NCBI GenBank assembly: GCA_021613535.1
Contig: CP075492.1
Span: forward strand, 10,602,001 to 10,666,000
Direction: 5' to 3'
Source: Adineta vaga
Taxonomy: Eukaryota; Animalia; Rotifera
Length of the DNA stretch: 64,000 bases
The stretch's first letter is position 1, and every line of letters starts with the position of its first letter. The translations under genes were made by a program, and so were the position numbers. Positions 1 through 64,000 of this stretch are shown here, in pieces. The notes under the pieces were generated by a model. That model did no database searches and had not been told where the DNA came from. It worked only from the letters and a program-made list of their open reading frames with translations.

Positions 1-415
1 AAGATATAGAATGGAATGAGAAATAATTTCACTTATTCCTGTTTGCTTTCTATTCTATTGATAGATAGAAGAATAGAAATGCACATCGTTTCTCTTTCAT
101 TCAGTCATTTAGTTCAGTTCACAGTTCTTCTTCTCTTGCTTTGATGAACCAATCATTGGATGTGAACCAGGCTTAGTAATTTATTGGAAAGAATATGTTG
201 AGTTTCTTGAATTTCTATAATGATTCTTTGGAATATCTTTGATGAATTTCTAATCGAGGACGAAACAATAATTGAATGGTTGAAAAGAAACCAATCCAGT
301 CAGTTGTGAGGTATGACGAATGAATCATTGGTTGGTGGTTGATCATTTGATTCATTCATTCGATCGACACTGATGACTGACTGATACTGATACTGATCTG
401 ATAGTTTAGTCAAAG

Positions 416-1644
416 ATGATATTGTTGATTTTTCTCATATTTCCTGCTGTACAATCATATTTATTTGGATGTTATTATGATTATAATCAACCATTAATCT
501 TACCCGAACAGTTGCCCACCAGTATTTGCACACATGTATTATTGATTGGAGCAGTTCTTGTTAAAGATCGAGGGCTTAGTTTTGTTCAACGTCCATACAA
601 TGGTTCTGAGGCATTACAAAGTATGAGAGAGTATCGTACACGCGATTCCAATAGACTGAAACTAGTTCCATCCATAGTTGGTGATGATGTAGAATGGAAA
701 ACAGCATTGAAGGATTCAGAATCTCGAACAATATTCATCGCAAATCTCGTCGATTTTGCATCATCTCAAGTAAAGAATGACGAAAATTTTCTTTGACTTT
801 TTATATGAATGAATAGGAAGTCGATGGTTTTGATTTTGATTGGGAATATCCATGTGGAGATTTCAAATCGATCTATACCGAATTTATTCAAGAACTACGT
901 CTAGCTGTAGATCGAATGTTCAACACTAAGTTTCTGATTGGTACTGCCGTGGGTGCAGGTAAATATACAATTGATAATTGCTATGAAATTGGTAAATTAG
1001 GTTTAATACTTGATCTAATTCATCTAATGACGTATGATTATCATAGTAAGTACTATTATTTTAAGAAAATCAATCAATTTATAGTTATCTATTCAGCTAT
1101 TTATGATAAACAAACAGGATATAGTTCGCCTATTTATCCAAAAAGTGTTGAAACAGGTGATGCTCGATATTACAATACCGAGTGGAGTGCAATGTATCTT
1201 GTTGAACAGGGTGTACCACGAAATAAAATTCTCATTGGATTCGAAGGACTTGGTCATACATTCCAATTGAATAACAGTGATAATCATGATTTTGCAGCAC
1301 CTGTTGTTGGTCCTGGTTATGGTAGTGGATGGATGACATTTATTGAATTTTGTTTAATTGTAAAAACTGCTGGATCACATTGGGACGATGAAGCAAAAGT
1401 TAATTATACATATTATAAAGATCAATGGACAAATGTAGGAGATGTAAGAGCAGCAGTGGAGAAAGTGCTCTTTACTAAAGCACATGATTACGGTGGTGTA
1501 TTTAGTTTTGTGAGTTTATAAATGAATAGAACTGTTTGAATCTATTGGTATATTTAGGGTCTTCATCTCGATGATCCAACAGATATTTGTCAACACGGTG
1601 AAACTTTTCCGATTCATCGTACAGTCGCTCGACATTTACAATAA
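416..1644 (+). CDS. Secreted GH18 chitinase/chitinase-like protein, 4 exons, no chitin-binding module
   Basis: Signal peptide and CTH motif in exon 1. After intron 770-816 the frame reads EVDGFDFDWEYP (GH18 DxxDxDxE). It continues with MTYDYH and GVPRNKILIG, and the last exon reads GLHLDD...TAA at 1642-1644. Confidence 0.9.
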
Positions 1645-1769
1645 CTGTGATATTATATTTGATATATTGTCATTTGTTTTTTTTCTGAATTGATAATAAA
1701 AATATAATTGTAATACTCATGAACAAAATTGAATCTTGATTTTTGTTCTTTTATCGTAGTGTCTCAATA

Positions 1770-4700
1770 ATGTCGTCGATATTTGGTTATACTTGTATAC
1801 TAATCTATTTTCTATTTCTTTCCATAATGACGTGTGAAACACGATTCATCAATGAAGAAGAGACAATTGATAATTCACAACTTGCAATTATACTCTCAAA
1901 TTATCGACATCGATTTGAACATTCAACAAATTTAAAGAAACTTCGATGGACTTTAGACAATCGATATAATAAAGCTTATTGTCAATTTTGTGATTTAGTT
2001 GTACCTGTGGTATGCTAGGGATTCACATAATTTGAATATAGATTTTCTCATTCTCTCATTTCGTTTAGGTTCGGTTACTTATCGAAGCAAATCAAACTAC
2101 TCATATTGAAAATATTGTTATGGGATTTTGTAAAGAATTTAAATTAATCGATATTGATGTTTGTATCGGTGCAGTTCATGAATATCGAGTAAAGCAATTT
2201 TTCAAAAGAGTAATCAATAGTTTTATTTTTCAAATAGGATGCAGTTATTGCCGTGATATCTCAATCGAGTTATAGTAATAAACAATTATGTGCATTAGCA
2301 TTAAATTGTCGTAAACAATTTGATTATCCAATATTAACATGGAATGTAACATTTCCATCTGATAAACCAAAACCATTACCAAAACCTCCTCAACCTCCAA
2401 AAGTAAATGTTACCAATAAGCATTATAACGTTTAGAAATTATTTTGATAACATCATGTTCACTATCGAGTAATTTACTTGTACGAGTTATTTGTTGCCAT
2501 GTATAAGTTGTTTTGTTATCTAATGAAGCATCAGGAAAGAATTTATTTAGATCAATTGAGAGATTTGATGACATAGTTCTGTTGAGATTTGTTTGAATAT
2601 AACAACAAACAGATGTTTCTAGCCAAGCATTATCCGTATTCTTCGAATCATCTGTAGAGAAAAAGAGCAAATAAATCTCGTAATGAAAGTAAATTTCTCT
2701 TTACCAATATAAGCAGTACTAACAAATGTTAAATGTTCGATAATTCGATTGATTTTGTTATCATTTGTATCAGAATTTAGATTATTCCATTTTTGATAGA
2801 TATCACAAAGAAATACTTTCAATGTTTTCTTAACTGCATTCATATTAGTTCCAGTAGTCCATGTTGATGGTAAATGAAAGTATGAATCATCTTGTGTTGA
2901 ATGCATAAGATATTTGAATATTTCTTTTCCAGATTTCATTTCATTAGTACCATACATAATAACGAGATGAGTTTGATAATTAACTCCCCATCGTTTTAGA
3001 ATACCTCGTCCACATAAACCAGTTCGACCAAGAGGATTTAAGGGATAACCTTTTTGATCAATTGAATAATGACCAAATGGATTAGCAGTACGTCGATCGA
3101 CATTATAGTTTGTATCGAATGTATTCCACATGAAATTCGAAGTGATTTCTTCAGGATCGGCATTACTCGTACGAATGAGAAGCGAAGAATGCGTGTAATA
3201 CGATGGATTGTACCTATGTATAAGAGAGATGATCTTTCATTCATTTCTCTAACAACTACTACTTTGGTAGATCAACACTCCATGGTACTTGATCATCATT
3301 CATCTGTTGTCGTAATATAGATGTATTTGGATAGACACCTTTCCGACAAAATCGATGGATAGGTAAATGATTTTGCAATAATTTATCCTGTTAAAATTCA
3401 ATAACAGAACTTTCGAATGTGAATTTATTTCTGAGTACTTGCTGTTGATGCCGATGTCGTCCACATGTATTAGCAATTATATTTTGATGGGGAGATAGTA
3501 GTTCTTCTTCATCAAAAAGACGTTTTTCTTCAGATGTTAACTTTGATCGGTAGGATTTAATAGTTTTCTTTTGAGATTTCAATCGTAATAATTGATGACA
3601 GTATAGTAATTGTTCGCACATATCAATGGTAGATTTATTAGAATGATTAATCTTTTCTGATTTCTTCGTACCAGATGGTAATAATGCATTGGCTATTGAT
3701 AATTTCTATACAAATATTTATTGTAGAATATAATAAAATACAACAAACTCGAGCGATTAATTTCAGATCAGGACGTTGATTGATGAATTTTGATTGACGC
3801 TTTGTTTTTAGAAAATCTAATAATAATTGATCTTTCATGAGATTTACATTTGTTAGAAAGAATGAAATAGAAAAAAAAGGAACATTTATATCACTAAGCG
3901 CTTTATATATATATATATATATATTATTTTAGCCCGGTTCATCTATTTTTACTGTCTTACATTTATCTGATATTCATGTTGATTTTTCTTATAAACCTGG
4001 ATCACAAGCTGATTGTTCTCAACCATTGTGCTGTCGAGATGGCCAGCCAGGTTTGCAAATTTAATAAAGATCTGAATATCTCTCAGATTGATGTGCTTTT
4101 TCGTTTAGCTCCAGGTCATGTTGGTGCTGGATTTTGGTAAGAACTTACTTTCTCTATTCATCGTAGAGAAAATCTTATTTGATCTAGGGGTGATTTACGT
4201 AGTTGTGATATTCCATATTGGACAGCAGAAGTTATTCTTCAATACGCTTCTGAATTAGAAAAGGTTTCATTTTCTATTAGTAAGTAAATGTATACATGAT
4301 TGTTCTGTGTTTAGGTAGATTTTGTTTATTATACCGGTGATCTTCCACCTCATAATGTTTGGAATCAGTCTCAAGAGCAACAACTCTATTCACTTAAAAC
4401 AATCAATCAATTATTAGCAAAAACTTTTCCGAATATAACATTCTATTCAGCAGTTGGTAATCATGAATCAGGTAAATGATATTCTCTTGAGTTTTTCCAT
4501 GCAATCCTTTTACTCTTTTAGCACCATGCAATCTCTTTCCTACACCGAGTATTCGTTCAGATAATATTTCATGGTTGTATGAAGCATTAGCTGATAGTTG
4601 GATTAATCTTGGATTACCTGAACATACACGTGAAACGATCGAACGTGGAGGTTTTTATACAACAATAGTACGACCTGGTTTTCGAGTCATATCTTTGAAT

Positions 4701-5561
4701 ATGAATTATTGTTCAGCAGATAATTTTTGGTTATTTATCAATTCCACTGATCCATTAAATCAACTTCAATGGGTAAGATGTTCCATGTTGAAGAGATATT
4801 TAAATGTTTGGTATCATTTTTCTTATTAGATGATTGAATGGTTACAATATGCAGAAGATCACGGAGAAAAAGTTCATATTATTGGACATATTCCACCGAA
4901 ACAATGTTTAGCATCATTTAGTTGGAATTTTGATAAGATTATTAATCGGTAAGCAATCTGTTGTCTTTCGTTGTCGACTGTTATTGTATTGAAATTGTAT
5001 TAGATATGAAAATACGATTACTGGTCAATTTTATGGACATACACATAATGATGAAATTGTTATCAATTATGATGAAATCGATCAAAAACGTCCTATTTCA
5101 ATGGTTCGATGTCGTTATTTGTGTCAATTGATAGTGACTTTTTATACTTTTAGGGATATATAACACCGTCATTAACAACTTTTTCCAATCTCAATCCTGG
5201 TTATCGTGTATATAAGATTGATGGTCATTATCCTGATAGTTCCTATTGGGTACTTGATCATCGTACAGTAATTATGAATTTAACAGCAACAAATCTCTAC
5301 AATCGAACTATTTTCGTTGATGAATATGATGCTCGTTATGCCTATCAAATGGAAAATTTATTTCCAAATGATTGGCATAATTTAATTCAACGATTGCAAA
5401 ATGATATGGATGGTTCATTAATGGATTTAGTTTATCAATATTATACAAAATCATATGCAAATGGAACTCAATGTGATCATAACTGTCGTCGAGGACTTCT
5501 TTGTGATTTCATAACAGCCCGTGCTGAAGATCCTCATTCATGTGATTCAATCCCTAATTAA
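1770..5561 (+). CDS. SMPD1: Acid sphingomyelinase (SMPD1-like), copy 1, multi-exon
   Basis: Signal peptide, saposin-B domain (CQFCDLVV...FC...VC...LC) and Pro-rich linker. Metallophosphoesterase motifs [35 protein letters not shown]. The intron 2403-3932 is unusually long. Confidence 0.93.
2410..3838 (-). CDS. NUDT9-homology (ADP-ribose pyrophosphatase-like) protein with degenerate Nudix box, nested antisense in an ASM1 intron; ~410 aa
   Basis: Exons 3838-3749, 3705-3439, 3387-3263, 3213-2705 and 2651-2410 splice in frame through GT-AG introns (1233 nt). NUDT9-type motifs: [69 protein letters not shown]. Confidence 0.88.
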
Positions 5562-5936
5562 TCTGTCTTCCATGAAAGTGTTAACCGATTTCATTTTTGA
5601 TCTGAAACATTGTTATCTTTTTTTGTTAGATGTGAGTTTAAGAAAAACAAAGATCGATACAATTGTAATAAAATATAAACTGATATTTATAATATATCGA
5701 ATTCAACTAATGCCTACTACAGATTGTTTGTGTATTTTTTAATTGAGAAATTCTTAAATGTCGTACAGAATAAAATAGGTTAGAGTTGATAATCAAGATG
5801 TACTGTTCGTCCGGCCCTTGAAAACACTTGCTATCAACAGCGTTTTTCTTTGGTTAAAATAAGTTTGTCGAAGATAAGACAGTCATCATAAAACGTTTTT
5901 CTCTTTTTATCGCATTTGTTATTTTTAATATTAACC

Positions 5937-8284
5937 ATGGAGGTAATAAGATGCCTAGTTGTTGTACTAGTTCTTGTAGTCTTTTCTATAACACGAATTT
6001 CTACACGTTCAATTCTACAAGATTCAGTGGATCTTTTGATAAATGATCCATCACAAAATGAGGAATTAAGTTCAATATCGAACAGTGTTAGTAGTTATCG
6101 TCATCGTTTGGAACACTCGACTAATATTCAAGCCGTTCGTTGGGCTCTTAGAAAATTAAATGCAGATGAACTCTGTGAATTTTGTGATTTGATGGTTCCA
6201 GTAGTAAGACGATTTGTTTTTTATCTCTTTCTATTCTATTGATATATAATTGAACGAGTGTAGATTCGAATTCTTATTGAAACAAATCAAACATCACATT
6301 TTGAATCAACACTCTTGTTCGTATGCAGAGAATATAAAAAAATTGCTTTTGATGTCTGTATTGGAGCAGTTGATGAATATAAAGTAATTGATCAGATAAA
6401 AATTCTCTATTAAAAAATAACATATCGAATAGGATGCCGTCCTTGAAATAATTACAAATTCACCTCTGAATAATAAAGGTTTATGTGCGTTAGCATTCAA
6501 ATGTGAACCACAATTTGATTTTCCACTATTAAAATGGAATGTTACAATACCAAATAAACCAAAACCAACACCACGACCACCTCAACCACCATCAGTAAGA
6601 ACACCGAGAGAATTGAAATACAATGAAAGATTTTTTTTCTAGCCAGAATCACCAAAATTAACTATTCTTCATCTATCTGATATTCATGTTGATTTTGCTT
6701 ATAAACCAGGATCATTGGGCGACTGTGGTGAACCTTTGTGTTGTCGTGCAGGTCAACCAGGTAGGTTTTTTTCATTCTCATAGGTGATGAATACAATTTT
6801 TCTGAAATTTATATATATATATATTATAGGTGTTAATCAAACAGGTGCTGGTTTTTGGTACGATCGTTTGATATTGTTCATAATAGAAATATTCTATTTT
6901 TATTATTGAAGGGGTGATTATAGAGGTTGTGATTTACCATATTGGACAGCCGAAGCTTTATTGAAACGTATTATTGAAGTTGAAAAAGTAAATCTTCGGG
7001 AAACATCTAAGAAATTAATTGAAATTTTGCTTCATTAATAGAATATTGATTTTATCTATTATACTGGTGATTTACCACCGCATAATGTTTGGAATCAATC
7101 TCGTAGTGATCAATTGTATTCGATCAATACTATCAATCAATTATTAGTAACACTTTTCTCAAATAAAACATTCTATTCAGCAGTTGGTAATCATGAAGCT
7201 GGTAAATGATATTTTCTTGAGTTTTCTAATCAATTCTTTTATCATTTTTAGCACCATGCAATATGTTTCCAACGCCAAGTGTTCGATCAGATAATATCTC
7301 ATGGTTGTATGAAGCATTAGCTGATAATTGGATCAAACTTGGTTTACCACTTAATACTCGAGAGAGCATTTTACGTGGTGCTTTCTATACAGCAATAGTA
7401 CGACCAGGTTTACGATTGATTTCTATGAATATGAATTATTGTGCCGAAGATAATTTTTGGTTATTCATCAATTCTACTGATCCATTAAATCAACTTCAAT
7501 GGGTAAGATTTCTTTTCATAGTAAAAAAAAGTTCATTAGATCGATTGTGATTCTTAGATGGTCGATTGGTTACAATATGCAGAAGATCATGGAGAAAAAG
7601 TTCATATTATTGGACATCATCCACCAAGTTCATGTTTAGCAGCATTTAGTTGGAACTATTATAAAGCTGTAAATCGGTCAGTAAAGTCATTGCATTGAAA
7701 TAAATGTCTATTAGTCGAAGTGTATTAGATATGAAAATACTATTGCTGGTCAGTTTTTTGGACATGTACATTCAGATGAGTTTACTGTATTTTATGATGA
7801 AATCGATCAAAAACGTCCTGTCTCAGTCGTAAGTAAATAATATCTTAATAAGAAATTCGAAAATTTACTTTTATACAAGGCTTATATTGGTCCTTCGGTA
7901 ACAACGTATTCAAGTTTAAATCCTGGTTATCGTGTTTTTACTATCGATGGTAATTATTCAGGTAGTTCCTATTGGCCACTTAATCATCGAACAGTTATTA
8001 TGAACTTAACTGAATCTAATGTTCAAAATAAAACAATCTTTCTTGATGAATACAATGCTCGAGATGCTTATGAATTGAAGAATTTATATCCAAATGATTG
8101 GAGTGAATTTCTCGATAGATTGCAACAAGATATTGATGGTCCATTGATGAAATTAGTGGCGAAATATCATAGAAAAAGTCATCCAAGTGATTGTAATCAT
8201 AACTGTCGTCGTGCACTTCTATGTCGATTGAAATCAGCTCGATCTGAAGATCCTCATGCATGTGATTCAATTCCATCTTTTTAA
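5937..8284 (+). CDS. SMPD1: Acid sphingomyelinase (SMPD1-like), copy 2, multi-exon tandem paralog
   Basis: Same domain order and intron positions as copy 1. Motifs [35 protein letters not shown]. All introns are short. Confidence 0.93.
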
Positions 8285-8374
8285 ATGAATTGTTTTTGTT
8301 TCTCATCATTGATTTTAATTTGAATGATTCGTCAATAAATCTATTTTTTAGAAATTTTAGTAGAATTTACAATT

Positions 8375-8665
8375 TTATAAACACAAAATACAATAGAGAG
8401 TGAGACCAAGTCCTATGCAAGTCGCTATAATATTCCATAGTAAAGTAACATTGGACCAAAAATATGCTTTGGAATTATCATCAGCTTCTTTATACATTGT
8501 TATTCGCATAGATAAATATATGGCGATGAAACCCATTATAAAAAATCCAAAAATCACATTAAAATATGACCATAAATACCATTCATAAACAGTTCTTCTT
8601 GTCGAATGTTCTTCTTTTATTGGTAATAGCTCATCATCAATACAAATTAAATCAATAGCAGACAT
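8375..8665 (-). CDS. Dispanin/CD225 (IFITM-like) small membrane protein
   Basis: YLWSYFNVIFGFFIMGFIAIYLSMRI...DDNSKAYFWSNVTLLWNII follows the CD225 two-hydrophobic-segment pattern. ATG at 8665. Confidence 0.7.
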   Translation of the reverse strand: MSAIDLICIDDELLPIKEEHSTRRTVYEWYLWSYFNVIFGFFIMGFIAIYLSMRITMYKEADDNSKAYFWSNVTLLWNIIATCIGLGLTLYCILCL

Positions 8666-9271
8666 TAGCACACTATATGTTCTAATCAACTTTTATAAGT
8701 ACAATGATTCGGTTATTTTGTGCCTACACGACAGGAAATAATCAAGTAAAAAATAACAGATGAAACTACATTCGTAAATAGGTTCTTAGTTAATTATTTA
8801 TTGTAACGGTATAAGAAGAACAGGAAAGGGTTCCGAGAGTGTACGGTATAGGCGAAGAAAAATCATCAGAAACTTCGTCTATTTTCATTTACTAGATGAA
8901 CTTTTATCGATTTGGTTTGATTATCATTGTCTCAATCGAGATGTGTCAATTTTAATTGATAATCATTATCAATGAAGTCTATCATAATGATTTTTCAATT
9001 CATTTTGTATGATTAATGTCCGTTATTCACAATCAATTTACAACAAGTTATAAAGATTTTTCTTCTTTTATTACTTTTAATACAAGATTTTTGTCTCTCG
9101 TTATCTTGATTAAACCACCATGAAGAAAATAGAAAAAAAAAGATATTTTGTATATTCAGATCCTAAGACGATGAAAAACAGAAAAATATTCATTCATACA
9201 TTGTGAACAATACAGATGTCTTAGTGTTCAGATCGAAAAATGATGCTCATAAAAGTGTATTACAAACTATT

Positions 9272-10217
9272 TTAACGAAGTGTTTTAGGAATATCAAAAG
9301 AAAATTTCGGTTCATCTTTTGTTAATTGAAGATATTCTCGTGATGATGTTTCACGACGTATCCAATGTAGAACAATTTCTTGATCCGATGGACAAGATTT
9401 AACGAATGCATCCAATTCATAAGCCGAAGCTAAGAAAATGAACTACAAATCAATTTAAAGATTTTCTAGAAACGAAACATACCTAAATAAGCCCAGAGAG
9501 CTGAAAATTCCGTTGGAATAGTTAGATGTAAGATATAATCGGCTGCAACACGAATATGTTGTAATTTTGGCCACAGAGAACAATCAAGACCAGATATTTG
9601 ATTTGATGAAATATATTTTGTATTTCTTGTTCGAAGAAAATTATCGATTTTTTCTAATTCATCCAATAAAATTCGAGGATTATTGTGCACATCTTTTATC
9701 AAATATGTAAAACGTTGAAATACATTTGATTGTACTTTGAATGCTTCATGATCTTCTATAGCTAGTTTATAATTAGGAAAGGCTGAATCTAAATAATCTT
9801 CAATATCATCAATGTCATTGAAAGTGACATCACCATGAACTAAACTTGGTAATTTTTTCGAGATTTCTTTAAATTCTTTCGGTGGATTTTTACAATTTAT
9901 TGTAATAACATCAAAACTAAAATCATTGTCAGCTTCACGTTTTATTAATAATTTAAGAAAGACATCATGACAAAACGGACATGCACCTTTTGATCGACCA
10001 TCATTTCCAGCTAATTCAGAATAAAAGAGAAATATATAAAATAGTTGGAAGATGTTCTTTTTTTACCTTTGATAAATAGATGAAGTTTTTGATTATCTTC
10101 ATCGTTTAATAGAATTGACTAGAACACAAAAGGAAAAGTATTCTTTTTAGATTAATCTTTATCAAAGATGTAATTACTCACAGAATCAGGTTGCTCATCA
10201 TCAACTTCATCAGCCAT
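9272..10217 (-). CDS. CLIC: Chloride intracellular channel (CLIC/EXC-4 family, GST fold)
   Basis: Spliced frame gives LHLFIKAGNDGRSKGACPFC, NCKNPPKEF, LPSLVHGD, LDCSLWPKLQHIRVA and SCPSDQEIVLHW. Confidence 0.9.
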
Positions 10218-12190
10218 TTTATTACTCTAATACGTGTTTTTTTTCCTCAATAAGATATATATATAAATACTGTCTCTCTTTTTTTTCTCTGGTAAGTGTA
10301 CGAATGTCTATATAGGTAGAAAAATTAAAGTCGCATGGTGATAAAAAGCCCGATGATGTCGACAAACGCCGTCCTTTTCCCGTTTTTTCCTCTGTCTTTT
10401 GTTCGATATTAAAGGCAATCTTCATTGGCCTGCTCACATTCGTATATCTGACACATCACAGCGAAGCGAGAGAGACAGAGAAGAAAAAAAAATGAAGGAA
10501 AAGAATAGTAAAACATGCAAAGTTTTTCTTTCTTCTTTTTTTTCAACTAACTAGATGAGTTTTCACAAAAGAACGAGCATAGAAAAAGAAGAAGAAGAGA
10601 AAAGACAGCGTCTGTTCAACTTGAAACATGTGAATCGATTTACCTTTTAAAAATAAAAGATTAAATTAGAATGAATAATGTCTTGCTCCAAAATGAAGAC
10701 AATGACGACATCACTCGTAGTTCAACGCACTTATATACGTATATTTAATTGGTATCTACTCACGGATGACGATTCTTGACTAGACATGATGAGTAATACA
10801 AGTTGCTGCAAGGAAACAAGTTAGAACGTGTCTGTGATGTGATAAAAGATTATTATATGTGTAAGAACGACAGGTTTAGTAAGAGAAAAGAAAGAGAAAA
10901 GAGAGAGAGAGAGAAGGCAGCAACCTTCAAGGTTTTGATGTCTTGCTTTTTATATAACCAAATCTATTTTTTCTCATAAATCAAAAAAGAAAAACAGAAG
11001 GTAAAGAGAAAAAAGTCGTCAGGTAAAACATGATTATTGTTTCAACCATCAATATATACGTATAAAAAGAAAACGATTATGACACTTCGTCAATATTTTG
11101 CTTAAAAAATACCACATAAATATATGAAATTAAGAAGGCATATATACATACCGATAGAGGACGACATTGTTTTGAATAAAGAACTGGTCTTGGAAGGAGA
11201 ATAACTTGCATCGTAGTTTTATTGATCAATCTAATCACCAAATAATATAGCTTTTCGTTCCTTTTTTTACTTTGTTGTCTGTCTATGTGCACACAAGTGT
11301 GTTAGCAAATGTATTCGACATATATATATATATATGAACCAAAATGTCGCGTCCATTGTACAGCATGTCTTCTCTCCGTCGCTTTCTTCTTCTTCTTCTT
11401 CTTCTCTATGTTATTTACATACGACTTCTCCCTCATTGGAAGTGATTAAAGTTCTCTTTTTTTATCTCTTTTTTATTGCCCTCTGGCCATCATTTGTAGG
11501 TATCTCTTTCTTCTGTGTTCAAATCATCATTGATCTTATCTGACACCTCTTTTCATAAAGAAAAGAACATGAATAAGATGCCTATAAAATGACTACTCAT
11601 TTTCATGGTACGAAAGGCTTTCATTTGGCCTTTATAAACTATCATGCTTAGATACTAACTTGTTCACCTTGATAGTTAATAATCTACTCAGAATACCTCA
11701 TGTGTAAGCTTAGTTCAATATGTATTTATGTAGTAAGTAAATAGAAGAACAAACGATAAATTTATCTGATTAGAAAAAAACAGTCAAATCTGGATAGTTT
11801 ATAAAAAAAAATAGGAAACACATGTCGTGTTGGTGGAATTATTGTTAGATATTTTTTGATAATGACACATCGAGTCTTTCATTATTTCTTCTTGACAATG
11901 ATTTCAAGGACTACTTAGTAGTCTTTTTTTTATTCTCTGAACTTTCGCACGTCATGTGTTAATGAAAAACTCGAAGTATAGAGAACATATTGTGATTATA
12001 TAAGACATCTGATGATTTTTTATTTGAATAATATGATAATCAGAAAACTGGTTCATCATTTATAACGATTCTTTACAAAAAAAAACAATTTAGACGATTC
12101 TAATTCGAATCAGCTTCTCAACCATATTATAACAATTCTGAAAACTTCGGTGAACAGTAGTAAAAGAAATGTTCAAGATCTATTATATAC

Positions 12191-13133
12191 TTATACAATA
12201 GTATTTTGTCTGATCATGACATTTTTCTTATGTTCTCTTAATGTAGTTACAACACCAGATAATGTAGAAATCTGCAATGGTTGAAGAGTTTTTCTCCATA
12301 AATTTTCACGTGGTTGTTGTTCCAGAGATGCAATTAATATTGTTTCCGATGGTACCTCTAGTCTTTGTAACGATGTTGTGGACTGATTAGTCGATAGTGG
12401 TCGTTGATTAATATTAGCTTTGAGTCGATGGGAAGGTTTTTGAACAACGATTGTGGGTGGTCGTGTATAGACTGATGCAGTTGGATTGGCTGCATTGAAT
12501 GGATAAATTTTCTTTTCCCATTTTTTATAAAAACTAAGAATAATGATGAATAGAATAGAAAGAAGAGTTGATAATATAAAGGTACAAGCAAGAATGATGA
12601 GTATAATTCTTGCGATATGAATTTCTAATTTTGATATTCGTTTTAAATATCCATGGTCGGATTTATTTGACCAAGATACAAAAAATAACGAATCATTCAC
12701 ATGGAATTCAGATGTGAAAGAACTTGCACATGGATCATTTGTACATTGATGCAGTGAGCTTTCATAATCAAACCTTAAAATAGTTATTTCAACAAGCGAA
12801 AATTAATTTCCTTTGTAAAACGATTTACCATGTTGAATACAAAATAAGATTTTGAGTTTGATTGAATATTTCACATTTACCAATTATTAATTGACATGTT
12901 TTTCGTTGTTGATTATCACACGATCGATTGTTAGATTGAATATCATCAATTGTGCAATTTGTTTGATGAATAAATAATTCTTCTTTTAAACTTTGGAGAT
13001 AAATACGAAAATAAAAGATCATAAAACTAATCAATGTAATGCAAAAGAAAAAACCACTAATACTAATTAATATCATCCATATCTTTCGAGAAAGTCTCAA
13101 TATCGATCGACGACAATGATAACATGTTAACAT
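12191..13133 (-). CDS. Two-TM protein with Cys-rich extracellular loop (topology like BK-channel beta/TipE auxiliary subunits)
   Basis: Two ORFs joined by a short intron (~12774-12827). One hydrophobic helix on each side of a loop with several Cys. The family assignment rests on topology only. Confidence 0.55.
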
Positions 13134-14116
13134 GATCGTGCACTATGCAACTATGATTTTTAGTTAGATAAATGAAAAACACTTGACGAAAATAACCATA
13201 ATTATAACAGATGCTTAATGTACGTTTTTTTTTGTATTTATTATTAAATATAAGTGACAATACTATTTTAATTAGAAAAAAGAAACCTTTGCTTTTCTAG
13301 AAATAATATCTATGATTAGTACATGTGTCAGTCGAAACCAAAATGGTCAATCATCTATTCTATCAGTCCTTGCAAATGATTAAAAACATTGGTTACATAA
13401 CGAAAAATGAAACACATCAACAACGAATAGGTATAAACATACGCGCCTAGTGATTCTTCAAGCAAAAGCTAATTTGTAGAGGATATCCGATAAAACAAAG
13501 CTTTATTTTTCTCTAAACTGAAAACACTGATTCTTCTTCTTCTACCAATAATAAAAATAACCATTATTCATGTTCTTTATCAAAACTCTCGGATGTTTGA
13601 CAATTAAATTTTGTGAACTGCGTGGGTAACTCGCACTCGTATTATCAATTATTCACATATCGATCTGATCTCTTCATATGAATAGAATATTTCGTTAGAG
13701 TAGTAAATTGATTAGCACAATTCATTCACTTGTTGTAACTCTGTTATAAAATATTCTTCAAATTTATAATACATGTGATCATCTTTTGCTTAAGTCCTGA
13801 TATAAAATTTTTGGTATTGATGAAAATGTCTCACCTAATCCTCTAAAATTGTGTTTAAACTGTCGTTTCAGAAATTCACTTGTAGAAAAAGGAAATCATT
13901 GTAATACAAATGAACTACATGATAACTAAGATTCAAAAACATTTCTAAAAATAAAAAGTACCAATGAAAATTCTAATCGTACTAAATTTACTCACCATGT
14001 CTGACTCACCTCTCTCACATCTGTGCCCATATGATGTATCAGCTTGAGTATTATACTAGAAAAAAATCGAAACCTTTACAATCAGAATCATTTATACTAA
14101 TAATTTCATATTCAAC

Positions 14117-16042
14117 ATGCATTTCGTTAGTTATAAACAACGACATTGTACTGATGTATTTTGTTTGATTTTATTCATTAGTTTTCTATTTGCTTATATT
14201 TCTGTATCGATACTAGCAATTAGTCAAGGAAATCCAAGAAATTTAGTTCATCCAAGTGATTCTTTTGGTAATTTATGTGGACAAGAACAATTTCAATCAC
14301 GACCATATCAATTTTATTATGATATAAGTAAATGTTTAACTGATCATAGTCTTTCATTGACTTGTCCAACAATAAAATTATGTGTTCAATCATGTCCAAC
14401 ATATTACTCACATTTTCAACTGTTACAAACTGATGAAAACAATGATCATTCATCCAAAAATGATATTCGTCAACAGTTAATATGTATGTATGATTTTAAT
14501 CCAATAAAAGATAATCGAAGTATCATTGAAATTGTTCATAATGATCTCTGTGCACCGTATACTGTACCATCAGAAGTATTTCTTGGTCGATGTTTGCCAT
14601 CTGTTTTAACACATTTATTTGATGATCAAAATAATCAAACATTAAAAAAGAACTTTTCTCTTAAACAAATGACAGGTATTAGTCGAATAATTGCTTCTGA
14701 TCTTGATCGAATTAAAGAAAGTTTGGCATTATTTACATTGATTGGTTGTTTATTAATTATATTATACATGTTTGTTTTGAAAAAATTAACTAATCTCATT
14801 GTTTTCTTGACTATTATGATATTTCTTTCACTATTATTTCTTTGTAGTCTATTTTCTTGGTATACAATCTATACTGGACAAGATCTTATTTATGAATATA
14901 GTGTTATTGCAAGAATTATTAATGATTTTATCGAATTAAAAATAATTTACTATATCCTTGGTTGTCTAACAACATTCTTATTTATATTTAGTATAATTGT
15001 TATACTTGTTTCATTCAATCGTCTTCGTTTAAGTATTATTCTATTAGAACAAAGTACTAATGCTATTTTTTCTATTTCGAGTACATTATTTTGTTCACCA
15101 TTGATTTTTCTACTATTTTCCTTACTAACACTTGGAATTCTTTACATACAAATGTGTTTCTCAACAATTGGTAAAGCAATTCCTTGTTCACCAAAGACAA
15201 ATTCTACTGGATGTTTCTTTCAACAAGAATATGGTTATGATTTATATACTGATCGATTCACACGTACTATTATTAAATTTCTAACAGATAATAAAACATA
15301 TTTAAAATGGTTGAATGTATTTGCTTATGTATGGTTTGGAAGTTTTTTATTTGCATTCAAAGAAATGATTCTAGCTGGTGTTTTTGCGAATTATTATTGG
15401 TCAAAACAACATTTAACAACTTCATATCCAGTTTTTTACTCGATGATTATTACTATTCGATATCATTTAGGTTCTATTGCATTTGGTTCATTAGTTATTA
15501 CTCTATTCAAACATCTCCGAATGATTCTCGATTACATTCATCGAAAATTATCGAAAATACAAGGATGTATTCTATTTACATGTTTTTTCTGGTTATTTGA
15601 AAAATTTCTGAAATTTCTTAATACAAATTCGTATATACTCATTGCAATGCATGGCTATTCATTTCCTAAAGCTACTCGTCAAGCATTTGTTTACATATCA
15701 ACAAATTGTTTTCGTTTCTTTGTTCTTATGAATTTAACGAAATGGATTCTTTTCTGTGGCAAAATTTCTATTTGTATCTTTAATACATATTTATTCTATC
15801 AATATCTTCAATGGACAAATGAATTCAATCATCTTATTCTTCATTGGACTCCATTGATGGCGATTGGATTACTAACTTATCTTATCTGTTGTATATTCTT
15901 TAATGTTTATACGATGGCAATCAAAACCTTCTTTCTATGTTTTCTTGAAGATTTCAATGAAAATGATGGATCAATATCATCGTCGTCTGTAATGAATAAT
16001 GAATTTTTACGTTTAGTACACAAAACAAAAAATTGTCATTGA
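14117..16042 (+). CDS. SLC44A: Choline transporter-like protein (SLC44/CTL), intronless
   Basis: RHCTDVFCL, PSDSFGNLCG, CVQSCP, GRCLP and RYHLGSIAFGSLVI motifs, with about 10 TM helices in one 641-aa ORF. Confidence 0.92.
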   Translation: MHFVSYKQRHCTDVFCLILFISFLFAYISVSILAISQGNPRNLVHPSDSFGNLCGQEQFQSRPYQFYYDISKCLTDHSLSLTCPTIKLCVQSCPTYYSHFQLLQTDENNDHSSKNDIRQQLICMYDFNPIKDNRSIIEIVHNDLCAPYTVPSEVFLGRCLPSVLTHLFDDQNNQTLKKNFSLKQMTGISRIIASDLDRIKESLALFTLIGCLLIILYMFVLKKLTNLIVFLTIMIFLSLLFLCSLFSWYTIYTGQDLIYEYSVIARIINDFIELKIIYYILGCLTTFLFIFSIIVILVSFNRLRLSIILLEQSTNAIFSISSTLFCSPLIFLLFSLLTLGILYIQMCFSTIGKAIPCSPKTNSTGCFFQQEYGYDLYTDRFTRTIIKFLTDNKTYLKWLNVFAYVWFGSFLFAFKEMILAGVFANYYWSKQHLTTSYPVFYSMIITIRYHLGSIAFGSLVITLFKHLRMILDYIHRKLSKIQGCILFTCFFWLFEKFLKFLNTNSYILIAMHGYSFPKATRQAFVYISTNCFRFFVLMNLTKWILFCGKISICIFNTYLFYQYLQWTNEFNHLILHWTPLMAIGLLTYLICCIFFNVYTMAIKTFFLCFLEDFNENDGSISSSSVMNNEFLRLVHKTKNCH

Positions 16043-16147
16043 AAAAAGAAAATGAAAACAAAACAGCAAACGCACACACATATTTATATATAATATATAT
16101 GAAGAAGAATTTTTTTTCCTTTTCTTTGTTATACGTTCGAAAATTTG

Positions 16148-18817
16148 TTAAGAAGAAGAAGAAGAATTGTCAGTTAAAACAGGTTTTAATCGTAGATTTA
16201 TTTTGACTTGTTTTGTGACTCGTCGAATAACAGGTAAATAAACCATACAAGGTACAAATGTATGTGCAAATTTTGGATCTTCACTTTCAAGTAGAAATGG
16301 TTGTAAACCACCATTGGCTTCATTTAAAGAATTCATTCGTTTGTTCGTATCAGTTGATGATTGACTTAAACTTCGTTTACGTTTCAATGGATTAAGATTT
16401 CCATCGGATTCATCTTCACTTTCATGTTCTTGTTGTTCAGAATGAGTTCCTAATGATAAAAATGGATTTGCAATGGAATTTTCATGCATACCAGTAGCAG
16501 CTTTCATAAATTGAATTAGAGTTTGATATGTTGAATCAGATGTTTCATTATGTAATGTTTGCATATGAAAAAGATAGAGATATTTTGTTGAGAAATCTTT
16601 TTTACATATATAACAATATGTTTCAGTATTTTCATTATTTGATTCATTTCGATCAATTGGTTCAGAAGATGGATTATCTAAACAAGAGAAAAATCATTAA
16701 TAGACAGTTGACCGGATGTTTGTTTAGAGTTAAATCGTCATTGAAGGAAGTCAAAGAATGAACATTCGAAGAAATTCAATTTTATATACCATTTTCATGA
16801 TCTGTTTGTTCATCATGTTGATTTTCTATTCCTGGTGATTTCATCACATCGGTTAATGCTGATCGATGAGGAGTACTAGGTGGTACCATTGTCGGTAGTG
16901 TATTATCTCCATTACCATTTGAAGTATGATTTGTTCCATTAGTAATTCCATGCACTTTTGCTGAAGGAGAAAAATGAGATTGACATTTAATTAAGCGATT
17001 GAATAAACTTATGTCTTTTATCCTACCTTTATGTGTTTTAAGAAAATATTTATTACAAACTTGTTTATTACATATTTCACAAACAACACGATCAGCCATT
17101 TTTGCACAGAAATACGAATCATGAAGAATTCCATAGGATGATGGTGGTGCTTGACCAGCAACAAGTTTATGTGCAAGTGGACTAGTTGTATCGACATAAG
17201 GTTGTAAAAATCCTAATGTATTTGATGGTGATATTGGAAAGGTTGCTGGTATTGTTGTCGTTGCTGGTGATAATGGTTTACTCGTTAAATTCTTTTTTGT
17301 TGTTGTTTCATTTGGATGAAATGTATTCATATGCATTCGTAGCAGAGCTTTATTACGAAATTCCTGTTGACATACATGACAACGACGAACAGTTCGTTGT
17401 GATAAGAGATTTAACGAAGATGGTGGTGGTGATGATGATACACTTCCATTATTATTATTATTATCATTATTTCCTGCAAACAAGGATTTAACATCTGTTG
17501 TTGTTGTAGGAAGATAAAATGGATTCAATAAAAGCATATTTGATGGGACTAGAAAACGATTAGTTTATCTACGAATTTATTAAATTAATTTATTTTACCT
17601 TGCGTAGGTCGACTAGGTTGATTTTTGACCGGGCTTTCATTCGCACTTTTTTGTAATGATTTAATATAATCAGTATAGATTCCATGACATTCTCCCTTGT
17701 GTTTCTATTTAAAAAAACAAAAGTAAGAATTCAATTTTAATCCTTTACACATCTCGACTAACGAATTGTTTATTCTGGTATGCATTCGTTCGTTCGTGGA
17801 TAAATAAGCTTATTAAAAGTCAGATAAGCTCCTCGTTTCTACTATCTTTTGAAGATGTTCACAATGTTCTCTCTTCAATATTTACATCGAAACATAAAGA
17901 AGAAGAAGGAGAGGGAGAAGGAGAAGAAGAAGAAGAAAAAAAGATTCATCTAAAATTAAACATCACATCTTTTTGGACAAAAGAGGTAATCTCTACAAAC
18001 AGTAGTTTGAACGAAAGTAAAGCAATCTATTAGTGTGCGTGCTTGACAATGTTTGGAATATTTAAACTAGAAGTCCTTCTTTCTCAGGCAATGTAAACAA
18101 TGAACGTGACTTAACTTCAATTTTATCAATACTTACACGAAGATAATATTTATTGCAAAAACGTTTTTGACAAATCTAAAAATGAAAGAATTATTTCATG
18201 TTTAAAAGAAAACAAATACGAACCTCACAATAATCTTCACCCATTTTTTGAGACGATGGTTCAGTTGATTGAATTGGTGACGAAGATGAAGGTGAAATGG
18301 ATTGATTCGTATTTAAATCAGTTGATGAAGGTGTTGGAGAGACAATATTGAGAACACCATGTTTTTTAGCGAAATGTGTTTTAAGAAAATATTTATTACA
18401 AAATGAACGTTCACAAAGATTACAATAAGCTTTGGTTGGAGAATTTGGATCCGAGTTGTTATTTTCAGGTGATGGTGATTGACCATTGGTCAAATCTATT
18501 GAAAAGAAAAGATGAAAAATATATTTTCATAAAATTTTCAAATGTTTACCTGTTGGAACACCTTCATCATCATTCATAACTCTAAAATGAGAAAATCAAT
18601 GAGTGATTGATATAAGAAAATAATGAAATTTTTTGTACCGATTTGGTTTGATTTGTTTTCGTTTGTTTGGTGATTTAAAAAGATCTTCATGACGTTTTTC
18701 ATCCGTCGTTTTTGTTATTGACAAATCATTGATTTCATCTTCTTTGATTATTGAATTTTGTTCACCAATCATTGTTGATTCTGCTTTCAATATATGCTCG
18801 TCTTGAATGATCATCAT
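16148..18817 (-). CDS. Multi-C2H2 zinc-finger protein, multi-exon
   Basis: Repeated fingers CNLCERSFCNKYFLKTH...HG, CEICQKRFCNKYYLRKHKGECHG, CHVCQQEF...HMNTFH and CEICNKQVCNKYFLKTH. C-terminal FVPCMVYLPV. The start is uncertain. Confidence 0.8.
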
Positions 18818-21800
18818 TTGAGACGATGCATCAGACAAGGGAAAAAACGAAGACAGAGAGAAAAAGAAAATCTAAATAGAGAGAGAGAGAAAGCAAGAAA
18901 TATGTACAATAGAGAAGGAGAGAAGACGAAGAAGATTTATTAGTTTTGTTCTATAACGTAGCAGAAGCAAGGAAGATGCATATCTTCTTTTTCTTTTTTT
19001 TCTTCTCTTTCAAAATCAAGCAACCCCGTTGGCTCATCATCATTATCGTCTCACAGGCACGCGTCGTCCTACTGTACGATATTTTCAATACATGTGTACA
19101 CACAGATATGAGAAAAGAAAAACAGAATATGCACGTATATCGTTCGGATTTTGCCCGATTGAGAATGAGGGAGAGAACGGAAGCGACACACGGATCTAAT
19201 TGAAAAATGAGGAAGAAGATGATCAATATCTTCGTAGAAAGAACATCTGGTGTGTTCTTTTAGTATTAGTCAAAAAGAAAAAAGATCAAAAGGTCAAATT
19301 CTTCAAATTCATCAGACAACAACACTCAAAAAAAAGAATTAGTCAAAGATACTCGACATACATAGCATATCGTAAAGAAAGACTCTTGGATAATATTAAT
19401 ATCATTCCTTATTCAGATAGAAAATAGTTTCTTAAACGAATTATTCACATGTAGAATCAGCAACATCATATCATTTGTTTAGATTTACAAACTAATTGAC
19501 AAAAGATTAAACAGGAAATAACATCAAAGTTCAGAAAAAACGGATGTATCATTTCCGTGTATATCTGCTTTTTGTTCTACAAATCAATCATTTGCAATTC
19601 AGAATTGATACAAACGAAATAAATGAACTTCGATGATATACTTTTCGATTTTCTTCAAACTAACAACCGAGAAAAAGAAGTTATCCAGATGATGGAAATG
19701 AATTTTCATCTCTTAAAGAAATGACTAGATTATCTCTGATGAACAGATGTAATGAATCAGATAATTTTAGTGAAAACAAATTTTTTTCTTCTTGTTATTC
19801 TTAGCAAAAAAATAAATGAGAAGCGAGACTGATCAAATATCTTGACTTTCTCTTGAGAAAATAATGTTCTAATATCCTTTCATTCTATTCATATAAGCAA
19901 TGACATATCATTTCTCTTTTCTGTTTCTTCAAATATCTCCCCATACGATTTGGATCAAGCTGTGTGATGCAACAATGAATAAGATCGAAGAAAACTATAT
20001 GCACATTGCCAAGGAAAGAAAATTTTCTGTTGAGAAGACGAACGCATTTCTATCCCAGCATGTCCTATTCGATGATACAAATAATAAATCGTAGAAAACA
20101 AGCAATCTAACGGAAAAGGCACTCTAAAATGAAAACATAACAAGCAGACGAAGAGAAAGAAGAAGAAGAAGAGGAAGAAGCCTAGCTGGATGTTTATTCA
20201 AAGCAGTCAGGCGAGTTGATGATGGACAACGTTCGATGAATCTTCTCTTTCCATTTTGCTGATATGCAATCGACTTTTAACGGTTCACGTCTTGCTGCTC
20301 GAGGTGATTAGGACAATATGGAAGCGGAAGAAAGAGAAAAGTTCTGAAAAAATGATGATGATAATGATGAGATGAACGATATTCACAATGTTAAAGAAAC
20401 AAAAAAGGAGGAGAAGAAGAAGAAGAAGAAGAAGATAACAGACACGCGTCTGCTACACATCGGTGAATTTCTTTTAAATTGATCGAAAGTACACTACTCC
20501 AGATGGATATATATGTATGTATGTGAACAAATAACTCTTCAGACAAATGCTCATTTAGGTCGAACAACACAGTTTTCAATTCGTTATACACTCAATCGAT
20601 CTTTCAAGCAAGAAATAAGCATAATCAGAAGGCTCATTTTCTTTCTGTCGGCGGCAGCAACAGAACGAACGTTTTTCAATTTCCGTTTCTTGTTGTTTGC
20701 AAACGATCAATAGACCTTATGTTATGTGTATATACTGAATCGATTCATAACCTATGTGACAGAATGAAAATAACGCCCCTCTCATCTATTCTCTCTCATA
20801 CAAAAGAAATTGATATACTTTGAAGTTTTGAATCATATTAAAGAATAAAAGGAGAGACTTTCCTTTTCGTAGAAGTATATCAATAAGATACGATACATAT
20901 TCGTTTAAAAATACAATAATACTCGAAATTATTACACTTACTTTATTCTATATATGATCGTAACATTAGCTATGACAAACAAATCATAACATCGATCATC
21001 TTAGTTACATACAACACTTGACTTTCAGAAGATTGTCGTCGTAGTTAAAATAATGATCGTATTGTTTTATTCTGATTAATTGTACACATACGAGTAAAAG
21101 ATTACATATTTTATGTCAATTCTACTTTTGAATATAAAAAAAACCGAAAGAGAGAGAGAGAGAGAGCGAGAAAGAAAAAAGACGATTATCGTCTACAAAA
21201 TCGATAAAAATTATTCTCTCTATTTTATACATAGAATAGTAAAAGTGCACGATTCAATTTTCGATTTCTTCATCTTCATTTTTCTTTCTTATTTCAAAAT
21301 AAACATCAATTGGTTTCTCTTCTATTTTTTTCTTTCTTACACACACACCTGTGTATGTATGTCAACGAAACGATATCGCATCTCATGTTAGTTATTTATT
21401 AATTTTTTTCTCTCTTGTACACATCATCGTTCGACGAGAAAGAAAGAGAAAAAAGGAGAAATCGAAATGCAATAGTAAAAAATCAAATAGTTAAAGATTT
21501 CTAAGGTATACATAGTCTCGTTGAGTTTTATAATTGGTAATGTTTATTTATTCTTCCAGATTTCAATCAACATTTGTACTTTATTTTTTGTAATTGAAAA
21601 GAAAAAGAAAAAGAAACGAAAAAGAAGAAGTAAAATTCTAATAATACAACAAGATGCCATTTTCTTCCTTTGACATAAATATCAACGATTAGCAGAGAAG
21701 AAATTTGACATTTTCGAGGTGAGAAAGAGAACAGCCTTTAATGGTTAGTTTTACTTTCAAAAACGATAGTTGAATATGTATATATACATCGATAATATCG

Positions 21801-22203
21801 ATATTTAATTGCTCCCGAATACGATTTATGTCCAAAGAAAACAAAAATGGCCTTTGTCACTTGAAAAGCAATTGGAGCACAAGTATATGATCAATTAATA
21901 TTGTATTCGATGATGTTTACGATACTAACAGTAGACTAAAACATAAAACTTCGATATCAAGTGCATTGTAATGATTACCATATGATCTTGTTTGAGATGG
22001 ATTTTGTTTTTACCAAAATGAGTAAACTTTTAATTGACTAATTCATAATGATAAAAAAGAAAAGAACTTCACCTGGGAATAACAATGTATTACTCATTTT
22101 TTTGTCATTTTATCTTTTGAATACATTTGTCATATTTGTTATCTATGTCTATATAAAGAGAATTCTTGTAATGGAAATTATAATATCATTCTAAAACTTA
22201 ATT

Positions 22204-22987
22204 ATGGCTCGTTTTTCATGTGGTGTCCAATGCACACGTACAATGCTGTTCATTTTGAACATTTTATTTGTTCTTTTGGGTTTTATGCTATTAGGTTTTG
22301 GTGTCTATTTGAATGTGAGTAAAAAACTTGATATCGCTTTATCGGAACATTTCAATACGAAAATTCTTGGAGCAAATGTTTTATATGATATGGGATGGAT
22401 TTTAATTATTTTCGCTGTTTTTACTATATTATTATCCAGCTTTGGTTGTTTGGGTACGAAAAATGATGAACTATCTAATTGATTTAATAATCAGTATGTT
22501 TTCTATTCTAGGTGCCATATGTAAAAATCGTATATTTTTGTATATATATACTCTCATTCTCAGTCTATTGATTATTGGTGAATTAGTAGCTTTTATTCTA
22601 CTGTTAAGTTCACGAACATCGATTCGTGATAGTTATCATTCTGGTTTCAATGAATTTTTTGATAGAGCATATAATAATAATAATACTGATCTTATCAATA
22701 TTATTGAAGATATGGAAACTGAATTCAAATGTTGTGGTGCGAACAATGTAACTGATTATTATAAAGGCAAATATACCATTCCATCAAGTTGTCATGAAGG
22801 CCAAGATTTAGATAAACCAATTTTCAGTCGTGGTTGTGCGGATGCAGCAGTCGATTGGTTATGGGATCAATTTCCAATTATTGGAACTGTCTTAGGTAGT
22901 ATTTTCTTACTTGAAATTTTTGGTGTTGTTTCATCTGTTGGATTAGCAATTGCAATATCGCATACAAAATATGATGAGCTCTTCTAA
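22204..22987 (+). CDS. Tetraspanin (CD63-like), 2 exons
   Basis: Four TM helices, FGCLG|A across a short intron (~22454-22511), and CCG, PSSC and GC motifs in the large loop. Confidence 0.92.
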
Positions 22988-23299
22988 TAATTGTTATTTT
23001 ACATACTTCTTGTTATTTTAAATGTTCGTTGATTGATTTTCTTTTCTTTTCTTTTTGTTGTAACGAAAAATAGAAGTGCTGTAGCTAATTCATTGTTAAC
23101 AAAACACTTGAATTTGAAAATGATCTTTATGCTTTTCGACTGCAGAGAATACTACTAGTTAGTTGATAAACTTAGTATTCTTAGATATTATATTGATTAG
23201 ATAAGTAAGCAACTCGTGAAATATCTTCTTGTGAAAGGCGTTTTAATTAAGCACATCTGGTTTATTTTATTCAATGGAAGAAAAAGAAAAGTTCGATGA

Positions 23300-24637
23300 T
23301 TAAGTTGTACATAATTGTTTTCGAATAGTTTTTGCTGCTCTTTGGCCACTTTGAAAAGCAGAATGAACGCAACCAATTGACCATTGTTTGGTATTATCAT
23401 TTATATGGGCATGTTCACCAGCCCATTGTACTCGACCGTCGGAAGTTTCTTTTGCCAATAATTCAATGGTATGAGGTCCGGAATTAACAGCAAAATTTGA
23501 ATAAGCACCATATGCTAATGGATCCTGAGCCCAACGAGTAAACCTATATGCAATAGGTTCAGGAATAGTTTTCTCAGGAAAAACTTGTCGAAAGAATTTC
23601 ATAATACTTTCTAGAATTTCAGCATCAGATAGAATTTCTAATTCTCGTGCAAATGTACCGGTAACAAACATAATGAGAATATTTTTTGGTGGTGGTAGAC
23701 AAAGAGTAAATCGAAAACGACCACGTCTTTCATTACATGCATGTGAGAAACAACCTATTTGTTCACCCCAAAAATTTGTTGGAAATTGTACAATTAATTT
23801 ATTCATTACACCCATACCCATTTGATCGATAGCTTGACGTTTCCAATCAGGTAATGATGGTTGAAATAGAATTGTTTCACGTTTTAAACAACCTAATGGA
23901 ATGGTAATAATCAGTCGACGACAAAAGATTTTTGAAGACTCATTCGATGTTGTAATTGCTATTTGTTCAGGATCTGTTGTATCAATTTGTGTAACAGGCG
24001 TATTTAATTGAATAGGTAACTGATGTTTATTTGCAATTCTTTCGATTAAATTTCCATAACCGTATGGAACCCAAAAATCACAGCCGTCTGCAGAACCAAC
24101 ACCCCATTGTTTCGCGGAAAGCTCTGCGAAGTCTGACGCATCATATTGTTCACTACCAGAAAGGAAAAGATCAACTAATCGTTTTACCGGTCCATTCTTT
24201 GGTACTAATCGATCATATTTAGATTGCATAATTTGTTGAATACTTTGATCTTCATTCTTTGTCTTATCTGATGTATACAATTCTATATGTTCATCAATTT
24301 GTGAATATATATGGCGAGCTTCAAATGTTGTTTTACTGGAAAAAGGTTTGCCATCATAATCTAGACAGATTCGCCTACCACCCGTTCGACATTCATCGTC
24401 ATCTTTTTTAAGAGATCGATGATAATCGTAAATGACGTTTTGTGGCCCATATGAATGAATCCAACTTGCACCAAGATCGATTTGAGTAGGTGTAAACGTT
24501 TCTTGATCTGTATATGCTCGACCTCCAACACGATTGCGAGCTTCAAGTATAAGAAAAGTTAAATTTGTCGATTGTAGTTCAATAGCTGCAGCAATACCAG
24601 CTGCACCTGCGCCAATGATAATCACGTCTACACTCAT
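23300..24637 (-). CDS. Flavin-containing amine oxidase (polyamine oxidase/LSD1-catalytic-like), intronless
   Basis: GAGAAG dinucleotide-binding motif, LEARNRVGGR, DLGASWIH, GVMNKL (conserved Lys), TRW..DP..YGAYS, AGEH and VHSAFQSG. Confidence 0.92.
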   Translation of the reverse strand: MSVDVIIIGAGAAGIAAAIELQSTNLTFLILEARNRVGGRAYTDQETFTPTQIDLGASWIHSYGPQNVIYDYHRSLKKDDDECRTGGRRICLDYDGKPFSSKTTFEARHIYSQIDEHIELYTSDKTKNEDQSIQQIMQSKYDRLVPKNGPVKRLVDLFLSGSEQYDASDFAELSAKQWGVGSADGCDFWVPYGYGNLIERIANKHQLPIQLNTPVTQIDTTDPEQIAITTSNESSKIFCRRLIITIPLGCLKRETILFQPSLPDWKRQAIDQMGMGVMNKLIVQFPTNFWGEQIGCFSHACNERRGRFRFTLCLPPPKNILIMFVTGTFARELEILSDAEILESIMKFFRQVFPEKTIPEPIAYRFTRWAQDPLAYGAYSNFAVNSGPHTIELLAKETSDGRVQWAGEHAHINDNTKQWSIGCVHSAFQSGQRAAKTIRKQLCTT

Positions 24638-24974
24638 GATACTTTTCTGACAAATGAAACTATATGGAAAAAGAAAAATGTACGACTGCACTCCTTAAGT
24701 ACGTAATTTCGCAATATAAACATTAACATGAGTCAGAAAGAAAATACACCCATAGAATTTTTTCTTTCTCGAACACGTGCAATATTCTAGAATCGAATAT
24801 TGCTCTCAAATGACATTGTAATCAACAAAATGATACCTTGTTGATCTATTATCATCATAATTTTTATTTTTCACGTCTAATCTAAATATACATTATGCCA
24901 TTGATATTCTGGAGAAATCGACACATGCATTTCATAAATCTCTCTATCATTCGAAGAAGAACATATCATCAACT

Positions 24975-25707
24975 ATGGCTCGTCTATCTTGTGGACTTCA
25001 ATGGACCCGTTGGATACTCTTAGTACTGAACATCATATTTCTCCTCATCGGTTGTTCAATATTAGGTTCAGGAATTTATATTAAAATCAATGGAAATAAA
25101 ACAACGATTATCGTTCTTTATAATGTAGCACAAGCAATGGGAGATGAGGCAATACAACATTTGGAAGGATGATGATTATTATCGGTGCAGTCATCTCTAG
25201 TCTAGCTTTCTTCGGTTATTTTGGTGTTCTATGTCGTAATCGAATTCTACTCTATCTATATTCGATGGTTCTTTCAATGATTATCATATTTCAATTTATA
25301 AGTCTTATTATAACATTAAGTCTCCATAATGATTTATGGGAATCATATGATTTAGGTTTTAGAAAGGTATTTCAACGTGCTCATCGTATAACCAAACTGA
25401 TATCATTAGAATTATTTCAAAATTCGAACAAGATTTCAAATGTTGTGGTGTTGATAGTTTAACAGATTATGTTAAATTAGATTATCAAATTCCTTTATCA
25501 TGTTATCCTAATCAAATATTACAAGATAAACCATTTAATCAAGGTTGTGCTGAAGCAATTGTTATTTGGATATGGACTGAATTACCGATAATTGCTGGAA
25601 TATTCGGTAGTGTCTTATTAATTGAAATATTCGGTGTTATCTCAGCATTAGTATTAGGTGTGGCAATTGCACATCCAACAAATACTGATTTCTATTATAA
25701 AATGTAA
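24975..25707 (+). pseudogene. Tetraspanin paralog with two frameshifts, intronless
   Basis: The MARLSCGLQW start resembles copy 1. Homology moves to a new frame near 25165 and again near 25390. CCG is at 25441 and the stop at 25705-25707. Could be sequencing error. Confidence 0.75.
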
Positions 25708-28700
25708 ATCTTCTTATATATTTTGAAATATGCTATGCTATTTTTGTAAAAGAAATAAATACTCATTTGAATCAATTAGTCGAAATCTCATGTTTGTCTA
25801 TACTACTTATAGATACGTTAACTGAAAATAGTTTGATAGTGTTTTTGATATTCATTGTCAATAGTAAATCTAGTCTAACTTACAAGGATAAATGCATTGA
25901 AAATACTACAATATTCTTTTCTTCATAAACTATGGGATTATATTCGGAGGTTTCATGTTGATAACAGATAATTATATAGCGTCTGCATCAACAATTTTAG
26001 ATTATTTGTTTTATTTCCAGGAGATGTCTCATCGATTTTTCTTTCTCCGTTCTTTTCACTAGTATTTGGAATATTTTGTCTAGAAGAAGAAAAGGAAGAA
26101 GAAAAAACATTTTCTATTTATATTTTTTTTACTTACAACAGTAACATCAGTATCCTATTCAAGTAAGTGCTTACTCATAAGGACGATTATTGCAAGAAAA
26201 GAATTACCTAAATATCCAGTCGTCAATAAACTAGCGTATACACTTTTTTCATCGCTTCAGACACTCAATGACACATAGAAGCCAGTCAAACAATCGCGAG
26301 TTAGGGCAAGGTCATTGTTACCGATCAATTGTAGTAAAAATTCTGTATGTCTAATCTGACGATATTATAAAAATAACAAATAAGGAAGGGGGTAATTCTA
26401 TTGACCTATAATTGATTCAGAAGAAATTCAAAGTAATGAAAAAAAAACTCAATTGATTTGTCTTCTTTTGTCGCATAACAAATCCGTCGTAATTCTTTTG
26501 ATCGATAATATTCATTGGCTAAGTATGAGAAAAAAGCAAGTGACACGCATAATTTATCTTTCATTTTTTCCAATCACATATCGAAGGATATTTCAGTAAC
26601 ACTCGAAATGTAATTATTCACCTGTTGAAAGTTACGTAATTCACACGTATACTTCTCTATGTATGGACGTATGAAATCGAATCAAACTTATAATCGATCA
26701 TCAGTGTATTCTATGTGAAAAAATCAGTGCACACAGTTGAATGATAATGATGATGATGATGATCGTAACCTATATGAAACAAAACAAATTGACTCTGAGG
26801 AATCTTTATTCTTATACTCGTGAATAGATTGGTCATTATTTGGATTAGTATCGTCCTATTAAGATGACCTTGTAGTGATTTTCTTTCTTTCTTCTTCTTC
26901 TTCTTCTTTTTTTTGATCTTTCATTCTTAATTGCTGTTTGTATACATATATATATATATGGATATTTAGTTGCTAACACTGCAAGAAATGATGTAAGTGA
27001 TGTAATAGCCTTGTTGACATTGATGCTGAGCAGAATAATCAGAAATCTTTGTTGATTTATACTTTTCATTCACTTGACATTTGATGATTGGATTAATGAA
27101 CGGACAGTCGAGCGTGCGATCATGTCAGTGTATCAGCTCAAATTTGTTTTCTTTTCACTTTTGATTATCGTCTTCAACTAAAATCTTCTCATCATATTTC
27201 TTCTGAATCACGTATAGGTCTATTTGATCGTTTGTTCACATACATATAGAACAAGATTTGTACAGATGATATGTCCTACGCACGATCGACCATCCATACT
27301 GTAGTGTATAATATATCCGATTTTTGATCTCACACATCCCGCAAGTTAATGATGTAAAAAAAACTGATGATGACAATCAGTTTCTTTTTTCACTAAGCAA
27401 ATGCTGTCAGCAAATGTCCCTCATCTGCTTTTCATCACTCTTTTTTTTCAACGTTCTTTTTTTAATGTGTGTCATGTCTAATAATCAATAATAAGAACAG
27501 CATTTCAAAGATATAGGTATACATGTACAATATTTAAAAAAGTGTACATCACTTTTTTTTCTTTCTATTTCTTTTCGATCGCCGATCGTTTTTTTTCTTC
27601 GTCTTCACGTAGTAGTTGATAGGTGTATATATTTCTGTCAAGAGAACTCGTCAATAAATGTGTTATCTTCAGGTAATACTAAATGAGAAGTGACAGTTTT
27701 GTTTAGTAGACTTGACGTTGTCCAGTATGACGAAACATTCACGCGCGCGCACACGAGAGGGAAAGAGAACTTCTTGGTTTATTCTTTTCATCTCCGTACA
27801 TACTTATACGGAAGAATAATATTATTCATTGGTACAGAGAGAGAGAGTATTTCTTATATTATTTTGAATCGCAATGTCAAGATCTTGTATAGTTTCATTG
27901 ATTACCGATTTATTGATCATTATCGTGTCTTTTGTTGAACATTTCCGTACTATACACTTATATAGTTATGACCTTAATACGAATGGATAGTACCATATGA
28001 ATGACCGGAGGCATAAGAATCGATTATACGCCCTACTGTTTATAGCAGCCTTTCATCATTAACAAGAGAGAAGAAATAGTCGTAGGAATATTTAATCTTT
28101 TCATCATCGGACAATACAATTCATCAATAGGAAACTAGATCAATTCTCAATAGAACGTCCGTTTCATTTCATTTCATGCAGTAGTCGTTTGTATTCATCT
28201 GTTTGACACGATCATACATGTACATATATTTATATGCGTGCATGTAATGACACTAGGTAACACAATCGATGTCTCTTCGCATTTGAGTACTTTTCTCTTT
28301 TTTTTTGTCTTCTTTCAATAATTATTTACCTCGTGATTATTCAATGTATTCCTTGTTCGTCTTACAAATTGAATTGTATTCTTGTTGATGTTGATTGTTG
28401 TTATTGACGTAGTATCTACAATCAATAGACCCTTCACTATTCAATTGACTCTTATGTATGTCTGGGTGTAAATTTCTTTTTCTCTTCTTCTATCAGTAGT
28501 TTTTAATCATACTTGATATTCTTACCTACTTACTTACTTACTTATATAAAACAAAAAGAAAAGGTGAAGAGACGGAATGTTATTGTTTAAGTTGTTGTAT
28601 GACAGTCGATAAAAATGTCAAATATTCGACTATTACTCTAATGAGAAAGACGTTCAATATACGAAGGTTAATCTCTTTTTTCATTCGTATGTCTATTCTT

Positions 28701-28835
28701 TTCTTCTTTCCTATGAGATGTTGATTGATGAAGATGAGGTCGTGCTCTGATACACCTGCGATTTTTTTTTCATTCTTCTTTCTTCATCAATCTTGATTAT
28801 TTCTGCTTTTCTTTTTGGAAAGTCGATCATTTTAG

Positions 28836-31234
28836 ATGATGTTTCTACTTCTCTATTTCCTCCTACTGATTTCTGCGATTGAAACTTGTCCTTTAAAAAC
28901 TGTCGATATTCGTTCGGGATGTTATTGTGGTATTGAAATCGATGGAATGAATTATATTCAATGTCAGCCATATTCAATTAATAACGTACCAGAATTTACT
29001 CGTTCCTATGTTCATGATAAATTAAATCTTTCGAATAATTTCATCGAAAGTTTAACCAACAAATCATTTCATCAATTGAAAGTCAAACGTATTTATCTGG
29101 AAAATAATCCCATCACATTCATTGATAAACAAACATTCAATCAAAATAATCTTCTACATTATCTTGAAGAACTTTCTATTGAATCATTAAATCAAACTAT
29201 TGAATTTCTTTGTTATGGTACATGGAAAAATCTTCGTTTTTTGAAATTATCTGGTTTTAATCTCAATCAATTTCAATTTTGTTTCGATAAAATTTCTCGT
29301 CTCGAACGATTAATTATTCAACATTCACAAATCAATATCATTTCTTATCATATATACAAACTTCCATTTCTCTATGAACTTTCCGTAATTAATAATTCAA
29401 TTCAATATTTCAATTTTGATGAACAATATCTATCACATTCATCATCGATTCGAATATTAAATCTAACATCGAATCAACTTCGATCAATACCAAAAGATTT
29501 GAATATTCGTCTACCACATTTAATTACATTAGATCTTTCATATAATTTATTTGATCAAGTGCCAATCATTAATGAAATTACGACATTAAATATGAATTTA
29601 AGTTTTAATTTAATAAATTATATTCAATTAAATCTCTATGAACATTTCATTCTTGATCTATCTTCAAATCCAATTTGTACAATAGAGAAAAGCATGGATT
29701 TTTCAAATATATTAATGAATAATTTAACTCATCTTCATTGTGATTGTCGATTAGGATTTATTTTCAATGATAATCTAACGAATTATTTGGGAAATCAAAC
29801 AAAATGTTTGACACCAACGAAATTCAAAGGATTATATATTCAAGATTTAACTTATGAACAATTGATGAGTACATGTTCAGTAGAATTACCAAACTATTGT
29901 AAAGAAGTAACAAATTTTCAAGAAATTCAACAATATACAATTAGTTCGATGGAAACAACTGAATTTATGATACGGGACGAGGAAAATATAACTCAGTGTA
30001 AGTTTGAATCTTTTCATATAATGTTCATGACATAAAGGTTGAATAATACAATTAATCGGATTGTCTATTACATCATTTGATACTTATCTTTTATTGAATG
30101 ATTTTTGTCCTTAATCGAATTTAATAAGCTTGAAAAAAACAAATTTTCTCTCATGAAACCGAACGTAATTAGTATAATTAATTTAAATGAAGAAGGTAAA
30201 AAAAATAGTTGATACGATATCCAATCTATCAAGGTTATCTTTCATTAATAAGACTCATCAATGACTATGATGAGCTTGTCAACTAGATTTCTATTGATAT
30301 GATAACAAGTCAATTTTATTTTGTCTTTTTAGCCACTGAAATTGCTGAAAAACTCAATATTGATGAAAATGTAATTCCTTCATTTCGTCTAACATCATTT
30401 CATACACTCTATGAAAATAATGATCTGTTAGTCTATTGGGATTTCGATATAACGTCCTCATCAAAAGATCTTGTCTCAACACAATTTCAAATAATTGTTG
30501 AACAAGAATCAGAAACTATTCGACGTAGTCAATATCTTTCACCATATCTTAAACAATATATTATACGTCATTTACCATCGAATAAAAATTATTATGTTTG
30601 TTTAATATTAACACGAACATTCTATGGAACAGATAAATATTGTCGACAAACGAATACGTCAGTACATCAAACCTTTTCACAAATGTTATTTGTAAATCGA
30701 TCAATTCTATTCGGATTTCTTACTGGTACAATTCTTACGGCTTGTCTATTAGTTACATTAGCATTTATTTGTCATTTACAATACAAACGAAAACATTCAC
30801 TGACATTATTTCCTCTTCATCAACAAGAATCACATTATATGTATATCAATCGAAATGATGATGATGGAACTTATTCACATTCAATTATTTCATCTCAATC
30901 ACCAAAATATCCCTATTCGAAGAGATCCCACCGACGTCGAACATATCTTGCACCTGTACCATCATGGTATCAACCGAATTCAAAACCAATATCAACAATA
31001 CCACGTTCACCTTGTTGTTTTTCACAATATCATAATCGAACATTAAGTGATTGTACAACAACTAATCGTATGCCAAGTGTATCATCGGAATATAGTAATG
31101 GAATTGATAAAGAACAAATGACATCAACATCAATAATGAGTAATATGAGTTCGGATGAACAACATAGTAATATTATTCAAAATCCAGCAAAACATGTCTA
31201 TGAAGATATTGGTGATGATAGTTTACTTCTTTAA
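28836..31234 (+). CDS. LRR-FN3 single-pass transmembrane receptor
   Basis: Signal peptide, LRRNT (CP...CYC), LxLxxN repeats and LRRCT (LHCDC...KC..P). After the intron (~29998-30331) come an FN3-like domain, a TM helix and a cytoplasmic tail with HVYEDI. Confidence 0.85.
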
Positions 31235-32007
31235 TACTTATATGTTTCTCACTTCTTCTTTTTTCTTTCCTTTTTTCTGTCATTGGTGTTGAAAGTATTT
31301 AATTAGAAATTATTTGTATGATAAATTATATTTTCTTTTTAGACTAATAAATTATCAAAAAAAAAACAAAGATCTTCATCATGACTGTGTGTGGAGATGT
31401 TCACATCAACCATAATCCGCCTCTCAAAGCATTTCCAGTGGGTTTGCCCCTTTGGAAAGAGAGAGAGACTGATAACCTTTACTTGTTTGTTTCATATTAT
31501 TGCTAGTAGAAATCAGTTATGAAATGCAACGTAAAATACGATTGATTGATTTCTTTCAGTAGATTTCTTTAGTATAATTATAAAAAAAAAGGACGAATAG
31601 ATTGTATTGAAATAGTTTCTGCCCTATCGTTTTGTAATGCTCAGAAATCAATGTAGAATATACTGAATAATGTTAGCATGTTGATGAAAGGATACGATTG
31701 TCAGTTACTGTTTTCAGTAATACAAATAGAGACCAAAGCATTCGTATTTTTTCTCTCTCTCTCTCTTACATCTCTCTGGTAATAATGAAAAATGTTACTA
31801 AAAGTCTTCCGAAAGTTATTATTATCAATACATATTTCTTTGCAATGTTTTATTTTCATAAATAATCAATCAATTTTTTATGTATAGATCACTGAAAGAA
31901 AAAGAACAAAGCATCGGTTTTTCATAGGTATGTGCAGAAGAATTGTCTCTATCGAATATATTGTATAATTGAATTTAGAATACAGTTGCAAGTTAAAATC
32001 AGACGAA

Positions 32008-32265
32008 ATGCGATCTTTTACACCTCAAATACATTATACATGTCAAACACCTGATTGTACCAATCGTTGTTCTCGAAAGCATAAAGTTTCTTCTCTGCCT
32101 ATTGCTACTATAAATACATGCTATCTTTCACTTTTATATAGTCGTGCTCTCTATTATCATCTAACATATTTTGTTTGTGAAAAATGTGATCGCGATGATG
32201 AATATCATTATTATCAATGTCGCAAGTGTAAACATGTCTATTGTTATGATTGTTGTTTTAAATAA
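32008..32265 (+). CDS. Small Cys/His-rich putative zinc-binding protein (DC1/C1-like)
   Basis: C-terminal CEKC...YQCRKCKHVYCYDC and N-terminal CSRKH. Confidence 0.55.
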   Translation: MRSFTPQIHYTCQTPDCTNRCSRKHKVSSLPIATINTCYLSLLYSRALYYHLTYFVCEKCDRDDEYHYYQCRKCKHVYCYDCCFK

Positions 32266-32585
32266 ATCCTCATGTATTTCAAATCTATTCGACTACTAGT
32301 GACATCTGCGTTCGCATCTATTTTCTTAAAACAAAACATAATTTTGTCTTTTCCTTTATGTTATATAAGGTGCAGAATCAATTTTTATTCATTTGTTCTT
32401 CTAATAATCGTAGTTTTATGTAAGTAAACGCCTCTCTCTAATTGGCACTGTGTTATGCATTGTCGAACAAATCACAACTTTGTAAGATCCGTTGCGGAGG
32501 CCACGTCGGCCGCGTTTTTGCATGAGAAAAATCCAGTTCCGCGAAGCATTTTCTCGATCAATTTCAGTCTTCTAATCTTCAGATC

Positions 32586-35535
32586 ATGGTTAAAAAGAAG
32601 CTGAACATGTCACTTTTTTCTACAATAGTTCAACAAATCAATCCTGAATCATCATCATCATCATCAGGAGCAGAATTTCATCGTATTGACAACGAATATT
32701 TTGCTGCATTTGATTCTCTCGATGACATTCAAAAGTTTCATAATAAAATCATCGAAAAACAAACAATGAGTACAGATCTAGAAGAAACAGATGATCAAAG
32801 TGAATCCGAAGATAATGAAATGGATATGAAATCATTTGCTCAACAATTTCTCATCGATTCACCTGAACTCATACCAATACCGTCAAAAACTAGTTCAAAT
32901 CAAATAACGGAAGAAAAAGAAATGACATCTGTAAATACGAATATGGAAATGAAAAGAAAAAGACAACGACGAAATATTCGAGATTTACCGCAATCAAGTA
33001 ATTTTATATTTATGTCCGATGATGATAATGTTCATGGAAATAGTGTCTATAATTTCAAAGAAAAACGATCTTCTTTTCGTCCGAATCGAATCGCTTATGA
33101 AGATATGAGCTCTATTCTTCTAACATTAGAAGTTAAACAAAAGAAATCAAAGAGAAATTCATCAAAATTAGATACTCAAGAACCAACGATAGCCATTGAA
33201 TTAGCAGAACCGTCGATAATTAAAAATGAACCAATCGAACAGGAACAAGTTTGTTTGAATTATTTAATCAAGAAAAAAATCAAGAAATTGAATTAAATAC
33301 TCTTTCATTTTAGCTGATTATTACTCATGTCACTGAAGCAAAAGAAGAACCAGTAGAAATAAATGTAATGGATATTTATCTTTTACAGATTCTTATTTAT
33401 TCGTTCATTGTCTTTCTATGTAGGTTATTTCAACAGGTCCGATGGGTTTTGGAACATCTGAATTGTAAATACTAAATTTTGAAGTAAAATTTGTACGAAC
33501 AATCTTCTTCTTTTATAGTTCGGGCCATTTGGATAATTATGTTCAAAATATTCATCATTCATGTTTAACAAATGTATCCGTATCGGAGTCGCCTCTATCA
33601 CGACCAAAACGTATTCGAAAACGAAAACGATTGTATATTGAAGAAAGTGAATCAATAGTTAAACCGAAGAGAATGCGCAAGAAACGACCACAATTAAACA
33701 TTACGTCTACTTTATTAACTGATGCAGAAATTGAACAACAGTTTGGTGAACGTTTATCACCAACAGTGAAATCTGAATGTAATGATGAAATAGTACAAAA
33801 TGTGATAGAATTTGAACCAATACCTCAAACACCGATTGAAAAAGCCCGAGCAAAATTAAAAAATGCAATAGGACGTAAGATTATTATTTCTATTCTTTAA
33901 CTTGAAATGAGAGAGAAGCGATTATATAACTGAATCTGTTAGAATGGTATAAATATGTTTAGATGGTCATGGTCCTGACACGTTCTTACTCAAGATTCGT
34001 TCTCGTGAAAGTAGAATGATTGAAGTTGAATTAGCCATCTATGGTACAGCTGATTGGTATTTGTATCGAACTAAAATTCTTTCGAAAATCGAAGAGGTAA
34101 GTGAAAGAAAATCAGTCGAATCTGATAAAATCTTCAATTATTTCACATTTCAAAGGCTCTTCGTGGTCTTCGTGTTAGTTGGACAAAGATAGACATTCGT
34201 GTTGATGATTTTGATGTACAAATTTGCACATCACCACAAGCAGCTTTAGCAATACCACCAACTTCGTTAACAAACAATAATTCTTCATGGTTTTTAAAAG
34301 CATTGAGTGAATGTGGCCCATTGATTGTTCATATTCATGATCGACGTTATCCTCATAAACGACATTTGATTAAATGTATCTGTTCACAATGTTCACCAAA
34401 TGATCAAACAATTGACTATGATTCTTTTCCACGAGCTTCACTACCGGTGATCGTTAATGTTTCTCCTGCAAAAGTATCACTTCATCGTTTGTCATCTCCA
34501 AGTATTCTTCGTAAAACTCATCAATCAATGAATTCATTCATATCTGCTTTTCCAACAATTCCAACAACTTTTTTCAAACATTTAATTCATCAACATGGTC
34601 TAAATACAGTCAATTCGATCACACAATCTCTTCTTGATTTAATCTTGATTGTCAGTGTTCATTCATCATTAGCTAATCTTCAATCATCGACAGAAGACTA
34701 TCAAACACGATATCAACACATTCTTGATCCAAAGAAATCTCTTTGTAATAACAGTGAAAATTTAACAGTATCGAAATCTTTTATTGAACCAGATATTTTA
34801 ACATTTGATCGTATTATCAAACAAAATAAAGTGAATATACGCAATGCTCAATGTAATTGTTCTTTTTCTTTTCTCGTCCTATTTATCATTCGTTTGTTTT
34901 CTCTTTAGCAATGAGAAGTGTAATTTTTCAACACATTCCACGCACATCATTATCTAATGTAGTTAAAACAACTACCTTAATTCTACCAAAACAAACAACG
35001 ACTCGTCGTTCATTGATTTTGAATCGTTCAAATAAACGTTGTCGAAATTCATTATCAACCAGTGATAATACTCACAACAATAATGGATTGAAACAACAAG
35101 CACATTTTACACCAATTATAGAATTAAAACCAATTCTAGGTGGACCAACAGTCACTGACGAAGAGCCCATTCGAAAAGTAACAAAAATTATTTCCACTAA
35201 TACAATACAAAAAGATTCACAACGTATCAATACGATCGTAAGTTTATTCTCATTAATTCTTTCAATTATCGAACGTTCTTTACTTTAGACTACACAAGAA
35301 ATCACTCCTCGTGTTATTCGATTATCCATTACAAAACCATCATTAACTTCGAATGCTATTCGTTTGATACCATCAATAGTGTCTCAACCGACGAATCCAT
35401 CAGAAAATTCACCATTAGTACCAAAACAAATTAATATTATCAAACCATTAAATTCATCATCGACTATGCCTGCGATAAAATTAACAAATCCTGTTCTTAT
35501 TTCAAATCGATCACAACACCCGTTGATTAAGTGAA
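32586..35535 (+). CDS. Multi-exon uncharacterised, probably nuclear protein
   Basis: ORFs 32586, 33529, 34303 and 34857 are linked by short GT-AG introns. It has basic NLS-like runs (RPKRIRKRKR) and a HLIKCICSQC motif. No family recognised. Confidence 0.6.
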
Positions 35536-35980
35536 ACAAAAAGTGTTTTTTTTTAAAGGATGACAACAAAAATCTGTATATTATTTGTTATAGAAGTTTT
35601 GACCGCTTTATTATTATTTTTTTGAAAATAAAAGTACGAAAACAAAACGGATACGAACCTTATCCAATGATCTCATTGTATTCATAATTCAAATATTTAC
35701 TAATGACTTTTCTTTGATTATGTTTAAAAATAGACATGATTTCGAATATTCACAAACTATTTTCAGTTCTTAATAGGAAGTATATTTGTGAGGAGAAATG
35801 CGTCATTTCTTTTTCGAAACAAAAAATGAATCTGAGTTTAATGCACTTCTATCCATAAAAGTTCGCGAACGGAATGAAGGAATCAAACGACTTTTATGTC
35901 AAAATATCTACGTTCAACATTCATCGAAGAATTTCATTACTATGCAGAAATTGTACCTATTCTGTTCTATAAAAATAAAA

Positions 35981-36053
35981 AGGTTCGAGCGAGGTTTGAA
36001 CTCGCGACCTTCTGCGTGTGAAGCAGACGTGATAACCACTACACCATCGAACC
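35981..36053 (-). tRNA. tRNA-Val(CAC)
   Basis: The reverse complement GGTTCGATGGTGTAGTGGTTATCACGTCTGCTTCACACGCAGAAGGTCGCGAGTTCAAACCTCGCTCGAACCT folds into a 73-nt cloverleaf with anticodon CAC. A T-run Pol III terminator follows immediately. Confidence 0.96.
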
Positions 36054-36185
36054 GTAGTACAATTGTTCGTATACAATACAATAGGTTCAATTCATTTATT
36101 TATTGAAGGCTTTTATATTTTATTGATCGATTTATAAGTGTTTTGAAAGAAGGCAAATCAATTGAGTTAGAAAAGTAAAGTATGA

Positions 36186-37916
36186 TTATTCATTGTTCAG
36201 ACGTTCAGATATTTCTGACGTTAATGCGATTGGTTCTTGTTTTGTTCGTCTTTGTTTATGTCGTCCATCTTCATAAAGTTTTGTTCTTAACTCAGGTAAT
36301 CCTTGGGATTGAGTTAGTGATGAAGACAATATATCTTCATCTAATGGTTTTCGAGGCGAAAATACTGTTGAAGTAGATAGTGATGCCGCAATTTCTTCAT
36401 TCTTATGTGTAGTAGTCGGTGGAGGAACTCCAAGTTTTGTGGCAATATCTAACATTGATTTATCAAGTTCACTTTGAGGACCAGAAACAGTACGTTGATT
36501 GTAGTATTGGTGAAATTGTTTTAGAGTACTTTCAATAGTTGATTGAGCAACATTGGAATTGTTTTGAAAAATAGCTAAATTGAGTAAAGTGGCCGGATTA
36601 GTTGGATCAAGTTTGAGCGAATATGTGAATGCGCGTAGAGCATTATCAAAATCATTTAATTTCGATAACGTTACACCTAATTAGATGATAGAAATTATTT
36701 TGCTTTAAGAAAAATTCTAACTCAAATTACCTAATAGCGCATAGCTAGGTGCATGTTTTCGATCTAACCGAATTGCTGATTGTAAAAAGATGGCAGCGGA
36801 TGCATGTTGTTGCAAATGTAAATGTACAAGTGCTAGATTATACAAGACATATAGTTCAAATGGTGCTAGATAATTTGCACGTTTCAAACAACTGACAGCA
36901 GCAACATATTTCTTTTTCGAAAAAAAACACATGCCAATATTATTCCATACTTGAGCACATTCAGGTTTTCGTCCATAAACAATACGATATTTTGATAAGG
37001 CAACATCCGCATCACCGTGTTTTTGAATAACTTGACATGCTGCCATAATCGCAGGAATATAGGTTGGACAAAAGGTTAATGCTGTACCAAAACATTCAAA
37101 TGCTTTTGTATAATTTGATTTCTAGAATAAGCGAAAGAAAAACGTAAGCAATGGATAAACTATAGATAAGTAAATGAAAAGGATATAAATTACTTCAAAT
37201 GCCATAAGACCAATTTTAGTAAAGAGTGTCGGTGATTCAGGATTTCGTCTTGCACCACGTTCAAAAACAGCTTCGGCTTCTTCTGGTTCATTTTCTAATA
37301 GATATATCTTTCCCAATGATAAATAAGAAGCTTCTTGCATTTCTGACACTTGTAAAGCTTGTAGAAAATATTTTTTTGCTTCTGTTAAATCATTAAGCTG
37401 GAAATAACATAAACCTAAATTATGGAGAACTTCCCAATCATTTGTTGTACGTGTTAATGTATCTTTATAAGCTTCAATAGCTAATCGATATCGTCCGAGT
37501 AATGCTAAAGATTTGCCAACTTGTTTTATATGAATAACAGATGGTTCTTCTATAACACATTTTTGAAAATAATCAAGTGCATCAATAATACGTCCTTCTT
37601 GTCGATGAACAAGAGCTTGAATATATGTCATATAGGTACTTTTATGAGATTGAATACGTATTAATTGTTGCAGACGATCATATTCACCGCGACCATACAT
37701 AATATGTAAAAGCCAATTGTATTTATCAATTGTCGATATGTCTTGTGGTGAATCTTTTGAAGACGAAACAGTTTTTGTTGTTGGTTTAAGAATTGAAGGA
37801 GGTAGAGAGAGAGTTGTTGTTGTTGTTGACGTAACCATTGCAAGATGGGATAGATTGAGTGCTGCTGTTAGTAATTGTTCAACACCATGTTTCTCACTTT
37901 TTTTCTCCATGCTCAT
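36186..37916 (-). CDS. BBS4: Bardet-Biedl syndrome 4 protein (TPR, BBSome)
   Basis: [31 protein letters not shown] and [30 protein letters not shown]. Three exons. Confidence 0.92.
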
Positions 37917-38066
37917 TAAATAGCCTATAGCAATACCTCTATTTCCAAAATTGATCTTTCTCTTAATCTTTGTATTGAAACATAAAATCTTTGAAACGTA
38001 CAGACGAAGAAACTGATAAGCAGTGGATTAATATTTATCAACGATTACGTTCATGAAAAAAGGACA

Positions 38067-38079
38067 ACTGCTTAGTAAC
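38067..38079. promoter_or_regulatory. X-box-like (RFX) element upstream of BBS4
   Basis: ACTGCTTAGTAAC fits RYYNYY-N-RRNRAC and lies ~150 nt upstream of the BBS4 ATG. Confidence 0.4.
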
Positions 38080-39927
38080 ATGGTTCAACGTTAACAACCG
38101 ATACTTTCCTTCACAGAATAGGTAAGAAGAAGAAAAAAACGACAGGAAACACATGGCTTTTCCATACTGTGAATAGCGCTAACTTTTTTTTTAAATATAA
38201 ATCCTAAAACAATGTCTCTAGACAAATATACATCTACGAAATACAGTCATAGTTTGTTTTATGGTAATAAATCATCGTTATATTCATTTGCTTTTTAATG
38301 AAATGTGATCAGTCAACGAGTAATGAATTGTTGACACGTCCCTGAAACGTTGTGCAATAGTTAAAATTCAAAAAGAAAAGATTTTATCACATTGCTGTAT
38401 ATTCAATCGCTTAATCTGCATACTTTAGTGTTTTTTAAAGCATAAAGCTGAAATAAAGGTAATGAAGGTTAAATACGAAGATAGACTGAACCCTAAGGGT
38501 TAATTTATTGCAACATACGCTGCAATAAACAGAATGGTAATTGATAAGAAAAAAGCACTGTTTGATCCTGTCTGAAAGATGAGTAGTATACTTGATTTTA
38601 ACAATTGATTCAAAGATTTGAATCTTTTCATGGACAAAAATTCAATGAAGATGAACAAAATAAAAAATATCCATATAAATTATATTTAAATTAACTAATA
38701 AAGAAGAGAAAATGAGATTTTCAAGTAGGAAGAATTACAAATCGATTTTTTTTCTATGATGTAATCAATTATAATCCTATGAGACAAATTTTCATTACTA
38801 TCAACAAAACCCGAGAGAAAGAGGAGAAAAAGAATTTCTAACTTTTCTTTTTTTTTCTCTCATCATTTCTGTTGTGAATACCTGTCGATGATGATTGTTC
38901 TAGCAGCGCTTCTGCTTCAAACTACTCATTCGCTTTTGCTATATGCTAATTTTACATCAGTTATGTATATATTCTTTTTTTTTTGAGATGATGATGATGA
39001 TGACGACGGCGACAAAATTCAATGAACAAGCACTACTACCATAAGAGAAAATGTATATGTAAGTTTGAAGGTCAAAATTCTTGTACAATGCTACTTCTAT
39101 TTATCCCTACAACTTGCACCTTTTTTTTTTACTTTTTCAATCAATACTATTCACATTCGTATACAAAAGCTGTGAATAGCAGCTGGTGTTTTTACTTACA
39201 TAACTTCAATATTTCATTGAGAAAAACAACGCCTCTTTTCTTCCCATATAGGCAGTGCAGTTTAAAATAAACTCTATCTATCATATTCACTCTTTCTATC
39301 ATATTCACTCTTTCTACAAAGTACAAGATTAGTTTTTCTACAGTATTGATTTATTTTCGTTTTTATTCTGACAGAAAACATTTGTTGTATAGCGTACGCT
39401 TTTATTCTTTCAGTGATAATTGATGTAGTTTAACAAGATAAGTTCTATAAGTATTGCATTATATTTACACTCATACTTGACATATTGATAAACGATGAAA
39501 AACGAGTATTTGACATTTAACAGAGAACAAAAAATCGAAGAACACGGATGCATTTTACTCTTAACTAATAGTTGACAATGAACATACACATTTTGATAAC
39601 TAATATATTTATTCATGTATTGTTCTTTAAAACTATTGTACCTTTTTCTTCTTCCTCTTCTTATTGATTTAAGAGCTTCTTTTTCGTATATTAATAGTCT
39701 CTTGAAAGAAGATTAGAAAAGAAAAATATATCGTTTAAGTACTGTTCATAACAAAAACTACTTAAAACAATAAATCATCGAATCTTTTTTCTTTCTTTTT
39801 TTTCGTTAGATACAAAAAAGAAACCCGGAAAGGTGTATCATTTTCTTCTTTATATTGTTCAATTTTCAAAACTATTCACTTTCATCCTTTTATAGAATCG
39901 AGTAATACATAAGACACTCTTTCTTAA

Positions 39928-41913
39928 ATGTCTGCGACAAATGAAGATGATTATATTGGTAATGAACGTTCTCGTTCAGGTTTCTTTCGCCGTTCATTTT
40001 CACCACATTCATTTGATAAATTACGTGATGAAGATAGTGATTATTTCTACAAACCAAAACGTGGTCCATCAAGAAGTAAATCAAATATTACAATTACACG
40101 ACCAATTAAAAAATTTGAAACAGTTACAACATTAATGGAACTTTTATCGAAAGGATCAAATCATAATTCTAAAACACAATTGAATGAAGATGTGGAACCG
40201 CCCACATTATCGAAAAACATTGATGAACAAAAATCATCACATTATTCAAGTTTTCTATCCATGGATGGTGAAAATTCATCATCAAATATTCCATCTACTC
40301 TTTCATCACGCTGTAGTTCATCAATATTAACAGGAGTAGAACATGAATCGTCAACAGTTGTTAGTGCAGAACCAATATCTGAATTAACTCAAACAAGTAA
40401 GAAAGTTACGTAATATTAGTTGAAAAAAAAACTTGAGTTTTCTTAAGCCAGATTCCTTACAATGATATGATCTCCTCTCTATTTCAGTTTCAAATCTTTC
40501 GAAAGAAGAATCACAATTGAATACGAATGAGGATAAACGAATCTATCCTACATCACCATGTCATGTACCAGCAGTAGGAATTAATGTAACAACAACAGGT
40601 GTTCATCTTGTTTTACTTGAACTCTATCCACAAAATATTGATCATTCTACAGTTATTTTTCAACGCTATTTAATTTCTTTAATTATTAATAATGAACATC
40701 AAGATTGGTCAATATCAAATGTTGAATTACGTACAACGATTGAACAAGAAGTTAATTTTCGTTTATTTACATTAACACACGAAGAATTTGATCTTATTCT
40801 CATACGTTTACAATCATTTACAAATTTTAAATCATCAATTGCATCATCATTTGTATTGAATATCGCTTTAACAGGTGAACAAACGATTGATTATGAACGA
40901 AAAATTTCTTCACGTTTAAATAAAATCAATTTGAATTTTGATATTATTCAATATCGTATTGAATCCTATATGATTGGTTTAGATTTCTTTCTTGGAAATA
41001 AACGTTTAATGCATAGTGATAAACAAGATGAATTAATTGAAGTCTTCAATGATAAACCAATTGAAGAGAATCGTCAAATTTATCCATATATATTAGTACA
41101 TGCCGAAGCAGGAAGTACTTTTTTCTATATTGTGCATACATCATGTCGATATTCTATATTAACATCGAATAATTTAAGTTATAAAACATATGCAAATTTA
41201 ATGAAACTTTTACAACCAGGATTTGACACCAAAAATGATGAACACACGTAAGCTATCATAAATTTCTTTATCTTCTATTTGAATTTTTCTTATTCTTTAG
41301 ATTAATTTCAACTTCATCATTTCCAATTCGACGTCCACCGCCTATTTCATTTGATTTTACACGTCAAGATTTATGTAAAAATTGTCATCGTCTATCAACA
41401 AATTTTTCAACTGAATTACCTTTAACAAGTTTTACACGTTTACCTCAACGATGTTTTCCATATGATTATTCAATATCGAAAACACCGCATTATATTTATC
41501 GTGGATGGTCCAATCGACGATCATTATCGTATGACAAGAACTTATCAACCTATGATGTTCATACTCAAACAGATGATAGTTTTCTCGAATCATCATCTTT
41601 ACAAATGCGTTTAGCAACACGTCGTTCACTATTATCAATGGTTACAATGAATATGGCATTGATTCTTAAATTATTATTGAAATTATATCCATCTGTACAT
41701 CATTGTATATTAATGGGAGAATTTTTTCAATTAGAAAAACAAGCTATACCTGATCTTGCTCTATTTATTCGATCAATTATGGGAAATGATACTCCACATA
41801 TTTATCAATTGAAACGAGAATCACTTATATCAGCACTTGGTTGTGCGCTTCCTCGAGTTTATTTTGATATTACTGATGATAAAGGAATTATAGGGAATGA
41901 TTGTATTGACTGA
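39928..41913 (+). CDS. Degenerate type II pantothenate kinase (fumble)-like protein with Ser-rich N-terminal extension
   Basis: Collinear remnants of PanK blocks: GINVTTTGVHLV (GLDIGGTLVKLV), LTGEQ (TGGGA), IESYMIGLDF, YPYILVH (YPYLLVN), LLSMVTMNM, MGEFF (VGNF) and KRESLISALGC (EHEGYFGAVG). Introns at ~40397-40487 and ~41248-41300. Confidence 0.7.
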
Positions 41914-42683
41914 ATTTGTTTTTTTTTCGAATGAATTTTTACTTTATTGAAAGGGAATTTTCATAGCTAATTAATTATATTGGGTTTGTGCACACTTGTT
42001 TGACAGATATAGAATGTAGTTCGGCCTATTTTGTTTTATATATTTTCCTTACAAAGTAAATAAAAACATTTACTAAATGATTTGATCAATGGCTATATAA
42101 CGGCTACTCTAATCGTAGTTATGACTCATACATGAAACTTTGAAGCTCTTAAAAGTTTACGTTTATATACAGGATGAAACTGACGTAAATCAAGTAAGCA
42201 ATCGATTCTTTTTTTCTTGTTTTTTTTACATCGTCGATTGAAATTGTTAATGTAAATATGGCCTGACAAAAAATTAGTCATTATTGTATTGTGATTAAAA
42301 AAAGAAATCATGAATTCGGCTGCATTCAATGTATAGAATATCATTCTGTTCTTTCAGTTTAAAACTTTTTCACTTCCTAGAACGAATAAACAATTCAGTT
42401 TTCTTTCTTCTTGTAGAGTAAGAAATCATATTGTTGTTCTAACATTCTCTTACTACCCTTTTTTCAACAATTAAACGTATCAAGAATAAGAAAAAAGAAG
42501 AAAATTAACAAAAAAATTTCATTTCAATGAATAGTAAATATTGTTCGTTCTTCAATTTTTTTTGCATCTGTGTATGAATGTTCCGAGTAGATGAATTGCT
42601 CTTAAAGTAGAAGTATTTAAACAGAAAAAAAAAGAAAACGCCTATACAGTAAGCAGAAAAAAAAGTGTTCTTTTGGTGTTAAC

Positions 42684-44536
42684 ATGAGTCGTTCTCACTG
42701 TATTATCAACGTTTTCTTGTTAATTATCAATATATATACGGTCAACTCTTTTTTTACCTACAACGTGGGAAATGTTGTTGCCGTACGCAACATAAGTTGC
42801 CGTATAGATGCTAATGGAACGACAGCAAGTAATTTTCATTACTGTGTTTTTCGTGGGTATTATCCAACAATGGATAGTGAGCTTCCAGGATTTATAGCCT
42901 ATACCGGCTTACGGTACGGAAACTCATTTATTCGAATACGACAAAGATGTAGTGCATTTCAATGGAGCACAAGTACTATCGGTAGTGGTACATGTACTCC
43001 GCAAACACAATTTGAAACGTTCTCATCTATGACTCTTTGTATTTGCGCAACTAACAACTGTAATCAGGATAGAACAACTTGCGAAATATCGATTTCCAAT
43101 ACGTCGACTGTAGCATCAATTGACGCTTTCATACCGACTTTATCCGAACATGTTCCATGTAATTTTACGAATGGTTCATCTCTTGTATGTACAGAACAAC
43201 CATATGTAAATTCTTTAGCTTGTGAACAATATGTTAGAAATAATAGTTTACTATGTGCTATTACAATGAATGGAACACAAATTATACAAACAGCATTAGT
43301 CGAAGCAGACTACGAGAGATATCTTTCTGAAAAAGTTTATCAATTAAAATTATTATACACTAACAATTCAGGAAGTCAATATAATGAAACGACTAATAAT
43401 GTTTATTACAAATATTCTTTTAGCACTACGCAATCTCTTGAAGAATGTGCATGTACCAATTCTTCCTTTTGTAATTCTGATATGAATACATGTGCGTTAC
43501 TTAACACTCAATCAACAATGACTATAACATCAGCAACAGCATCAACACAAAGTATGACAAGTGTACAGGTTAATTCCAATGCAACAACAGCCAATTCCAC
43601 AGTTATAGCATCAACACAAAGTATGACAAGTGTACAAGGTAATTCGAATGCAACAGCAGCTAATTCCAATGCAACAACAGTCAATTCCACAGTAATAGCA
43701 TCAACGCAAAGTATGACAAGTGTACAGGTAAATTCCAATGCAACAACAGTCAATTCTACAGTTATAGCATCAACACAAAGTATGACAAGTGTACAAGGTA
43801 ATTCGAACGCAACAGTAGCTAATTCCAATGCAACAACAGTCAATTCCACAGTAATAGCATCAACGCAAAGTATGACAAGTGTACAGGTAAATTCCAATGC
43901 AACAACAGTCAATTCTACAGTTATAGCATCAACACAAAGTATGACAAGTGTACAAGGTAATTCGAACGCAACAGTAGCTAATTCCAATGCAACAACAGTC
44001 AATTCTACAGTTATAGCATCAACACAAAGTATGACAAGTGTACAAGGTAATTCGAATGCAACAGCAGCCAATTCCAATGCAACAACAGTCAATTCCACAG
44101 TTATAGCATCAACACAAAGTATGACAAGTGTACAGGTAAATTCCAATGCAACAACAATCAATTCTACAGTTATAGCTTCGACACAAAGCATGACAAGTGT
44201 ACAGATAAATTCCAATGCAACAGTAGTAACTAATACTACAAGAACAACCACGACAGCAACAACTAGCACTACAGGAACGACTTCAACAACAAGCTTAGAC
44301 CAGCAAAGTAAATATTTTCTTGGAATAGACAGCATATCATCATTATTTTTTCTATTTAAGATCTAGTAACAGGTGAACCAGGTCTTGGCAAAGCAGCAAC
44401 TGCTGGTATCGTATGTGGTATTATTTTTTCTGCTCTTCTATTCATCGGAGAGATTCTCTTCTTTAAATTCGTTTATTCTCGTATGTGTGGTCCGTCAGGT
44501 ACCGAACGTTCAGTTGCTTATCATGCAGATGGTTAG
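42684..44536 (+). CDS. Type I membrane glycoprotein: Cys-rich ectodomain, tandem-repeat mucin stalk, TM
   Basis: Signal peptide and two Cys-rich modules ending CICATNNCN and CACTNSSFCN, then S/T/N repeats. After the intron (~44308-44365) comes GLGKAATAGIVCGIIFSALLFIG (TM), with a stop at 44534-44536. Confidence 0.82.
43539..44225 (+). repeat. Coding minisatellite of 69-nt and 90-nt units
   Basis: Units begin at 43539, 43608, 43698, 43767, 43857, 43926, 44016, 44106 and 44175 (ASTQSMTSVQ...). Confidence 0.95.
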
Positions 44537-45087
44537 CTGACATTATAAATAATATTTAATTTTTAACCGTGCGAAACAATTCTGCTTTCAAAAATCGTGT
44601 TGGACATTTTACAAGATACCTATTTTATTATTATTTTCTTTTCTTATTTGCCACATAAATATTTGTATTGATATAGAACTATCTTTTAATATCTTATAGA
44701 TAACGAAGAGAATTATTTTATTTGGAAATGTATCATTAACGTTGTAAATTTTAATCTGATATTGATCATATGCTCTAGTTAATCTGTTACTATTCTATAA
44801 AAGATAAAAATATTGCTTTTAATCTTGTTCAAAGACATAATCGTATGAAGTATGATTTATTCTTTTTTGAATAAATGATATCATAGATATTGAATATATG
44901 TAAAATAATTTCATTTCATTTGCTTATGTCTCATATTTCTCACATCTAGCCAAATGTCGTGACAAATAAAACAAATGACATCTGTCTATTTCGGACATAG
45001 TTAAATGTCTTACACCAAATACATTCATTATTTTATATTTCATACATTTGTCATTCATCATTCGATAAAATTATTTTAGATTGACCA

Positions 45088-45810
45088 ATGTATTTCTATA
45101 GAATTCTTTTTCTTTTCTCTTTTTCTTCGACAATTTTAACTAACAACGACTTTCTTTTGACAAGTACAAATTATTCTTATCATATTCATTGTAATCATAA
45201 TTTTTCTATTAAAATCAATTCAATTCAATATCTCTATCAAAAATACAATTGTACACTTGTTCTTTCTCATCCAAATCATCACCATCATCATCATCATCAT
45301 CATCTATGGAACATATGTTTAAATCAATCATCATGTTTTATTAATCTAAAACCTTTTCCCAACATTGGTATTCGACAGCATCTGTCCGAATGTCATACGA
45401 CTAAATTAAAATCTATCCAAATGAATTATATATGTATCAATCATAGATCTATCTTAACAAAGACGACATATTCTGATACTGTAAATACGATTATACTATG
45501 TTTTTGCATGGTTATTTCTGTTAGTTTACTTGCTCTTATCTGTTCGTGTCTTCGACATCTTTCCAGACATGATATTGAAGAATACAAACATTCAATCATT
45601 AATACTAGAAATAACATCCAATCGATTTATGATAATCAAAGTAAACAAGACTATGAATTGAAAAAATTATTCTCGATTGAAACATCTTCATCTGCATCAA
45701 CATTAACATCCGTTACTAGTAGAAACCTTCGAACAAATTCAAGTGAATACGATAATTTAATACAGCTGATATCATCTATGAGAATTATCAATACAAATAA
45801 TCCAATATAA
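45088..45810 (+). CDS. Single-pass membrane protein with SUEL/galactose-rhamnose lectin-like domain and poly-His insert
   Basis: Signal peptide, IHC....IKI..IQY....C...C.NQSSC...C....KSIQMNYIC Cys spacing, and TM IILCFCMVISVSLLALIC. Confidence 0.6.
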   Translation: MYFYRILFLFSFSSTILTNNDFLLTSTNYSYHIHCNHNFSIKINSIQYLYQKYNCTLVLSHPNHHHHHHHHHLWNICLNQSSCFINLKPFPNIGIRQHLSECHTTKLKSIQMNYICINHRSILTKTTYSDTVNTIILCFCMVISVSLLALICSCLRHLSRHDIEEYKHSIINTRNNIQSIYDNQSKQDYELKKLFSIETSSSASTLTSVTSRNLRTNSSEYDNLIQLISSMRIINTNNPI

Positions 45811-46797
45811 CATTCTTTTCTTCGTTTTTGCTTCTCTGTTAAATCAGACTTTATTTACCTAAAGAATTAAAGGAATGTGTTTATTATCGACAGAACATCT
45901 TTAACACTATTGATCGAATAATAAAGTGAAGACATCGATTGTTAATGTGTGTATCCGTGCCTTAAAAACTAATCAATTCACTATTGATAACATACCATCA
46001 AATAACAACATTTCTTGATCGCATCGTTGATTTGAACGATGTAATCATCATCGTTAGCAGCTATTTTTGACGCACAATAGGAGGGATGATGTATGTGTCT
46101 CATCATTCGGGATTCATCTGCGATATCATCGAAGCAAAAATGTATGAAAGAAGACAAACGCTAGTCTGATAAATTCTATCATCCATATATGTATATGAAA
46201 TATATTTCTTTTTTTTCCTATCTTTCTCTCTCTCTTTCTTTCATTACTTGATTATCTTTCTGCTACACGGCAGTGCATCACATAGGCGTATGTACTTTTG
46301 CTTTCTTATACATGCGCTAGCAGCAAAGTGAGAAAGGCGAAAAAGGAAAGTAAGAAAAGGAGAAAGAAGAAGAACTCATCGCTTTCTCTCCTTTTCCTTT
46401 TTGTTCTAACCATTTAATGTATATACGTGTGTGCGTTTTGTACAGTTATTTTTCTTCTTCTTCTTCTTCTCCTTCTTCTTTCTCATAATACTTTTGTATT
46501 GTCGTTTGTCTTTTGTAGTACACAGTTTACTAGTCAGTCGCGAAAGAGAAAGAGAGGGAGAGCGGAAAAAAAAGTAAGAAGAAGTATATATATATATTTA
46601 TAATAATAAATAGAAATTGAGAGAAAAAGAAAGACAAATACTGTATTGAACAATTTTATCTTCGTCACAACAATGTCAGTTAGTTTCTCTGTATTATTCA
46701 AATCACGCAATTGTGCGTGACTTATTTTACTTACAAATTAACACATTTCAATTTGTACGTACATATATATATATATTGTCGTCAAACTATAATTCAA

Positions 46798-49700
46798 ATG
46801 GCTACAATTATACAGAAGACAAGCAATATGATTTCTCCTGATACGAATGGTACTATAAAAACTACCATTACAAATAATGATCATATCATAACACTCAAGC
46901 ATATCCATAATAATAAAGGTAAGGATGAATATAAACAGAAAGAAATGTCAATCATTTCTGTCGACAATGATATGTCTAAGTGAACATTAATATTTTTCAA
47001 TGACACTTAATAGAGAAATTGAATAGTATTGCAAGTAATAAAGAAAGTCTGGAAGATTTCTAGTTGAGAATATCCTAGTATGGATAAGATATGAATGAAG
47101 TTAATCTATTTTTCTCCTGATCTTTGATCGTATATACATATATTCGTTTTTCTGTTATGTTAATCGATAATGGTATCGAATGGACTTACTTCTTCACTTT
47201 CTTTATTAGTCACGTAACTCGAACAGATTTTGACCTTTTCTGTCTACAGATCAGATAGATAGTCTTCTTTCTCATATATACACATCTGTTCATTGTTCAT
47301 CATTAATCTGGATATATATATATATATATATATGTATACATGCAGGCACAAGAGAGACGTTTTCTGTCTTGATATACAACTGCGAGTAATGACACAATAT
47401 TGATTGTTTATTGTTTTTCGTTAGATCAATGAGCTTTTTTTTCTTCTTTTTATTAGATTATGTCTAGGTTGAGATATAACCTTCATTTTCTTTTCAAAGA
47501 AAATTATTGACAATGAGAATGAGAAGACAAGATATATGTATTCATACATCTTTTCTTGTCTTTCAATAAAACTCAAAGACCTTGAATTGATGGTAGAAGG
47601 GTAGATTCAATGCTGACAGCTATTAATTTCGTTATCGATCACCATGAGTTTACCTCTCATCGTGTCGTACAATAACGATCAAATTACCTAACAAGTTGTC
47701 AACACCTCTATTCATCAAATAACAGAATCGACTAAGTCAACATATGTAGGCACCATCCTTCTATGTCCTTTTCATATCTCGAATAAATTAATTAAATTAT
47801 TAAGTTCCTATCCTTGGAATCTGCATTGAATATTATCTTTTACTTATGACTTTAGAAAGCATTGATGCTACAAATTCTGATCCAATTATTGCATGCGAAG
47901 CACTTCGTCAACAAAATGATGCACTTCGACAAGAACTTCATGACATCCGACGCGTATGTATCTTACTCTATTATTTGAAGATGAGAAAATCAGAGTAAAT
48001 TATTACCTCGTCGGATATGCTCAATTGCTATTGATATAGTAATCATCTGATGACATTGTCCGTATATATATATATATATATATGACTTCTTTCTTCGTTT
48101 CACTCCACACTACATCCTCAGTGCGTTTATGTGTGTGTGTGTCTGATAAGGATATTTAATGCATAAGAGATATACTTGAAATAGATATGTCGATGACATA
48201 GATCGTTTCTCTTCTTCTGTCCTTGAGAGAGAAAAAGAAGAAGAAAAAAAAGAGGCGGAAAAAAAGAAATGTTTCAAATCAATGATATTTCTCTTGAAAT
48301 AAATCTGATAGTACTATTTATTATTCATTTGATTCCTAGGAAATGGATGAGATTACAGACCAATTTCGTACTGAAGATGCCGAAGAATTCAAACAATTAC
48401 AAGCAGAACTTGAAGTTGCTGGTACGTGAGAGATCAAAAAAAGAAGAAATTGAACTTTTATTTTCTAAATTTTTTTTAGCTAAAAATTGTCGAATTCTTC
48501 AATTTAAATTACGTAAAGCTGAGAAACGAAATGAAACTGTCGAAGCTGAAAAAGATGTTTTAGAGGGTAAGATCAACATAAATATTTCGATCGATTGACT
48601 GTTTTCAAGTATTCAGTCACTCATTTCAAGATCAAATAGACCTTTTCGTATTTGATCTTTTTTCTTTTCATATTAGTAACCTATACGAATCAAATCGATT
48701 AAGTTCGAACCTTGATAAATATCGATTGTTGACTTGAAACAACTTACTATCAATAGATTCGGCCTTTAGAGAAAATGTAATTATTCCTTATTGTTCAGAT
48801 AACAAAACTGTAAAAAATCTTCGATCATGAAAAGTATCATCGTAGATCAACATTAGATGAAAAAGATATGAATGATAGCTCCATCTGGCTTGTCAGCTGT
48901 TACTTAAATAGACTTTCTTTGTTGCAAATTACAAATAAGTATTGAATTTTAAGTCCATAGTGATGAAGTTGATGGATTAATCTTGTCAACATATTTGTTT
49001 ATGATGTTTTAATTAAATATTTTGTATCTACAACGTTTTGATCCTCGAAAGAAAAATGTCTTTTAGGAAGATCAAATTTCTCGTTGAAAGAAACTCTGCA
49101 TAGCAGTTCTATTGTAAACAAGTCTTTGAGATTTTTGTTACACTTCTCAATTACAGCATATGAGGAAAGAAATTGCCTTGAATACGAGATGATTTATGTT
49201 TAGAAAAAATTCAACAAATTATCCGTGATAATCAACGAGTTCGTTCTTTGGATGAAGAATTACTTGTGGCAAAAGAAGTTAGTGTTCGTTTACATGGTGA
49301 ACTTGAAAGAAGTGAACAAGCAAGATTATTAACTGAAAAATTAAATATCTCTCTCAAACAAAATCTTGATACTCTCAAAGAATCTTTCGATGATAAATTA
49401 ACTCAAGTAAAATTACAATAAATTCTTTTCTCATTATTTTTTCCTTAATCTCTTTAGAATACAAATGATGATTATCAATCCTGGCAAATCTTTGTCTATT
49501 TCTATGAAACTCTATTTCGAGAATATATGCTAATGGAAGAAATAACATATTTAAATCTGAAAAATACTAATTCTAAATCTCCAGAAATTGTCATGGATAG
49601 TCATCGAAATGATTTATCCGATTTAATGACATCATATCAACAGAAGATTAGTGCACTTAATGATGAAATTTATCATTTAAAGAATGATGTCGATGATCGT

Positions 49701-52700
49701 GATCGAGAAATATCTCAATTACGTATTCAACATAAAATTTTAAAACAACGAAGTCAAAGTGTTGATCGAAATGGTTATTCATCAATTGAGAATGAAAATA
49801 ATACGAATCGATCAAAACGTGGTACTAGTGTTGATGCTGGTGGAAATCTACGTGAACAACTCGATGCATCGTTTGGTGAAGTACGTTTATTGAAGAATAA
49901 ATTACTTCGATTAGAAGATGAATTGAATAATTCCGTACTTGAAAAAGAAACTTTATTAATGAAACTTGATCAACAAACAAAACAAGGATTTGATGAGATC
50001 ATTAGTAAAGATTTACAAAACTTTACATATAAAATTGGTAAGAACAATTCAATAACAACAAAGAAATCTACTTTCATTCGTAATCTTTTAACCTAGATGC
50101 ATTAACAATCTTTATGAAAGAAAATAAAACCGATGAAAAGATTATCACTGATATTCAACAACTATTTCGATCAACAAGATGGAGTAAAGAAATAACCGTA
50201 TGTATTAATCAAATTGATTAGTTAATCTTTCAATGTAGATCTAGTTTTGGTCTAAACCAAAGATTCTATGAAGAACATCTTTTCTAATTAGTAATTAATA
50301 GGCTTTTTTTTTCTAATGAAAAGAATATGTTAGAGAATATCAATGACAGATATAACAAACGAGTGGAATATTTGTTTTGAAAAACGATATGTCTATCAGT
50401 TTCAGTAACAACTGCAATAGATGATTTTCTAAGACTGTTTGTCAATCAAAAATATAGAAACAGACAAATAGAATTATAATTTATAGATGTACTCGTAGTA
50501 TCATTAGTTAATGGACGAAGAACCTCATAATAAGATTTTTAACAGTTAGATATAGTAGATGACAATAATCGAGTAGAAACAAGAACTCTTTGAAAAATGC
50601 CGATATATTATTTATTCATTTAGGACGATCAATTACAAAATCTTTCGACTATTACAAAAGCCAATCAGCAAACAACGGATATTATTCAACAAGCAAAAGA
50701 ATTGTTTACTCTTTTACAAGATAAACTTGTCATTCTCGATAAGATTCGTTATCGTTTAACAAATGTAACGATCGATGCAACTGATACCTGTGCTTTATTA
50801 GAAGAACTAGATACAACGAAAAAGAATCTCGACGAACGTCAAGAAAAATGTAATCGTTTACAAAAATCAGTTGATAATCTTCAACAATCTTCGAAACAAA
50901 TGGAAGAACAATTACAAATACAATTGGAAAAGAATCAAAGTTTAGAGAAAACTTTAGAACATCAACGAATAGTTAATAATGAATTACAACAAGAAAATAC
51001 ACGTCTTTCCACATTAAATGCTAAACAATTACAAGATCTGAAACATGTCGAACAATTACGTCAATCGATTTTAACATTTGAGAAAAAGCTCGATCAAAAA
51101 CAAACACGTGTGAATGAATTATCGATGAAAATTATTGAAAAAGAAGATATTATTGAAACAAAAGTGAAAGAATGTCAAAAACATCGATTGGAATTACGAG
51201 AATTGGAAACGAAATATCATACATTAGGAAAACAATTAGAAGAAGAAATATTAGCAATGACAAAAGAAATGGAAAAACTTAATGTGGAAAAAGAAATGTT
51301 AAGATTTGATCTGGAATCAGTTCGATTAACTCAACAAAATGTATGTTTTCCTTGTCTATATTATTCACAAATCTATTTTGGATCTTTTTCAGGATCGTCC
51401 AACATCGACCAAATCAGCAGCTGAAGAAGAAATTTTTCGTGTTCAAGCTGAATGTCGTCAACAGATTGTCGATAATGAAATCGATTCGTATAAACTTCGT
51501 CTCAATCAATTAAACAGTGAAAAAGAAGAACTATTGAAAACAGTCAAAGATTTCGAGAAGAAATATAAAGAATTACAAAATAATTATAATGCTGATGAAC
51601 AATCATTAACACGATTGAAGACCGATATGAGTGATAAACAACGCAAAGTAAAAATGTTCATTTCTTTTTCGTGCACAAACGAAAGGTTTTTTCTTTTCAA
51701 AAATATTTTTCAGTATGATGAAAGTATTAAGATGAAATCTGAATTACAAAATGCTGTGGATCGTCTCCGTCAAAAATTATATGATCTCGAAGTTCATTCT
51801 CAAGAAAAACAAAATAAATATACGATTGATAAACAACAATGGGAAGTTCAACGATTGGAATTGACTGGAAAAATCAATGAAGTAAAAAAATAAATTGAAA
51901 AATTAGATATAATCACAACAAAGAAATGTTTTTTCTTTAGCTGGAAGAACAACTATCTAAAGTAACAAAACGTCAACGAAAAGATTTAGAAACTACATGG
52001 AAGAAAGAACGTACGGATCTACAAAAACAACTTCAACAATCTCACCAACTATTGAAAGATATGCAAAAACAAATGATTCATCGAGAATCACCTAGTCATT
52101 TAACAGAAAAAATCAATGTATTGATGACTGAAAATGAATTATTATTAAATAAAATACGAGAATTAGAAAACATTGTCGATGATGTACAATTACTGAAGAA
52201 TGAAATGCAACGTTTACGAGATAAAAATTCATCGGATTGGAATTATTGGAGAAAACAACAGAGTGATTTATATGCACAATTACGACAACAACAATTTGCT
52301 AAAGAAAATATTCTGAATAAATTTGATAAATTACAAAAACAAGTAAGAAATCGAAATATCAATTTGTATTCCGTTAAACTTTTACTAAAATGTTCTAGAT
52401 CAAATCTAGTGAGGGCCATGATCGATTGATTCGTGATATTAGCGTTGGTCCTTTATCTCTGAATGGTTTACATAATGAAGCTACTATCAAAACAAGTTTA
52501 TCAAATTTCAGTCGAGAAACATTTGGTGATGATATTGAACTTCCACATGGAACTATCGATGGACGAACAATAAGTTCTAGTGATATTGTTGGTGCAATCG
52601 ACGATTCTAAAGTAACAGTTGGATCGATGAATGATAATGATAAACAAGAAACATTCAAGAAAACGTATTCTGTTCAAGAAAATACTGCTGCTAGTCTTGA

Positions 52701-54052
52701 AGAGGTAATTCTATGAAAGAAGTACAAGACATCTAATCAAATCTTTCATTCTTTCTTTCTCGTTTAGATTGCAATAAAAATTGACCGTGTCGAAGATAAT
52801 CTATTTTCTTATCGACGTTTTATGGATTTCATTCGCGCGTAAGTGAAATTAACTTGAGAAAAATCCTTCAAATCTTTCCATTTTCTTTTGTAGTAAATCC
52901 GAAAAAGGTTCATCTGTCGTTCGTGATGATAGTTATACGAATATTGCTCAACATACATCGAACGTAATGAACAATAAACGTTTAGCTTCTGCTCCACCCG
53001 AAAATGCGAATCAACCAACTCAACGTCGTTCTCGATTTGATGATAATCCTGTTACGAGTTACGAACATATTCCATCAACAGTAGATGACAATAAACTTAC
53101 GCTCTCTGTAATGTCACCAGGAACAAACTCGAAAAATCGATTCTTTTCATTGAGTCGTCGTTTTCGTTTTCGTACACAATCACCAGATAAAACGCAAGCA
53201 CCATCAGCATCTGTTCATTTTCTTGACCAAGATATTGATTTGGAAACAAAAGAACTAACACCAAGAAAATCGGACAAACCATCAAAAGGAATCTTAAAAA
53301 CACTACGACATCGTTCACCATTTCGTTTTCGCTCGAAAGATGCAGTTATCGTTGAACAAGAACCTGCACCACCATCTCCACCTCCACCAGCGCCAACCCC
53401 TGCACCACCGGAATCTAAATCAACGAAACAAAAAATGCCTCCGGCTGCAACCTTACCTAAACAACGTGGTCGATTAGTTGAATTAAAAAAAGTAACACCT
53501 ACAGGAAAAACATCATCTTCAAATTCAAATGGTACACCAAAGAAAATCGTTAATGTAACACCAATTGTCGATCCATCCAATACATCCGTGGTACGGCGTA
53601 CATCGGGATTAAAAGACCTTATACATCGATTTGATACAACACCATCAAAACCAAAACGCATTGTCATTGATAATCCGTCCGCAACTGAATCTAATACAGA
53701 TGAACATTCATTGAGTCTAGATCTTTCAAATGACGAACAACCCATTGTAACAAACAAATCCAAAACTATCGATATTCCAGATTTATTACAAAATGTTGAA
53801 AAAGAACCAGTAGGAACATTAACTAAACCAACATTAAGACATTCAAATTCAAGTAAACAAACAACTTCATTCGATTCAACAGTAAGTATGGTTAGTGCCA
53901 GTGATTCGATTGTGACAACAGGTAGTGCACGAAAACCTACATCAACAGCACGTCCTCTTATGCTTTCTGTGGTAAGTTGAATGAATAAATTATTGCTATC
54001 GTCTTAATTGACAAATATTTGTTTGTTTTAGAACAAGGAAGAGGCATCTTAA
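46798..54052 (+). CDS. SOGA/MTCL family coiled-coil microtubule cross-linking protein, multi-exon
   Basis: Spliced EMDEITDQFRTEDAEEFKQLQAELEVAAKNCRILQFKLRKAEK and EELLVAKEVSVRLHGELE match SOGA blocks. Long coiled coil followed by a Pro/Ser-rich basic tail. Confidence 0.8.
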
Positions 54053-54647
54053 TACAAATTGTTCAATTTATCTCATCTTTTAATATATTTGTAAAGTTTG
54101 TGTTTTTTTCTTTCTTTTTCCGTATTTATGAACTAAGTTGTATGACAATACAATAAATAAGATTTTTTGACAAATAAAAAGTTTATTCATAAGTATCAAC
54201 CTATTCCACACAAAGATGCATGACAGCAAACGAAATAATCAGACAGTCTTTCTGCTTCATTATCAATACAGTTCCGTTCTTGTCAAATTACAATATTCGA
54301 CTGTTTACTAATTAAAAAAGAAGGTCGAAGAATGTTCCACAATGTTTTATAATGAAGCTATAAAATCGATTATATCTGTTCATGTTTTCATTTATTGTCC
54401 GAAATAGCATCAGTAAGATCAAATTCTGTTTTTTCTTATATTCTATGTAGAGATGAAACAAATTAAATAACGACAACACCAAAAATATCTTGGCAAACAA
54501 ACAAAACGAAAAAAAAAGAAGAAAACTTTCATAACCTTATGTGATTTTTCTCGCTCTCTCTCTCTCTATTTCTAGAATAATAATCATAATAATAATAACA
54601 ATGAAATGAAAAGAAAATATCGGTGGGGAATTTATGATAGAAGATTA

Positions 54648-57353
<2,706 letters not shown>

Positions 57354-57765
57354 GGAAATTTTTATTTTGGAAATAGATAAACAGCAGATGTTCACAAGAA
57401 AATCAACTCAAAACTCTACTAAATATCAATTTTTGATGATTCATACTACGTCGAGTGGCAAATTATTCTGATTGGACGATTGTTCGAAGGTATCGAAAAA
57501 ATATCGTGCTGTTATTTTCTATAGCTGTCACTTTAGGACAAACGATAGATAGATATATATTTATCTTAACTGGAAGTTTTTAAATAACTCTTTTCATTAT
57601 TTTTATGTTCACAGATAATTCAATAAAACGAAATAAATCTTATCTATTTAATTGGTTGTCCGAAAACTTTCAATAAAAGTTACTTCCCTGTGTGGTGTCG
57701 CGATTGGTATTCGAATAAGTAATCGTCAAACAGCAAGACAAGACAATTTATATTCCTTCTTTTAA

Positions 57766-59277
57766 ATGGCCACATCATCTGTTACATATCCTAATCAAAA
57801 TTCTCTCATAGAATTTCACTCTCAACCGAGTCCTACTGTTGAAAATTCCATTGTTATCTGGTTAGATACTAACATAAATCCCCATAGTTCAGAATATTAT
57901 TCACTTCTTATTCAAATGCAACAATTCGTTCATTTAATTTTACCTTTTAATGATCCCGACCAATGTCTGGATTATCTTTCGGATATACAAAATGAAAAAG
58001 TCTTTTTGATCATTTCTGGTCATCTCGGTAAACAGATTATTCCTCTGTTACATCAATTCGATCAAATCAATTCTATTTACATCTATTGTCAAAATCGAGA
58101 CACACATGAGAAATGGACAAAAAACGAAAAACAAATCAAAGGAGTTTTTACAAAAACGGAACCAATTTTTGATGCATTTCGACGAGATTTTCGACAATGT
58201 GAAGATGATCTCTGTTCATTTAGTATTCTATCTTCAGTATATAATGAATTGACTGAATCTAATAAAATATTTCTATATACACAACTATTAAAAGATATTC
58301 TCATTCAAATGGAATATCAACCGAACGATAGAATCAATTTCATCAATCATTGTCAATCAATTTATGAAAATAATCATTATCAATTGAAAGCTATCGAAGA
58401 ATTTCGAAAGAATTATCGACAATCGACTGCTATTCAATGGTATAGAAGCGAATGTTTTATATCTTCGATGTTAAACAAAGCATTTCGTATGCGAGATCTT
58501 GATATTCTTATTCCTATGGGTTTTTTTATTCGAGATCTACATCAAGAACTCTTACGATTATATACCAAACAGAATCATGGAAATAATTTTATTGTTTATC
58601 GAGGACAAGGAATAACTGAGAAACAATTTCAAGCAATACTTGATAATCAACATGGATTTCTTTCATTTAATAATTATCTAATGACTACCACAGATAAAAA
58701 TTTATCTTTGACATATGCACGTTTCTCTAGAGATCATCATCAATTGATAGGAGTTCTATTTCGAATGGAAATTGATCAAATAAATTCAATCTTCGCTTCA
58801 TTGAATAAACTTAATTATGATTCTGAATCAGAAAATGAAATCTTACTCACAACACAAACCGTGTTTCGAATTCATCATGTTGATCAAATCGAAAATGGTC
58901 TTTGGGAAATACAATTGAGATTAACGATGGATGAAATGGAACAATTTTTAGATATTGAAAATCTAATACAAAATGAGAAGAAAGGTAACAATGGACCAGA
59001 ACAACTCAGTGCACTAATGAGTGTTCTAAATGAATTTGAATTACAAACGACAGAAATAACGAATGAACAGATCGAAGAGAGTGATAAACATGATGAAGTG
59101 ATTGAATCATCATCATCATCATCAACAACAATAGAGACAAACATTGAACAGGAACAAAATCATGAAGAGGAAGTTGGAAGAAGTTTGATAATCCTGCAGA
59201 TTCGAGATGGAAGCATGCATTTAGATGAGAGTGAATCTTTTATTCTTCTTCTATTCCGTGATCGAGAAGATAATTAA
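57766..59277 (+). CDS. Intronless ADP-ribosyltransferase (R-S-E clade)-domain protein
   Basis: N-terminal IWLD...VFLIISG...IYIYC domain, AIQWY...LNKAFR, VYRGQG, FNNYLMTT, GVLFRMEID and ENEIL. Acidic tail. Confidence 0.82.
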   Translation: MATSSVTYPNQNSLIEFHSQPSPTVENSIVIWLDTNINPHSSEYYSLLIQMQQFVHLILPFNDPDQCLDYLSDIQNEKVFLIISGHLGKQIIPLLHQFDQINSIYIYCQNRDTHEKWTKNEKQIKGVFTKTEPIFDAFRRDFRQCEDDLCSFSILSSVYNELTESNKIFLYTQLLKDILIQMEYQPNDRINFINHCQSIYENNHYQLKAIEEFRKNYRQSTAIQWYRSECFISSMLNKAFRMRDLDILIPMGFFIRDLHQELLRLYTKQNHGNNFIVYRGQGITEKQFQAILDNQHGFLSFNNYLMTTTDKNLSLTYARFSRDHHQLIGVLFRMEIDQINSIFASLNKLNYDSESENEILLTTQTVFRIHHVDQIENGLWEIQLRLTMDEMEQFLDIENLIQNEKKGNNGPEQLSALMSVLNEFELQTTEITNEQIEESDKHDEVIESSSSSSTTIETNIEQEQNHEEEVGRSLIILQIRDGSMHLDESESFILLLFRDREDN

Positions 59278-59538
59278 TCAGTTGAGACTGTCCAAATCAC
59301 TTCTGATAAATGAGTACTATTATTAGCTATTTATGGAACAATCTGTGATCATTTTATTATAGAAAATTCTTTGCTAGATTTGTTAAACTATGCGTTCAAA
59401 ACCTTTATCTACAGTGTACAGTATTACCTTTAATTTTTTTCTCAGAAAGAGCGAATGATTGAACGAAAAAAGAAAATAATAATCTGTATAAAAGTTGTTG
59501 ATACTTTCAATAATTTGAGGTAGTAAATTAAATACAGC

Positions 59539-60701
59539 CTAATCTTCAAAATAGATACGATAGTATTGATAATTCAACTGAATGACATTGTTATATTCTA
59601 AATAAACCAGAAAGGATATTATTATAGCATCTATTGAAAAAATAGTTGAATTCTATTATACATACATGTTATTGTACTTTCTACTTCCACTGAAGTTGTT
59701 GAATCCAAGGATATTGCAGTTTCAAATGTAATAATATTCAATTCTGATATTGTCGTTTCATCAAGTGTGGACGATTGAGTGACTTCGTCGAATGTATTTG
59801 CAACAGTCGAAATAATCTTTGGTTGTAATAGGATACTAGTGACTGAATCCGTAGTCACTTCTGATGTTTCAATGATGAGATCCAAAGTAGTTGAAATGAT
59901 CGTTGCTGTTGAGAAATCATTGATAATATTATCTTCTGTAGTTATCTCGTTTAAAATGGTGATGAAACTAGAACTATCAATAGTCTGCAAAGATGATGTT
60001 GCAATAGTTGTTACATTTACAATTGTCATTGCTAAAAGAAATATATTGTTACTTTCTCAAATAAAGTTTGCATTAAATATTCACTCTCAGTTATCTTTAT
60101 GAGGCTTTTATTGGTAGCTAAAGAATTGTTCATTAATATCTTTCATACGTATGATAGATTCTACATACCAATAACACCAAGTACTGATGCTAATGCCACA
60201 ATAATTGCTAGACCAATAAAGGCTATTACAAAGGAGATACATAGAGCATTTATCGCTGCACATTTTCTTCGAGATCTAAAATTAAATCAATCAATTCTTT
60301 CATATTCATCATTATTATCATATTATACTTTTTGGTTTTTATATTATTTGTCTCTTCTATATAAATCTAAATTTATCAGTTCATCTCTTCAATATCGATT
60401 TATTCAAATAATAAACATACTCTTTCTTCCAATGGTTCTAATGATTGAATATCTTCTAACTTTAAATATAAGATATAAATTTTAAAAAAACTTTAAGAAT
60501 CTATTTATTTACTTTGACAGAGAGTAAATTATTACGTTCAGGAGCACGATGAACATGTATATTGGAACGACTACGACGTGGTAGATGAACTTTATTTTGA
60601 GTTTCATCATTAAATGTTGAAGGTCTTCGATTTTTATAATTATGATGTAAATTTTTAATTAACACACGATTAACTGCTGGCGTTTTGAATGTTCGTGACA
60701 T
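59539..60701 (-). CDS. Probable type II membrane protein with Ser/Thr-rich extracellular region, multi-exon
   Basis: Basic first exon, then short exons with GT-AG introns, a hydrophobic ALCISFVIAFIGLAIIVALASVLGVI segment and a Thr-rich exon (60029-59665). The 3' end is uncertain. Confidence 0.5.
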
Positions 60702-61634
60702 TGAATAGTTAGGAGTAAAATTACTTTATATATATTTAAATATGAATGAATACTTCCGATTGCTAATGTATATGTATATATTCATCATTTCATTAATCGA
60801 ACATGATGATATATTCCATGAACGAAAATGAAGACTTATAAGTTTGAATATAAAAGAAAAAACATTAATGGTATGAACTTTATTATAAAGAATATTGAAT
60901 TACTCGATGAATTAATTGAAAACTATAAATATGATACAAACTATTCGTATATTGAAGATAATATATATTTGAACACAACTGTCTTCTAGTTCACCTAGAG
61001 AACATATGCTAATATTTCCTCTAGTGAAATGTAAATTTTGTTTGAAATAGAGACGAACAAAGTTGAAGGATGAAGTTATTATTCGTTGGATGAACTCAAG
61101 TGTAAAAGAAACATGTCAATCACGAGATGTTCATAAAAAGTGCTTTGAATATTTGTTGGACAAAAAGAAAGAAGTAACTATAATGTCGTGATTATTTATT
61201 AATCAATTCGACTCTTTTGTTTATATTCATTGAGAAAATAAAGATAAAAAGATAGACTAAGCTTTTTCCAATTTTAAATAGAGCAATGAATCATTATGGA
61301 AGTTAATTCTTATGTAAGAAAAACAATGTATTATATTCATCATCAAAAAAGCAAGTACTCATATTTCTTTGTATACTTATCGCCCACGATATCTTACCGA
61401 ACGTATTCTACTTTATTCAAATGAAACATGTCAGTATTTCATACGAATAGAAGGCGCATAGTATTGTTTTTATAATTGAAACCATACATACACTTTTATG
61501 TTACGTTTTATAGTGAATATCAACCAAAACAAAGGTTTTTATTTTATTTATCTACATATATATATTAATCAATAACGTATAGAAAAGGAGATTTATGTAT
61601 ATAGAACTAATATTAAAATAGAATGATTAAGAAA

Positions 61635-62649
61635 TTAATTTGGTTTGTAGAAACATGTAGTAACAAATTTTTTTTTATATCGAATTGTGGTACTTAATAT
61701 CATAATACCATTCTAAATGATAATAAAAGATAAATTTTCTATTGTAAATTTTCATGAGATAAGAGATAATTACTTGAATTGATAAAGCATATAAATGTCG
61801 AAGCATGACACTATTTGGTTCTGGAAGAACATCAGGATCGCACTACCAAACAATTAAATAAGTAGACCGTTTTTAAATTACAAAGAAAAACTTACATGAG
61901 CTGGTAATTTGCGATTAAGAAGAACATTCAGAAGATGAGGTGGAATACGAGGTGGTGGTGGTTGATCCTTTGGTACAAGTTGATGATTTAAATCTTGTGT
62001 CCATTCATTCATTTCATGTAGAGATAATAAAGTTCCTCCGAAATAATTATTTACATGTGGATCATTAGTATTGACATAAAGAAAATGTACACGACCAAAT
62101 TTCGGATGACATTCAATAGTCTAAACTTATTGTGTTACTTTCAATATCAAAGAAATTTATTAAACATACCTCACTTGGAATAAATCGTGGTCGTCCATTG
62201 ACCAGTATTTGATAATAATGATGACATCCATGAAGTATTTCCATTCGTATTTCATATTTTCCATCTCTATAAATTCCAATAAAAATACAACAAACAGCAA
62301 AGAAAATTCACATACAGTTTATCCATTCGATGTTGAATCCAATCAGTAAATGTTCCTGTAATATATGCATGTGTATCAAGTGGTAGAACAGGTACTGAGA
62401 AAGTCATTGATGTACATTCAATTGATTGAATTGCTTTATCATCTTCATCAACTGCTGGTATACTTTTTGTCGAAATCTAATAGAATGGAATTCAATTTAA
62501 CTGAAATACGTGCTTGTCCTGTATATACTTACTCGTCGTTCTCTTTGTTGTATCGTAACTAAATGTTCATCATCACTATCATGTTTATTAAAGCCAACCG
62601 ATTCACTTGGACGATGTTGACGTTTCGGATGTATTTGATGATTTCCCAT
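61635..62649 (-). CDS. PRKAB: AMP-activated protein kinase beta subunit, divergent, multi-exon
   Basis: MGN myristoylation start, YITGTFTDW (CBM48), PPRIPPHLLNVLLN, DPDVLPEPNSVMLRHLYALSI and TIRYKKKFVTTCFYKP. Not present as a single ORF in the track. Confidence 0.88.
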
Positions 62650-63441
62650 TGTTCTTATTCCTCACCCTTTCAATATTTGCTTTATGTATATATGTGTATA
62701 CATGAATTATATATATAAAATGAAGTCGATACAAAAAAGAAAACAACGTGAGAATATGTAGAAAGGAACATTTGGCCTGTCTAGTTCGTACTTTTCTCAC
62801 AGAGATAAGTACATGTCTGAAATATTTGACGCAGTTTAATTTCCTAATGATAAACATGATCATATGAGGATTCTGTTTATAGTTTGAATGAAGACATAAT
62901 TTCACTCGAATGAAATAAGAAAACATTTACTTTTGTCTCCTATCGTTTTCTTTATTCAATTTATTTAATAATTGAAGAATAATATAAAGGAAAATCTTTG
63001 TTAAATTACAACTTAATCTTTATTTGACTCACCGGTAGTTATTTTCTATTCACCTGTGTAGTTTTTATCCTTTGTCAATAAATTTTCAAGTGTTTGATAT
63101 TCGAAAGAAAAAAAATTTTGATGAAAAATTTCGAATTTGATCTGTTGGACACAGAACTCATCAGCACATTTGACTTTTCTTGTTTATTGACAAAAAGCAA
63201 ATTCGAATCCTCGTCACAATTAATCATGGTTTACCTTCATTATCATACAAAAACATGTTTATTATTTTAATCGAATATCGACAATATATTGAAATAGAAT
63301 CATATTACCAAAAAGAAGAAAAAAGAAAAAGAGAAAAGCGAAAATCGAGCAGTAAGCTAAGAAAAGATAGAAGATAGAGACCATATATACATCATTGTTG
63401 TTACTTACTTTCATCATTTCATTGTCATCCGACGTTTGGAT

Positions 63442-63759
63442 ATGATGCGCATCGTTCTTCTTTCATTCGTTGCACTTCTACTTATACAACAGACGTTTGC
63501 TGGTGATTGTCTATGCAGTTGTTGTACGTCGAAATCTTGTACACCTAGTTATATTGGTTCTCAGTATGTTTGGTTTTGTTCAGCGGCAACATGTACACGA
63601 GATAAATGTGTAGGATCGTATCATCAAAATTGTCCACCAGCAGATGCGCCAGGAATTACTGAAGCATATTGTCGAAATGGTACGGAAAGATTATTTTCAT
63701 CACTTTATATTTTAACTGGTCTTATTTCGATGATTTTACTAATAAAAAATCAACTTTAA
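63442..63759 (+). CDS. Small secreted Cys-rich protein, probably GPI-anchored
   Basis: Signal peptide, 10 Cys (CLCSCC...C...C...C...C...C...C) and a hydrophobic C-terminus. Confidence 0.75.
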   Translation: MMRIVLLSFVALLLIQQTFAGDCLCSCCTSKSCTPSYIGSQYVWFCSAATCTRDKCVGSYHQNCPPADAPGITEAYCRNGTERLFSSLYILTGLISMILLIKNQL

Positions 63760-64000
63760 CTCGAAAAATAAAACATTGAAATATTTTCTCGAGTTTTTTT
63801 AATTCATCTATTCTCATCGGATTTTCTTTTTCTTTTCGTTAACAAATAAATCTTATTTTAATTAATTAATAATCACATCAATCAGACTATATCCGTTCTT
63901 CTAGTTGGAAAATGTGGAATTCAAATATAACATTCATAGAAGCACACTTTCATATCATTTATTTATTAGTCATTATTGCTTTTTCTTTTAATTTAGGATT

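Follow-up and report, generated by a model that had tools for sequence, protein, structure and literature searches.

A complete NUDT9-like gene lies antisense within a single intron of ASM1, an acid sphingomyelinase gene of the bdelloid rotifer Adineta vaga, and the two very probably form an evolutionarily old, ordinary nested-gene pair. We analyzed a 64-kb stretch of genomic DNA, referred to throughout as the window. A first-pass annotation of this window had described an intron of 1530 nt in ASM1 as opposed to one of 48 nt in its tandem paralog ASM2, and both sets of coordinates proved exact (Table 1); all remaining introns of the two genes measure 48-60 nt. It had further claimed that the long intron holds an intact, multi-intron NUDT9-like gene on the opposite strand, in ASM1 only. 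Open reading frames, homology to NUDT9 and TRPM2, and the absence of this gene (hereafter the guest) from the other ASM copies all bear this out.

Table 1. Positions within the window of the host gene, the guest gene and neighboring features.
Feature	Position	Strand	Description
GH18 chitinase-like gene	416..1643	+	Upstream of ASM1; Pfam Glyco_hydro_18, 6.6e-23
ASM1	1770..5561	+	Acid sphingomyelinase (SMPD1) homolog; last-exon homology, RNA contigs
ASM1 exons (including)	1770-2009, 2069-2188, 2238-2402, 3933-4050; last 5154-5561	+	
ASM1 intron 3	2403..3932	+	1530 nt; sequence reading
ASM2	5937..8284	+	Tandem paralog of ASM1; homologous intron 6595-6642, 48 nt, no guest gene
Guest exon 1	3749..3838	-	ATG at 3838; 30 codons; open frame; 64% identity to L017, same relative place
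Guest exon 2	3439..3705	-	89 codons; N-terminal extension with conserved 24-letter stretch
Guest exon 3	3263..3387	-	41 codons + 2 nt; start of NUDT9 N-terminal domain; aligns with canonical NUDT9 N-termini
Guest exon 4	2705..3213	-	509 nt; rest of NUDT9 N-domain and Nudix core with degenerate box
Guest exon 5	2410..2651	-	Retained 12-letter motif; stop TAA 2412-2410
First AATAAA past guest stop	2222..2227	-	+183 nt; in host intron 2
Palindrome AAGCGCTT	3896..3903	.	In the 94-nt spacer between guest ATG and host acceptor

The host is an SMPD1-type gene that combines a metallophosphatase core with an ASMase C-terminal domain. Its last exon carries a Pfam ASMase_C match (1.1e-09) and aligns with solved sphingomyelin phosphodiesterases in the PDB (5hqn, 5fi9 and 5i81; E values from 4e-28 to 3.5e-26), being closer to SMPD1 (PDB 4e-28) than to SMPDL3A (5.8e-08). 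The motifs LSDIHVD and GNHE can be read in the ASM1 sequence, and exon 3 closes with a Pro-rich linker, which in SMPD1-type enzymes follows an N-terminal saposin-like domain; exons 1-3, searched singly against Pfam, gave no match. Exon 3 ends at 2402 with a GTAAAT donor at 2403, the acceptor TTTTAG ends at 3932, exon 4 follows from 3933, and the intron is in phase 0 at either side. Upstream, the GH18 gene belongs to a conserved block and is syntenic in Rotaria and in the bdelloid sequences L017, L018 and L027.

Within this intron, the coding region of the guest runs on the minus strand from 3838 to 2410 in five exons; it is wholly enclosed by the intron and takes up 93% of it. Exons of 90, 267, 125, 509 and 242 nt sum to 1233 nt, equal to 410 codons plus TAA, and are separated by introns of 43, 51, 49 and 53 nt, all of the GT..AG type. 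Every exon is open in frame, with AAG and GAT as the split codons. Exon 2 is conserved in L017, L018, L019, Rotaria and Didymodactylos carnosus, and a Pfam search with it found no family match. No intron separates exons 3 and 4 in L018 or in D. carnosus, which confirms the reading across guest intron 3, and the exon 4-5 junction agrees with the GenBank model P0001 and with P0006 of D. carnosus. The model that accompanies the assembly (UJR09912.1, 166 aa) is truncated relative to our 410-aa model and interrupts exon 5 with an additional intron that shifts the frame.

To identify the guest protein, we relied on sequence searches of the PDB and of a large protein library, run exon by exon, and on fold. 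Exon 4 matched NUDT9 (1q33; E = 2.8e-11) and a TRPM2 chanzyme (2.1e-11) in PDB phmmer searches and found 465 relatives in a library of 1.84 billion proteins; exon 5 matched the TRPM2 C-terminus (0.004) and NUDT9 residues 213-281 (0.05). Pfam searches with single guest exons and with orthologs returned no NUDIX or NUDT9_N match; precomputed NUDT9_N matches in the assembly collection fall on guest orthologs, which are 45-75% identical. The NUDT9-type fold was recognized in a model of the D. carnosus ortholog, standing in for the A. vaga protein: residues 196-504 (P0154:196-504; pLDDT 83.5) have NUDT9 1qvj as their best PDB match (E = 1.2e-19, TM 0.69/0.73). Homology to NUDT9 and to the NUDT9-H domain of TRPM2 thus covers both N-domain and core, and the guest shares their two-part architecture of N-terminal domain plus Nudix core as well as the motifs GRTGxxGRG and NTDNAWxET. 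It differs from them in a conserved N-terminal extension of ~120 aa that belongs to no Pfam family.

NUDT9 is a mitochondrial ADP-ribose pyrophosphatase, and in the NUDT9-H domain of vertebrate TRPM2 the Nudix box is degenerate. The guest resembles the latter: its sequence departs from the catalytic box GX5EX7REUXEEXGU, reading LPSTW...KVFLCD where canonical NUDT9 has LPGGM...REFxEE, with GG replaced by ST and REFxEE by KVFLCD (alignment A1), so that both glycines and both glutamates are gone. Every bdelloid member has a degenerate box (D. carnosus retains REF, without EE), and no member of the family keeps the Nudix-box glycines or the metal-binding glutamates. In contrast to TRPM2, the guest stands alone, without fusion to a channel. 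As judged from its residues, then, the guest is a NUDT9-fold protein devoid of the catalytic Nudix residues, and homology predicts that it would bind or sense ADP-ribose, or some related nucleotide, without catalysis rather than act as a pyrophosphatase. The only close relatives that the searches recovered come from bdelloid genomes, from contigs that share the gene order, and from two short, unplaced contigs (L019 and the one that carries P0005). Conserved, lacking catalytic residues and so far known only from bdelloids, this NUDT9-like protein is a candidate ligand-binding pseudoenzyme; bdelloids tolerate DNA damage, which makes their ADP-ribose metabolism of interest.

The first-pass annotation had proposed comparing the long intron across ohnologs and species. 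Nesting recurs in L017, L018, L027 and Rotaria sp. Silwood2 (L021-L023), with its right half in L030. Synonymous divergence across the nesting shared by Adineta, Rotaria and other bdelloid contigs is 0.6-1.7, and an event common to all of these is not recent. Within A. vaga, the intron is short and the guest absent in ASM2, in both ohnologs on contig 6 and in the paralog on contig 1. The guest is single-copy: a search of the genome found no ohnolog or second copy, the other matches being distant NUDT9-like paralogs on contigs 2 and 6. D. carnosus carries a free-standing ortholog beside FEZ and TMEM70, two genes that lie 2.6-6 kb from the guest in A. vaga. Neither ASM1 exons nor GH18 were detected around the D. 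carnosus gene, nor ASM1 exons on the short L019 contig (E<0.01-0.05). A very divergent ASM-like relic is located 5.8 kb from the D. carnosus NUDT9-like gene, and this species could have lost the host rather than never carried it. The relic was also considered as a root for the ASM tree and set aside as uninformative on account of its excessively long branch.

How the guest came to lie in ASM1 had been framed as either a DNA-level insertion into one paralog or a precise loss from the other. That alternative stands in one respect: on our ASM tree, which is unrooted and poorly resolved beyond two clades, a gain by ASM1 and a loss from the remaining copies are formally equal. Insertion from elsewhere is the less likely origin, as the guest retains its FEZ/TMEM70 neighborhood, which points to an old local rearrangement of a few kilobases. 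An extra gene in an intron of one paralog only is also what retrocopies and transposon-borne genes produce; the guest differs from these in its four introns and its retained synteny with FEZ and TMEM70. The earlier argument against a recent retrocopy was sound and can be extended to retrocopies in general, given four GT..AG introns, of which some occupy conserved positions, and the lack of a poly(A) tail and of target-site duplication. Mobile-element insertion is likewise ruled out, since the intron ends bear no terminal repeats or target-site duplication, only short repeat matches at chance level.

The nesting would then have arisen once, after ASM1 split from the other ASM copies and before Adineta and Rotaria diverged, most likely by local rearrangement of a few kilobases. 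One possible route is a tandem duplication of a segment comprising ASM1 exons 1-3 and the NUDT9-like gene, after which each part was lost from one of the two copies; this would account for the position of the guest in its ancestral neighborhood by FEZ and TMEM70. That the guest is still in this neighborhood suggests that the host was rearranged around the guest. The locus offers a dated case of nesting in a very compact genome, with the guest beside its old neighbors and the 5' part of the host now on the other side, and gives the question of how genes become nested a concrete example to work from.

Animals have many nested antisense genes, and for that reason the arrangement itself teaches little. 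Such genes typically lie deep within large introns. Among the known cases is Drosophila 2mit, nested in intron 11 of timeless2. As in 2mit/timeless2 and in the vertebrate LRRTM/alpha-catenin pairs, we find a complete opposite-strand gene in one intron of an unrelated host that splices over it. LRRTM genes inside alpha-catenin introns have been conserved as a pair over long evolutionary time (PMC3933685), as have the guest and ASM1, and intronic genes amount to ~6% of Drosophila genes (PMC3786989). What sets the A. vaga pair apart is its tightness, in a genome whose introns are normally ~50 nt: just 7 nt separate the guest stop from the host donor, and 94 nt lie between the guest ATG and the host acceptor. 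Because the coding part alone fills so much of the intron, the guest is nested by that part only, and its untranslated ends must overlap host coding exons, unlike those of typical nested genes; the 3' UTR must run antisense over host exon 3, and the promoter possibly overlaps host exons as well.

The first AATAAA beyond the guest stop would, if used, make the 3' UTR antisense to the whole of host exon 3; in L017 a polyadenylation signal occurs at a similar place (+210), and in Rotaria at +112 and +178. The guest promoter is predicted to lie in or adjoining the 94-nt spacer, where palindrome AAGCGCTT is followed directly by a (TA)n run (3904-3924), and AAAGCGCTTA is present at the equivalent place in L017 and Rotaria. 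Palindrome AAGCGCTT is single-copy in the window, and this one occurrence in 64 kb rules it out as a general promoter motif. With the 3' UTR and promoter so placed, some antisense interplay between guest and host is possible but unproven.

A stronger claim would be that the pair is a regulatory unit, in which convergent or antisense transcription of the guest over exon 3 and beside exon 4 silences ASM1 or alters its splicing, or the reverse, such that ASM1, unlike ASM2, comes under control specific to conditions such as desiccation or DNA damage. We regard this as unlikely. It draws on the conserved abutment of the two genes (in A. vaga, L017, Rotaria and L027, guest stop and host donor are 5-7 nt apart; guest ATG 54-94 nt from host exon 4) and on the conservation of a GC-rich palindrome in the spacer, but packing this tight may simply reflect deletion bias in a compact genome with introns of ~50 nt, and L018 has a looser spacing (21 nt) and lacks the palindrome. 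Nested genes do cause transcriptional interference in other animals (PMC3192792), and detection of the host but not the guest in four RNA-like runs is compatible with mutually exclusive expression. However, the D. carnosus ortholog functions with no host around it, as do ASM copies with no guest inside them, the ohnologous ASM pair among these, and nothing shows the two genes to require each other. Transcriptional interference, which the first-pass annotation had raised, accordingly found no backing, the guest transcript itself being absent from those four runs. The functional coupling of ADP-ribose sensing to ceramide or membrane repair that it had also put forward likewise finds no support in the data.

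If the conserved antisense overlap were regulatory after all, it would amount to a paralog-specific switch. In its fullest form, which we think quite improbable, nesting would have been kept because the guest is a stand-alone, non-catalytic ADP-ribose sensor: its transcription, induced as PARP activity sets ADP-ribose free after desiccation or irradiation, would pass antisense through exon 3 and thereby shut down or re-route one sphingomyelinase paralog, and the conserved 5-7 nt abutment and AAGCGCTT would be parts of the switch.

An old, ordinary nested pair is also what the substitution patterns suggest. With counts summed per exon over ~1000 sites in comparisons with three species, guest dN/dS is 0.27 against L017, 0.28 against Rotaria and 0.19 against L018; the corresponding values for host ASM1 are 0.16, 0.29 and 0.13. 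On these ratios, guest and host both appear to be under purifying selection, and pN is well under pS in every guest exon. It is therefore very improbable that in A. vaga the guest frame has fallen silent or is in decay, and that the long intron is only what remains of it. In favor of decay, the four RNA-like runs yield no contig over 2410-3838 (rare transcripts are lost from contigs), and the annotation offers only a truncated hypothetical protein of 166 aa. A decaying copy would nevertheless not be expected to present 410 stop-free codons and four canonical introns, nor dN/dS of 0.19-0.28 in all three comparisons; the degenerate-box sequence is itself conserved, and an intact guest is present in five or more further bdelloid genomes or contigs.

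For the host, expression evidence comes from RNA contigs. One RNA contig spans ASM1 from exon 1 to exon 7 (X2 contig 4, 887 nt): 513 of its letters fall within 1782-2402, and the remaining 374 correspond to 3933-4048, 4107-4135, 4187-4261 and 4313-4466 (exons 4-7), with all pieces at an equal depth of 7.99. This length fits only if the 1530-nt intron has been removed, so the contig bridges 2402^3933, the junction that the first-pass annotation had singled out as a check; the bridge is deduced from the arithmetic of this one contig, and a repeat at 3895-3933 lies beside the junction. ASM1 is thus a transcribed and spliced host, not a disrupted gene. Its RNA depth is only 5-9. Spliced RNA contigs have GT..AG joints at every ASM1 intron tested, and the equivalent ASM2 junction, 6594^6643, is present in X2 RNA contigs. 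That ASM1 was broken by insertion into two genes or a pseudogene, or that the arrangement is an assembly error, is scarcely credible: the Rotaria sp. Silwood2 annotation does recognize an ASM gene in the 3' part alone (263-277 aa), but one RNA contig links exons 1-3 with exons 4-7, both halves are in phase and under purifying selection, the same order appears in independent assemblies of several species, and DNA-like runs contain up to 82% of the words of the stretch.

A practical consequence concerns annotation. In the 166-aa A. vaga model and in those of Rotaria, both genes are split or cut short; the corrected structures are a 410-aa NUDT9-like protein and a full-length ASM1.

The third intron of ASM1, in the 100.8-Mb, six-contig assembly of A. 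vaga, contains the whole coding region of a gene on the opposite strand. Our reading of the sequence bears out the first-pass annotation in its coordinates, both for the five-exon minus-strand gene and for the disparity in length with the homologous intron of the tandem paralog ASM2. The Pro-rich linker forms the end of ASM1 exon 3, and exon 4, starting at 3933, encodes ...LHLSDIHVD. The NUDT9-like guest is intact, as had been claimed: its four introns (43, 51, 49, and 53 nt) are all GT..AG, every exon is open in frame, the split codons are AAG and GAT, and the coding sequence totals 1233 nt (410 codons plus TAA). Bdelloid contig L018 and Didymodactylos carnosus, where exons 3 and 4 are contiguous, confirm how these two join, and A. 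vaga protein UJR09912.1 and D. carnosus ortholog protein P0006 confirm the join of exons 4 and 5. The guest coding span takes up 1429 of the 1530 intron bases, with its ATG 94 nt from the host acceptor and its stop 7 nt from the host donor.

Features of the nested locus, in window positions unless a contig is named; intron and exon limits were read from the sequence
Feature	Position	Strand	Detail
ASM1 exons 1-3	1770-2009, 2069-2188, 2238-2402	+	
ASM1 intron 3	2403-3932	+	1530 nt, GTAAAT...TTTTAG
ASM2 homologous intron	6595-6642		48 nt
Guest exons 1-5	3838-3749, 3705-3439, 3387-3263, 3213-2705, 2651-2410	-	
Guest stop / host 5' splice site	2403-2412		
Same, bdelloid contig L017	6736-6745		
Same, Rotaria sp. 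Silwood2 (L023)	8122-8130		
Same, bdelloid contig L027	about 3362-3370		

By sequence, the host is an acid sphingomyelinase homolog: its last exon matches Pfam ASMase_C and solved acid sphingomyelinases (E 4e-28 to 3.5e-26), with SMPDL3A far weaker. We called four runs RNA-like because they are made up of spliced contigs; in these, every small intron of ASM1 and ASM2 is bridged by a GT..AG joint, 6594^6643 among them. Contig 4 of run X2 (887 nt, depth 7.99) covers 1782-2008, 2068-2188, and 2238-2402 with 513 letters; the same depth is found on joints 4048^4107, 4135^4187, and 4261^4313 and on a variant at 4409, 58 letters from a contig end. Segments 3933-4048, 4107-4135, 4187-4261, and 4313-4466 amount to exactly the 374 letters remaining, and a TA repeat (3895-3933) adjoins the acceptor side of the intron 3 joint. 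Because this sum is exact, we deduce from the letter arithmetic of this one contig that it joins 2402 to 3933, the junction that the first-pass annotation had made the check on ASM1 as a host, and that the intron is spliced out of the ASM1 transcript. None of the four runs has a contig over 2410-3838; as host depth there is only 5-9 and contigs drop rare RNAs, this is not proof of guest silence. Some contigs of X2 and X6 match a short ASM1 stretch with several mismatches (window 5003-5055 and 7597-7626) and continue unlike the window, the loose ends at 5055 being 255 letters long. Their probable source is another ASM paralog, on A. vaga contig C6 or C1; if so, those copies are expressed too.

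Searched singly, guest exon 4 matched residues 36-123 of NUDT9 1q33 (E 2.8e-11) and a TRPM2 chanzyme (E 2.1e-11), and exon 5 matched the TRPM2 C-terminus (E 0.004) and NUDT9 213-281 (0.05). A Pfam search of the single exons and the orthologs matched no family; precomputed Pfam hits in the assembly collection list NUDT9_N on guest orthologs. A fold model made with the family alignment from a properly spliced D. carnosus ortholog (P0154:196-504), standing in for the A. vaga protein (pLDDT 83.5, pTM 0.81), had NUDT9 1qvj as its best PDB match (E 1.2e-19, TM 0.69/0.73), followed by TRPM2 NUDT9-H domains. In our NUDT9 alignment, the canonical Nudix box LPGGM...E...REFxEE is replaced in the guest, both glycines and both glutamates being lost in every bdelloid member, and GRTGxxGRG and NTDNAWLET are retained. 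Without these box residues the protein is predicted to be non-catalytic, and homology suggests that it may bind a ligand. This predicted bdelloid NUDT9-like pseudoenzyme would merit a binding assay. Exons 1-2 encode an N-terminal extension with a conserved stretch that includes ...IIAN..G.H.H, for which no known family matches were found. Two more A. vaga NUDT9-like paralogs (G000:C2:10285260-10286100 and G000:C6:2084270-2084960) likewise have a box region that failed to align with canonical NUDT9 proteins, suggesting that degenerate NUDT9-like genes may form a small family in this species.

A library search with the guest returned 465 relatives, of which seven below 1e-30 span the degenerate-box region. 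With codon comparisons summed exon by exon, exons unjoined, guest dN/dS was 0.27 (L017), 0.28 (Rotaria), and 0.19 (L018), and host dN/dS was 0.16, 0.29, and 0.13, respectively; purifying selection acts on the ASM1 halves both 5' and 3' of intron 3. The evolutionary evidence for the guest as a working gene is strong.

We compared loci after turning each to place the guest on the plus strand. In A. vaga C3, L017, L018, and L027 the genes run in one order: ASM1 exon 4-last (-), guest (+), ASM1 exons 3-1 (-), GH18 chitinase-like gene (-). ASM2 (-) lies on the left in A. vaga, L017, and L018, and FEZ (+) on the right in A. vaga, L018, and L027, with TMEM70 (+) past it in A. vaga. Rotaria sp. Silwood2 has this order too, without ASM2, and contig L030 has the right half of the nested arrangement. 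The ohnologous block on C6 (G000:C6:5267700-5275100) has two tandem ASM genes adjoining FEZ, with short homologous introns, no guest, and no GH18; it either lost these two genes or never had them. About 1.4 kb of unassigned sequence separates ASM exon 1 from FEZ in this block. The C1 paralog resembles it in its short introns and in lacking the guest, and we found no second guest copy in the A. vaga genome. The guest is therefore confined to ASM1, as first proposed. In an unrooted last-exon tree, a split with support 89/90 sets the four ASM1 orthologs apart from a well-supported ASM2 clade (100/99) together with the copies on C6 and C1. The nesting is ancient, being common to bdelloid lineages that differ at synonymous sites by 0.6 to more than 1.5, and it is specific to the ASM1 lineage.

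The guest's own introns and the absence of terminal repeats and duplications rule against a retrocopy or transposon origin; the first-pass annotation had already argued against a recent retrocopy. In D. carnosus a guest ortholog, recognized by 46-51% identity and by sharing both the degenerate box and the N-terminal motif, precedes FEZ and TMEM70. Neither ASM1 exons nor GH18 turned up in its surroundings, only a very divergent ASM-like relic 5.8 kb away. This ortholog lacks A. vaga introns 3 and 4 and has its own 57-nt intron in the NTDNAWLET region. No ASM exons were found in the flanks of a short contig, L019, 45% identical to the guest. Since the A. vaga guest still lies beside FEZ (2.6 kb) in a neighborhood like that of D. 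carnosus, local rearrangement is the simplest reading. An economical route would be tandem duplication of ASM1 exons 1-3 plus the guest, after which the exons would have been lost from the inner copy and the guest from the outer one. As for the earlier alternatives, DNA-level insertion or precise loss, one gain and one loss are equally short on the unrooted tree, and D. carnosus either never had the nesting or lost the host.

No observation links the two gene products: each gene occurs without the other, the guest alone in D. carnosus and ASM alone in the C6 ohnologs, and the suggested coupling of ADP-ribose binding to ceramide metabolism finds no support. Antisense interplay is possible, given the predicted 3' UTR overlap and the spacer features. 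Only 5-7 nt separate the guest stop from the host exon in A. vaga, L017, Rotaria, and L027 (21 nt in L018); at 5-7 nt, the host donor GTAAAT, read antisense, forms the first bases of the guest 3' UTR. The first AATAAA falls 183 nt past the stop, within host intron 2, with comparable signals in L017 and Rotaria, so the predicted 3' UTR should run antisense across the whole of host exon 3. Upstream of the ATG, the 94-nt spacer contains, besides a (TA)n run, the palindrome AAGCGCTT (3896-3903), a single copy in 64 kb that could be a guest promoter element or a piece of the host branch-site region; AAAGCGCTTA is kept at the same place in L017 (about 5017-5026) and Rotaria (L023, about 6726-6735) and absent in L018. 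Nested genes can interfere with their hosts in other animals (PMC3192792), but the tight packing could just as well follow from the general compactness of a genome whose introns are about 50 nt long.

Genes nested on the opposite strand form a well-described class, which accounts for about 6% of the genes in Drosophila (PMC3786989); vertebrates have conserved LRRTM/alpha-catenin pairs (PMC3933685). Our literature search found no paper linking NUDT9 and rotifers; the A. vaga pair is a new, well-documented case within this class. The locus also yields a corrected gene model. GenBank protein UJR09912.1 (I4U23_014134; window 2410-3131), 100% identical to part of the guest, is a 166-aa hypothetical protein that starts within exon 4 and has an additional frame-shifting intron in exon 5; conservation of all of exon 5 as coding sequence argues that this model is wrong. 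In Rotaria sp. Silwood2 annotations, the guest is broken into 69- and 99-aa pieces and ASM1 is called in its 3' part only. The D. carnosus model CAF0766383.1 (1058 aa; CAJNOQ010000164.1, 6001-17667) merges three unrelated genes, the NUDT9-like gene, FEZ, and TMEM70, into a single product.
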